DNA of 64,000 bases. It comes from Trichosphaerium sp. ATCC 40318 (lineage: Eukaryota; Protista; Tubulinea). Position numbers and translations under genes: made by a program. The notes below the pieces were generated by a model. That model ran no database searches, was not told the origin of the DNA, and was given only the letters and a program-made list of their open reading frames with translations. Below are positions 1 to 64,000 of this stretch, one piece after another (position 1 is the first letter of the stretch; every line of letters starts with the position of its first letter). Location of the stretch: NCBI GenBank assembly GCA_038496445.1, contig JALMLS010000540.1, positions 62,001-126,000 on the forward strand, in the 5' to 3' direction.

Positions 1-2
1 CG

Positions 3-659
3 TATAAAAAAGAGAAACACGGTAAATTCACATGTAAATGGAGAGGACCATATGAGATATTAAAACTAGTCGGAAGAAATACGGTACTACTCAAACTACC
101 TGAAGATAGTCAGATGAGCCGCGTTATAAACGTAGAAAGGATGAAACCATTCATAGACTCCTTTCTAAGACCAGAAGACTATGTAGACGAAAATTATGAG
201 AAATTTGAAGATGAGGATGGAGAGATACGAGTAGTAGGAGATGAGGATTACATACCCGACAGAAAGAAAGACGACAAAGAGGAAGAAATAAAGAAAGATA
301 TTGGAAAAGTAAAAGAAATTGCAGAAAAAATAGAAAAAGGGGGAGTAACATCGACTAATAGAAGAATAACGAGATCAAAGACGGCACACAGAATGGAGCT
401 ACTAAGAAATATATTGAAAGATATAGCAATAGCAGCTCCTAAATTAACTAAGAAGAAGCTAGAAGAAGGGATAATAGATATAATTGGAAGAGGATCACCA
501 TACATTAGAGACGGCGTTACACAAAAGAAATTAGTAACGGAAATTGGAAATTGCATATCGAGAGGAGACTTACGAGATTGGCTGGATCAAGTGATAGAAG
601 AATTTGATGATACGTTTGCATTAGATATAGCATTATCACTTAGTGGAGATCATACTTAG
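3..659 (+). CDS. Pol polyprotein C-terminus (integrase GPY/F module, charged linker, predicted helical tail); partial
   Basis: ORF 114..659 extends upstream without a stop to the window edge and contains the WRGPYEI motif. Confidence 0.85.
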   Translation, partial: YKKEKHGKFTCKWRGPYEILKLVGRNTVLLKLPEDSQMSRVINVERMKPFIDSFLRPEDYVDENYEKFEDEDGEIRVVGDEDYIPDRKKDDKEEEIKKDIGKVKEIAEKIEKGGVTSTNRRITRSKTAHRMELLRNILKDIAIAAPKLTKKKLEEGIIDIIGRGSPYIRDGVTQKKLVTEIGNCISRGDLRDWLDQVIEEFDDTFALDIALSLSGDHT

Positions 660-810
660 TCGCTAAATTTACCTCCAAGTACATCTTGGTATTCTGGGTT
701 AAGAAGGTTTCCCTGCGATTAAGGTTAAAGGATTAGAGGATTTGGATTGAAGGATAAGATGACGAAGAAAAGAGAATCAGGATATTTATTATAACATGGA
801 AGTTATAACT

Positions 811-824
811 AAAGGAAGGGGGAG
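811..824 (+). other. polypurine tract (PPT)
   Basis: AAAGGAAGGGGGAG, ending 4 nt before the LTR-initial TG at 829. Confidence 0.8.
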
Positions 825-828
825 TTCT

Positions 829-986
829 TGTAAGGTGGAAATCAATCAGAAGTCAATCTACAGGAATCATATTGACGTTCAACCAATCATTCACAGAATA
901 CCCACTTAATGTACACGGTCCTTAAGACCATAATAAATAGTATACAACAGCTACACAACAACTCTTGACTACCTTACCCTCTTACA
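829..986 (+). repeat. 3' LTR, 158 bp
   Basis: Starts TGTAAG (829) and ends CTTACA (986), a 6-bp terminal inverted repeat. Contains AATAAA near 932 and directly follows the PPT. Confidence 0.8.
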
Positions 987-2213
987 TTACTTCGCACTGA
1001 TTTCTATTGAATGAGGGCTGTTGTATGCGTCATCCACGTTCAAAAAAAAAAATCTTTCCTGACGAGGCTCTGCAGTGATATAAATCATGTTTACCTTATT
1101 GTGTGTAAGGCGAAACTTCCCATCTCGTATTTATTGTACCTCGGAAGTTCTTGTTGGGAAGTTCTTGTTGACTACAACGATGAACTTGCAAGATACTTAT
1201 TTTCTTTACTTGCACTACTTGAAAAAATCAGTGTGAAAACGCAAATTGTTTTTTTTTTTTAACTGTGAGTTTCCTCAATAAAAATTCAAAGAACAGACAT
1301 TGGTAACACGTGTAATGATTTATGGCAAGGCATACGTTATTGTGCAGGCACAGCACATATTCTAAGACAACAAAACTTTAGCTTTGGAGAAAACAGTTTT
1401 GTGTTGATTAGCCTCAGTACCCTAACGCTGTTTTCAATTGGCACCGCACAGTGAATGGATGTGTGATTAATTATCGTAATAATTACCATACCATTTCGCT
1501 TTTGCTGAAAACAAAACCGCCTTGTTGTTGATTGCAGGCTAGTCAAAATGTCGTATACTTATCATTTTAAAATGTACTTTGGGTTTGTGTTTAAGGTTTT
1601 TGTAATAACTTTTGTTGCGTGGACCTTTCAGATACTTCCCTTCCAAGTAAACGCGAGATTATTGTTAGGGTGCAATATCAACCTCATTTGTGTCTTCATT
1701 ACATTTACTCAGACTAAGCATTAGTTTCAACAATGGAGTTCTTAGATTGTGACGTGTGTCTTTATGCTGACACTGACTATACTATAGACCGGTATGAAAC
1801 CTTGTTATGGGAAGCTTCTGTATTCAAGTTTGAAGTGACGGGTATACATTTGTACGTGGTTCTTATTTCAAGACTTTGCCATATTACTGTACACATGTGA
1901 AAAATAACACTGCAATATTTGGCAATAGCAGACAGACTTTGTTGTGTTGATGTCATTTCGTGGAATATCTGGGGTTAATTTACTGATTCAGCATCTGCTA
2001 AATTTGTTTTGAATAGTACCTAGCAATTACAACAAGTTTGAAGGTAACAATTGGCAAGTTAAACGTAAACACGTGCGAGCATCTGGACGGTTTTCGTTTT
2101 TTTGAAATTCATGGAAGTTACTAGCACAGCTACTGAGTAGCTTGACGACCCAAGTTAACTGGGTCAAGTTGACTACAACTGACTTACATACTATTTTTAA
2201 ACGTGAGTTAATT

Positions 2214-4500
2214 ATGACAATAACACAATGCCTATTGATTCTTTGTTTGCTCGCTTTACTAGTTCTTGGTGTTGACGTACACGTGTTTGTTAATCATTTA
2301 AAGCTGTCCTACTTTATAGATACCTGTTGCAGACTCTACTGAGTTATTAGCCGCTATAGACGATGCCCAACCAGGCCATACTATTGTGTTAGCAAAGGGG
2401 TACGTTAAAACGTCATTTTTGGGCGTTTGACGCGATAACTTTGTAGAAGTTCTAAAGGCTCTTAGTACTTATCCCATTTCTGCGTCTAAAATACGCTGTG
2501 ATGTAGCAGGGACTCAGTCAGAACCAATTACAATAAAAAGTAATGTAAAAGGTGAAGCTGTAATACAAATCGATAATGGAGCCAATGTAGTTACCGAGGT
2601 ACGTTGTTTAGTCACTGTGAGATTAAACGACGCAAGTGACGTCTATTTTTCGAAATCGAAAGTTTTTTTTTTCTCAAATAAAAGACTACGAAATAAATGA
2701 CGGTAAGTGCTATGGTGGCAACATTAAATAACCAAAAGCATCTTTATTCGAATAAGAAAAGTCTAAATCACGTGATATTTCGTTCCTGTTCGCACTTTAC
2801 GCTAAGTTGTATCAGGGATTCCTTGTTAGTAAGCCATACTGGATATTTGAGAATTTGGTCGTTGAGGGTACATGTTCAAGTGATACTCCATGTGAACATG
2901 CTTGGCATGTTGTTGGTGAAGCTCATTTCCTTGTGTTGAGAAACAACATAGCCAGGGATTTTAATGCTATGATAAAAGGGAATAAACAAGGTACATAGTC
3001 TGAACCAAAGCTCGCCTTACTAATAATATTAACAGGTGATATATGGCCTAACGATGCTCTAATTGTCAACAATGAGTTCTATAATACCCGATCCAGAATG
3101 ACAAGTAAGTACAATCAAGCTTGCAACATTTTCTGATTTTTTTCTTCCCTTTAGCAAATCCTGTTACACCTATTGATATAGTTGGTGGTAGACGATGGGT
3201 TATTAGGGGAAACTATATTCATGATGCTGCAAAGGCTCTAGGGGATAAGGTATTTATGTTAGTTGTTGTTGAGAACTAAACAGATTAACAGATCAGTTAT
3301 CAAGCGTTTCTAAAAGGGAACAGCCGTGATGGTGTGTTCGAAAGTAATCTCGTCTGTTGTTCATGTTTGTTCACGTGTTCGTACCTCAATTGTAATGTAC
3401 ATAACGTATCTAACAATACTAATCTCTAGCCACCGAGACACGCGTTGGTTTGTCACTGGGCGGAGGTGGAAGTAGTCCTAATTCGATATGCGAAGATAAC
3501 ACATGTGATCGTATGAAACATAATTTTGTATACGCTTAACCTTCGACGCATAGCTGAACACCAAGGAGGAATTCTTCGCAATAATATAATCCTTAATTGC
3601 AACGATGTTGGTATCTATGTACGTACACCGTCATTTTTAATGAGTATTAGCGTAACCGATTAACTGTTTTAGATCAACAAAGGTACCAACACGAAAGTGT
3701 TGAATAATCTATTGTATAACACAGTGGGGGTTGATATGAGATTTCAATCAACTACAGGCACTGTTGGCAATAACATTCTAGATGGCAGAGTAAAGAACAG
3801 GTAAAAATAAGTTACCTTTTGAAACACGTGATAACCATCACGGTTTGTTCTAACAATGTTTATTTAGGGACATGGGAAATCATACAGCTTTTAATAATAT
3901 TGAAATGACGGTTGGCTCTTTAGATAGCCTCTTTAATGATCCAAGTAGTAATGTACAATCAAACTAAATACCTGTTCCTCTGTGAACTAACTTTTGTTAT
4001 CAAGGATTTTTCATTAAAAGCAGGTGCTGACACAAGCGCAATTCTTGGTATGGCGCAAATGAGGTAGGTTGTTACAAAACTATTGTATTAACAATTTATA
4101 GAAGTGAAGTAATGCTTGATTGGTGTGGTAATACTAGGGGCAATAACCCAGATATCGGGCCGATAGAGTACTCTTCTACTAGCCCATGCTCAAACACAAA
4201 CACAATACCCTGGTTTAGGTGTGCTATTATTTCTCATTTTTTTCTAACATCTGTTTTTTTTTCCAACACTTTTTATCCGTGTTTTACTAATCATAATATA
4301 GCGTTGTAACTAACAATGCCACAAATCCGACAATGGGAAGTATTCCTACAGCTTCTTTAGAACCAACGACAAGTGCACCAACTTCACCAAGTCCACCCAC
4401 TTCACCAACTCCACCAACTTCGCCAACTTCAAATGTTGTTGCTATTATTGTACCTAAAATATTTATAGCCGTATTGTTAGCACTACTAGTACAAGGATGA
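2214..4500 (+). CDS. secreted, probably GPI-anchored right-handed parallel beta-helix protein (pectin lyase/chondroitinase B-like fold); multi-exon
   Basis: The spliced product has a signal peptide (MTITQCLLILCLLALLVLG), ELLAAIDDAQPGHTIVLAKGTY, AGTQSEPITIK, and beta-helix rungs (WVIRGNYIHD, GILRNNIILNCNDVGIY). It ends in an S/P/T-rich linker and a hydrophobic tail (TGA at 4498-4500). Confidence 0.8.
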
Positions 4501-6346
4501 TTCGGATCATATTTCCACAAGACCTTCAAATAAAATATTGTAGCGAATTGTGACTGACTGCAAATGGTACTGAGAAAAACATAAAAGGCATTTACACAAT
4601 TAAATATACTTTATGTAACCGCCAAAACTGTTGACGTTTTAGCTAAGTAGCGTACTTGTGTTGTCATGGTTTGTGTTGATCAACACGTGAGTTACGCATT
4701 TATTCTGCGTGGTTAGTGTACTGATTAGTTTAACAAGACAAGTCAAAAATCACTATTGTCAAATTGTTTCAACAATGTACTTATCAACTATAAAATTACC
4801 TCAAGCAGCACGTGCAAAGAACCCGCCTTTTTTTATTAAAGTCATCTGAGGTTCATTCATAACGTTTTTGGTACGCACTACAAACAGCTAAGATTTAACA
4901 GCTGAAAACATTTCAAATGCCCTAACTTTTAACAGGAAAGCTGCTTTTGCACGATAAGTATCTGACGTGCTTTATATCTCAATGAATACGTGCCTACCAC
5001 CATTTATACTTGAATATCAACACTATGAAATTGCCACACGTCAGTATTATAGCAACGACATTCCAGACGTATCAAATAACGACTCAATGGACATAGAACA
5101 TGATTGGCCTACTATCAGCCGAAAAAGACCCTCAACGACTTGCGAAGGTTGCGAGTTTGAAAGACCACGAAAAAAGTATAAGCACACTGTACAACATGCA
5201 TAAATTTAACGGAAATCAATTCAATGTTGAAGTTTCAGCGGAGAAACAAAGCAATTAGCAAGCCCGCTCCTACAAATAACGCGAGCTAGCTACGCAAAGA
5301 GAGTAGAGTTACGAGCGTGTAATATATGAAGTACGCAGTAAAAATAAATTACTAGCGCTCGTAAAGGCATACATCATGTAGCAACCGCGTAGGAAATACT
5401 GTTTTTATGGTTATTTAAGGTTGTGCTTCAAAAAAAAACTCAGTTTTCAATTATGTCGCTGCACATCAAACAGGTGATTTTTCGTGCTTGAAGCGACTAC
5501 AGTTGATAGTATGTTATGTAGGGTATATAATGGAGGGTTTTCGAACTTGTATTCACGCACGTGTATGTTAAAAATTGACATATCCACCAGTGAGGATTAT
5601 TAAGGGCATCAGTAAGGCCACAGTATTTGACAAATGTCTTCCGCTAATAACTCTCTCTGTAGGTGAATTATTGCAGGCTCATTTTGCTATAAGTTACATT
5701 CCACATGTAGGTGTAATATATGTTTGACGTCATTGTAAAGGTTTCAGTTGGTGAAGATGTTGACGCAAGTTGTTGTTCCCATAATATTCTTATCTATTTC
5801 AACACTTTATAAAGGAAGAACTATTTGAGGAATCGTTTGAAGTTTCTCCATTTAATGATGATCTTTCTGTACCGATGCAAGTTGACATAATATAGAGTTT
5901 CTGTACTTTAGTTACTCGGATATGTTAAGTTGTTGATACACCTGTAAAATAAAGCTGCATTCCAAATAATTGTTCAATATGAATACTGTGGCGATAGCCT
6001 CTGGATCATGTACCAAAGCTACGCCAGTGTAGAAATGTGCATACCATCCCGAAGGTTCAATTCTGTACTGTGCAGCACCTGGCACCGTAGCGCCACTCAT
6101 ACCTATAAGAAAAACAAGTGGATTCACATACTATTGCCAGCAACTGCGTACCTAGACCACTCCTTGTATTCTTCAAGTTGCCTGAACTACTCAGATTTGT
6201 CAGTTGCCCAATGTGTTCAAAACTTGTCTCTGTTTATGTGACTCATTTTGACTATGCCGAAAAGAAAAAAACCCAGAAATTTGATTATTCTTCAGAACTA
6301 TTAAGCGTAGCGTTCAGAACTGCAAATATTAGATTACAGCTACAGT

Positions 6347-7987
6347 ATGTCACAACAACATCTAGATACCGAGTTTCAAAGGTATGCACCTATTTTTCTC
6401 TATTTGACCTCTAACATTTCCGCAAGCACACCAATACACATTTTAGACTTCCCAACAGAGATTCTAGCACATATTTTATGTCAAACGACTAAAGCGCGAT
6501 TAGCAGCTTGTCAAACGTGTCATACCTTTGCTTCTATTATTCACGATGTTATTGGATACAAACACGTGTGGCTTTCATCAGCCAAGGAAGCAAAGGCGCT
6601 ATTAAAACACAGTAGCACTCTACGCCATACAAAAATCACAATCTTGTTTGATTTTTGTGTGGCTACTTCAAAACTATTTGCTGGCGTTCATACTATCAAT
6701 CTCAGTCACTGCAAAAATATTACAGATGAAGGCATAAGATCACTTTCAGGTGTCCATACCATTGATCTAAGTGGTTGTGCTAGTCTTACAGATGAAGGTG
6801 TAAGATCACTTTCAGGTGTTCATGCCATCAATCTCAGTCATTGTTATCATATTACAGATGAAGGTATAAGGGCTCTATCAAGTGCTCATCATATTGATCT
6901 TAGCTGTTGTACTATAACAGATGAAGGTGTAAAAGCACTTTCAGGTATTCATACAATCAATCTCTATTGGTGTGATGGTATTACAGATGAAGGTGTAAGA
7001 TCACTTTCAGGTGCTCATGCCATCAATCTCAGTCACTGCTATTATATTACAGATGAAGGTATAAAATCACTATCTGGCGTTCATACAATTGATCTCTGTC
7101 AGTGCTATTGTATTACAGATGAAGGTATAAAATCGCTTTCTGGTGTCCATGCTATCTATCTTGATGATTGTAGAAATATTACAGATGAAGGTGTAAAAGC
7201 GCTTTCAGGTGTTCATACTATATCTCTTGACAGTAATAAGCATATTACAGATGAAGGTGTAAAAGCTCTTGCTGGTATTCATACTATCAATCTCAATCGA
7301 TGCAAAAATATTGGAGATGAAGGCTTAAAAGCACTAAAAGGTGTTCATACTATATCTCTTCTTTACAATAAACGTATCACAGATGAAGGTATAAAGTCGC
7401 TTTCTGGTGTTCATGCTATCTATCTCAATCACTGCAATGTTGGAGATGAAGGTGTAAAAGCGCTTTCAGGCGTTCATACTATATCTCTTGAATATATTAA
7501 CAATATTACAGATGAAGCAATAAAAGCGCTTTCTGGTGTTCATACTATCAATCTTAGATGTTGCGTTCATATTACAGATGAAGGTATAAGAGCTCTATCA
7601 GGTGTTCACCATATTGATCTTAGCTGTTGTAATATAACAGATGAAGGTGTAAAATCACTTGCAGGTGTTCATGAGATCAATCTCAGTGATTGTTATCATA
7701 TTACAGATGAAGGTGTAAGAGCACTTTCAGGTGTTCATACCATTGATATCAGTGGTTGCTGTCATATTACAAATGAAGGTATAAGAGCACTTTCAGGGGC
7801 CCATACCATTGATCTCAGGGAGTGCTCTGGTATTACAAATGAAGTTATAAAGACACTTTCTGGTGTTCACACTTTTGATGTCAGGGAGTGCAAAAATATT
7901 ACAGATGAAGGTATAAGATCACTTTCAAGAGCTTGTGAAAATATTAAATATATCGATGCTTACATAAGATGGCCATATTGGATTTGA
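6347..7987 (+). CDS. F-box plus about 19 tandem 21-22 aa cysteine-containing LRRs
   Basis: F-box-like ILDFPTEILAHIL...TCHTF; repeats LSGVHTIxLxxCxxITDEG(I/V)(K/R)(A/S). A probable in-frame 45-nt intron (about 6382-6426, GTATGC...CTAAC...CAAG) precedes an uninterrupted repeat exon. Confidence 0.9.
   Translation: MSQQHLDTEFQRYAPIFLYLTSNISASTPIHILDFPTEILAHILCQTTKARLAACQTCHTFASIIHDVIGYKHVWLSSAKEAKALLKHSSTLRHTKITILFDFCVATSKLFAGVHTINLSHCKNITDEGIRSLSGVHTIDLSGCASLTDEGVRSLSGVHAINLSHCYHITDEGIRALSSAHHIDLSCCTITDEGVKALSGIHTINLYWCDGITDEGVRSLSGAHAINLSHCYYITDEGIKSLSGVHTIDLCQCYCITDEGIKSLSGVHAIYLDDCRNITDEGVKALSGVHTISLDSNKHITDEGVKALAGIHTINLNRCKNIGDEGLKALKGVHTISLLYNKRITDEGIKSLSGVHAIYLNHCNVGDEGVKALSGVHTISLEYINNITDEAIKALSGVHTINLRCCVHITDEGIRALSGVHHIDLSCCNITDEGVKSLAGVHEINLSDCYHITDEGVRALSGVHTIDISGCCHITNEGIRALSGAHTIDLRECSGITNEVIKTLSGVHTFDVRECKNITDEGIRSLSRACENIKYIDAYIRWPYWI
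6676..7930 (+). repeat. 66-bp (occasionally 63-bp) tandem coding repeat array
   Basis: ATTACAGATGAAGGT(G/A)TAA recurs about every 66 nt. Confidence 0.92.
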
Positions 7988-9423
7988 CACAGACTGAGTG
8001 CTTTATAATATACTTATAAGTTGTAATCACAACGCAAATAAAAGATAATGCTCCTTAACATAGACTCATTATTACAGTCTCCCGCCTACTAATTAATTAA
8101 TGGACTAAAACAAATGTCCATTAGCATTCACTGATAAAATGGATGCAAGCATTTGTACATGTATGTATTAATATCATCTATAGTACCAATTAGATGTCGG
8201 CCAGCAACCTACATTTTAGAGGAGATTGACAATATTTTTACACCTTGGTTTTATTCTTCAAGTATCCAATATCACTTTGTACATACCCGCTCCTAAAGTC
8301 GCTAAATCACTGAGATAGTAGAAAGGTAACATACTTGTCGCAAGGCATGGCTAGCAACTCGGGAAGTTTTCCTAATGGGTTTGTTTTAGTTTTCCAATAA
8401 AACGTTTTTGGTTTTTGGAGTGTTGAACTCGCCGTTCTTGGCTAGTTTTACAAGAACCTGATTTTGTTTGCCGCTTATGGTGAAGAAGAGTCTAGATATA
8501 CAACCAATAACATGTAGTGTTTGCCCATGGGTTGTTTGTTATCTATTGGAACGTATACGAAATAGTCACGTGACAACAGTCAACAATAGTATTAAAAAAA
8601 CTGCAAGAAGGGTCGCTGTTACTTATCAGTACGTCTTAACAAATGGGGTAATGATCTTTTGATCTACACGTCTTCATGTTATAAAGTGTTTTTTTATTGT
8701 TTACCTCCATGTTGATTTCTTAGTACTGTTACAAAGCTTTTTGTAGTGAGGGACGAGTAGGATATCTGAACGCGCTCGTATTTTTCTGATGGTTCTTACT
8801 TCCAACGTCACTAAATATGGGGCTTGGGTGGCGCTGCAGCTGGGGTGAATATTTTCTCACACCGCCAGGGAAGTGTAATTACACGAATTATTTACGTAAC
8901 AGAGCTTACCAATCATGGCACAGTAGTAAATTATGATGTCAGTGTACCTTAGTCAGTAATGAAAAAGAAGGGAATGGTATTCAAAGTATGCTGTATTGTC
9001 AGTGGCAAAAAAGATGAAGAGTGTAGAGTTTCAAAGCAATGGCGAAGTCCACTTTTGTTAAAGGTAAACGCCATGGCGAATGGACCGCCGTGCAGCCCTG
9101 ATAGTCAACGAGAAAGTCATAGATACTATGTTAATAGCGAGCTATTCATGATACCTAACTTAATACGTTGCTAGTTGCTTTCAAGTTGTACTTGTTTTCT
9201 TAATGTTCTCATCAACCCACATACAACTCTTTTTATTAACCTCGTAGTTGACAGTCAAAATCATACATTGTGACTTTAGATTATACTCCTTTTAGAGCCT
9301 TAGGTATGCACGATTGCTTAAGGTACCTGAAGTATGTGTTTATTTAATGAGTTTGTGGTCTGTTCGGCAATGACCAAATAGAACAAGTTAAGTCTTTTGT
9401 AGCACATTTTTGACGAGTACAGT

Positions 9424-11232
9424 ATGGTGACACAAAGACGCAGTTTTGTGTTTATCACGGCGCTGTTCGCTTTGTTTATCACACTGTCGCATGGAGGTAA
9501 CTTAATACGATCATGCGACTGGGAAGGCAAAACATATCATTTACATGAAGAAACAAACGATACGAACACGTGTCTTGGAGGTACCACAATGACTCTTAGT
9601 AGTAATAAGCTTAAAAATTGTAAAGGCACAAATCCTCTCACAATCGAATCGATTTTGGAAGCATCAGTACTATCACAGTTCCCCGTACGCTTTTTTTTAT
9701 TTACAATGGTAAAACGAGTGTCAATATCACGTGTTCGCTAGTTGGTTTCTCAAGACTATTCCGCCACTTACGACTTTGCTAGGATCTAAAGCTTGCACTG
9801 AGGAACGATACAGATGATTTAAGATGGGAAAACCTTGATGGTAGCGAAGAAGTACCTACAATACTGTTTTCGTACCAACTGGCTAAAAAACCCAACATAA
9901 CAAGCGGTTGCGCAAGTTTAGTCAAAGGAGTACGCAACTTAAAAATAAAAGTTGAAAACAATGTTGAACTAACTTTGTTTAGAGGATTGTCAACACTTGT
10001 ACTGCGTCTCATTACGTTTGTGAACAGTTAACATCTCCACCATCAAACTTGGAGAGTTGTATGGAAGTTATTGAGACGTTACCATGCGTGTATCAATACG
10101 ACAGTGAGTAATACTTTTGAAATGTTGACGTTTGACACAATGCTTAGACCATTGTTACGACATCATTAAAAATCAGAATGGAGTATCGTGGATAGAGGCA
10201 CAAGGTAACGTAGAAGCATACTCAAACCACGTTAAGTGTAAAAAAGGATACTGTATGAAGAGAGGTGGGTATCTCGCTACGATCATATCTGAAGAGGAGT
10301 GGTTGTTTGTTGAGAATATTATAAATAGAACTGAATTACCTCTAAATGAAAGTACAAGTGTAATATGGCTTGGGCTGACTAGTAGTGATGGTGACTATTC
10401 TTGGGTGAGTTGCGTTCACATTTACTTTCTAATTGTACTGTTTTAGGCAATAACTAATGAACCTCTTGACTATGGGATGGTTTTGTACACGGAACCATGG
10501 AAATATGATCAACCAAGCAATACAATTGTGGGTGCTGCCCTTCAGAGCTGTTTGATAGAGTACGAGGAAATATTTTAATGCATCAGTCTAAACTGTTTTG
10601 CCTTGTAGAAAGAACAATACTTGGAAAGATGCTCTTTGTACGAATATTAACAAAAGGAACGGATTTGTTTGTGAGAGTGACAACGATGTAGTAGTACAAG
10701 GTGCTCTCAATTTTCACACAAGCTGCCTAACAAATTTCGCTTAAGGAGACTGGAGGCCGAGTCCAAAGGTGTTTCTAGACTCAAATGTTGTAATAAATGG
10801 TGACGTATTGTAAATCTTCTACGAGCTAACCTCTTCTGTTAGGTGATATAATATTCTCCAGTAATATTCTCATTTTAAAACAAAATCATACAACGATAAC
10901 AGTGAATGGATGTGTGAAAGGACGATTTGAAATCGATTGGACAAAACACAAAGTACAATCTTTTTTTTTTCTGATTTTCTAGTTTCCTCTTGAATCTCAA
11001 GCTAAACAAGTTCCAGGGTAAAGCTTCTTTTAAGATGAGAACTGAGTGTACTATTGATAAGTTTGAATCAACGACAAATCCAAACAACTGTGTTGAACAA
11101 AGGCAAAGGTTAAGAACAAGCCGTGCATTTGTATTTCGATTAGACCATGATGTATGCTCATTCTCATCAACCAAGTTGTACACATTTGGCTTTTATACCA
11201 TTACCGCCTTATTGATTATTTTGTACATGTAA
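9424..11232 (+). CDS. surface protein: signal peptide, C-type lectin domain, shared stalk, C-terminal membrane anchor; multi-exon
   Basis: SWIEAQGYCMKRGGYLATIISEEE, IWLGL, WKYDQPSN, WKDALC...FVCE (CTLD signature); stalk VINGDIIF...ITVNGC; hydrophobic C-terminus. Confidence 0.82.
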
Positions 11233-12521
11233 GACAGCGAGATGTAAAAATCAAAACTACAAAAAAAAGTGCTCAGATAAAATTATTAAGTCACTTTGTC
11301 TCGCCATTTTCCCACTTATCATGTTCACTTTGTTGTAAACTAGATACGCGCAGATAGTCAAAATCGTTCACGGTATTTTCCAAACACAAAGTTTCCTTGT
11401 ACTCCACTGCTCTCTAAGTGACTATATCGCTATGTGCAGAAGTTTTGTAGCTCCTGAGGGTAAAATTATCTCTGTACGTGCGTCTTATTGGCCCCACTGG
11501 GAAAAAAGTGCATGTGTATGGTCGTAATGGCTCCAAACCATTGCCAGTACGCTGTAAACATCCAAAAAAACTATCTCTGGAAATTTTGAAGGAGTCTGTA
11601 CGTAGGGAAACGAAATAGTTCTATTTATTCTGTTTGTGCAAACTGAATTAGTTGTTTGTACGTCAAGATCACTTTGTGCATACTAAAAATGTTGTATGAG
11701 CTCACGTACACGGCAAACGCCATGGTAACTTTTATTTGGTAAAAGCGTTTTTTTTGAGCTATTATTTTCGGTCATTTCGCGTAATCAAAACTATTTGGTG
11801 ACGTTTCTTATGCGTAAGTAATGTGGTTGGGAGGAACTTTGCTTGTTTTATAGTGTAAACTCTACCTTTTGTACTGACACACTCCAATTACATGTACATT
11901 AGCTAATAGAATGGTTTTAAGGAATTACAGGTCATTTGTTGTACGAGAGTACGAGACTTTTGGTTTTCACGTAACTGGTAACAAAAACCTAAATCAGGCA
12001 CAAGTCACTTTTACTCCCCAAAATTGTACCATCACAAGGTACACGTTATAAATAACATTAGTAACGATTCTTTGTGCCATGTACAATTAAAAACCCAAAC
12101 TAGAAACAAAAGGACGTGTATTAAGCATTTTTAGATGCGTTTAGGGCAGTACGGATGCTCAAATAGTGTTTCTTTTATCGTTGAACTGATCTTTGTTTAT
12201 CGCTGTGTGCTGGGCGGAAAACGTACAGTGACAACGTAACTTGGGATGTAAAACATATGTAGAGTATGCAGGGTTCACAAAACAAGGAGCTTTGTGTGTA
12301 CGAGCGTTGGACTTTGGGTGGATATTGCAAAAAGAATTTGCCTATCTGCCAGAATCTAGTTGTAAACAGTATATGGCGTGTAGATGAAGAAATAGTATGC
12401 TGTTTACTGGTACGTTGTCAGCGTTGCAAGTGGCATTATACGTGCAAACGTTTAGCCACACTATTCAGTGATTCTAGCTTAATTGTCATCCAAAATATAA
12501 CGACGTTACGAATTAGGTCTC

Positions 12522-15500
12522 ATGGCGCTTGAACCGTTGTCTGTGGATGTATTGGTAAGCTTCGTTTCATATTTATAGCATTACAAACCGTTAATCGCTA
12601 GTACGATGTAAATGTGCATTATAACGACGGCAAACATCACACAAGCTTTGAGACGCCAGCCAATACAACGATAGTACGTTTAAAGCAAGAAATAAAAAAA
12701 GAAGCATTAGAATGTCTTGGCACGCATATACATTGATTCATTCATGCGTTGTAACGTTACATAGATGAAACAATTGATTTTGGACCAAGATCACATTCAT
12801 TAAAAATAACAGGAGGCTCATGGCTAGATTCACGTACAGACAACACAACGCTTGAAGAATTACTATATCTCAACGACAAACTATTAACGACACCTGAAAC
12901 AAAACCGTCTATACAATTTTGGGTGTATGACAGAGAACGTGAGTCTAAGTTTGATGCATTGAAACGGTAGCACAAACCCAAAACTGATCTTTACGTAGTG
13001 ACTAAAAAAGTCAAACAAGTTGATATCCACGTGGGTGGGCTTATATGTACCAATATCGCAATGGTTTGGACCCATAAAGATGTAAGATTATGAACAACAC
13101 CAAAGTTTATTAACAGGCCTATATCTTAAAACCATTAATGACTGTTATTTTTAGGAGGAAGTGAACCACTTTAGGCGAAGAATGTCTAACGTACGAAGAA
13201 CACTAAGAACTTCACAACAATACATCACACAAGGTACTTCTTGCTTAAAACTTTTGCATATGATTAACTCTTCTTATAATACAGATGGTCTTGATGTTCC
13301 TGTGAACTATAACGAGGATATCAAACACGTGCCTAAAGAGATTTTAGCTCGGGTTCATGTATGTTCCATGGAATCTCATGTAGCTCAACGTGCTATTAAA
13401 CCACAAGAAACGGCTGAAGGATTCTTGAAAAATGAACTTGGGAGGCTTTCTTCGAGGGTTAATTGGAGACCACCGTCTGGTGCGCACGTGGTATTGAAAG
13501 AAGCTGTTTCAGGAGATTTCTTAGTTGGTGCGAAAGAAACAAAGTAGCCACTAATTTTTTGCTGAAACAGTGCAGGACCTGTAGAGTTGATTAAGTTCTC
13601 TTGTATCCAGGATTGTATATCTAATAATGTTCAACCTATATTGAGTATAGAGATTGATCCTTTTACTGGTAGAGACAACGTTTTATTCGTTCCTCCTGAC
13701 GAGGTATGTTCAATTTTTTTGGGCTTCATTTCTATTTTGCGGAGTGTGCTTATTGTGTTGGTAGCGTCATGAAATTAAATGTTCTATATCTAACAGACGA
13801 CACGATGAAATATCGATAAAAAATACAGATTGGCAAGATATGACAGTGATTTCTTCTTTTGATATAAAACGAGCAATCACCTTTGGTATCCTTAATATTG
13901 AAAATATCCAAAAACTTCCAGAAGGAATTGACGTTACCAAAGTAGCTGTAACATGCGATATTTATGCTGGTAAGTTCGAAGTTTCATACGCTAATGTAAT
14001 AACCTTGTTATAGGAAGAACGATGTTATCTCAGCCATGGCAGTCATCAGCGAAGAGAATTAAAAATACTATTTTCAATGAAAACAGAAGTATCAACATTG
14101 AACTCCAAAATGTCCCTCGGGTACACACACTCTAAGTTAGTTATTTGCACGCATCTAATATTTTTATTAGGAGAGTATTCTTGTTTTTAAGGTACTCTCT
14201 ATACGCTCAGGAAGGCCTGAACGTGCCATTTGGGTAGGCCAATGTCCCATGTTTAAGTACAACAACGAACTAATCACTGGGATACAAAGGGTTTCTTTGT
14301 GGCCTGGTATGCTTTTGTTAATATAACAACAAAATCACCTCTTTATTATTAGTCTAATATACCCAAGCGGATAAATTTACGGAGGTTGGCGCAGATGTTG
14401 AAGTTGATATGTGTTTACCTAAAAATGATGTATCCAGAAAAGCACCAGTTCTTCTTGTTCAAATGCCAGTTTATAGTAACCCTGTTGTATTTACAAAAAC
14501 TTCTAATGTGATGGGTAAGCATAAGCACAGTTCGTTCACGAACATATATCAGTTTAACATAACTCGGTAGAAACACGAACATGTGCGCTTACATCGAATG
14601 AAGAAAAAGAGATAAATCGAATCATTCGAACAGGTTTGCTGCCTATTGTCTTAAATCAGCTAAATTATTTTAGATCCACTGTATGAATTGTCTACACCAG
14701 AGAAACAACTATTATGGAGATCTAAATCAATCCTTGTGTTCAGACCAAAGGCAACATAGTTTTCTTATTTAAGGTTTACTTATTGATTCCTTTTGTAGGC
14801 TTTGCCAAAGTTCATCCAAGCTGTACCTAAAGGTGAAAAACAAGCGAAAACACTATTACATTCTCTTATTACAAAATGGGCACAAATATCAATAAGTGAT
14901 GCACTGCAGGTAACCCCGTAGCAACGCTTTTTTTTTAATATGTAACAACTTCGATACTTATCTTTTAATAGTTATTGACGTTCAAGTACCAAGATCCATA
15001 CGTTCGTGCACATGCTATAAAGAATCTAGAGAGATTAAATAACGAGGAACTACTCGATTATTTACTACCACTTGTCACTGTACGACGTCGTTAGCGGAAA
15101 TTTCTTGTTCCTAAACCGTTCGTAAAGGCGTTGAAATATGAACTGTATCATGACTCTCCCCTGGCCCAATTTCTACTCACGCGAGCTCTACAAGATAAGA
15201 AAATAGGCCATCGATTCTTTTGGCACTTGAAAGCTGATATGCATGATGCACTAGTAGCAACAAGATACAAGCTTTTGTTAGATGGTATCATCGTTTCTTA
15301 TAATTTTCTCATTTATTGTTCTCACAAGTTTATTGTAGCGTTTCTGCGAGGTTGTGGTCCGGCACGTGCTTCCTATTATATGCAAGACGAGATGCAACGA
15401 TTGTTTATCGGACTGGCGAACACAGTAATCAAAGAGCCAGAGCAAAAAAATAGGACACCTCTTCTTCGAGATTTACTAGCCAAAACTCAACTGCCTTCTA

Positions 15501-16780
15501 AGTTTCAGTATCCATTAGATCCCAGGTGACTTCTTTGATCGCATACAGATTTCAATCTAACAACAAACATAGCGTTTGGATGAGTTCGTTGAATGTCAGA
15601 AAGTGTAAGGTTATGAATTCGAAAAAGGTAATCAGCTTCTATTTGTTTTTTTCCTAGTTCATTAAACTCTATTAGGCGCCTTTATGGCTTGATTTGAATA
15701 ACTCATTTTCAAAGAACACCGAGAAGTATATGTTTAAGAGTGGTGACGATCTGAGACAAGATATGATAACTCTTCAACTCCTGAGGATTATGGATAAGGT
15801 AAGTATTGACAACACTGAACCTAGCTTTATCAATTCTTTAAATCTTGTAGCTTTGGAAATCTGCTGGCATGGACCTTTGCCTTACTTTTTATGATTGTCT
15901 TGCTACTGGGAACGAAATAGGAATATTAGAGCTTGTCAGGGATTCGGAGACTATTGAAACAATCACAGGATCTGTCACGGCTGCGTTTAGTGATAATTAT
16001 ATAAGAAGATATTTAAAGAGCAAACATCCAAACGCTGAGAGTTATGCTGTAGCTGAAGAGAACTTTATTCAGTCTTGTGCTGGATACTGTGTTTTTTCGT
16101 ATATTCTTGGTATTGGAGATCGCCACAATGGTAAGAAAAGAGAAAAGACGTCCTAAAATCCAGTATTGTATTTTGTGTTTTTTACATTTCTTTTGTTTAA
16201 GGTAACTTGATGATGAACAAGAACGGAAAGTTTTTTCACATTGATTTCGGACACTTTTTGGGTCACAAAAAGAGTGTAAGATTGGGCGTTGTGAATTTTA
16301 ACAGGTACGGACTTGCCTTTTTAGTTCTTTTTGAAACTCATCTTTTTTTTTCAATAACAGAGAACGGACGCCGTTTGTTTGTACTCCTGCATTCTGTGGT
16401 GTCATTGGACGAGAAGATTCTCCAAATTTCAAAAGGTTTACTACTTTATGCTGCGATGCTTACAACGTTATTCGTCACAATTCTGGGTTGATCATATCCT
16501 TGTTTGAATTGGTACAAGAGCACAAACCTCCTTTTTTTTTGCGCTTTTTTCTTTTGGTCTTGTTATCAATATCACATGGCTAAACTTGCATTAGATGCTT
16601 GCTACTGGTATACCAGAGCTACACAGGGATAGTATAAAGTATTTACAGCATGCATTGTCCCTTGAGCTGAGCGACAAGCAAGCTTCTCAGAAATTTAATA
16701 ATTTGATGGTTAAGACGATACGTAGCTATTTTAAATTGTTTGATGACGCCATACGCATTGCGTCCCGTTTATATAATTAA
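12522..16780 (+). CDS. class I phosphatidylinositol 3-kinase (RBD, C2, helical and kinase domains); multi-exon
   Basis: ALKYELYHDSPLAQFLLTRAL, IGHRFFWHLK, MNSKKAPLWL, FKSGDDLRQDMITLQ, SCAGYCVFSYILGIGDRHN, FHIDFGHFLG. Confidence 0.95.
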
Positions 16781-18026
16781 GTTTGTAGGCCGTTAATAAA
16801 GAAGAACAAAGTTGTTTGCTCATTTTTTCCCAAGAGTTTTCCAGTCGTATTTACAAGAGCCTCGGAGAGCTCTTATTAGGTGAGAAACTTGGATAGATAT
16901 CCTCCAAAAACGGTGAGAATACAAAGCACACAATGTATGAACGAACGCCCGGAAATGTTATGTGAGTGCGTGTCAAGGGAACGTTAATTTAAAGAGATCA
17001 TTTTAAAGCGTAGACTTTGTTTAGGGCACGGTTGGTGGCAGTGTTTGAGTCGACCACGAAAGTAACACTCACAGTGAATAGGAATGAGCGCTAGCATTTG
17101 AGTCTCCCAAAGTGAACTACAAGCGTAGTCCCCGAAACCCTTCTTTGTGGTAAACAAAGCGTAAAAGCTCCGCCAAATGGTAACGCGCAGTGCTAAGCAC
17201 GAGCTAAAAAACCGAGACCCTTTCACACTTTTTAATACGAAGTGAAAAAGTTGGGTCGCAACGCTTTTTCTTGTATATTTTTTTTCTGACGTTAGAATTT
17301 ATTATGTTTGGTAGGATTATATTCTAGATATAGCTCACAATATATTACAACGCATCACAAAGATGAGAGATTAAGAAACGTGATTTGAAACGTCAGAAGT
17401 ACCAAAAAGAAAAAAAACCCGAATATCCTCGCTTTCTTCAAAACTACAGGTTCCTTCGACGCAAGAAAGATTACACTTAATTAAGACGTTGGTGAATGGG
17501 AGACGTTTGGGCACTTCTGGTATTTTTTTTTTTTTGATGGGCGGACAAAAATAAAAAAATTGCGTGGATTTTACGGCGATTTTGTACATCGTATGCACGG
17601 TACATTTAACAAGTGGTATTTTAAACACACTAGTTAACACACAAAACGAAAAAAAAAGTGTGCGACAGGCGAAAAAAAAAAAAAAAAGGAGAAAATGATT
17701 GGTTGGAATGTAGCTCGTCAACATATAATATGTTACCAATATGAAGTATTAGACTAAAAAGGTTAATGTTAAAGCAATAATATTATGAACATTTTAGAGC
17801 TACTAGTCGGAGTTGAAAAAAAAACATCGGTAGGTGAAAACATTTTCCTAATAATTTCTGCGGAAAAAGGTCATTTTTCAGTTTGACGCATGTTGAAAAA
17901 ACAAAATTAGCGTAACAAGTTTCAAAAAGTTTAAACAATAAAAGTCTTAACAGGCCATTAACACCTACTTCTACAAAAAACCGAAAAAAAAAGAACCAGC
18001 GTGGTGAATAACAGGACATATAAACA

Positions 18027-20633
18027 ATGAGTGACAATAAGGAACACAACGTGTACGACACACAGTCCCCAAAGCTTTTGATTGGAAACCATAGCACAGT
18101 TTTTGCAGCTAACCGGTGAATGTGCATTTTCCAATCACATGTATGTGATAGGCGTGTGCATCCAGTGGTTAGCGATAATGATATTGCTTGGTAACCTCGT
18201 TTTCAAACGTCTTTACATTTTTTCACGTGTTCCGGTAGTATATCCACTCCCTTACCGCCTGAACCGTCTCGCACTGACTGTGTCATGTCGACCAACAGGC
18301 ACATGTCCTTTTTTTTTTAAATACATTAAAAATCACCTTCTTACTCTTTTAATTTAGCTGCTGTACGTATACCTTACAACCTCCCTTGTTTTTTTTTGAA
18401 GATTAGAGGATACAAATAAATAAAACAAGTATTACAAAATCTTTATCTCTTCTAAACATTATACAGGTCATCACTGCCGTATATCTCGTAACAGGAAGAG
18501 AAAAAAGTACGTTTTAAAAACCTGAACATTCAACGCTTTTTTTTTTGATGTTTAAAGCTAAATAAAAACGTTTATCACGTGCTAATAACGGTATTTAGGT
18601 ATGTCCCATACCTAGGTAAGTACAATCAAAGAGAACTCGCAAGTTCTTTTCTTCAAACTCTTACGGGGTACTGTGAATCGCTTGTTAATCATTGTTACTA
18701 TAGGTTGCAGCTACTGCCCGAACGTATACTGTTACAGCGTACGCCTATTCAAAAAACAAAAGTTTGAAGCTGTAAAACATTTAAACCTTTGATTTTATGT
18801 TTGTAACTTTGAATTCCGACCTCTTACGTTTACTAGTGCGTTGTGAACCACCTACACCTCAACTTCGAAGAAACCTTGGCTGATCCTAACTGGCGTTGTC
18901 CTCCATGTCGCGAACAGTGTTGTTGTTGTCGTACAGGTACGTTTCGGCGGCAATTACGCCCAATTACTGCATATTTCTTTTTTCTTCACAAAATACTTAA
19001 AAAACCGTTTCTAAACACGTGATTTGTAATTTCGCATCCGAAACTCGTTTTTTGTATTGTTTTTCCGTGTGTTAACTATTCTCTTCTGTCAGAGTGTGGG
19101 CTTAATCATAGGCATTGTTTCACGTACACTCGTACTAAAAAACGGTACGAAAAGGCGAGGCAATGGAAAATGCATCAACAAATTTCGTCTATCCAAGACG
19201 GTCGCGGAGGCCCTCCACCAATGCCTGAGAGTCATCCTTCTCAAGGTGTACCTCTTCCAAATCCTGGTCAAGGTGTAGGATCGTCCTATAATTCGCCACT
19301 ACTCAAGAGACCTAGAGCACATGATGTACGACATCGACGTTTTATGTTTTAAATTTGTTTTAACGTTAATTTCTTTCCCGCCTTCAACGGTTTTACTCAC
19401 GTGGGTTTTTTAAAGCAAACAAATGATGATTTATCAAGCGTCGCCTCTCCTAATAAGAGACCACGTATTTACGATCCAATAGTGCCAGGCAGGCAACAGC
19501 AGCAACGTACGGACCATTAGTTTCTGATCTTCAAAAGGAAAAAAAAAAGGCTAAACTGTTTTTTTATTTTAGTTCATGTTCCTCGTCGGCGTGGTGCTTT
19601 ACCTGGTATTGGTAGTTACGGATTACTACCTTCTGAGAATGCGTATGTTCCGGACAGATTCAAAAGCTGGGACTCCCCTTCACCAGACCTTTTGAATTTG
19701 ATGAGATCTTCTGCGGAGATTACAGGGTACTTAAACGAAACTCTTTCTTGTAAAACTTTTCTAACTTGTTCGTATTTATAGAAATAACACTCGATTCTCA
19801 TCGTACATTCCACCTAAACCAGAAAATCCTCATGGCCCAGATTTTTCTATGATGGGTCATCCTCAAGCTAAATACGGGTAAGCATTGAAAACCGTGATGA
19901 AATTGTTTTTTTTGCTTTCGTTTTTATTCGCGTTTTTGTTGATTCCTTAGCACAACGCGTAAATTTATTTTTTACGAAATTTGAACCTTTATTTTATTAA
20001 CTACAACAATGTTGTTCAATATTGATCGTACAAGATCAAAAACACTTTGTAAAAAACCCGAAAAGCGACATTTTCTTAGGTTTCCTTTTTGAAATTTTTT
20101 TTGTTTCGCTTTGTTTTACCCTTCCTTTCTTCAGTCTTGCTGAATACTTTTTTTGATACAGCGACCCAAGCATGTATAGCCCAGTGCTACCTGAAGTAGC
20201 TAATCACCCGCAAGCGCATCATTATCCAACAGCAGAAAGTGTGTTGCCTCTTCATAATCAACCGCTTCATCAGCCTCAACTTCAAAATCCTGGCATGCAC
20301 AGTCAGCTTCGTGGTCATCCTCACCAACGTCCTCCTCAACACCATCCGCAGTCGCATCAACCGCATGCATCTCATCCGCCACCACATCAAACACACCAAC
20401 CACATCAGCCACACCAGGCGCATCCTCCACACCCTCCACAACCACACCCAACCGAACAAAATGCTCTTCAAAGCATAGAAGTTCTTGTACAGGCACCGGA
20501 TAAGCATGATAAGCAACCACAGCAACCAAATCAACAGCAAGCGAGTCAACAACAACAGCAAAATACTAAGCCACAGCAGTCAGGTGCAGTTGAAGCAACT
20601 GTAATACAGGTAGATACCACAAAGACAATTTAA
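18027..20633 (+). CDS. zf-4CXXC_R1-like zinc-finger protein with P/H/Q-rich C-terminal tail; multi-exon, start uncertain
   Basis: Spliced product CHHCRISR...GCSYCPNVYCYSC...WRCPPCREQCCCCR...HRHC; low-complexity last exon 20172..20633. Confidence 0.75.
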
Positions 20634-21398
20634 GTTTTTATTTCACCAAAAAACCCCTTGTTTTTTCTTTATATTTCTATGTGACAAGACGCAGGCTCTG
20701 TTGCTTTTTTTTATGTCTAATTTCAGAAAGTTTGACCTTAAATGTTTGTCCTAGCGTAAGCGGTTTAATCCCTTGTTTAAGGAAGAGCCTGAAGGTACTA
20801 CAAATGCGCGTAACACAGAGCGTAATAAAAGTCAAAAACCTGCCACACAACCTGAACCAGAGAGAGGCAGTTTGGAGCTTCTCAACAACAACCAGTATTA
20901 CAACAACGAACCAAAACCAACAGGCCAACAACATTAACCTTTATTTTAAAAAGAAGGTCATGACGCATTTCACAGCCCCAAGAAAACAGTAATTTTAGAA
21001 AATAAACAATGATTAAATAATAAATTCAAACAACAAAAAATGGTTTCAGCGAAATTGTAAAATCTATTTGTACCACTACAGCACAAGTCATAAAACACAT
21101 TTCTATTGGCAGGTGATTGAAAATTGTGTGTTGAGTTGTTCAAGTCACGAATACAATTTCTCCTTTTAGCACTCGACACGTGTTCTGAGTTTAACTTGCT
21201 TGCACTAAAGGAAAGAAATCTTCTAGACACTTAATTGTACTTCGTGTACAACTACAAATATCTTACTCCGTCAGTCAGTGAGAGAAGTTGTTTTCGTCCT
21301 AAAATAGATTTTGTGCTTTTTGTACGTCACGAAATCACAAAAGATTTGTTCCCAGCTTTTATTTTCCAAACAACGAGTTGTTACGGTAAACACCGAAC

Positions 21399-23913
21399 AT
21401 GTTACGATTTTTTTTCGCGTTGTTCATTTACTTGGCAGTGGTGAGAGGTAAATTAAAACGTCTAAACAAAAAAATATCCAAACATAAACCCACGTGATAT
21501 TAGGCAATGAATACAAAGCTCGCATGCTTCCTGGTGTTATATCTTATGATTTATGCTCTGACAATAAAATATACCCTCCTGGTAACGCAACAGGGTTTGA
21601 CATGTTATTACACTTCAATATATTCTTCACACGTAAGCAAACCAACAAACAAAATTGGAAAAGAAACAAAAAACGTTCGAAAAAGCTTTTAACTCTTCTC
21701 TTCAGTAGGCGCTTTACCTGGCGTTCCAAGTATCCCTAAAAACATTTTTTTCTTTGAGTGGGCTCGTCTGTCTTTACGTGTTTCGAATACGAGTAATAAC
21801 GAAGATGCTTCTGGTTCATTGTATACTATGAAAACTTCTTGGTCAGAGAGTACCACGTGGGAATCTTTTCCTGACGATAAAGGCCCTGGTATTATTAAAA
21901 TTCCCATCCCAAACCGTTGGAAGCGAAGCAGTAACCCTGTATCTAGTTGCTGGTGAACACTATGATTCTGGAATGACAGGATCTTATTCTGGCATTAAAA
22001 AAGGACAATATGCTAATATGACCATTACTAGCACTATTAGGGAATGGAATAATTTTTTCGTTCCTGTAGAGAACAGAGGTTGGCTTATTAAGCAAGGTAA
22101 GATAAGGAAAAATAGTTTGTCAGCCTTTATGACCTGCGGTGAATAGAACGAGCATAGCTTAGTGAATATTTGTGGATACAAAAGAGTCACTTTTTGTTGT
22201 CGGTTTTACATTATTGAAGTACTTAGTGTAAATCGTAGGTATCAATGCCCATGAGTTTTATTCGTGTGATTCTATGTATCCGCCTTCAATTACAGCAGCG
22301 TATAGCCCGGTAAGTTTGTTCGGTAGAACTCTTGAGCTAATTTGTACAACATACAAAGACCCACGTACGAAGTTAATGAGGATCAACATCTTTTCCTATT
22401 ATTTTCCATTCCTTTTTTACTTTTGCTTAACTAAACAAAGACCGTTTTTCTTCTATTCTTGTTTTCTTCTTTTTTGTAATATTTCTACTAGTTGGCGAGC
22501 TACCTTACCTAGAACCTTTCATTGCTTATACTCGCATTTGTTTTTACTGCAGTGCACCTCAATTAGTCTCAGATTATATACGAGATTTAGCTCGAGATGA
22601 TGGCTATGCTATTGTGAACGGAGTCAATGTCTTGATGGAAGGGCAACAACCTATCCCAATGACGGATTGTACGTGTTTGCTAGCTACACCATACCAAAAT
22701 ATAGCGATTTAATAATCTATTAGTTGGATTTTGCCTCTCTGTTCCGCCTAACTTAAACACAACACATCTGAACGTTCGTCTCGGGTAGGGTTTCCTAATT
22801 GGTTCTTCTTTTTTTTTCCAGAATTAACGAAAGAGCATCTGCCTATTTCCATCCTTTCATTCTTGTTCACAGTATTATTAGTGGCACTTTTAGTTTTGAC
22901 ATTGGTGTAGATGCTCTTCCGTACACAACATTACTCCCGGATCAGATAGGTAGGCTTATCTTGTTACGTATTACGGCTCTGTAGATGTTTGTTGGCGTTT
23001 TTTTTTGATGAAGTGTTTGTTTGGATTTATTTACAAACAATTATTTTTAGGGTGCCAGACTTTTAGCTGTGAAAATGATACAGTCAATATAAACGGTACT
23101 CTTGATGGTCAAATAATAATAGGAGATGCTATATTAGTAAGAAGTGATCTAATAGTTAATGGAAACTTCACTGTGTTAGGTATGAAAACGCTTGTTGTCG
23201 TTTGCAGTTAAAACACATTTCACAAGAATTTGGGCGAAGATTTTTGAAAGAAACTTCTATTCACGTGATTAATTTTACTCCAAGGAGCAATCACTATTGA
23301 GTCAAGTGAGACAAACCTCAATATTAAAGGATGTTTAGATGCGACAAATGGTGTTAACATACAATTGAAGAACAATGAAACGTATGTTCAAGGTCAAAGA
23401 ATAATTGAGATAGTAACACCATGTGATGTTGAGGTAAGTCAACAAACACTGAATTTAAGTTTTATTTTACCTTACACCCACCTTTCTTGTAGAATACCAC
23501 TTTCTCTCTAATTGGTGGAAACACGGATGTACGTTCATTTTTATTCTTTTGGTTATGTCTGTGAATATAAACACAAGTATTGTATAGGATGAGTGTTCAG
23601 AGTTAAGAGCTAAAAAGACAAGAACATCAAGTGGCATTGCTCTTACTATTGCAATTGATACAAGCGGTTGTGGTGGTAGCTCTTCTTCATCGTCATCAAC
23701 CCAGGGTAATACTTTAGTAATTGTACTACCAGCAGTTTTTGCTTCTGTAGTTGTTCTGGCATTGGTAGTAACGGCAGTGATGTACTTTATTAGGTACCTT
23801 GGATTTCTTTTTGCAACTTTATTCTTCTCTACCTCTTATTAATTGTGATTTTTAGGTGGCGTAGGTTTCACTCACTCCCGGCATTTATTACATCATGGTC
23901 ATCATGGTCTTAA
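21399..23913 (+). CDS. single-pass surface protein, tandem copy A (DNRLRE/CBM96-like head, stalk, TM); multi-exon
   Basis: Signal peptide; ARLSLRV...WSESTTW...IREWN...NRGWLIK...FYSCDS.YPPSITAAY; stalk IVNGNFTV...LNIKGC; TM LVIVLPAVFASVVVLALVVTAVMYFI; stop at 23911-23913. Confidence 0.8.
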
Positions 23914-24571
23914 CTTGAAGTTGTGAAAGCCTTTTTTTTTAAGCAATAAAAGCAAGCCAACTCAAAACATTGATAGTTGACTGTTATTAAAAAGAAGAGT
24001 TTGAAGCACTCTTCGCTTCTGCCTCAACAAAGGTAGTTGATAGACGTGAATTTTTGTGCCTGTGTTGGTATTCTATGATGTTACTTTATTCCCTGTACAA
24101 AAACGTTCACTATTTACATGTACAAATATGCGCAAACCATACGGATGGAACGCAATTTGTTGTATATCTAAGTATTACTAGCATTGGTCCCGATGAGGTA
24201 ACTAGCGACGAATACAAACTTGTTTCGCCAACATATAGTCACGTGCTCAAAGTGGTTTTTTTTCCGTGTCAATACGAGCGGCTATGATCAAGAAGGTGGA
24301 GTTATGCAGTTTACTTTTTATGCTGTACAACACTAATAGTACTCTACTAATGGTTGGGTGGCGTCATTAGGCTTTGTTTAAAAAGTCCTTCTATCTGCAT
24401 TCGAAATTCCGTTCGTAGTAACCGATTATAGAGCATCCAGGTGTCAGCATATCGCAGTATAATAGCTGTGACTTCATGTTAATCTTTTTAGTCCCGAAAA
24501 TCACACAAGATATATGTTCATCAACCTCGTTTTTTTTATTACCAAACGAGTTGTTACGATAAACACCACAG

Positions 24572-26834
24572 ATGTTACGACTGCTTTTAGTTTGTTTCAT
24601 TTGCTCAGCTGTCTTGAAAGGTAAAGTAGCCAATGAAACAAAATCCTGAAAACCCAATAACATGTTATTTATGTAGGTAATGAACACAAAGCTCGCTTTC
24701 TTCCTGGTAATAAAACTTATGATTTATGCTCTGATAATAAAATATACCTCCTGGTAACACAACAGGGTTTGACATGTTATTACACTTCAATTTATACGGC
24801 ACGGGATTCGCTAACGGTAAGTGGGACAAAGTTGGAACAGAAATAGCACTTTTATGTTTAAAATCTGCTAACAATTCGAACATAGACACATTACCCGTTG
24901 TAATCTTCCCAAAATTCCTTTTTACAATAGAGAGCGTGTATCTATCTTTACGTGTTTTGAATACGAGTAATAACGAAGACGCTTCTGGATCATTGTATGA
25001 TATGACAACTCGTTGGTCAGAAAATACCACGTGGGAATCTTTTCCTGACAATAAAGGCCCTGGTATTATTAAAATTCCCATCTCAAACCCCCTTTGAAAG
25101 AGAAGCAGTAACCCCGTATCTAGTTGCTGGTGAACACTATGATTCTGGAATGACAGGATCTTATTCTGGTATTAAAAAAGGACAATATGCTAATATAACT
25201 ATTACGAGTATCTCAGATTGGAATAGTCTTGATATCATAGCGACCAAAGGTTGGCTTATTAAGCAAGGTGAGGTGATGGTAAAAATTTTTGTACAGTGAA
25301 GCCTATACTCGAAGTCAACCTTAGCCTAGCGAATAATTTTAAACAAATGAACCTTACTATTTGTGAGCTGATTTTAATCACAGATAATACTCATGACTTT
25401 TATCCGTGTGACTCTAAGTATCCGCCTTCAATTACAGTGGCTTACAGACCTGTAAGTGAATATATAGGGATTAAAACCGAGCTGGATTGTGCAACGTACA
25501 AAGACCCACGTGCGAAGTTTTTATGAGTTAATCCTCAGCTGTCATTTACTGGTATTAAATTGTTGCTAGTTGGCGATATACCTTACCCAAAACCTTTCAT
25601 AGCGTATACACGTCTTTGCTTTTTCTGTGGTTTGTCGATTCCTTTACCTGGTTTAGTTTTAATAAGCGGCTATGGAACTATCAATGGCGCTGACGTCTAT
25701 TTTACAACTGTTCCACCTATTCCAAGCAAAGTGTGTATGTATCTTTTTTTATTCATTGCTTTGCTTTACCCTACCAATATGTAGCGATTTAATATTCTGT
25801 CACAGTTGGATACTGCTTCTCTGTTCCGCCTAATCTAAACGCAACACATCTGAATATTACCCTTGGGTATGGTCTTTCTGCCTTTTTCTTTTTCAAGATT
25901 TTAAAGTAACATCTTGTCTGTCCTTTTCAATCTTGTTCACATTTTTAGTGGCGTTTCTAGTGTTGAAATTGGTATAGATTCTCTTCCGTATACGAAATTA
26001 CTCCCAGATCAGATAGGTAGGCTTATCTTTAACTTACTACCGCACTCTTGTTTTGATGATTATTTTTAGGGTGCCAGACTTTTAGCTGTGAAAATGATAC
26101 AGTCAATATAAACGGTACTCTTGATGGTCAAATAGTAGGAGATGCTATATTAATAAGAAGTGATGTAACAATTGATGGAAACTTCACTGTGCTAGGTACA
26201 AAAAGAGCCTGAAAATATGACATTAATGTGCCTGGTAGGCGGAATCACTATTGAGTCAAATGACATAGTTTTGAACATTCAAGAATGTATGGAGGCGACA
26301 GATGGCGTTAACATACAATTGAACAATGAAACGTATGTTCAAGATCAAAGAATAATTGAGATATTAACACCATGTGATGTTGAAGTAAGTCAACAAACAC
26401 TGAATTTAAGTTTTATTTTACCTTACACCCACCTTCCTTGTAGAATACCACTTTCTCTCTAATTGGTGGAAACACGGATGTACGTTCATTTTTATTCTGC
26501 CAGTTATGTCTGTGAATATAAGCACAAGTATTGTAGGATGAGTGTTCAGAGTTAAGAGCTAAAAAGACAAGAACATCAATTGGCATTGCTCTTACTATTG
26601 CAGTTGATACAACTGGTTGTGGTGGTAGCTCTTCTTCATCGTCATCAACCCAGGGTAATACTTTAGTAATTGTACTACCAGCAGTTTTTGCTTCTGTAGT
26701 TGTTCTGGCATTGGTAGTAACGGCAGTGATGTACTTTATCAGGTACCAGTTGTAGATGAATCTTTACATTATTAATTGAATTTAGGTGGCGTAGGTTTCA
26801 CTCACTCCCAGCATTGTGGATGTCATGGTCTTAG
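24572..26834 (+). pseudogene. tandem copy B of the surface protein, with an apparent 1-nt frameshift in exon 2 (pseudogene or sequencing indel)
   Basis: Paralogous to 21399-23913 with near-matching exon structure. Copy A has ATACCCTCCTGGT where copy B has ATACCTCCTGGT (24747-24748); the shifted frame stops early in the next exon. Confidence 0.65.
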
Positions 26835-27137
26835 CTGTTGATATCTCGGAATCTGAGCGGGTCAACAAACTCTTTTGCACAATGAAAGGAGACGTGTAAA
26901 ATAAACTTGTTGCCTAGACTATTTGTATAGTGTATCCCTTTTGCATCAGTATAGTGAGGAACCTATTCGTAACATTCTCAAGAACGTTATATATTGTGCG
27001 CTTGATTACTACGCCAACGATACTTTCAAGTGAAATATGACGGTGTGGGGATGGTAAGGCAAACTTTGGAGGACCAACATTATTTATTGCTATTAGAAAT
27101 TGTTTTTATATTACCCCAGACAGCATGTGGCGTATCT

Positions 27138-29401
27138 TTAAGCGAAATCATAGTCTTCTTTCTTTGGATACATTGCACGCCAATAGTACTCAGATACAGA
27201 GTAAGGAGCATTATTGCGAACTTTGCCAGTGTTCTCTGCACGATACCTAAAAATAGAACTTGTAAGTCACGTGATAGATGAAGTATGAATCTTATTGTAC
27301 CAGCTGTTACAGTCAGAAGCGAAAACTGTACGCTCCATTCTCGTATCGATCATTTTCTTGTAGTTTTCCATGACTGATGATTTTATGTCTGCTGTTTTGT
27401 AATCATTGACGATCATCATGTCAACGAGTTTTGAGATATAATTCGCTTGGATCTCAACCATTGTAAGTATGGATGAGTGACCCAAGTTCGTGTGAGGGCC
27501 ATACGTAATATAAAAGTTTGGGAAGTCCGGGACAGACATACCTTGAAGAACACGTGAGGTCAAAAAAAAAATTCGAAAAAAACTGCGATGCGTACCCAAG
27601 TATGCGTATGCAATATCCTCGTTCCACATATCATGGAGGCTTTTAGAATCTTTACCTTTAACATCTACAGTTTCCAAAAACTTATGTGAGTTGAACCCAG
27701 TAGCAAATACAATGGCATCAACATCCAACTCTTTTCCAGATTTTGATATTATCCCTTTTTCTGTAACCTCAACTGCTCTTTCCGGAATTAGCTCAACATT
27801 TGATCTTTGAAGAGTTGGCAAGTAATCAGACGTAAGAAGCACCTAACAAGAATTAAACAAGATGAGAAGCTTAACATTAACGGCATCAGTACTCGTCTAC
27901 AACCAATCTTATAATCCGGTAATGTATGTTTTTCGAGCTCCTTTGGGATGTCAGGTTTCATTTCTTTTACGACTTGGCTTTCAAATATCTTGTTTATAGA
28001 GTCGTAAACAAAAGCAGGCCATCTTGCTTCAGTTTCTAAGTATAACAGCCAACGATAAATAGGCATGATAAACGGAATATTGAATAAAGCGTTAATGTTA
28101 TACTTTGGGTTCGGCCTTAAACATAACATTCAGTGAAACGTGGAGAAGAAAAAACGGAGAATAAATGTTTTTGTTGAGGTTTTACCTTGGTACTGTGAAA
28201 CTTGGTGTACTTTGGAATATGTAAAGCTGCTCTACTTCTTTAGCTATCTCTGGAATGACTTGGATTGCACTTGCTCCATTTCCAACAACTGCAACGGTCT
28301 TGTCTTTCAAATCAAAACTATGGTTCCATCTTGCTGTGTGCCAACTTTTACCGCTGAATTCATCAATGCCTGGAATAGATGGCATCTTTGGTACATCAAG
28401 TTGACCAACTGAACATACGACAACATTTTCCGTGGCTACCGCCTAAAATCGACTGTAAAACCAACAGGAAGATGCTGAAAAAAAAAACAAAAAAACCTCA
28501 TACTCCATGCTCGAAATGAAGATTCCACTGCTTCGTCTTATCACACCACTCCATTTTTTCAACCTGGGACAGGGTCAATTATAAACATTGCAACCATTCT
28601 ATAAAGACGAAGGAAAAGGTTACATCAAGGCTTGGTTTCTAGTAAATAGCTCTTTCGATTGTGCAAAAAAAACCACTATGTTTTACTATTGAGGCGCTTT
28701 AGTACCACAATAGTCACGTGGTGTGATTTGTTTCACAAAAAACATAAAGAAAGATAAAAAGTATGTGGTAGGTTGTATTTACCTTGTGATTTAGTTTTGC
28801 ATGCTCTGCTATGCCATACTTGTTAGCTACATCTTTAAGGTACGCCAAAATCTACAAATAAGTCTTGTTAGATACATTTTGGGTTTTAACATCGTAAATA
28901 TTATAAAACTATAGTTGAACGCAAGAAGAGCGATGTACATCGGTACCGCCGTCGCAATCACGTGATTTCAGAAAAATATGGTAAACAAATAAACTTTTTA
29001 CAGATTTTACAGTTTCCAGGTTAACGAACTTACCTCTTGTTGTGGTGAGTACCTTCTAGACCACGACAAGTTAGGCGAGAATGAGTAAGAGTACAAGTAA
29101 GATTTAACATCACAAGCACAACCGGGGTAAGTATTTTTATACCATGTCCCACCCAAAGAGTCCGCTTTTTCGTAAATAGTAAAGGGAATACCTTGATACA
29201 GAATGAGTTTTGATCTTATTTGTGGAAAGTTTTAAACGTACCTCGTAATTTGAGTTTAATCGCCATACAAACGCCTGAAAACCCGCCACCTATGATACCG
29301 ACGCTTATAGGGCATTTTTGAGGGTTATGAACTCGGTGTCTTCTTGTTAGTAAGTAAAGTAACCCTATGACTACTACAGCTGTAAGAATAGTCCAGAGCA
29401 T
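27138..29401 (-). CDS. Baeyer-Villiger/flavin-containing monooxygenase with N-terminal membrane anchor; multi-exon
   Basis: IIGGGFSG (FAD), [26 protein letters not shown] (BVMO fingerprint FxGxxxHxxxW), VGNGASAIQ (NADPH), ATGF. Confidence 0.93.
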
Positions 29402-29625
29402 TGAGTGTTAGGTGGTGTAACCGCGTTCAGACAATAAGAGGCTAAATTGGTTGACAATTTATTCCAAAAAAGAACTCAGAGTTATGCAATAAAAAATTCA
29501 GGCTTCTTGATCAAGAAAATGTATTCGAAGTTGTATCGACGACTTGTGTTAGACGTGTATCTTTTTAAGCTCGTTTTATTACTAACTTTAAGGTTCAGAT
29601 ATTGTTCTTGACTATGTGAGTACAT

Positions 29626-32600
29626 TCATACTTGGCAGGTAGCAGGGAAGTTTCTATTAAAAAAAAAGTCAGATACAAGATTAATGAGTGTTGACTGTTT
29701 TTGGTTTCAAACGTACTTGTTATGGTTGCAAACAAACTCATTTTCTTCGTTTCTAGTCTCTACTCTGAAAGCAATGCGTACATTTGGTACATTAGTTTTT
29801 GTAGGATCTAAAAAGACAAGTAAGCCAAAAAACGATACTGGTCAAAAAAACATAAAAATTATTATCGCAAGTTTTGTTTTCCTTACCGTTTCCTTCTATT
29901 CCTGTAAGATTATGGTTTTTGCCATACCAAGATATACGTGTTCCATCATCAAATCCAGAAACAAGAACTGAATTACGGGCAACCTCACATAGATCAGTAT
30001 TGGACAACTTCCACATCTAGAAAAAAAGGTCATTAGCAACACGAAATAAAGATGTCTGGCAGAGTTCAGTTTTTACGTACTTGAGCGGCAATAGCATATT
30101 CTTCAGAGATAGGATCAGCAGTAATATGGAGCTGTAGTGGTTTATCAGTACTCAAGCACACTTTCAATCCACGTTGGAAGAAAGCATAGAATGGATTATC
30201 TACGAGAAAAAATAAGTACATGTTTTTTGTTTAACTCGTTTTAAACTTACCCTTGTACGGTAACACCATAGCATTAGCACTTAGTGGAGCCATTGAAAGA
30301 CCAACACCATCTAGAAGGAATAGATACTGTGTTACATGATGATAACGTAATTGAAGACCCTAAAAAAATGAGCCAAAGAACAACGCATTAAAAGTACAAA
30401 TAGTCAAGCTTTAATGCGTACTTGATAGATTGAGTGGCACATCAAATATGACGCATCAATTTCTTTGAATGATGCACGGAGGTGACCAGCGAAGGTACGG
30501 AGTTGGAAAGTATCTTACAACGGTTAAGAATAAAAATGATTTTGAAAAAATAAAAATAATCATATAAGAGGATACTAGCGCCAACTGCTTGTCTGAAGTG
30601 ATTCAAAGTATAAATATTCGCCCAAAGGAAGTATAGCATATAATGGAATGGAGGTTGATGCTTTGAAGTCCAAAATCGAGGTCTTTGAAGTCCAAGAAGA
30701 TTAAAGAAAACAATTGGAAGAAAAAGTAGAAAAAACAAAATAAAAAATGATACGGATGAATATGAGGTTTTGTGTCTCTTGGAATCGTCACACGAAGAGC
30801 AGATACATGAGTAAGAAACTCAGAAAGATGTGGATAAGCTTTAGGGTCTATTCAAAGAGGTCAGAAAGAAGAATTTTGGGTAGTGCCGAAACCAGTACCT
30901 TTTGTGACATTGAACAAAGTCTCAAACAAATTAGTCAAAAGATCATTCAAGTTTTCTATCTCTCCCTTTCTCCTGAATAAAGCATATTCAACTTGAACAT
31001 CAAGCACAAAACGTGTTTGTGCGTATTTATGAAGTCCATTTGATACAATAAAGCGTGCAAGTTCAGCTAATTCAGTAACACTCCTATATCAAAAAACGTG
31101 AGTTTTTGATGTTTCTCTACTCAGAGTTAGGCGTACCTTCCATATATAGGGACGTGGAACTCATATTGGTGTGATTTGTTCTCCGTACGCTTTTCGAATA
31201 CTTCTCGGAGGAGTTCAGCATAATATTTGCCTACCATAATTTGTTATTTTTTGTTTACTTTGGGGAAAAGTAGCACCTTGAATGTCATTGTTGTACTGCA
31301 AAAACACTGTTTGAAGCTCTGAATTTCCTAGAGGGTTATATTTGGCGTTAAAAGCATCTAATCTGAATCTAGTATCCTCAGCAGGTGCCTAACAAAGAAA
31401 GATATCAATAACAACATCAACAAAAAGTTAAAGAAAGGTTGAACAAGAAAACACCCAGTACCTGAACGTCTAGGCTATCAAGTGTCAAGTACTCAATTGG
31501 AAGATTCAAGGTACTATATAATTCACCTAATGTCACACCCTTTCCGCCTTCTTGCTGGATAACAATGTCATCAGAATTATTTCGCACTTTTTTCTTAATA
31601 AAATCAAGCAAGTGCGTTGCTCCCATTGACGACTTTAAGTCGCAGCACGTATCAACTTTAATAACTTCATAGTAATCTGACATAACAGCATTCTAAATAA
31701 ACAATAGCGTTAATGGCCACAAAAGAGAAGATTTAAAGAGGAAAAAGAAATTAAGCCAAAAACAAACAGAAGTTATACTACCTTGCAGGCTTCTTTTTCT
31801 CTTTTGTCGTTTAATATTTGATGCACATTGTACTTCGATGCACAAAAGTGTAGCCTAGATCTTGCAGAGGTGCGGTTGGCCGCATCATTTGTAATTTTGG
31901 TAAGACTATAGCGAAACACGTGAGTTTCACGTGATAACTTGTTGATAAAAAAATTGTTTAACTTACACTTCAAAGTCATGCAAGTACTCTGGAAGTTCAG
32001 GGATAGGTGATATTGGCTCACATGCTAAGAAATACGATTAGATGGAAAAGGATTATCACTAACAGAATACATACCCATAAATTGCTTGCCATCAATCTCT
32101 CTACCCTCGTAAACACGATAAATACCTTTTCGCATAATAATATGCCACTGTGGGAAGTAGGATTAGTATAAGATAATGCCTTGGGTTTTTTTTTAAGCTA
32201 CCTTGTCATCAAGCGAGTTCTTTGTTACATTTGATTCGTCAGGGACGAATACGTATTTCTTACGTAAGGCACGTGCTACTGCAACGCCTTGGCACATCTT
32301 CAATGTCTCATCACTTGGTGTTGTCACTGAAGGAAAAGAAAACAACAGGTTACAACCACGATCAACAGAACAAAAAAACGAAAGAAATTAAAACGTTCAG
32401 TTTACCTCCAGACTTAATTTGAAGTCTTGTATACTCAGCTGAAAGAGACAGAGCTTCTGAACTTTTAAAAGGCCTGATAATAGCTTTCTGCGAAGGTGTT
32501 ATAGCAGTTTTAGGTCTATTAGTTGCCTTGACGCAATGGTTGAGGAACAATAGCTCCCCTTGCATTGTCTCCTGACGATAATAAATACGAATATCCGGTA

Positions 32601-35527
32601 CATTCGTAAACTTGATATCTAAGCACAGAAGTGAGTCAAACAATACAAACACAAAAGCACTGTGGAAAACTTGAAGAAGAAAATGAACAAAAATCATGTC
32701 CACACTGGTGAGGTTGCTCCTGTTTTCGTTCGGAACTCCATTAGGTTTATACTTACTGTTTCCATTAGCTCCTGGCTCCTCGTAGTGTTTTCCCAACCAT
32801 TTTTCTTTAATACCATGTTCAAAACCTAGGAGAAGCTTAGCAAGAGCATGAATAGATGGCCGAGGTAGTTACCTGATTGCAATACACTATTGCGTGCAAT
32901 CTCACTCAAATCAATATTGTTGAATCCCCAACGCTGTTACATGAGTAAGGTACACTGTTTATGATACGTATAAGTACCTGTGATGCTATTGCATACTCTT
33001 CAATGAGAGGGTCTTCAGTGTAATGAAACTGTAAAGGATCATCTGTTGATAACGAAACGTTCAAACCACGTTGAAAGAATACAGGGAATGGGTTTCTCTT
33101 GTAATCCAAGAAAAGAGAATTATTAGATAATGGAGATACTGCTAAACCAATTTGGGCAAGATAATACCTTAGAGGAGTCAGAATAATTGGGGAACAGTTG
33201 AGAAAAGTTGAAAGATTAAGCGTACAAGTATTGTAAACTTGTTGATTTAGTCAAGTTGATGCCGTGGTTGATATGCTTTGATGTTAGGAATGCTGAAGCC
33301 AAATGATCGACATCTCCGCTTTCACCACAGTGAGGTCTCAAGTCAAAGGTTTCTAGAGTAGTTAAGGCAACACAAAAAACTGATATTCCGAAAAAAAATG
33401 GTTCAAAATGTGGATACTAAAGCCTCTGGACTTTCTCAACTGATTCAGCGAACATATATTTGCCCACATGTAGTACCTTCAACTCTGTCAGAAAATGTGT
33501 AATTACAACGATACGTACATGTAGTAAGCATAAGGAGGGTTCTTCTCTGAAGTCCAATCAGCTGGTTTTATATTGAGAATACTAGAAAAAATTAATTGGA
33601 AACAATTACTATTTATGTTTCGCGTACGCTTTAGTAAATTTAGGCTCAGCACGGCTTTCATCATCAACGCTATCAAATCCACTGACTTGATTCAAGAATT
33701 CATGTATTTCAGGGTGACTTGAAGGGTCCAAAGTCGCTTCAAATAGCGGTAGAAAGATATCTTAAATGTTAATGAAAAATCTTGTTTGCGAAAACAAAAC
33801 AAAACGAAAAAACCGTTTGGATACTGTCTAACATCTCTTGAAATGATTTGATGTATCCGTGATGTTTAAAAACTGGATAAACACGAGGTACTTGAATAAG
33901 CCACCTTTGATTGCTCGAGTATATTTTATAGGTAGACATCCATTTTGCCAATGAACTCCAATCTGTTTTTTTACGGCCATAAATAGAAATACGGAACTCA
34001 GCCGCTTGTGTGCCAGAAAGGTCAATTTTTCTCAAGAGCTCATTGGTCAACTCAGCGTAATATCTTCCTTTAATATAATTTTCTGATTTTAAGAATACTT
34101 CGCGAAGTTGAGAGATACCTACAATTAAACTTAGACAAAGCAAAAAAAATTATAATTAGGTAGATTTGTTCAAGAAAAATTTTTTGAGACTCGCGATGGT
34201 CACGTGATTATTCTTTGATGCTACATACCGAAAGGATTATATTTCATGTTAAAATTATCAAACCTTTGGAAAGTATTATCTGCCTTGATAAACATGTGAG
34301 CGAGGAACAAACATAAAACACAAATCGATAAAAATGTCACACCCTAGTATCCAAGTTTTTTACAGAAAACTGACTCATGGTGATACCATGCTTACTAATT
34401 ACTTCTGATAATTTTTCTGGTTTATCATCACTACTGCTTACAATATCCTGTATAAAATTAGTTGTCGAAGGATCGTACAGCCAAAAAAAAAAATCAGTAA
34501 TAAAACGCACATCGGGAAAATCTCTAACTTTCGCCTTAATAAACCTCAACAAATGACGGGACGTCATTGCAGCTGATAGGTGAATATGAGTGTCTACTTT
34601 AGTGACATTATTAAAGTCTCTAGGATCATACTAGAACAACATTGTGAGTCCTTTTTAACTACAAAAAGAAAACAAGAAAACGTCAAAAAAAAATACATAC
34701 TTGAGTTGCTGCTACTTCACGCGCAGAGTTGAGCTCGCTGTGTATCTTATATTTTTCTTCCAGCAGCTTCAGACGCCTATACGTTGTAGTCTTAACACTA
34801 CCAGTCAATGCAGTGCCCAAAACTCTAAAGAACAAAAAAGTTAGCGCCTGAAAATTGTTTTAACCTTTAACCGTCATACTTTTGATAGTCCTCGAAGTAC
34901 TGTTCGACTGATATTATCTTGGTTTGCGCTGTGATCAAATGTCAAAGTCTTCAAATTCAAAAATGTTTTTCTGTTTACGTACGTTTGCCATCAACCGCAT
35001 GAACAATGTATATACCATCAATACACTTGATCGTGAGCTACAATGCGTTAAAACGAAAGTTGACCTACAAAATCGTGTAATGCCGTTATAAAGTGATCAC
35101 CAACTGTGGTGAACGACAATATACGCCTGGGCGGTCGCTTGTGAATGTCCTTACCTTAGTAGGGCCTGGTGGAGTAGGATCTGTAGGTAAACTCCAAAAT
35201 GTGTTGCGAGAGCTGACGGCTTCATATTTATCGCGTAATTTGAGCGCTTCTAAAATTAAAGTACATGCTTCTTTTTTTTCCGCAGAGACGTTGTTATCTG
35301 TACAACAGAACGCGTGAGAAACTATGAAAGACTATTTTCGTACCAACTGCTTGAACATCTATTCGCGGATACGTTTGAAAGCACTCTTCCTTACTATAAG
35401 TGCGTGCGGTGGTACTGCTGCGCCACCAAGTTCTTCTAGCGCTTGCTTCAGGGTTTTTGTTGTGTCTGCCCAGTGAGGGCGTACCAGGATCTTCAAAATC
35501 CATAGACAACTCAGGTACAGTTGTCAT
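29626..35527 (-). CDS. AMPD: AMP deaminase with two tandem AMPD domains (first catalytic, second degenerate); multi-exon, both ends approximate
   Basis: Domain 1 has [19 protein letters not shown] and LSTDDP. Domain 2 has KVDTCCD, RTFAGH, IYQG and LSTDKP. The exon at about 32406-32618 reads from the end of domain 1 into the start of domain 2 without a stop. Confidence 0.88.
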
Positions 35528-35901
35528 AGTGAACCGAGACGGGTTTTTATCTGCTAAGGCAGATTTTGCGTAACGTCTTGATTTACAGACTTATCACTGA
35601 ACTGTTTACAGCAATTGTTTAGAAGAACTTAGGAACAATAACCAGCGTTGACGAATCTGGCTAGACAGCCACCTAGTGAATATCTGTTCAGGAATCACAC
35701 TGTCGAAGTGCTTAATATTTAGCATCAACACCAAAAGGGCATAATCTGGGCTTGCTTTCTAGCATATCTTTTCTGTCTTGCCTAAGATGACGGGTTTTTC
35801 TTGAGGATCAAATTATTTATAACTTTTTCGAAAACGTGATTTCTAACTTGACTATATTTCTAACAATTTGGAGTTGACTGTTGTTTACTGTATGTCACCT
35901 T

Positions 35902-37593
35902 TCACATACTTTTATCATCTTGAAATCTAGCTCTTGGAGAATGTCTACAAAGATAACTCAGTACGAAGATAAATAAGAAGGGTACTTACGTAGTCTTCCT
36001 TCGATTCTTGTAGCTGCTATCACTTTTTCTCTTTTTCAATCGTCTTGATGCCTTTAAAGATTGACCTGTACTCTTTTTAATACGAGGCGCTTTAAAGTTG
36101 TAACTCTCGAATATTCGAAGAATCTTTGAGTTTCGTTTATCAATAGCAATAGAGAAAGGAGTATCACCTATAAAATAAAAAAGAAAGTCAGAAGTTTTGT
36201 AGATTCACAACATTCTGTAGCTACTGACCCCATTTGTTTTTAACATTTCCATTAGCCTTGTAACCTAGTAGAAACTCAACCACTTCTTCATTCTCGTAGT
36301 GAGCAGCAATATGAAGTGGTGTTGATCCCTAAGTATTTAGTATGAGATTTTACAGTGGTAAAAAATGTTCGAATGCTTACTTGAGGGTTTTTATAGTGGA
36401 CACATTGAGGGTTACTTTTAACAATCTTGTATAACAATGTACACTTAGTCGGTGCTTTTATAACAACATACGATGTTGCAATAAATATCTCAGGCCAGCC
36501 CTATAACTTGTAAGAATACATAAAGATTTGAATGTGTCAACTTCTTATACCTTGTTAATACGTTCCAACTTATACGTTGCCTCATCGTAACCAACCTCCT
36601 TTACCCATTCTGGAATTTCTAGGTTTTCGGCAGTTGCTTTAGGTGGTTCTGCCAGGACATCTTCATCTGATAAACTTATGCTCACATCATCTCCGTCATC
36701 ATCGCTTTGCACTTAGGAAAATTTTAATTGTTTGCTCCTCAGTTTTCCAAAATACGTACTTGCTGAACGTTTGCGAGTGACATTAACTTGTTTCGTATTT
36801 ATTGATGAGGCAGTTAGAGACTTTGAAGCTCTAAGTTGCGTTCTTCTATCTAGTAATCAAAAAGTTAGCCAACACGTTACTGCGATCTTTTTTTTTTACC
36901 TCTAACAATAGATATTGTGAATGGGTACCCTTTTGCAGCGATACCGCTGACAATGATACATATATGATACTTTCCTGTCGTAGAAGCTTTCCTATTGATG
37001 ATATTAACGCCTCCTACCAAGCCACAGCCCAAACACCCAAATCGTACCATGTAGCAACAAATTTACCATCCTCTTCTTTTTTCAAGTCTACAGTTACTGG
37101 CTCCGGACCGCGGACCATAAAGATAACATCTACCATAAACACATCTACAACATTATTTCCATTTTTATCTTTTGGTTGTATTACAACGTTCATGTCTTTA
37201 TTCGGAAGGTACAGACCTTTCTCTAGACCTTGTACTGTACCTGTTTAAAAAGGTCAAAAGAGCCAACAAAAAAGAAAAATTATCACGTGGGAAGGTGTTC
37301 GTACTGTACAGGTGTTTTGGCTTCGTAAACCTTACACGTTTAACCCCAAGTTCTCCTAATGTCTTTTTGTCGTCTAATACATTGCCATCCTTGTCAGTAG
37401 CTTCGAAAGCGTTGTAATCTATTCCTCTCTTGCGGCATTTAACTTTTAGGACACGTCTGAGTGTTTGCTTTGGTTTGAACCGTAACCGCGACACGTGTCC
37501 GTCAGGAAGGCGTAAAATCAAGTCTAGTATATGTGTGCATAAGTACAAGGCAAGTACATAAAATAAAAATGTACCTGAAGAGCTGGAATCCAT
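35902..37593 (-). CDS. Raf-type Ras-binding (ubiquitin-fold) domain, filamin/ABP280 Ig repeat and ankyrin repeats; a separate gene or the 5' part of the AMPD gene
   Basis: LRLPDGHVSRLRFKPKQTLRRVL (RBD-like); GLEKG...VRGPEPVTV...DGKFVATW.ASTTGKYHICIIVSG...GYPFTISI (filamin); GSTPLHIAAHYENEEVVEFLLGYKAN and GDTPFSIA (ankyrin). Confidence 0.78.
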
Positions 37594-37970
37594 TAAAGTG
37601 GTTTATTATTTTATGTATGAAGACCACAAGCGACTAACTCTGTGCTAACAGTTAGTGTAAGTGACGTGAAAAACTATTTTGAACGTACAACGAGTTATTT
37701 TGAAGTCTTGTTCGTCGTTGTACGTTTAGTATCATTCCAAAAGGAGAAACATTCTTCTTTGACGTGTTCTGCGCGACCATCTGCGTTACAAGTTGGTGAT
37801 AAGATCATTTGTCTTCATTTGACCTGAACGAGCGGCTTCGATAGCTATTTGTTGTTTTACGCTCGCATAGTACCCACAAGCCGAAACGCAGAAAAGTGAG
37901 AATAAGTAACTTAACTTTTCTGTAATTCTGCCCATTCTGAATTAAGTAAAAGTCTGTGGCATCTGTATGA
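37594..37970. promoter_or_regulatory. probable bidirectional promoter between the RBD-filamin-ankyrin gene and the JmjC gene
   Basis: Head-to-head ATGs about 380 bp apart (positional inference only). Confidence 0.45.
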
Positions 37971-40900
37971 ATGGAAGAAATAACGCCCCAAGCAGACGAG
38001 GAACCACATTCGAGCAGCTCCATAGAAATTGACTTGGATGGCGACGAAACACCTGAAGATGTTATAAACAGTACAGAAAACGCAATACCAGATGTAACCT
38101 CAGATAATGTCGTTAAAACTACACTAAATGGCGACTCAGTGCCTTTAAATGATCAAACAGGCGCCCCCACGCTTGACAACCTCACTGAGGCGCAGATAGG
38201 TACCGGTTTTGTGCAATTATTCCACTGTGCGTTTTAACTAATTTCGTAGACGCGTTGGTTGACGACCCTAACTCACCGTTTGGATGGGCTAAGAGTATTG
38301 AATATAAAGACATGAATGACGAACATTGGCAGAGTGTTATTAAAGGCGAACCGCTCGTGGTACGTTATAATATCGCATCTTATTACGCTGCGAACGTTTT
38401 CGTTCGCTATTAAACTAGAAAAAAACAAATTAACGTTTTATCAGCTCCGCAACACCACAAAAGAGTGGGACGAAGCAAACGCGAACGGACTATTCAGCTT
38501 AGACTTCCTAGCGACGAAGTACGGCGATCATGTCATGGATGGTCCTAGAAACGTCGATACTACAAATAACGTACGGGATGAATGGACGTTGAAGAGGTAT
38601 ATTGATTACATGTCAAAGTACGTTTGTAAACGAAATGGTAAACAAGATATCAGCATTTACCGTTTTTCTCCTTCTAGCGAAAATAAAAAAAGAAATCTTT
38701 ATGGAAAAGACATTGAGTGTCCTGATGAGTGGAAAGAATATGTAAATGATAAGCTAGATGACTTTTTCTGTTATCAGAAGGACGATTTGGTTGCAGACTT
38801 GCCAAAGCACGTTTTTTTTTTTTTCGGTTATTTTTTGTGCAAAGATTTCAATTTTACAGCCACCAAATACGTTTTATTGTATTGGCTTGGTTCTACATGA
38901 TGTCTACATATATTATATAAACCCATGGGGTTGCTTTTGATGTTTTTAATTTGACTTGTGATGAGTGGTTTGTTAATTTCTAATTTTTTTAATTAGAGAT
39001 TTGAAGCCAATCACGTTAATGATTTATGTTGGTTATCATGGTAACCGCACACCTGCTCATCGAGATATTTGTGGTAGTTTAGGCCACAATGTCATGGTTT
39101 CTTGTGACGAAGGTGCATTCGCATACTGGTTTTTAGTCAAGGTACAACTTCAATTTATTTTTCCGTAGTTTTTACCTCCTATTCAATGAACTTATCAGTC
39201 GCTTCTTTTTTTTTCTCATTTTTACCTAATGACAATGTAGATGGAGCACGAAGAAGAGTGTGATGCGTACGTCAATGCACAAGTTGATTCATTTTGTTTT
39301 GAATTCAAAAAAAGATTTATTGTTACCTTACGCCGCTTTCTAGCTTCTGGGAGTCGCACAAGTGTCACATCGACCACGACAATGTATGGTTACCTATCCA
39401 AACCCTCAGGGAGGCTAAATTCCCAATTCAAGTCGTCAAACAGAAACTGGGTATGTCTAGGAATACAAAACCTTCATTTCTTTCTTGTTCTGTTTTTTCA
39501 TGCGCTGTACTCCGAGCTAACCCTTCTAATTGTAAAGGTGATTTTGTCTTGGTACCACCTGAAGTAGCTCATCAGGTTTCGAACTTCGGTGGACGCTCTG
39601 TAAAAGGTGACAACTTGAGATAGTCTTTTTTACCCTAGTTTTCTTTATTTTTCTGAATCTCACTGTTTGTTAGTCGCGTGGAACCGCGTTACACCTGATA
39701 CTATACCTATATCTTATAATAGGGCACTGCCTAAGCATAGAAGATACTGTAAACCTGAAGTATACCGTATTAAGGTAAAAATCACTTTCAAATTTATCCT
39801 GTTTTTTTCCGTGTTTCTTATCTCACACTCCTAGTGCATGTGCTTTTATGGATTAAAGGAACGTATTAGAAGAGCACAAGATGTATCAGTAAAGCCAACA
39901 CTTCGTCTCGTCAAAGAATTTGATACGCTAATAGAAATAGTACGTTAACTTTTGCTTTCTCTTATTTCTGAAAGCATTCTTCTTTCTTTCATAACTGACA
40001 AATTACGGTTGGATACCCGCGTCTTACCTTTTTTAATTTCATAGGCTCAGTCAATATTATGGGAGGATCAAATTGATTTAGGGATATATAAACGTTATGA
40101 AGTCGGGGAGATGGATCAATATATTCCAAACCCAAAAAAATTTAAAGATGACGATGTATCTATGAGAAGATGTAACTTTTGCTCTTGTGATATATGGAAC
40201 AGGTAAAACCTATATCCGTAGTTATTAGATGCAGCACAAGCATACATTTCATGACAACTCAAAGACAAAAAGTGGTAAATACTAAATTTTTTTTCGCTGT
40301 TAGGTGCTTTCATTGTGATACATGCTCTGGAGGTGATTTTGACTTATGTATGCATTGTTACGCATATGGAAGGCGCTGTCAGCATGAAATGGAACTATAT
40401 GAATATTTTAGTATGCAAGAGTGTCAAAAATGGATTGATGAAGGTATAGAAGCACGTGCGATATTAATGAAAGATTTGGTAAAATCAGGAGCGAACCTAC
40501 CTTCCGACATTACTGCACCTCGCCCGCCATACCATAACACGGAACTGTACTCTTCGGCATCTGTTGCTTGGGCAAGAAATGTTCTTTTACAGGCACATAC
40601 TACCTCTTGTTGAGCATTTGCCTCAGTTATTAACCATGCGTAGGTAGGACATGATCGCCAAGAGCATGGCAAAATAACATGTCACCAATGTAAGAGGTCT
40701 AGAATGCTAGCTGATCTCGTGTGGTGTATGAAGGTTAGAAGCTTTTCTTTCTTGTTTTTATTGCTTTTCACGGACAACATGGACAAAAGAATACTCCTAT
40801 GCTGCTCATCAACGTAGCATATTCAATAGTAATGGAAGCACATTGACATTACATTGAATTTTTTTTTTTCAATGTCGGTTTACTATGTTCCTTCTTTGTT

Positions 40901-42884
40901 GCTTATGTCTTTTTAAGCCTGATTGTGGTCACCGTGGTACCAAAAAGAGATTTTGTTTGAAGTGTTTATGGAATAGATACCTACATACGGGATACGACAT
41001 TTCGTGTCAACAGAAGCCGTGGAGTGTGCGTTTCTGGTTTTTTTGTTGTAGAATTTACCTTTTTTTTTTTGACATTTTTGGTTTGCTTTCTGACCTTTGT
41101 ACTAGTGCCATGCGTGCACGAAAATATGTAATTGTAAACGATGCATCCATGATAGAGGTGAGGATTGGGAGACTAGTAAATTAACGTTAAACGTAAGTGA
41201 CCCTGAGAACAGGCCTTAGCAGCTTCTCTTTTTTTGGGTAGTTTATTTTGATTCAGCTTATTTTGTGTTAGGGCAAGCTATTCAATGACCTGATGGTATT
41301 TACGCCATCTTCAGATGAGCTATCAAGTAAGGGAATTGCATACCTCGCTGCTTGCGATGTACCACCTAAACAACGTACCCCAGGTGTACGTATACTTCTC
41401 CAATTTCTCTTTTTTTTTCTAGTCTCATTTCTTTTTAGGGTGTTGAGTTAAACGGACAACAAGTCACTGAAAAGTATGAACCACCAGCTCACTGGAAAGA
41501 CGAAAATACTGCTGTTTGGGGAGGTAAAGGCAAAGGTAAGGGCTAACTTTCCAAAGTAGAAGCTTGGTAGTCGCTCCGCACAACATCCTTTTTGCAAGTC
41601 ACTTATTGCAACTTTTAGGAAAACGTGCAGTACCTAAAGGAAGTCCTACTTCTCCTAATAAAAAACAACGTATTGCATCTCCTAAGGGCGCACCTGAATC
41701 AGATGGAGTTGATGTTGAAGGTGAAGCTCATTTGAAAAACATTGGAGAAGATCTTGGAGAAATAGTCAAACACCAATCACCTATAACAAGTCCAAGATGT
41801 ACATCATCAAAATCAATCAAACGACAACCAAAAAAGAATACACCTAAGAAACCTAAACAAAAAGCTAAAGCCTCTTCTACAATCTATAGAGACGAGTCTG
41901 AGTTTCCTCCTCTTGAAGACGAACCTTCAGACAGTGATGAGTTTGATCCTCTGGATGTAAACGATGAGGATGAGATAAGTGAAGATGACCAAGGCTCACA
42001 GTCTTCGGGTAATACTTTATCCCAACCTGAATATAAAGGACAGGGTTTACAAGAAGTGCCAATGGCAGAGCTTGGTCAGGAAACTTATAACTCGAGTGCA
42101 AACGTTCAAATGGCTGACCCCAATTACACAAATTCTCGTCTTGGACTGGACTATTCTTATAGCGCTGATTATGGACAACAACAACACCAACAGCAACAAC
42201 AACAGTACCAACAGCAACAGCAGGGCCAACAGCAACAACCTTACACAGGAGCTGCGTTTCCACAACCTTATACACAACCTACGTATCCTCAAGGCACGTG
42301 ATTTATTTTTTTGTTGCTGTTAGATTGTTGTCTTATATGCTTGTAGGTCCACCTGAACGGAATCTTAATGGAATGTCTAGAAGGCCTTTATTACCGCTAA
42401 ATGAACCTCCTGCAAAGAGACAACAGTTAAGTCCTGAAAGAACACCCACAACAGATGCCAGAATAAATCAACCAGCGATACAAAAATCACACTTTAAAGT
42501 TGATAATGTGGGTAATTTTGATGTACCTTTAGTACCTAGCACTAGACACGAGATACCAGGGTACGTAATGTTAAACCTCGATTTATCCTAATTTCTTCTT
42601 TTTTTTGCTCTTGTTTTTTGTTTTCTTTGAGAGCACTCGTAAGCCTTTATGTAACTGTATTGTAGGAGAAGTAATACCACCTTAGCCAATGATGATAATA
42701 ATAATAATATGGTGCCTGGTTGGTTTACAAGAGGTGTTTTCCGAGCTACTGTTCCACACAACACTACAAATGCTGGTACTCCTTTGTTTCCTAATGTATG
42801 TTTTTTGTATTGCATGTCATACTTATTTGTTGGTTTTTTTAGAGGAATGGTGTGTATAGTCAAGCTTGGCATCCACATGCTTGA
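37971..42884 (+). CDS. JmjC-domain protein with ZZ-like and 4CXXC zinc fingers (architecture resembles Dictyostelium CbfA); multi-exon
   Basis: LYGKDIECP, IYVGYHGNRTPAHRDICGSLGHNVM (HxD), GDFVLVPPEVAHQV (third Fe ligand), CNFCSCDIWNRCFHCDTC...FDLCMHCY, CHQCK...FCLKCLWNRY...CHACTKICNCKRC. Confidence 0.88.
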
Positions 42885-43334
42885 GTTGTAAATAAATATA
42901 AATGTAAAGGACATGTACAAAGAACGATTAAAAAAAATATTTTGAAGAAATATCTCTTTAGAAACATCCTATTTATATTCACTACGCGGTTACACGTGTT
43001 TTCTCTAATAATCACCCAAAGAACTCTACCTCCATCCCTTTTTTTTTTGAAAAAGGTGCGAAGTTAAGAAAACTTTTCTTTTGAAGGTTCCAACACGTGT
43101 ACCGCAGTATTGGTGCTCAAACTTGTTGTTCTTGAAACTCATACAGCGGGACGTATGCAATGTGCTACGGAGTTTCTCGTGAACAGCATTGTTAAAGTAC
43201 TTCGAGTCTTGAAGGCAGTGGAGATATAAATAGGGATTTTGCGTGATGATAGAGAATTTCCAAGTGTTGGTTTTTTCGTATTAACTGATTACTGCCGCTG
43301 ACCGGCATTAAATTACTACGTACAGAGCAATAAC

Positions 43335-45232
43335 ATGTTGTCTCACGCTTTAGTATTATTTGCGTTGATTTATCTGGTAAACAGTCAAGCAGGTGTATTC
43401 CAAACACCAAAACCAGTAAGCCCCTTACCAAGGTACAGTTGTTTGTTTTCGAAAAACAGCAAAGAAAAAAAAAAAAGAGTCGTCACGTGTACAACTCGAA
43501 CAAAATATTTTCTAACCTTTCTCCTGTAGAGGTAGTGGAGAGCTAGCAGCAAACAGATATCCAAGTACGCAAATTAGCATTGTCTGAATTCGCCACAAAA
43601 CTCTTTTTGACAAAGAAAAAACCTCGCTTGTATTGCTTCTTACGTTTGTCTTTAGACCCTCCTAAACGTTTCTATGTATTTGGCGGAGTCATAGATAGAT
43701 CTGAATCTAATAGTACTGGATGGATCTTTTTAAATGATATTTGGCGTTGTAACATAGCAAACGCTCTGATAGAACCTTTTCAGTGTATTTGGAAAAGGGT
43801 ACAACTCTTTTAGTTTTTTTGGGACTTCTTCTCATGCAGAGTGCTCTTTAATAACCTCATCGTAGTTTAATGTACATCCCAATGCTGTTGTGCCTACTGC
43901 CAGATCTTTCGCTTCAACGTAAGTGCCTTGATGACGCTATCATTTCTTGTAAGTTAAAATGTGCACAATATTAGGGGTGTTGTAACAAAAATGGGTAAAG
44001 ACGTCGTTCTGGTTTACGGTGGTGGTCTTTTTGATGATACCCAGGGGATGGTAGCTCCTGCTACAGATAGTTTTTATAAATTCACAACAGTTAATGGTAC
44101 GTATAGCGCTACTTAGATAAAGTAACGATTTTGTCTAATTTTTGGTTTGTTTTGGCATTTTGTTTTATTTTTAGCAACAATTCGAATCACATGTGTTAAC
44201 ACGTGGTTTAGGAAAATGGACTGATCTTACAAGCCAAGTACCTGCAGGTCTTGGCGCTCGATTAGGAGCAGCATCTACGACCTACAAAAAGAAATACTAT
44301 GTATTTGGTGGTATCAATGGCTTTTTTCAAGCACTTGATGACCTCTGGGTTTATGATTCAGTAACTGAACTCTGGCAACTAGTTGCTGAGCCACCAGCTA
44401 AGCGTAGCTTGCCTATGACGATCTCACCTGAAATTCTTGCGAAGGCGTTACATGGGAGCTTGAAGAGGGACTTTCCTTTTAATGTTGCAAAATCTTCACA
44501 GTCAACTTCAATTGAAGCAGATGATGCCAAGCGCAGTTTAGTGTTCCCTTCAGCTAGGTTTACAAGTGGTCTCGAAACTATTAAAGGTGGGGACGCATTG
44601 TGGATGTATGGTGGCGCTGCTTTCGCCCCAGGATTCGTTTTTATTGGAGACGTTTGGTACATTGTTTAAAAAAACCTGATCGAAGCGTACTTACTTATTC
44701 TGTTTTAGGGAATACGATCTTACAACTGATATGTGGACACAACTGTATGACCCTTCAGCCCCAGGATCAACTGTAGCGCCAAGGTAAGATAGGGGCATTG
44801 AGCGTGTAAAAGAAAGCCTTATATCTCTCTTTGTTATGAAAGGATTTTTTTTTTCTGTTCAAGCAGTTAATGCTTTTCCTTTCAGATCTTTTTTCGCTAC
44901 TTCTTCGGACAAAAAAGGAGATACTGTGTACCTTTATGGAGGAGATGAGCAACCTCAATTCATACAAAACGAGGTATTGTTAACTTAGCATCTAGAAAAC
45001 CCAGCTGTGTTTATCAACTTTGAGCTTCTAACTCTTCTTATAGCTTCTTTCATGGGATGTGACCGCTCAGGACTGGACAGTCGTACCTCTTTCCGGAGAT
45101 GTACCACCTCCTTTGTACAGAACTGCAGGTGTAAACGCTAATGATGATTTCTACATTGTTGGTGGTTATGACAGGCCAAATGGACAAGATATGCCTGTTT
45201 TTGCTGAAACTATTTACAGAACAGAGTTTTAA
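43335..45232 (+). CDS. secreted kelch-repeat protein; multi-exon
   Basis: Signal peptide; blades FYVFGG...NDIW, VLVYGG, YYVFGG...DDLWVYD, LWMYGG...GDVW, YLYGG, FYIVGG. Confidence 0.85.
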
Positions 45233-45905
45233 GAATAAGAATAAAAATTTATAGACATTTGATCTTTGAAGAAGGAGGAACCTTACTTCCTCTGAATAAA
45301 AATCCTAAGCTTAATAAATACCCAGTAGTACTACTATTAACTCTAAGAGAAAACCAAGTTGAAACGAAAGTTACCTCAAGGGTTCTGAAAGACACACGAG
45401 GTGGCTGTCATGCATTTCTTCTCGATGGTGAAACTGTTGAATAGGCCAGTGGTGAGTTACTAAAAGCTATATTTCGTTGAAGCACATATAACTGATGGCA
45501 ATGATCGTCCATCACCTGTCAAATTTGATTCGGGTGAAAACACTTACGAATTTCTTGAGAAAACGTTCTTAATTCATTTTTTAACAACAGTCGATAGTAA
45601 GCACCACGTATGGTCGACGACGTACGAAAAAACACTTACATAGCTGAAACTTAGTTGTAGCGAACTTGTTTATAAAAACTGTTTACGTTTTAGTATCGAT
45701 AAATATCGCGTTTAGTCAAGTCAAGGCTACAGGGAAAAGAAAAGTTAGTCGCAAACTGTGCTAAAAAACTTCTTCTTTTTCTATGTCAAAAGTCAACCCA
45801 ACTTGACTGACAAGACCCCTCCAAGCATGATTTGACTGAAATGCACGGTACCTTTCTTTGTCCATTGAAGTCTCTATTAGACTAACATTGTTTTTTTCTT
45901 AATAG

Positions 45906-46910
45906 GCTGGCGATACAAAGAATAAAAGAAAATACAGTAAATTGGGTTTACTGGATATTCCACGTGAAATTCAAACTTACATTTGTACTTTTAATGTGGA
46001 AGTATTCACAAAATTTCATACTCTATCAAAGAGAGCCGCAATTAATACACATTTTAATGAAACGTTGCAAAAAAGAGGAATATGGGTTAAACTGTATGAA
46101 AGTGGACAAATTATGCAAAAGTGCATGTATGTTGATGGTAAACTACAAGGTGAAAGTAAAGGCTGGCATGAGAATGGACAACTTGCAGATCATTCCATGT
46201 GGGTTGATGGTAAACTACAAGGTGAAAGCAAAGAGTGGTATGAGAATGGGCAACTTGCATACCATTCCATGTGGGTTGACGGTAAACTACATGGTGAAAG
46301 CAAAGAGTGGCATGAGAATGGGAAAATTTGGTACCATTTCGTGTATGTTGATGGTAAAAAACAAGGTGAAAGCAAAGAGTGGTATGAGAATGGACAACTT
46401 GCAGACCATTCCATGTGGGTTGATGGTAAACTACAAGGTGAAAGCAAAGAGTGGCATGAGAATGGACAAATAGAATATCAAGCTATGTGGGTTAATGGTG
46501 AGATCCATGGTGAAAGTAAAGAGTGGTATGAGAATGGACAACTTGACGAGCAAGGCATGTGGGTTGATGGTAAACTGCATGGCGAAAGTAAAGGCTGGCA
46601 TGAGAATGGACAACTTGCAGACTATTCCATGTGGGTTGATGGTAAACTACAAGGTGAAAGTAAAGCGTGGTATGAGAATGGACAAATTAAGCACCATTCC
46701 ACACGGGTTGATAGTAAACTACATGGTGAATGTAAAGAGTGGTATGAGAATGGACAACTTAAGCACTATTCCATGTGGATTGATGATAAAAGACAAGAAA
46801 GCAAAGAGTGGTATGAGAATGGACAACTTGCAGACCATTCCATGTGGGTTGATGGTAAACTACAAGGTGAAATCAAACGCTGGTATGAGAATGGACAACT
46901 TAAGGAGTAA
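45906..46910 (+). CDS. F-box-like N-terminus plus about 11 tandem 24-aa MORN-variant (MORN_2/YwqK-like) repeats; start codon probably on a short upstream exon
   Basis: LLDIPREIQTYICTF; repeat WYENGQLxxxxMWVDGKLQGESKE. An acceptor TTAATAG at 45905 opens the frame; a possible ATG is at 45783. Confidence 0.85.
   Translation, partial: AGDTKNKRKYSKLGLLDIPREIQTYICTFNVEVFTKFHTLSKRAAINTHFNETLQKRGIWVKLYESGQIMQKCMYVDGKLQGESKGWHENGQLADHSMWVDGKLQGESKEWYENGQLAYHSMWVDGKLHGESKEWHENGKIWYHFVYVDGKKQGESKEWYENGQLADHSMWVDGKLQGESKEWHENGQIEYQAMWVNGEIHGESKEWYENGQLDEQGMWVDGKLHGESKGWHENGQLADYSMWVDGKLQGESKAWYENGQIKHHSTRVDSKLHGECKEWYENGQLKHYSMWIDDKRQESKEWYENGQLADHSMWVDGKLQGEIKRWYENGQLKE
46090..46905 (+). repeat. 72-bp tandem coding repeat array
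   Basis: GAGAATGGACAA...GTTGATGGTAAACTACAAGGTGAAAG recurs every 72 nt. Confidence 0.92.
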
Positions 46911-47396
46911 TCAACTTTGGAAACGTTAACATAACTGTGAAGACAAATTTACACTAGAACGTCCTTGATTTCTTTACAATTTTAGCTTTTTTGATAGTGA
47001 ACAAGATAAATGCACATGTCAGTACAAATTAATAAACTGTCTGATTTTTAACCCTTACTGTATTTTTTTAGGCAAGAACTCAATTATTCTTTGCTCACCA
47101 AAGTCACTTCTTAAATTAACCAAGCGCTACTTTAGTCCGCAATATATACATAGTCAAAGGATATCAAGCATTTGGGGTAGTGGAAACTCGCAATAATGAG
47201 ACAATTGCTTCCAAAATCAGTCATCTTAATTTGATGCAAACCGAGGTGTGAAATGTCGATTTTATTTCACATGGGGGTAAATACCATTAAACCATTATTA
47301 AATAAATTATTGTAGCAATGAAATGGTAGTAACAGAGTTTGGCCATTAGCTCACAACAAAATGAGGAGTAAAGGTAAAAAAAAAACTTATTCAGAT

Positions 47397-48638
47397 TTAC
47401 TTTTTGTTGGTGAGTTGATACATAAATATCCCGTTAGCAACGCCAACATTTAAAGAATCTAATGGATATGGAGCATCGTTTGAATCAATTTTTAGTAAAT
47501 CATCACATTGCTGAATGACTTGTCTGCTTAAACCATGACCTTCATTTCCTAATTTTTTTAGAGAAAAAAGTCAATCAAATTGAGCTTACCGTAAACTAAC
47601 ACTGATGGCTCGTTTATTGAATATTCTCTGCATGATTTTGCATGAGTTCCTAAAGCTGTTCCTAGTATCTTCCAACCTCTTTCTTTACTTTCCTAATGAG
47701 AAAATAAGAAAACTTAATTACCTTAAGAACAAGAAAAAAACGCAGTACTTGTAAAAACTGAGGAATACTAGGCGTTGTATGTAATTTAACCATCTCAAGT
47801 GCTCCAGCAGATGTTTTAGCTACTGTAGGCGTTGGCGGACAACAATTCTTATCACTAAACAAATGCTGTTAGCCAATGTTCAGACACGTGTAACCAAAAT
47901 TGAAGTTTTTCTCACGTTGTTACAATATTCGTTACACCTAAAATAAACATAAGTCTTTACCACTTAACAGGAAGGTGAGATTACCAAAGTAAGCACAACT
48001 ACGTAGAATGGCACCAAAATTCTATAGAAAATTATGTAAGAACACATTCCGACTTATGACGTATGAAAAAAAACAAGCGTACTTGAGGATCTTGAACTTC
48101 AGATAAAATAACCCAAAGTTCATTCTTTTTTTTTTCTTCTTCTGTAGGCGGTGCCAAAGAAGGTACATAATCAACGTGTTTTGCAGATACATCCATAACA
48201 ACGTTTTGATGTTTTTTACCAGGTACCATCTTGTCCAACTTCTTTTTTTCAACAATCATGTACTTTCCTTTAAAAGTGGAATTAATCGTCTACTTTGGTA
48301 CAAACAAGTTCAATAATAGCGTTATACGCTTGATCAATTACCTTTTAAGTCTCTATAGAGCTCCTTGAGTTCAGACAGTTGCTTTCTAGTGAGTTCGGTT
48401 AAATATGCGTAATTAATTGCGAGTACCTCGTTTTACGGTCTTCTACATCGTGTATGTACAGTTGATATATCTTTTTGCGCGTTTTTGCTGACACAGCAGC
48501 TAAAATTGGTTGTATACCGTATAAATACTCCCCAATAGGTCTAAGTGTTCGTGGTATTGGTGCAGCCCACCTAACGGCAATCCGCGAGCCAGGACATGGT
48601 ACTATCTTAGAAACACGTCTGGATGCTTTAAAGAGCAT
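47397..48638 (-). CDS. MRM1: SpoU/TrmH-family rRNA 2'-O-methyltransferase, mitochondrial MRM1-like; multi-exon
   Basis: Basic presequence-like N-terminus; LYGIQPILAA, VQDPQNFGAILRSCAYFG, VAKTSAGALE, GNEGHGL, SLNVGVANGI. Confidence 0.85.
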
Positions 48639-48995
48639 TTATACCATGGCTATATGGCAAAGAAGCCAGATATTTACTGTTTTGATCAAATAAAGAACTT
48701 TGGAGATTTTCTCAAAAGGTCAAGCACCCAAATCTTACTTGATTCTTTCCAAAGTCATGAAGCAGGCAAAGTTACAGCCATAAATTGTAAAAGGTGACGG
48801 CGTCGCCCGACTTTGAAAAAGGACGTCCGTTACCTAACTCTGACAATTCGCAGCCTTGCAGTTGGTAACATTCCGGGCGTATTCTAACTTACTCGTTAAG
48901 CACTTTGAGATTCATCAATAGGCTAGGTTTGGTGTACATTCTTGAGTGAGACTACTTTGGACTTTTTACACATTTTTTCAAAAAAGAGCGCGAAC
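48639..48995. promoter_or_regulatory. probable bidirectional promoter between MRM1 and CAF-1 p60
   Basis: Divergent ATGs about 360 bp apart (positional inference only). Confidence 0.45.
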
Positions 48996-51917
48996 ATGCG
49001 ATTCAATACCTGCTTCATTTCTTGGCACGCCAATGATGAATCTGATAGTCTACCAGTGTTTTCAATAGACTGGCATTCATCTGGGCGTATTGCTACCGGT
49101 GGGGCTGATTTTACCGTTAAGGTTAATAAAAAATTGAATATGTATTTGCTGACGCGTGTAGGTATGGAAATGCGTCAAAAAAGAAAAAGGTACAGGCGTT
49201 GAATTTTTAGCAAACCTTAAAAGGCATACAAAATGCGTAAACGTGGTTCGCTTTTCTCCAGACGGTACGTATTCAGTTTCGTTGATCAATACTTTTCAAA
49301 AAGAAACCAACAAACTGTTTTAGGTAAATACCTTGCGTCTGCATCAGATGGTACGTATCCTTAACGCAATAAAAACAAAAAATAACGTTTAACAAGACGG
49401 AACAATTCTACTTTGGAAACTCGATCCAAACGCAGCGAAATCCACGTTAGATAAGGACTTAGCCATGAACAAAGAAACTTGGGTTGTTGCCAAGTCATTT
49501 AGGTATGATTACCGTCGTTAAAACACGTGTTATGTTTTTTGTTGACGATTTTAAACTCTTTTCGTTTTTTGATGTTTGACAGTTACATAGGTCAATGGGA
49601 GGTGTTGAAGTTTATGATATATGCTGGTCTCCTAACTCTAGATACTTATTATCAGGTTGTGTAGATAATACAGCGTGCATGTGGGACGTGAATACAGGTA
49701 CACGTTTTACGTTAAGAAATATTTAACTGACTGAAAAAAATCAAAAAAGGTCGATCTAAACAGATATTTTCGGATCATACGCACTATGTACAAGGTATGT
49801 CTACATCCATTTATAAAAATAAAATATTCCCAAGCAGAATAAAACCCACCTTGGTTCAGAATAAATTAAAAAAACTTACACTTTTTTTTTAACAGGCGTT
49901 TCTTGGGATCCTAGAGGGAATTATCTAGTTACGCAGAGCTCTGACCAAACAGCCCGATTATACAAACGTAAAGCCACAAGTGGTAAAGCGAAGCGTTCAG
50001 ATGTATTCAGATGTTGTGGTGTTGTCCAAAAGAGAGTTATATACGAGGTTTGCATTAAACTTCTTTTTTTTTGAAAAAACTCGTTTCACAAAAAATTTCG
50101 AATAACGTTCTCTCCAGGCGTCACAAAAGAACCCAAGTGCTACTACTACACAAACACCACAAAAGCCAAAATCCCATAACATGTTCTACAATGAGACAGC
50201 ATCAACGTAATGAGCTCATCAGTAACACTCGTAAAATTTTCTCATTTTTTTCCTTTTAGATTTTTCAGACGACCTTGTTGGTCTCCAGAAGGAAGCTTGT
50301 TATTCTTCCCAACTGCTAAATTTTTAAAGCTCTCTTCGTCTTCTGACGAAACTGCACCTCAGACTACTGAAGACACTCCTAAGAAGCGCTCTCGTGCACA
50401 AGGAGAGTACATAAACGCTACTTACGCATACGCACGTCAAGCCCTTGGAGGCACAGCCGAGGCAAGAAGGTACGTTCTATAAGGACCTCAAGAGAAATAT
50501 TTTCTCATTTCTCCGTTTTCTAGGCCTGCGATTTGTATTCCATCGCCTGAAGTTGTTACAACATGCGTACGATGCAATCCTATTCTTTTTAAACTCAAAG
50601 GTATGATTTTTTGCACGTCTACGCGAAGAAAATATTAAAAAAAGACTCTAGAAGGCACTACACCTGTATTTGGCCTTAAATATCGTATTGTTTTCGCTGT
50701 AAGCACGTTAACGTCGGTTTACATCTACGATACTCAACATAAACATCCTATCGCTGCATTTGCTAATATACACTACGCTGCAATCACAGACATGGTTTGG
50801 TACGTATTTTTATCCAACAGTTTCGCTTTTAAGCCTTTTCTTCTACATTTCCTCATTTCGCTTATTTCGACCCAACCACTTGCAAAAATGTTTTCTGAAC
50901 TCATGGATACGGCCATACAACCATGAAAACTCCGTGTCTCTTTCCGAACCGCGAAGATAAGCATGGTATGGCCCTGCCAGTACTTGGGTCCGTGAGGACC
51001 AGGGAACGTAGGGTGCTGTATTCATTTTGCTTTTTTTTCCTCTTTTCGAGTTCTACAACTACTGTAGCACGTGCTGTTCGCTACTACAACATACACTCAA
51101 GTTATTATACACTGCCGTTTTCTTTATGTGAACTTTTTTTACGTCAATCTTTTTCTTGATAGTTTTGACGTCTTGTTTCAGGTCTGAAGATGGATCTCTT
51201 CTAGGTATTAGTTCCTCGGATGGTTATTGCTCATTTGCTGTATTTGATGAAGGAGAGTTAGGCGATGCACTTCCTCAACAAGGTACACAAATCATTTTTT
51301 TATTACCGCCATCAAAAAACAAGAAATAAGAATCTCGTAAGGAATACTGTTTATTAACGGATTCTCCAGAGGTTGATGCTATCATGAGCTTCAAGAAGGA
51401 GATGCTCGCAGAGCAGACACCAAGAAAATCGCAAGCCCAAACACCTACAGCATCATCACCTTTAAAGCGTGTTGTACCTCAATCTCCTACATCGAACCCA
51501 TTAAAGCGTAAACTAAGCTTTAACGACTCTCAATCAAACAATGGAGGTAGTGCAAAGAAGATAAGACGTATACAGCCTACACTCATTACAAGACCACCTC
51601 AATCATCAAGCGATGCCGTAACACCTATTGGATCTCTTCCTTTGAATGGAGGAGCTTTCGGACATTCTTTGAAGCCTCAAGCTGTCTCTAAAGGCCCTAG
51701 GCGCATACAACCTACACTCATCAGTACTCCACTCAATGTACCTTCAGGAGGTCAAGCATCTGCTGATGCACCACAATCTAATGCTCCAAGACGTATACAG
51801 CCTACACTCATTAGTGCTCCTCTCAATGCATCTCCAGGAGGTCAAGTAGCCTCCACTGACGAAGCAAAATCAAATCCTCCAAGACGTATACAACCTACCC
51901 TTATTATTCTGGATTAA
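48996..51917 (+). CDS. CHAF1B: chromatin assembly factor 1 subunit B (p60/Cac2): WD40 repeats plus C-terminal B-domain motifs; multi-exon
   Basis: ISWH...[62 protein letters not shown]...SSSDGYCS, and RRIQPTLI four times. Confidence 0.9.
50905..51023 (+). rRNA. 5S rRNA: 5S rRNA gene, intronic
   Basis: 119 nt. The 5' GGATACGGC pairs with the 3' GCTGTATTC (helix I). It has CCATAC, CCGAAC in loop C, box A-like AAGATAAGC, loop E AGTA/GGAA and a GGTCC-GTGA-GGACC hairpin, and is followed by T-runs. Confidence 0.93.
51025..51038 (+). terminator. Pol III oligo-T terminator of the 5S gene
   Basis: TTTTGCTTTTTTTT, starting 1 nt after the 5S 3' end. Confidence 0.75.
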
Positions 51918-52300
51918 AACAACATTTTACAAAAAAACTTGTACAATAAAGCTAAAAACAAAAAAAAGGAAGAAAAACACCTTCAGAGCAACGCTGATTT
52001 ACTCTTCTTTGAAACAACGATTCTAAGGCTGTTAAGTCACCAGAGTTCACAATGTTTGTGATTATTCACAGCTTACCCTTCATTTACCTCCTCTCAAATA
52101 GATGCGAATATTTCCAGAATCTTTTTCTTTGTCTTTGCTTCCCAATCAAGGTATCGCCACGTGTATCATAGAGCAACTTGTTTTTCTTTATCCAAATGAT
52201 AGACAAAAGGCTGTATTAAGTGATACTTACTAAGTACGCTTGTATCACAAAACGCACGCGACTGCTCTTCCTAGGAATAACCTTCTCAAAAAGTTAGTAA

Positions 52301-52669
52301 ATGACGGAATACCATACAATGGAGGAAGCAAGTCAGCAACCTAAGAAACAGTGGTTTACAGAGCATAAACCAACAGCTTATATAGCTTTCGCTTCAAGGT
52401 GTATATGGCGAAGCGCACGTAAGATAAAGTATGATAAAAACCCTGCTAGCTCGTTTTGTTGGCTCTTGGTGGCAATTTTAGTGGCTCCTTTGGCTATAGC
52501 GTTTGATCTGATACATATGTTTCTTGTGATTGTATGCGCTCCGTTCTTTGTGGTAATGTGGATCGTGACGCTGGGGTGTTGTGGTCATATTCAATTTGGA
52601 GATGCTTTTTTTTCTTATGTTTTATTTTCGCCTCTGTTAATCTTTCTATTACCTTGTAAAAACCCTTAA
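52301..52669 (+). CDS. small intronless Cys-rich membrane protein of unknown function
   Basis: 122-aa ORF with long hydrophobic segments and AATAAA right after the stop. Confidence 0.65.
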   Translation: MTEYHTMEEASQQPKKQWFTEHKPTAYIAFASRCIWRSARKIKYDKNPASSFCWLLVAILVAPLAIAFDLIHMFLVIVCAPFFVVMWIVTLGCCGHIQFGDAFFSYVLFSPLLIFLLPCKNP

Positions 52670-53000
52670 AGCGAATAAAATAACAATATCCACAACTGTA
52701 ACTAACTAGTTAGTATGAGTAAAGTTTACTTGTGCCGTCTAGGAACACGTGATAGTTTTCGTAATCAGCAAACAACTTTTGGACACTTCACTTAACGAAA
52801 GTAAACGTTGCTTTGTTACCACTTACATCCAACATAACCTCCATTAAACTAATCCGTAGAATTTCGTGCAACATTGTAACGAAGATCTTTGTTTCGAATC
52901 TTGAAATCGGTGCCTATGCGCGGTAAAACTAGCTAGGTAAACTTTTCAACCGAAGAACTTATCCAACGAAAACGCTTAGTATAGGGCATAAGATGACTAT

Positions 53001-54140
53001 TTATTCAAGTTGCATACTTTTCCACCATCCGCCATTGTTGAACATTACAATTCTGTACTTATCATCATCTCTTGATTCTACTCTTGTGATATGATCATTC
53101 CAACCAATTTGCCACCCTGCTATATAACCGCCACCATTGTTAGTATCTACAAGTACCCATTGGTTATTTACCAAAGCGAATGTTTGTGAGCTGCCGCTTG
53201 GATCAAGAGCAAGAAGGTGATGAGCATTTAGACCGCCGGAGTATTTACTAACATTAAAATCACCAGCAATAAATCTATTGTTTGAACCAAGTGTCCACGT
53301 GTTTCCTATGTTACCATTTGAACCTCCTGAAATATACTCGAACGTCTTTGTTACCGTATTAAACTCCATCAAGTGATGCCAACCGTTAGGGTTGATACAT
53401 AATAGGTGATCTTCACCCCATCTCTTGAACGCACCTACAACATATCTGTCACTTAGCGTGTTAATATTCCACCAAAATATCCTTCCGTTTGATGAACTTG
53501 AAAGAACATCCCAGGTACTCGTAACTGTGTTAAAGCGCATGACATGGTATCCCATTGATTTGATTAACACAACATAGTGTCTATTAGGATATAAAGAAGT
53601 GTCAAAGTTACCAGAGATGAGGATATCGGAAGCAGCTACATTTCCATTCGAAGCATACTGTATTTGTACGAAATGGAAATTATACACCGCACCACCAGTA
53701 CTTGTCAGCTCTAGCTTATATGTTGCGTATCTTCCGTCAGGGTTTGAAATAAGCAATGATTTTGCGAAGCTATGGAATCTACCAGAAACGTATTTGTCAC
53801 TTGTAGCTGTTGGCCAAAATCCAATTTTGTCGTTGCCCTTCGCTTGGTATCGCCACTCACCAGTTCTGTCTATCCACGCGAGCATCCACTTTTGTCCGGG
53901 TTTGATAAACAGGGTGAATGAAGCTGTTTGCGTGTATCCTAAGAACTCCATCGGGATGAATTTATCGGTAGCTTCAATGTGCCAGGTTTCGTATGTCCAA
54001 GGACCGCCGTATGTAAACATATCGTCGTTTCGCTTTGCTGTAATGTGAGTCGGTCCTCCAGAACCAGAGAAAACATCCCAGTACGCATAAGATGAAATAG
54101 TACAGAGTGAAAGAAGTAAGAGAACACGAGCCATTGTCAT
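53001..54140 (-). CDS. intronless secreted beta-propeller protein (FG-GAP/VCBS-like repeats of about 50 aa)
   Basis: Signal peptide MARVLLLLSLCTISSYA; about 6 repeats W-x4-D(K/R)(F/Y)-x2-G-x-F...LL-x-I-x-P-x-G...NG-x-I. Confidence 0.75.
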   Translation of the reverse strand: MTMARVLLLLSLCTISSYAYWDVFSGSGGPTHITAKRNDDMFTYGGPWTYETWHIEATDKFIPMEFLGYTQTASFTLFIKPGQKWMLAWIDRTGEWRYQAKGNDKIGFWPTATSDKYVSGRFHSFAKSLLISNPDGRYATYKLELTSTGGAVYNFHFVQIQYASNGNVAASDILISGNFDTSLYPNRHYVVLIKSMGYHVMRFNTVTSTWDVLSSSSNGRIFWWNINTLSDRYVVGAFKRWGEDHLLCINPNGWHHLMEFNTVTKTFEYISGGSNGNIGNTWTLGSNNRFIAGDFNVSKYSGGLNAHHLLALDPSGSSQTFALVNNQWVLVDTNNGGGYIAGWQIGWNDHITRVESRDDDKYRIVMFNNGGWWKSMQLE

Positions 54141-54801
54141 TGTGAGCCTTCCTATGTTTTTTTGTGATTTTGGATGTTTTTTTCTCGGCCTTTCTGGGTT
54201 TTGTTCACCAACAAGGTGAGCGTTAAAATTGCCAAGCGTTAAAAGAGTAGCCTTTCGTTTGTAGATATCTCTTGTACAATATAACGCGGGGTACTTGAAA
54301 AAATAGCACAAAAATATAGAGTGTTCTCGTGAAAGTATGTGCGTACCAACCCAAAAATGTGTAGCACGTGATAACTATTGTTGGGTCACTCAACTTTTAC
54401 AACAAGTTAGGTACACTTGTCATAGCTGAAACTAGGTACCGGCGGCCTATATTGATAGTTCAGTTAAACAATGCCATGTACCTTTTTCTGGTTGTTGTTA
54501 TTTGAGACTTAGCAAATAGACGCCAGTTGCTAAATCCACCCGTTTTGTTTCTCGCGAACGAACGAGATTTTACGTGAGCCTGAAAATGTAAGAACGGGTA
54601 ATACCCATTGACAAACGCTACCATAGTGACATATAAATGATTTAGAGAAAGATGAGTGATCGTGGTATTACGTGGTGTTTGCTTTTTAAACAACTTTCAC
54701 TGATTTTTCGTACGAAGGCAAAAAAGTAAAGATAGTTTAAGGTTTTAACCGGCACTGTAGTTATTGTTATGCAGTTGTTTATTTATGTAAAAATTGAGAG
54801 T

Positions 54802-56676
54802 CTAAGCTACTTCTACTGCTGTTCCATTTTTTTTTGGTGTTCGCAAATAGTACGGAATGACGTTTTTAGTGACAGACTACAAATGACAAGTTAGTCAGAA
54901 AAATAATCAAAATACTAAAATGTTTGTCTAAATATACAACGTACAGGTACTTTTTTAACTACAACAGCTATACCTATAGCTATTGCAACTACCAAAATAC
55001 ATGACATAACGATCAAGAAGTATACCCACCAACTCCAACACTTGTTTTTTGTTGAAATCAACATTGAGAATTTAGTTGATGTCCAAGTATCTTTATGCTT
55101 TGTTTCAATACACTTATCATTCGAACCCACTGTGATAGACGAGAATCCTTTTTCAACAGCAGAACTACAATTGAAACGTATCAATGTAAGTTCTACATCC
55201 TCAGATCTACTCGATCCTGTATCAACAACAATAGAGCTTCCTGAAGGATCAAAACAGCCTATGTAGTAAAAGAAGATTAGCAGGGTTTTTTTTTCAGATG
55301 TCGTTGCTGTTACCAGTCACATTAAGAACGCCGTGAGAATGAAAGGTCAACGTGTGATTTGGATTAAGAGCAAGGTCACCATAAACGACAACTGGAGTGA
55401 AAAAATCTGCCGTTAACGGAATCAAGGTAGGTTCAATAGGTGCTACCGGAGGTTGAGTGTCATTTCCTGGCACAGACGAAGGCACTGGAGGAACCTCAGT
55501 GGGAGCCTCAGTAGTAGCTTCAGAAGGTACTTCTGTTGCCATGGTTGGAGGGATTACATCCTCCGTAGGACTTTGAGTAGTTGGTGAAGACAATCCAGTA
55601 GGCACAGGTAGTTCGAAAGATCTAAGCATTGAAGAATGAATAACAAAAACAGGTATCAGTTTTAAGTTGTACGTTTGTTGTTTAGAAAATCTTGAATCAG
55701 TTATGGTATTTACTGCATTAAAGGTATCAGGGAATGAGGGCTGAAACCCAGATTGTTCAAAGTCAAAGTGGAATAATAAGTTATTAGTTGCTTGGTTATC
55801 ACCTATTGCTATATCTTCGATTGCACCCTCTCGTAAAATATATGTTGCATTCCATATACGCAGTTCATCCATTTCGCGCTTTGTCTGATAAGAAAATACA
55901 GAAATCGTAAACAGCAGGCATGTCCACACGTACGCTGAATCCGTTCCTGAGACCACCATTTTTCTTAAACCCTGCACCAATAATAAACGATTCCTAATAA
56001 CCCGTTAGCATATTCAAACTAGTTGAGCTCATACAGATTCTCCAAAACTAAAGGCAGGTATGTCTTGTCGTTCGCCGTTTCCAGAACCTTCATTTGCAGA
56101 ATAAACATAGAAATAAATATTTTCCTCAGTACGAGAAAAAAGTACATAAACCTGAAAAAAAAACCACGTTAACAAGTTATAAAAACACCAACATTTTCTG
56201 GTTATTGTTGTACCCATTCATCGTTGGGTATGCTTCCGGTCATTTGGTATCCAGCAAGTGAGTTCGTTACTGTATCAAAGATTTCAATAAACAAGTGGTC
56301 ATCCTTTATACCAAAAGTAGTCCCTTCGTCGTCATCGTTGTTGCTGTCGGTTTGCATTATCACATACCTACAACTCCCACAGGTTGTTCTAAATCAAGTC
56401 AATGCGCAAGTTACGCTATCGTTCACATACTTAATCCACACGCCAAGCGATAACATTTCATACGACTGAATATCATAGTTTACCCTGATAGCTCCATTGT
56501 TACCATTTCCTTCACCGCCGTCATTGGTAAATACAACAGCTTGATCACTTGGATATCCTAAGAGAAACTCACTTTGTCTTTTCGTTCAACCGCCATGGAG
56601 TTATACTGAGCGTACCTACGGCGTTGTCGAGCGAGAATGTAACGAGAAAGAATAGTATACAGCAGTATCGAAACAT
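54802..56676 (-). CDS. single-pass surface protein: LamG/ConA-like head, P/T/E-rich linker, shared stalk, TM; multi-exon
   Basis: Signal peptide MFRYCCILFFLVTFS; MDELRIWN...LLFHFDFE (LamG-like C-terminal signature); stalk VVYGDLAL...LNVTGC; TM WWVYFLIVMSCILVVAIAIGIAVVV. Confidence 0.75.
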
Positions 56677-57252
56677 TTTGATGTCGTTATCACGTGATCT
56701 CCGGTCAGTATTCAGAATGTTTGAAATTTTTTATATATGCTGTACTCGCTTGTAGCTGCGTTATGTTGCTGAAAGAAGGGAAAAACCAAGCACTAGCGTT
56801 TAACCTATCAATGCTATACTTCGCTACTAGCCTATATATACTATTATTGTAGGCCCTATACAAACGAAAAAGGAAAGTTCTCCGTTGAATTGTAATTCTT
56901 AAGAAGATCTTTTTTGGACTTTTAAAACCCTTTGGTTGTGCAGTTTTTAAAACGAAAAGAATAGCCGTACTTTAAATGTGCGTAGTGAAAAACAAACACG
57001 TGTAATACAACGAATGTCAACAATATTAAACTCAGCATTAATCTGCCCTAGTTTTAGCGAAATTCGCGCCTAAAAAAACTGTACAGCCGGCTTAGTGTAG
57101 CGTTAAAAATTGGCAAAACGAAATGCAGGTAACTCAAAAACAAACAAGCAAACGAAAGAAAAATGTACATGTATTTACATTGCAATATACAAATAAACAA
57201 AAGCAACAACATTGCTTTTTCTTTTTTTCTCTTTGACCAACATACGGCCATT

Positions 57253-58829
57253 TCAAACCAAAGTACAAGCGACACCTTTTTGTTTTTTAAACTCCTCACG
57301 TATTAATCTCGAGAGAAGCGTCAAACTAAAACCAATAGCCTCAGCTTTCTCTACAAGGCGCTCTAATACACTAGGTACAGAAGGATCTTCCCTGCATTGC
57401 ATAGAAGCAATGCTAAAAAGGGATTCTCCTGCTGCAACACCTGTTTTAAGAAGCGTAGTACCGATTTCCATCGTTCTTATGCATTCTTCACGAATGCCAA
57501 GATTACGAAGGATCTCGGCATCTTTTTCAATGTTGAGAGCCTTGATATATGCGCGTAGACTAGGATCAATAGGTTGCTTTGTCTAGAAAGGGAGTCAGAA
57601 TAGATATTTCGAAAAGTCAAAAAAATTCAAGAAAAAAAAATATGTAACGAACCTGTTTCCAGTGTAACCAATCATACCACGCCATATCCAAACGATCTGG
57701 TAGCGTGTACGCGTGATCAATAGGCACAAGGCCAGGTTTCTTGCCATTATTTTTTTCAATGACAAGAATGTTCTCATTGTTTCTGTCCATATTACACATG
57801 CGTATATCAAGCTAAAGCGGAGTATTAGAAATAAATTTTCGGAAAACTAGGCCTTTTAAAGAAAAAAAGCTGCAAAATCTTTGTTTTTCGCTTTATCAGC
57901 GTTTATTTCTTTAAAAAAATACTGCAAACATACCTGAGCAATATTATGGACATCGTCTTTATCAAATCCAGAGGTGCTGGCTTCTCCGACTTCTCCAATG
58001 TTATTTACAAAGTTTTGTAGAGACCCTGTTTTGCTCTTAGATTCTGTGTCATCTGTTGTATAGAATTTCTCGTGCGATAGCGTTACCAAACGCGTAGAAG
58101 GCACCTGTTGAAAAAAACGGTTTAGTTTGAAGTTTTCGAAGGTTTTTGTTTTAATGTAAAAAAACAGAAGGAAGAAGTAAGGAGGAGAGACGTAGAGGTG
58201 TTTTTATACTCGGGTGCTTGAGTGCTTAAAAAAGAAATATGATTTTTTTTTTGGCTTTTTTGACAAAATGTCGTTGTATTGATAAAAATCGTACCTTGGC
58301 TCTGTTATTATGGTCTAAAGCGTAAGCTGCTACTTCTCTGATGGCACCCTCACCCGGATGAATTCCACTCAATGGTTTAGCTTCAAGTGCTTTCTTTGGG
58401 TGATTTTTAGCGCCTAGCTCTTCGTCCTGGGGTTTAAACATCCAGGCCTTTTCTCCTTTCTTATTCCGCAAAAAGTAAGTACCACCAAGCCCCTCGTTGC
58501 ATAATTCGGGTTCGTGTAGTGACAGGGCATCGCGTACTTCATCATTGTCGAGTTGGTTAGTTCTAACGAAACTTCTTGTTGAACTTTCTTTTGGCGATTC
58601 TTTTAGCGCCAAACAAGCTTCAGGTGCAGTTATACGAACTGAGACACCAAGGAAGCGCGTTAAATTGTATTCTTTGGTTGTAGCGCAGTACGTTAATTCA
58701 CCACCTCGTGATGGAGCTACGAGGCAAACGGCGCCTGGAAGCAGTAGTGTAATGGCAAGTTTCATGCTGTAGTTGATTCGGTAGTGAGTTTGTGAAAGTC
58801 ATGGTAGCTTGTGCTGCCGTAAGGCCCAT
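57253..58829 (-). CDS. type II (gamma-like) phosphatidylinositol 4-kinase; multi-exon, start uncertain
   Basis: GLGGTYF, FKPQDEE, GEGAIREVAAYALD, GSLQNFV, DRNNENIL, PIDHAYTLP, WLHWKQ. Confidence 0.9.
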
Positions 58830-59642
58830 TAAAGGGTGGTTGTAGTCATAGTTGGCGTTGTAAAAGAATGTTGAGGTGTTGTTGCTTGTGTGGGGACGTG
58901 GGTTTATGAAGTTTTGACTTCTCTGAATCAAAGCAAAGAAAAGTGTCCCAGAAATTAACGAACTCAGCACTAGATTGAATCGTAAAAACTATTGAAAAGT
59001 ATAGAGATTGAAGTCAACTCATTATCGCGTGACTAGTCACCAAAAAACAACGTGGCAGTTCAAAAAAACTTGAATTTTCTCTGGATTCTTCGTAGTAAAC
59101 ATGTACTTACGATTGTAGATTGATTGCAGAAACGTATAAGAAAATTCTGTGTCTTCTTGTGACGCGTGAAGTTTACGTTTCTTAGTCATCAATCGGCGAA
59201 ACTTTTTGAACTAAGCGCCATCGCGTATATACTCCAGGTAGTTGTATGACATGAGCAGTATTTAGCGCACATTGCATTATAGCGCTATTTGCGTGGAAAC
59301 TAGTGGAATACGCGATATCTACACTACCAGCGTTTAAACAGATACTTTTAAGTACTTGTGCTTCGCTATATGATATCGCTGCACTGATTGCCCGGTACTT
59401 CCTTCTGAGCGGTTATTTTATTTACGCGGTTATCTCGATACACTACTGCTTAGCTATCTGCGAAGTAAACTAGCTGCCGTTAAAACATACTTTTGTTGGC
59501 GGCAGATTTGCTCATCTTTTTTTGACACTTACTTTAAACTGCAATACTAGTCACCTACGCTCAAATAAAGATCATGTCATATCCGCTAACGAATTTAGTA
59601 CACAACAAACAGAACTTTTGTTTTTGGTAGTTTACATTTTAT

Positions 59643-62241
59643 TTACTTTACAATTTGAGCTTGTGTGGTAGACATTACAGGCATATTACCAATGCGTAAC
59701 GAACTGCCTAAAACATTCTGAGTACTACACGTAACTTTTTGGCAATTTTTTTACAAGCTACGTACCTAGTGCAGCTGGTTTACAACCAAGTGATGACGAA
59801 GGGGTATATGAAGTGTCGAGTTTCAAATCAGACCTGCAAAAAACCGTTTTAAACTGTTTTTGCAGCCGAAAAAAAAAAATTGATCAAAAAAGTTGTTTAT
59901 CCATTTTTTGAGCGTACTTGAAGAATTTAATTGTCGACGCTAGGCCATTCAAGTCACCAGGTACCCACCAAAATGGAATAGGTACAAAGGTGATTCCTAA
60001 AGCGAGTTACAAAACAAAGAGAATAACAAACTTTTTTGAAAATAACAAAAAAGTTGACAACAAAAAAACCGTCGAACCATTCTCTTTGCAAGCTGTTTCC
60101 TTCTCTAAATCTCTTGCTTGTTGTATCCTTGATGATCCAAAAGCGTACATGTCGTCATAATGATGTTCCCCTTGGTATTCAAGAGCAATATCAGCACCTG
60201 TAACAAAGACATCGAAACAAAGCGCTTGTCCGCTACTAGAGAATAAAAACCCCGGTGTATACTCTTCTAAAATATCGTGTTTTGGAAATAGAGACCGTGT
60301 GCATAAGTACAGAATCCTAGATACGTATGAACAACACTAGAGTGGAGAAATAATCGAAGTGGCTTTTTTTGGAACAAAACAAAATTAGTGTCCGAAACTC
60401 ACCTTTGTTTCGCTCGTTTATCCCTTGAAAAGAATGATTGTAATGTCCATGAGTGGTTTGGGTATGTATCTTGGAATATAAAAGGTAATTGCTTTATGAG
60501 ACCATGTCCACCACTTGTTCTTATGTCTTTTTTCGAAATTCTATACCAATCTTCTGTAGCATTTACTTGACGTGAGGAAGCAATTTCCTTCATAAAGTCT
60601 GATACGTTACAACTATCTTTCCAAAAAGATTTAGGTACTGAGCCATCTAAGAGTGCCGTTAGTGCTTAAACGAAAATATTTGAAGGCAACAATAGTTCGG
60701 TTTTTTTGGACTCAAAAGAAAATTGTACCTAAAGACCATTTATGCCACGGTTTCTCCGGATAGAATTTTCGCAACATTATCGCCACTGAATTACCAAAAA
60801 GTCTACACCGCAGATTAACAAGAAGGTCATTACCATTATTTCGAATATTGTACTTTAGAAAACCGCTACCATTATCTTGTTTGACTTGTTGTGTTGATAC
60901 TTTATGCCAGTCATCTAAATTTTTAATATTCAAATGTGCCTCAAGCTACAGAATAACAGTCAACAACTATAATAACATAACCTAAAGCTCGTACATGTCT
61001 TATGTATTCATCCAAATTTTGATTGCGCCAAGTACTTCTGGATGCATTTGCTGTAAACTTGTAAGAACAATGACTGGCAATGTTTCGTACCAAACTTCCA
61101 AGGGAGCCACTTATGTTCTGGGTACATATCTTGTAGTGCAGCAATAAGTGAACTGTCATAATATCTAACCAAACAAGTTAGATCCAGAGCACTTGTATAG
61201 TGCGATACCTTAAGATGTTTGAACCGCCGTTTGTACTGGACAACTTGCTTGTAGTAACACTATACCAATCCTCCATTGTTTTGACACCAAGTTCGTCTTT
61301 TACCTAATTCCATTGTAAATAATGAAAAATGATATTAGAACTCCCGTACTGAATCCAAGAATTTACGTCTATTCTCAGTCGATACCCAGAAGTGTTTTGG
61401 TGAAGAGCCTATGCAAAAAAATTAAAAAAAGGAAACGAGATTTAATTAAGTGAATCAAAATTTGACACATTGTGACACGTACGAAAATGCCATGGTTTCC
61501 AGTCATAATCAGGGTATATATAGCGAACCAAACGTATGACCGAACAGTTACAATGACTAAAGTAAATAAATATTTAGAAACAAGATATCACCAATAAAAA
61601 AAGAAAAAAAATGACTCTGAATTAGTACGTTTTGAGAAGTCCAGGACCACCAGCTTTAAGGATTGTCCTGTATTGCACGTTGTACCAATCACTAAGTTTG
61701 TTTATTTTTAATTTCTCCTCAACCTGAAAGAGGAGCATTAGGGTTTACTGCGGTGCAAATTAGCATTTACGTTTCTTGTCCAAAGAGTAATATTATCCGT
61801 TAACTCCCAAAATCCTACTTGTGGCCTGACTAGAACCAACCAGGGTTAATAGGCAGAGAACTAATTGATTCATGAGGTACAAAATTGCCAAGAAAGCCAA
61901 GTGTGGTCAGTGTACACTTCTGTTAAAAGATTTTGTAAAGAGAAATTAAATCGCCTGAGACGGGCTGTTAGGTACGCTATGGTAGATTCTTGAAGGTACG
62001 CACGATAAAACTAGGCTACCAGAAACGTCTAGTACGTTTTTTACCGTATAATTATACCAATCATCAATGTGTTTAATGGAAAACTTATTTTCGAGCTGTT
62101 TAAAGGTTGTGAGATTGGGCATGAGTCAAAAACACTCACATCGATAATATAAGTCTTTAAAAACGCTGCTCGGTGGGGTTTTGAGTATTTACGGTGTTTT
62201 GAGTGTGATTGTTGCTTTGTTAGAATTTTACTAAAGCGCAT
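59643..62241 (-). CDS. Trp-rich tandem-repeat protein (DWY...GGxGL...YPxxxWxxWxF...FW) with a C-terminal RAP/PD-(D/E)XK-like domain; multi-exon
   Basis: About 5 repeats (DDWY, SDWY, EDWY, DDWH, EDWY). The C-terminus reads LCFDVFVTGADIALEYQGEHHY...ARDLEKETACKENGITFVPIPFWW. The N-terminus is basic and acid-free. Confidence 0.78.
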
Positions 62242-62609
62242 TTCGCTATCGTTGAAATATCCTCAAACGCATACTAAATTAAGCGTAAATACGCAACCAC
62301 AGCTGTAGGTGTTGAAAGTAATTGTCAAACTACATAAAATACGATATAAGCACACCTTGAGGTATATTTGGACCTCTGCTTGTAACAAAACAGTGCACCT
62401 TCATAGGCTACATAAACTGTCAACGACTTTCTAAAGATGTTGGTACGTACTGTAATCTGTCGTGTCACTGTAGGTAATTGCCACCTTGTTGGTACTTTTA
62501 CTCTTTGGTCAGTGAAGGCAATGCAACCATTGTAGTATTTCAACTAATGGAACGCTGAAGACCAGCAGCGTTCTGAACCATACTAAACCACTACAACCAA
62601 TAGTACAAC

Positions 62610-62870
62610 ATGGAAAAACCAGTCAACACTGCACATATATCTATCAAGACGGTAGAAGGCGGTACAATCACCGTTTGTATTGATACAGCCTCCACCATTA
62701 AAGTTGTAAAACAAACAATCCAAGACCAAGAAGGCATTCCCGCACATCAACAACGCTTAATCTTTGCTGGCAAACTACTTGAGGACTCTCACACAGTTTC
62801 CGACTACAATCTAAACTTTAACTCCACAATACATCTAAAGCTGGTCTATAAAAGTGAAGGCAAAGTGTAA
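62610..62870 (+). CDS. intronless ubiquitin-like protein lacking the C-terminal Gly-Gly
   Basis: [23 protein letters not shown]...SDYN is close to ubiquitin, but the protein ends [13 protein letters not shown]. Confidence 0.85.
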
Positions 62871-63465
62871 CATGCAATTTTAAAAAACAAACTATTAATA
62901 AATTATTAACTCCCATACTGGCCGTCTCAACTCTTTTTTGTTTTCAATGCGGCATTGACTTCATATCAATCACGAGCACAATGTATACAAAACAATACAT
63001 CACGTGGTTTTACATAAGTTATAAAAGATGCGCTAAGGTGACTTCAAAAAGTCATTCTGTGAAGGATGTTGGACTGCAATGATCACAAAAGAGGTTGAAC
63101 TTCCGTCTATACCATCTCAGGCCTTGTAGCTACAATATACGAATAGTATAAAACACGTAAAATGCTACTGAGCGAGAAAAAACGGATTCCGTTAATATCA
63201 AAAATAAACTACAATTTCGGTTTTAAAACTTTGAAAACTGGAGTTACGTGCTTAGACAACAACCAACTCATTTGCACTTCTCCAATACGAACTCACTACC
63301 ACGATCGTGGAGCGAAACTGGTAGCTGTTAGGCTAATTTATATTGCCTATCACAGATTAACGAAAAAAAAAAGCGAACCAGTTTTCACAGAAGATCACAT
63401 TTTTTATTCCATTGTTTTAAAAGTACCGCAAGTGACTCGCAGGTGCGAGCATTACTTCTACATAC

Positions 63466-64000
63466 ATGTCAGAGTCCTTTACGTACTCTCTAAAGTCCGA
63501 AAACCAAAATGTTGGCGTATTGGAACGTTTGGATGTACAGGTGTTGGTATCGGGATTTATAGCTACTACAAGCGTATTGATGACGTTTTACAATGAATCA
63601 GGCGAAGATAAAGAAGTTGACGTACGACATGCCCGTTTAGCGCTAGTAATTTACAATGAGCGTAGCTAGAGTTCCCACTACCTACTGATGCTCAAGTGAT
63701 CGGCTACGCAGTTGATATTGATGGTAAACTCGTAAACGCCGTTATAGTTGAGGTATGTTGCTCGACGCGTTCGTGTAGGTCTTTAAGACAGCTATACGTT
63801 GCATACGTCACGAGCGTTAAATATCTATACTGACAAGTCCAAAGCACGACACTGCACGTATAGCGTTTGAAGCTGAAGACAGAAAAGTCATCAAAGACCG
63901 TTCGACAAAATCTGGAAGGGCAGCCACTTACACAGTAGCAGAACGCATCTCAGGTAATTGTTTTAGGACTAGAATATATCCATTCCCGAAGAAAGGCACG
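63466..64000 (+). CDS. VIT (vault/inter-alpha-trypsin) domain protein, N-terminal part; continues beyond the window
   Basis: VSGFIATTSVLMTFYN...LEFPLPTDAQVIGYAVDIDGKLVNAVIVE...ARIAFEAE...GNCFRTRIYPFP. Confidence 0.8.

Follow-up and report, generated by a model that had tools for sequence, protein, structure and literature searches.

Single-domain AMP deaminases (AMPDs; PF19326), among them human AMPD1-3, yeast Amd1 and Arabidopsis FAC1, are homo-oligomers of identical live subunits. Dead relatives are known as separate genes: the yeast proteins YJL070C and YBR284W are free-standing inactive AMPD paralogues with an AMPD-like fold that lacks the catalytic residues. In trypanosomatids, dead paralogues termed prozymes activate AdoMetDC and deoxyhypusine synthase. 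AMPD enzymes form oligomers whose activity responds to ATP, GTP and phosphate; the enzyme is a tetramer with an allosteric ATP site within the catalytic domain (PMC13277832). Our search of open-access papers and preprints, a scope within which absence cannot be proven, retrieved no paper on two-domain AMP deaminases or AMPD pseudoenzymes, and a search of the same sources on the inactive yeast paralogues likewise returned nothing.

We analyzed a window of 64,000 nucleotides from Trichosphaerium sp., the whole stretch of DNA considered here, in which a single gene appears to join a live AMPD to a dead one. The gene model was assembled from coordinates and then tested for an uninterrupted frame and for GT/AG at its intron boundaries. 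The joined spliced protein entered local comparisons only, while Pfam, structure and database work drew on single exons or on database relatives. It comprises 33 exons and 32 introns of 42-138 nt, GT-AG throughout, in a single open frame whose 1271-aa product carries two full AMP deaminase (PF19326) regions. This gene is the only AMPD locus in the 70-Mb assembly, where the only further weak match is of the adenosine-deaminase type. The gene and the features of its first half are as follows:

29626..35527, minus strand: whole gene, ATG at 35527, TGA ending at 29626, 1271 aa
32542..35527, minus strand: domain 1, aa 1 to ~636, exons 1-17 (first part), a short N-terminal region and an intact AMP deaminase core
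34580..34600, minus strand: KVDTHIH of domain 1, the HxH zinc ligands
33315..33338, minus strand: RPHCGESG of domain 1, zinc-ligand His and catalytic Glu
33261..33272, minus strand: INHG of domain 1, catalytic His
33035..33049, minus strand: STDDP of domain 1, zinc-ligand Asp and catalytic Asp

All four motifs named for this half in the preliminary description are present, KVDTHIH and RPHCGESG at the coordinates it had given, and they retain the complete set of seven zinc and catalytic residues (HHHEHDD). Searched exon by exon, domain 1 matches PF19326 from profile positions 178 to 629, with single exons scoring 44.6-127.6 bits (cut-off 27), and it reaches 813 bits against a local profile of seven single-domain AMPDs. 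It thus shares both residue set and profile with the single-domain enzymes. The N-terminal domains of its orthologues match it at 55-62% identity. By its residues, domain 1 is a normal zinc-dependent AMP deaminase, predicted to convert AMP to IMP and ammonia. Where the single-domain enzymes assemble from identical live subunits, half of the AMPD folds in the Trichosphaerium protein are dead and covalently attached. The features of this second half are:

29626..32326, minus strand: domain 2, exons 18-33 (aa 682-1271), an entire AMPD-fold region from which the catalytic residues are missing
31639..31659, minus strand: KVDTCCD, in place of KVDTHxH
30482..30499, minus strand: RTFAGH, in place of RPHCGE
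30422..30430, minus strand: IYQ, where the family has INH; its G follows as the opening codon of exon 29 (30357-30359)
30138..30152, minus strand: STDKP, in place of STDDP

The substitutions first reported for domain 2 (KVDTCCD, RTFAGH, IYQG and STDKP) were all recovered, the third being split by an intron between IYQ and G. Together they give the pattern CDFHQDK against the family HHHEHDD, so that six of seven residues are replaced (HxH by CxD, H by F, E by H, H by Q and the second D by K) and the first Asp alone is kept. The fold around these positions is preserved, as the preliminary description had proposed in calling it a second complete AMPD scaffold in an intact frame. Domain 2 scores 567 bits against the same local profile, ten of its exons match PF19326 at profile positions 135-626 in the exon-by-exon search, and all 16 of its exons are open, with GT-AG introns and no stop. 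N halves have 153 invariant columns, and at 71 of these, about half, the C halves carry the same residue. In the exon-by-exon Pfam search, exon 28, which carries RTFAGH, no longer matches PF19326 on its own, and the short N-terminal exons 1, 2 and 18, searched singly, have no Pfam match; the N-terminal motif of the second half, only 10 residues long and likewise with no Pfam match of its own, is therefore assigned by pairwise alignment and intron homology. Judged from sequence, domain 2 has lost its catalytic residues while keeping the fold, and cannot deaminate.

The two halves meet in a short region:

32407..32541, minus strand: linker, 3' part of exon 17, 45 aa with no Met and no stop
32327..32405, minus strand: intron 17, the junction intron, 79 nt, gtaaac...ttcag, phase 1, GT-AG
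32362..32364, minus strand: TGA within intron 17, met after 13 codons if the intron is retained, giving a domain 1-only protein

The phase-1 GT-AG intron that had been proposed here is present, and its excision (32405-32327) joins the linker to domain 2 in frame. The 10-residue end of the linker aligns with the 11-residue end of exon 1, and intron 17 is the homologue of intron 1 of the first half in both position and phase, with an alignment column difference of 0. This correspondence extends along the gene: 8 of the 16 introns in each half lie at exactly homologous codons and in the same phase, against a chance expectation of ~0.14. The halves themselves are 37% identical over 611 aa (E = 4e-116), a likeness that is, on the alignment, far beyond chance. 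The C-terminal paralogous domain probably arose by tandem duplication of an AMPD gene that already bore introns, after which the second copy kept its fold but not its zinc ligands or catalytic residues.

The search for tandem AMPD domains in other protists that had been suggested as a check places this architecture in a broad context. More than 100 two-domain proteins annotated as "AMP deaminase" are collinear with the Trichosphaerium model end to end, over ~1150-1300 aa and across the junction. Collinear annotated proteins occur in Pelomyxa schiedti (KAH3731959.1, 1241 aa), Planoprotostelium fungivorum (1370 and 1788 aa), Entamoeba invadens (1250 aa) and Mastigamoeba balamuthi, and collinear transcriptome-derived ORFs in Soliformovum, Pyxidicula and Physarum polycephalum. 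As in Trichosphaerium, the amoebozoan proteins carry a live N half followed by a degenerate C half, are collinear over ~1200 aa at 35-46% identity, and have linkers of 29-138 aa. Without exception, their C half is missing the second Asp of STDDP, if not further residues, a loss that the Trichosphaerium gene shares together with the intact N half. Its own C half, with six of seven residues replaced, is among the most degenerate, whereas many amoebozoan relatives have lost one or two, and it lacks the Cys/His-rich insert found near the start of the second half in several of them.

In Euglenozoa (Trypanosoma brucei, T. cruzi, Leishmania, Bodo, Diplonema and Euglena), live and dead AMPD likewise share one chain, but in reversed order, with a dead N half preceding a live C half; here the dead halves form their own clade and some paralogues are degenerate in both halves. 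Across 131 two-domain proteins sampled, 41 are N-intact and C-degenerate, 64 show the reverse, 25 are degenerate in both halves and a single one is intact in both, so that 130 have at least one degenerate half; a pattern of this regularity may merit a short study. Pairing a live with a dead domain is thus, by sequence comparison, not special to Trichosphaerium; AMP deaminase usually takes this form in Amoebozoa and, in mirror image, in Euglenozoa. The Trichosphaerium gene is an ordinary new member of an existing database family that is unnamed and little discussed. The inactive yeast paralogues, which we liken to domain 2 by their description, differ in being separate genes. The prozymes resemble it in working principle only, in that a dead paralogue pairs with a live enzyme; they are separate polypeptides of unrelated folds, and activation would extend to AMPD only by analogy.

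Phylogenetic placement follows the same lines. In the tree, the N half falls among amoebozoan N halves (SH-aLRT 94) and the C half beside two other fully dead C halves (SH-aLRT 95), with the same branching pattern in both halves; amoebozoan C halves as a whole form one side of a weakly supported branch (11). The dead half has changed at roughly three times the rate of the live half (branch length 1.34 versus 0.46), and its identity to orthologous C halves, 33-41%, does not exceed its identity to N halves; both observations point to relaxed constraint. An AU test did not reject a duplication confined to Amoebozoa (p = 0.32), so the duplication may be specific to that group or older, and the mirrored designs of Amoebozoa and Euglenozoa may or may not go back to one origin.

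We consider it probable, at roughly 0.8, that the locus is one two-domain gene of 1271 aa with a live N and a dead C half, orthologous to the amoebozoan family, in which the dead half would serve as a built-in partner. The chief structural challenge to this reading is that the region holds two adjacent tandem paralogues, an AMPD ending at the TGA of 32362-32364 and an inactive gene starting at the ATG of MCQGV (32297). The in-frame stop lies only 13 codons into the putative intron 17 with an ATG 64 bp beyond it, free-standing inactive paralogues have their precedent in yeast, and splicing of intron 17 is inferred, since we found no RNA from Trichosphaerium sp. that could decide the matter; a word search with the junction-exon frame (region 84-156), which covered proteins of 92-294 aa, matched none of them and so gave no transcript-type support for the junction. 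A 64-bp gap from stop to next ATG would nevertheless be far shorter than the spacers that separate the gene from its same-strand neighbors, ~225 bp downstream and ~460 bp upstream. The coding homology of the second half moreover begins upstream of intron 17, in the frame of domain 1, and intron 17 itself corresponds in position and phase to intron 1. With more than 100 orthologues holding both halves in one ORF, several of them from mRNA assemblies, a pair of separate genes is very unlikely, and the in-frame fusion of a live to a dead AMPD originally proposed for this locus stands. It is also improbable, if slightly less so, that the gene makes both forms, with splicing of intron 17 yielding the two-domain protein, retention yielding a live enzyme of ~695 aa, and the balance between them setting the partnered share. 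Retention would bring the frame to a clean end 13 codons further on; the donor of intron 17, gtaaac, is unlike the gtaagt, gtacgt and gtatgt that this gene uses more often; and the Pyxidicula isoforms P0004 and P0152 differ in their second half. That difference, however, sits at the C-terminus, away from the junction, and any retained intron would yield some product.

Other readings accept a single gene and differ over what its second half does. Its replacement residues include potential ligands (Cys, Asp and His), the first Asp of STDxP is kept, and the DTCCD motif recurs in P0001, a 69%-identical fragment from another sample (Logan ERR14224706), so that a new chemistry or ligand might be supposed, for instance a metal site built from the Cys, the Asp and the retained first Asp. 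Yet other dead second halves differ widely (NKANSEQ, YRAIHDS and FHSRGYR, for example) and share no common site, nor are there columns in which a new residue is conserved specifically in C halves; we regard such a site as a very slim prospect. Decay toward a functionless remnant would fit the faster evolution, the missing catalytic residues and an exon 28 that escapes Pfam, but a remnant would hardly be expected to retain 16 intact exons with correct splice sites and no stop, a 567-bit match to the AMPD profile, and 71 of the invariant positions, or to persist across Amoebozoa and, mirrored, across Euglenozoa. This last explanation seems scarcely credible.

If the favored two-domain gene with a built-in dead partner is correct, the dead half may take the place of a second protomer in what is normally an oligomeric enzyme. 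It would then pack against the live half as a non-catalytic partner that stabilizes the enzyme, and it could possibly tune the live half by way of a nucleotide pocket or allosteric site that had survived in it. A predicted intramolecular dimer had been proposed as a check, and the prediction that bears on it took as input the halves of the relative P0165 rather than those of Trichosphaerium itself; the P0165 halves paired weakly, with an ipSAE of 0.46 against 0.08 for the best control. The runs agreed on at least 87% of contacts, with a partner pLDDT of at least 77. In calibration, 51 of 78 solved complexes reached the ipSAE mark as against 2 of 108 mismatched pairs; passes at 0.60 or under came from only 5 of the 78 solved complexes, together with all 4 mismatches that passed, so that a pass this low is more often wrong than right unless pairing is likely beforehand. 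The model therefore lends weak support to pairing between the P0165 halves, and its score may reflect memory of solved AMPD oligomers; we do not count it as proof that the halves bind.

A role for the dead half as a regulator or nucleotide sensor, raised in the preliminary description, would be one use of such a partnership; what speaks for it is the survival of about half of the invariant positions, together with the weak pairing prediction. More broadly, the covalent live/dead pair might be a general regulatory design of Amoebozoa, Entamoeba included, and, mirrored, of Euglenozoa such as Trypanosoma and Leishmania. The dead half would then be a built-in subunit that senses nucleotides allosterically, a "prozyme in cis", with only half of the sites working; we advance this tentatively and think it rather doubtful at present. 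The family spans free-living amoebae and major parasites (Entamoeba, Trypanosoma and Leishmania) that depend on purine salvage. Should the dead half indeed control the live half, it would offer a parasite-specific handle on purine metabolism, as well as a clear-cut example from nature of an enzyme that carries its own pseudoenzyme in the same chain.

For this locus, the outcome is mainly a sound annotation, with a single 33-exon gene rather than two. A module with Ras-binding, filamin and ankyrin features lies upstream, and we considered whether it forms part of the AMPD gene. This is unlikely: its last open frame stops at ~35986-35988, ~460 bp before the AMPD ATG, and the N-termini of AMPD orthologues are similarly short, so the module is probably separate. 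The Physarum polycephalum transcript P0170 encodes 1271 aa, exactly the length of the Trichosphaerium model, while the first halves are only ~54-58% identical.

The gene at 35527-29626 on the minus strand is predicted to encode two AMP deaminase (AMPD) domains in tandem. The window is AT-rich eukaryotic DNA (36-40% G+C) with many short introns, and Pfam found two serial PF19326 (AMP deaminase) matches on this strand in open stretches between these limits. Introns were placed by coordinate after reading three frames. Queries for the Pfam and database searches were single exons, sequences given by reference and database relatives, and the joined spliced protein was used in local analyses. All 32 predicted introns (42-138 nt each) have GT-AG borders, and in the spliced genomic model the 33 exons form a single open frame of 1271 codons, from an ATG at 35527 to a TGA ending at 29626. 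Intron 6 (34448-34510, 63 nt) and intron 16 (32619-32756, 138 nt) are stop-free and in frame, and their retention would add 21 and 46 residues; they were treated as introns because no such inserts occur in the paralogous half or in orthologues. The features discussed below are as follows.

34630-32365, minus: first PF19326 series, profile positions 178-629
31692-29795, minus: second PF19326 series, profile positions 178-599 (135-626 with further exons)
32618-32406, minus: exon 17, the junction exon, where the first half ends (match to profile positions 600-629 of 630)
Within exon 17, minus: linker of 45 residues without Met or stop, C-terminal end [10 protein letters not shown]
32405-32327, minus: intron 17, 79 nt, phase 1, whose removal keeps the frame into [25 protein letters not shown]

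The two halves (residues 53-648 and 673-1268) share 37% identity over 611 positions (E = 4e-116), and score 813 and 567 bits, respectively, against a local profile built from seven single-domain AMP deaminases. Seven positions that define the active site of adenosine/AMP deaminase were scored, namely both His of HxH, His and Glu in RPHCGE, the NHG histidine and both Asp residues of STDDP. At these sites the first half has HHHEHDD and by its residues carries everything needed for a working AMP deaminase. Because the second reads CDFHQDK, its fold is predicted to be kept with catalytic zinc binding and proton shuttling in the known way lost; searched alone in Pfam, the exon with RTFAGH and IYQ has no PF19326 match. 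By its residues the second half does not qualify as an active enzyme, and the best name for it is a putative pseudoenzyme domain. On re-reading, every motif and coordinate in the preliminary description was correct, and its contrast of an intact first domain with a substituted second on a conserved scaffold holds.

Four lines of evidence point to one gene rather than two. In the junction exon, the Met- and stop-free linker runs on in frame into the second half once intron 17 is removed. In a global alignment of the halves, 8 of the 16 introns per half fall at an identical column in an identical phase (pairs 1/17, the junction, 2/18, 4/20, 5/21, 7/22, 12/27, 14/30 and 16/31), where our own arithmetic, from 16 introns per half, about 620 columns and three phases, predicts about 0.14 coincidences. 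The junction intron therefore appears to have been copied from an old intron of the coding region. By this homology the stretch immediately before it corresponds to the end of exon 1 and is not an intergenic spacer. Left unspliced, intron 17 would carry the frame to a stop 13 codons on (32362-32364), with the next ATG (MCQGV) 64 bp beyond; spacers to the same-strand neighbours are about 225 bp downstream (ATG at 29401) and about 460 bp upstream (stop near 35986-35988). Single collinear alignments of 1150-1300 residues run across the junction with >100 database proteins. The in-frame fusion through a phase-1 intron proposed earlier is thus borne out, with splicing predicted; a word search with the junction-exon open frame gave no match among proteins of 92-294 aa, and no RNA from this species turned up.

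A search for tandem AMPD architecture in other protists, suggested by the preliminary description, uncovered two-domain proteins in Amoebozoa and Euglenozoa. A HMMER full-library search with exon 22, from the dead half, retrieved numerous proteins of 1200-1800 aa, each matched over two stretches; their names came from cluster records and from a word search that used one relative.

Transcriptome ORFs: Soliformovum irregulare, Pyxidicula operculata, Physarum polycephalum
Annotated "AMP deaminase": Pelomyxa schiedti (KAH3731959.1), Planoprotostelium fungivorum, Entamoeba invadens, E. nuttalli, E. marina, Mastigamoeba balamuthi
Euglenozoa: Papus, Namystynia, Diplonema, Euglena, Bodo, Trypanosoma, Leishmania

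Since several derive from mRNA assemblies, both halves are demonstrably on one transcript in relatives, joined by open linkers of 29-138 residues.

Active-site state at the seven positions in 131 two-domain proteins
N intact, C degenerate: 41/131; amoebozoan type, including the gene in the window
N degenerate, C intact: 64/131; euglenozoan type
Both degenerate: 25/131; some kinetoplastid-like paralogues
Both intact: 1/131; P0172, a protein from the Logan source

The second Asp of STDDP is replaced in every C half of the amoebozoan type, while other losses vary by lineage (HHHEHDN, HHHAHDN, NKANSEQ and YRAIHDS, with CDFHQDK in the window). The doubly degenerate kinetoplastid-like paralogues include database proteins P0009, P0013, P0058, P0067 and P0130, whose C half reads NRSEYDS; here the entire protein would be a pseudoenzyme. 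Near the start of the second half, a Cys/His-rich insert resembling a B-box zinc finger is present in many amoebozoan relatives (P0003, about aa 575-625; also P0026, P0034, P0157, P0170 and P0192) but absent from the protein in the window. Precomputed Pfam lists add PF22586 in P0177 and P0178, PF27933 in P0161, and EF-hand domains in P0244 (ENA, 1264 aa), a two-domain AMPD whose composition hints at calcium control in some lineage. P0168, a 1346-aa amoebozoan-type two-domain protein that NCBI lists as hypothetical and assigns to an archaeal metagenome-assembled genome, is probably from a wrongly binned eukaryotic contig.

The dead half appears to be under relaxed but present constraint, because each of its 16 exons has an open frame and correct splice sites, and because 71 of the 153 columns conserved in first halves (at least 90%) have an unchanged residue in at least 80% of second halves, including K-V-D ahead of the former HxH, the first Asp of STDxP, the PLQxH histidine and E-E-Y. 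DTCCD is likewise kept in P0001, a fragment from another sample that is 69% identical. Against this, the dead half has a branch roughly threefold the length of the live one (1.34 vs 0.46), and its identity to orthologous second halves is only 33-41%, compared with 55-62% for the first half. In a quick-search maximum-likelihood tree, supported by SH-aLRT only, the first half groups with amoebozoan first halves (94) and the second with two other fully dead second halves (95). The mirrored branching of the two halves fits a single old duplication followed by vertical descent; on whether this predates Amoebozoa, a duplication confined to Amoebozoa is not rejected (AU p = 0.32).

AMP deaminase forms tetramers; ATP activates it through a catalytic-domain site, and GTP and phosphate inhibit it (PMC13277832). 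The dead half may stand in for a neighbouring protomer, which would make the enzyme a pseudo-hetero-oligomer active at half of its sites; the dead half may serve assembly or stability, and possibly also act as a regulatory nucleotide-binding unit. Predicted pairing of the halves of a relative, P0165 (residues 2-488 and 590-1085), lends weak support, with an ipSAE of 0.46 vs 0.08 for the best control, contacts agreeing at least 87% between runs and partner pLDDT at least 77. In the benchmark, 51/78 solved complexes and 2/108 mismatched pairs reached that mark, and passes at 0.60 or under took in only 5/78 solved complexes and all 4 mismatches that passed. Because AMPD oligomers are already solved, the score may reflect memory of the family and is not counted as evidence of binding.

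By profile, the first half places the gene in PF19326, and the gene as a whole is an orthologue of two-domain proteins already public as plain "AMP deaminase". In working principle, the live/dead arrangement would resemble trypanosomatid prozymes and the inactive free-standing paralogues of yeast. No description of tandem AMP deaminase domains or of an AMPD pseudoenzyme was found in open-access full-text literature or preprints, nor any mention there of the live/dead rule across the family, a point of modest interest. A PF19326 search indicates that this gene is the sole AMPD in the 70-Mb assembly. The only further match, a weak one at G000:C98:45330-45650 (locus L010:1501-1821, minus), was rejected, as it scores higher as a PF00962 adenosine deaminase (38.5 bits) than as an AMP deaminase (31.1 bits).

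The upstream minus-strand gene (35986-37593) opens with a ubiquitin-like/Ras-binding-like region and also contains a filamin-like exon and ankyrin repeats. A basic tail closes its last open frame, with the stop about 460 bp ahead of the AMPD ATG, and it appears to be a gene of its own, not part of the N-terminus of the deaminase. The downstream minus-strand gene (27267-29401), with a GxGxxG flavin-monooxygenase-like N-terminus, begins 225 bp past the AMPD stop and gives a local gauge of intergenic spacing.

Follow-up and report, generated by a model that had tools for sequence, protein, structure and literature searches.

A 5S rRNA gene in an intron of the CAF-1 p60 gene

The window, by which we mean the whole 64-kb stretch of Trichosphaerium sp. 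ATCC 40318 DNA that was analyzed, contains a gene for a CAF-1 p60 protein on the plus strand, and one intron of this gene carries a complete 5S rRNA gene in the same orientation. The features of this region, in window positions, are the following:

50601..50651, plus strand: neighbouring ordinary intron of 51 nt, assigned from its GT..AG borders and frame continuity
50652..50799, plus strand: CAF-1 p60 exon upstream of the 5S-bearing intron, assigned from PF24105 and CHAF1B; ends with the TG of a split Trp codon
50800..51181, plus strand: 5S-bearing intron of 382 nt, phase 2, GT..AG; the exons on either side of it adjoin each other in both CHAF1B and the Pfam profile
50864..50889, plus strand: 5S-specific upstream block, a putative Pol III promoter element, with an ACCAC core and an A-rich TATA-like box; conserved among copies
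50905..51023, plus strand: 5S rRNA gene of 119 nt (Rfam extends its end to 51024)
51024..51038, plus strand: Pol III-type terminator (A, T4, GC, T8), read directly; the same tail is kept in all copies
51182..51282, plus strand: CAF-1 p60 exon downstream of the 5S-bearing intron, assigned from PF24105 and CHAF1B; its first G completes the Trp codon
51283..51369, plus strand: neighbouring ordinary intron of 87 nt, assigned from its GT..AG borders and frame continuity
51370..51917, plus strand: last exon of the CAF-1 p60 host, assigned from the ORF listing; tail with four PRRIQPTLI repeats, matching PF09453 (HIRA_B, E 6.6e-8)

The first-pass annotation of this DNA had described an intact 5S gene at 50905-51023 on the strand of its host, and the Rfam search agrees with this description. 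RF00001 was matched at 50905-51024 of the plus strand with 93.7 bits (E 5.6e-19; gathering score 38 bits) over model positions 1-120 and untruncated, and this was the sole Rfam match in the window. The minimum free energy (MFE) fold of the 119-nt RNA has three arms (-44 kcal/mol, z -2.7), and the three-way junction of helices I, II-III and IV-V by which a 5S RNA is recognized was found both in this fold and in the Rfam alignment. The statement that all helices pair needs a correction for an A-A mismatch at model pair 25-53, which is the one non-canonical pair in the alignment. Loop C, described before as unusual because of its 13 nt, proved to be ordinary, since helix III and loop C align to the Rfam consensus with zero insertions or deletions and the consensus segment is likewise 13 nt long by the same counting. 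The RNA is followed by A and two T runs separated by GC (T4 at 51025-51028 and T8 at 51031-51038), that is, by at least four T directly 3' of the RNA end, in line with the oligo-T terminator noted in the first pass. The gene presumably resembles that of Xenopus in its internal control region (box A, intermediate element and box C), the region bound by TFIIIA.

The borders of the host intron, with GT at 50800-50801 and AG at 51180-51181, were assessed by searching the host exons singly, as separate pieces. The translated upstream piece (50663-50797) corresponds to positions 312-355 of the PF24105 profile (E 5.5e-15) and, among sequences of solved structures, to residues 311-352 of human CHAF1B (E 6.7e-7), while the downstream piece (51183-51281) corresponds to profile positions 358-383 (E 7.2e-6) and to CHAF1B residues 355-385 (E 4.1e-6). 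The upstream piece ends at the residue for CHAF1B position 353, after which TG|G, the codon divided by the intron, encodes W354. Therefore, removal of 50800-51181 restores the conserved sequence with no residue missing or extra, and the previously proposed intron that splits a Trp codon of CAF-1 p60 stands as drawn. The reading frame of the upstream exon meets a stop after 50923.

PF24105, the CAF1B/HIR1 beta-propeller, was matched in order by five exon pieces (profile positions 1-47, 132-166, 239-259, 312-355 and 358-383), three of them clearly (E 5.5e-15, 6.3e-12 and 7.2e-6) and two, 1-47 and 239-259, weakly (E 0.02 and 0.063). Each of these pieces lies below the whole-protein cut-off because the exons were searched separately. 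Human CHAF1B was the only significant solved-structure match for both exons that flank the 5S intron, HIRA being less close, and soon after the propeller comes the end of the host gene, a tail with HIRA_B-type motifs. The intron had been said to be several times longer than others, which is true when its neighbours in the gene are taken for comparison: its 382 nt are four to seven times the 51 and 87 nt of the introns before and after it. To all appearance, the 5S gene is thus located co-directionally in a real spliceosomal intron of CAF-1 p60.

The 5S gene family in the genome

Running RF00001 across the genome had been proposed in the first pass, and when this was done with the covariance model on the entire 70 Mb assembly, 32 full 5S units scored above the cut-off, on different contigs or far apart. 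A BLAST search with the 176-nt unit, in which all 33 candidates were scored, returned the same 32 units and one fragment. A tandem 5S array was not seen in the 70 Mb assembly, and neither was a 5S gene linked to rDNA: the rDNA, traced by 19 identical 5.8S matches that lie mostly at contig ends, adjoins no 5S gene. The copies are highly uniform. Twenty-four of them, including the one in the window, are 100% identical over 119 nt, and the remaining ones deviate from these by one or two substitutions, by a deletion of 3 nt, or by an internal duplication of 19 nt. One trio of copies consists of segmental duplicates, whose shared flanks include host exons; no other copies share flanks.

Identical RNA sequences beside saturated, unrelated flanks point to maintenance of the copies by selection or gene conversion, which is what one would expect of working genes. 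As read from the assembly, the approximately 32 dispersed units together most likely represent the 5S gene complement of the organism.

A conserved unit around each copy

When the 24 identical copies were aligned on the RNA start, a stretch from about -41 to -14 was shared by all of them and near-invariant in the 22 independent ones. This upstream block consists of a CGACC(A/C)AACCAC core, followed by the A-rich box; the sequence CTAAT lies just before +1. On the other side, the tail ATTTTGC-T8 is conserved in all copies. The whole unit, made up of the upstream block, the 119-nt RNA and the T4/T8 terminator, is about 175 nt long, and beyond it the sequences of the copies are unrelated, save for the trio of segmental duplicates. 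The block is specific to 5S genes: exact genome matches to the core pattern were located upstream of 5S genes in 12 out of 12 cases, and one-mismatch matches away from 5S genes were no commoner than matches to a reversed-pattern control. No tRNA gene precedes the 5S copies, and no target-site duplications beyond the shuffled expectation were detected around the unit. To judge by its conservation, the upstream block is a putative promoter, and such a promoter-like block in combination with a terminator suggests that each copy may be transcribed autonomously by Pol III.

These results bear on the idea that the copy in the window, possibly along with most of the intronic copies, is a silent passenger, with the RNA being supplied by a few privileged copies or by an array missing from the assembly. 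Tandem repeats are often collapsed in assemblies, a few decayed copies do exist (those with the 3-nt deletion or the 19-nt internal duplication, and the fragment), and intronic tRNA genes on the host strand of C. elegans show lower Pol III occupancy (PMC4999229). However, silent copies should drift as their flanks did, while the window copy is identical to 23 others over 119 nt between unrelated flanks and has kept its block and terminator, and neither an array nor rDNA-linked 5S is seen in the assembly. We therefore consider silence of these copies improbable. Likewise, the concern that the window copy could be a diverged one beside a normal array is answered by its having the majority sequence, promoter block and terminator included, in an assembly in which no array was seen.

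Host genes of the other copies

To determine where the other copies reside, the stop-free stretches on both sides of the 22 independent identical copies were compared with Pfam and with the sequences of solved structures. At 15 of the 22 loci, homology supported a host exon on the same strand as the 5S gene, on both sides of the unit in 7 cases and on one side in 8, and an antisense host was found at none of the 22. The hosts, all on the 5S strand, are:

L018, both sides: CAF1B
L022, both sides: NIF phosphatase (profile positions 2-37 and 66-126)
L003, both sides: SNF2
L004, both sides: ABCE1
L001, both sides: CYFIP
L024, both sides: SH3, then PH
L009, both sides: EST1, then EST1_DNA_bind (second match weak)
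L007, one side: MIF4G
L008, one side: NMD3
L010, one side: TRAPPC13
L011, one side: DIL
L013, one side: RBD
L015, one side: Pkinase (kinase)
L017, one side: MA3
L019, one side: AAA

By a two-sided sign test, co-orientation in 15 of 15 cases has a probability of about 6e-5. As a control, the longest antisense stretches of ten loci then without a host were searched, and one of these 20 pieces matched Pfam. This was an Arf gene that neighbours the 5S unit of L016, at a distance of more than 840 nt, rather than hosting it. The position of splice donors points in the same direction: in the 170 nt upstream, a strict donor motif was present on the sense strand at 11 of the 22 loci, as opposed to 2 of the 22 on the antisense strand, and the unit usually lies 60-120 nt after a donor site. 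Variant copies were also found near sense-strand exons, of a RasGEF and of an Aladin-like WD protein. Since a homology-supported host is absent at 7 of the 22 loci and 8 further loci are supported on one side, an entirely intronic family would be an extrapolation; what these counts establish is a family that is mostly intronic and co-oriented. The suggestion made from the window that 5S genes of this lineage have been dispersed into Pol II introns is hence supported by the 32 dispersed units, with same-strand hosts at 15 of 22 loci and antisense hosts at none.

Several other ways of assigning hosts were given up. Host strand as judged from open-frame length was too noisy because the exons are short, a rule-based GT..AG intron finder chose the wrong splice pair even at the CAF-1 p60 locus, and a codon-usage coding score derived from long ORFs had only 4,652 training codons and discriminated poorly.

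The same donor-motif proxy was applied to other Pol III genes. tRNA genes gave a mixed picture, with 3 sense and 2 antisense cases in 24 contexts. U6 genes gave 0 sense cases and 1 antisense case in four contexts and no sign of nesting; a long conserved region of their own lies upstream of them, and a sense-strand donor is lacking in their vicinity. Among the Pol III genes compared, the consistent pattern of co-oriented nesting belongs to 5S.

Strict co-orientation would be explained if the 5S RNA came from the host pre-mRNA, that is, if it were part of the Pol II transcript and were trimmed from the spliced intron in the manner of snoRNAs. In C. elegans, 44% of the tRNA genes are intronic, no more than by chance, and 56% share the orientation of their host (PMC4999229), whereas every determinable host studied here is on the 5S strand. 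However, each copy keeps a 5S-specific block that ends about 14 nt before the RNA, and a T4/T8 tail. Block and T tail are signals of autonomous Pol III transcription that would be useless in intron processing, which argues against this origin. Moreover, genes such as those of CAF-1 p60 or a CTD phosphatase would hardly be transcribed at the rate that 5S supply needs. Production of 5S RNA from host transcripts is accordingly an explanation to which we give little credence.

Another possibility is that the pattern is a by-product of the way in which the units spread, and that selection on transcription is not its cause. A 5S-carrying intron could enter other transcripts by reverse splicing, and copying of these into the genome would then give rise to new sense introns. 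The invariably sense orientation, the usual distance of 60-120 nt from the donor, and the fact that the unit always moves with its upstream promoter are as expected from such a process; the last point also rules out simple retroposition of mature 5S RNA. On the other hand, the introns observed here share nothing outside the unit of about 175 nt and are not accompanied by target-site duplications, shared flanks being confined to the segmental duplicates, where they include host exons. Spread by reverse splicing thus appears very improbable to us, even more so than an origin from host pre-mRNA.

Interpretation

The explanation that we favor, and regard as probably correct, is that these are autonomous Pol III 5S genes of the working type that are kept co-directionally in introns, as a family of about 32 members, most or all of them in unrelated housekeeping genes. 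At the CAF-1 p60 locus, Pol III would start at 50905 under the direction of the upstream block and the internal elements and would stop in the T runs, while Pol II would read through the host gene and the intron, including the 5S unit, would be spliced out. Strict co-orientation may be maintained by selection, for example against head-on collisions of the polymerases; alternatively, the selective ground may be the avoidance of a pre-mRNA that is antisense to an RNA of high abundance. When a Pol III gene within a Pol II gene is busy, it is expected to hinder its host (PMC7328520; PMC3261910), and the arrangement therefore has a cost that this explanation leaves standing.

A further conceivable role of co-orientation, which we consider rather unlikely, is a functional one in which 5S expression depends on the host genes, either because the units stay accessible to Pol III through splicing and the passage of Pol II, or because the spliced introns release part of the 5S pool. 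If this were true, 5S supply would be wired to housekeeping Pol II genes, and several of the hosts act in ribosome or mRNA quality control (ABCE1, NMD3, UPF2-like, SMG/EST1-like).

Comparison with known systems

The usual view is that a Pol III gene within a Pol II gene is an accident that can block its host, and that 5S genes are arrayed or free-standing. In Trichosphaerium, the apparent whole 5S complement of a eukaryote seems to be intronic, in the direction of the hosts and equipped with a dedicated putative promoter. With about 25 independent loci, it offers a natural system to study the sharing of one template by Pol II and a heavily used Pol III unit, and its layout allows one to ask whether nesting is tolerated by virtue of co-orientation and whether 5S output is governed by transcription of the host. 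A full-text search of the literature, to which most subscription journals do not belong, brought up no description of functional 5S genes that reside in introns. In public metagenome contigs, the promoter-plus-5S pattern, by which relatives might be recognized, had zero matches, and a looser 5' pattern matched three contigs, none of which contained a 5S gene.

Intron-encoded snoRNAs provide a parallel in layout, being likewise genes for small structured RNAs that lie in sense orientation in introns of housekeeping genes. Intronic snoRNAs have no promoter and terminator of their own, whereas in the 5S units a conserved upstream block and a T-run tail were found at every copy.

As regards genomic arrangement, scattered 5S genes have been called rare, with Neurospora crassa, Schizosaccharomyces pombe and Acanthamoeba castellanii as the named examples (PMC1635290). 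Trichosphaerium resembles these organisms in having single dispersed 5S genes that are neither arrayed nor part of the rDNA. Their genes are described as scattered and not as intronic, however, while the determinable copies of Trichosphaerium are located inside protein-coding genes and on the host strand. Yarrowia lipolytica is similar in that it combines scattered 5S genes with an unusual route of expression; its 5S genes are fused behind a tRNA gene and use the promoter of the latter (PMC2566860), in contrast to the 5S genes studied here, which have their own upstream block and no tRNA gene in front of them.

With respect to nesting, the intronic tRNA genes of C. elegans, the expression of which is influenced by host promoters (PMC4999229), are comparable as autonomous Pol III genes within introns of Pol II genes, which the Trichosphaerium units probably are as well. 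They differ in that the Trichosphaerium hosts are co-oriented in all 15 determinable cases, and that the nested genes are of the 5S class, with a presumed type 1 promoter and an upstream block. Two further cases illustrate that a Pol III unit in the intron of a Pol II gene can impede Pol II or bring its locus to the nucleolus: an antisense MIR SINE in the first intron of mouse Polr3e is occupied by Pol III and hinders Pol II (PMC7328520), and the first intron of Rorb received a transgene array of 5S rDNA in a study of Rorb expression and nucleolar association that is reported to have linked 5S rDNA to such association and to transcriptional inhibition (PMC3261910). Trichosphaerium shares with them the placement of a unit, here a putative Pol III one, inside such an intron. 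However, the Polr3e and Rorb cases are single, antisense or artificial, and repressive, whereas the arrangement in Trichosphaerium is natural, repeated and in sense orientation.

Duplication and decay of 5S copies

Long flanks are common to some of the dispersed 5S copies, namely those at loci L024, L025, L027 and L028 (contigs C511, C293 and C356) and those at L019, L021 and L023 (C128, C182 and C221). Host exons lie within these shared flanks, belonging to an SH3-PH gene at L024 and L025 and to an AAA ATPase gene in the L019 trio, and C356 carries two 5S copies in inverted orientation, 2 kb apart. The copies with shared flanks are segmental duplicates or haplotigs, which shows that the 5S number is able to rise together with the host. 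Decayed copies were located in the whole assembly (G000) as follows:

C199:8565-8703, decayed 5S copy with a 19-nt internal duplication
C252:41589-41727, decayed 5S copy with a 19-nt internal duplication
C252:61245-61383, decayed 5S copy with a 19-nt internal duplication
C130:132764-132880, decayed 5S copy lacking 3 nt of helix II
C8:131281-131338, decayed 5S copy, a 58-nt fragment

The 19-nt duplication is one and the same in the three copies on C199 and C252. Each of the four full-length decayed copies whose flanks were read or aligned still has its upstream block and ends in the T-run tail.

At L016, one 5S copy has an Arf GTPase gene 0.85-1.5 kb downstream on the opposite strand, which is the sole antisense Pfam match in the control (20 antisense pieces, ten 5S loci):

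L016:2464-3081, minus strand, gene for an Arf GTPase, single-exon-like (PF00025, E 2.5e-60)

Other RNA genes

At least 16 U6 genes scored above the cut-off. Across the six U6 loci compared (L031-L036), a long upstream region from about -90 to -1 is conserved; it includes AAAACCACAAT, an element at around -60, as well as a box, TTTAAAAAT, at around -30. Since the ACCAC core is present upstream of both U6 and 5S genes, it may be a Pol III promoter element common to the two.

Several tRNA genes (L038-L041, L043-L046, L052-L057) lie in repeated units with flanks near-identical for at least 100 nt; these are either dispersed repeats bearing tRNA genes or tRNA-derived elements.

The rDNA was traced by 5.8S-like matches, of which the assembly holds 19, all identical. 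Because each scores 27.8 bits, under the Rfam cut-off of 42 bits, the 5.8S is divergent. On two contigs the matches form inverted pairs with a spacing of about 15 kb:

C469:2000-2163 (plus) and 16581-16744 (minus), 5.8S-like pair, 27.8 bits
C481:3207-3370 (plus) and 19658-19821 (minus), 5.8S-like pair, 27.8 bits

The remaining matches are on 15 further contigs, close to the contig end in 13 of the 15; overall, 15 of the 19 lie within about 5-9 kb of the contig start or high up the contig. This placement near contig ends, together with the inverted pairs, suggests that the rDNA units are subtelomeric or palindromic.

The C-terminal tail of CAF-1 p60

At its C-terminus, the CAF-1 p60 homologue has a tail with four PRRIQPTLI(S/T/I) motifs in tandem, which match the HIRA_B motif (E 6.6e-8):

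51384-51917 of the window, plus strand, C-terminal tail with four PRRIQPTLI(S/T/I) motifs (PF09453)

These motifs are probable sites for ASF1 binding, and their number presumably exceeds that in the human protein.
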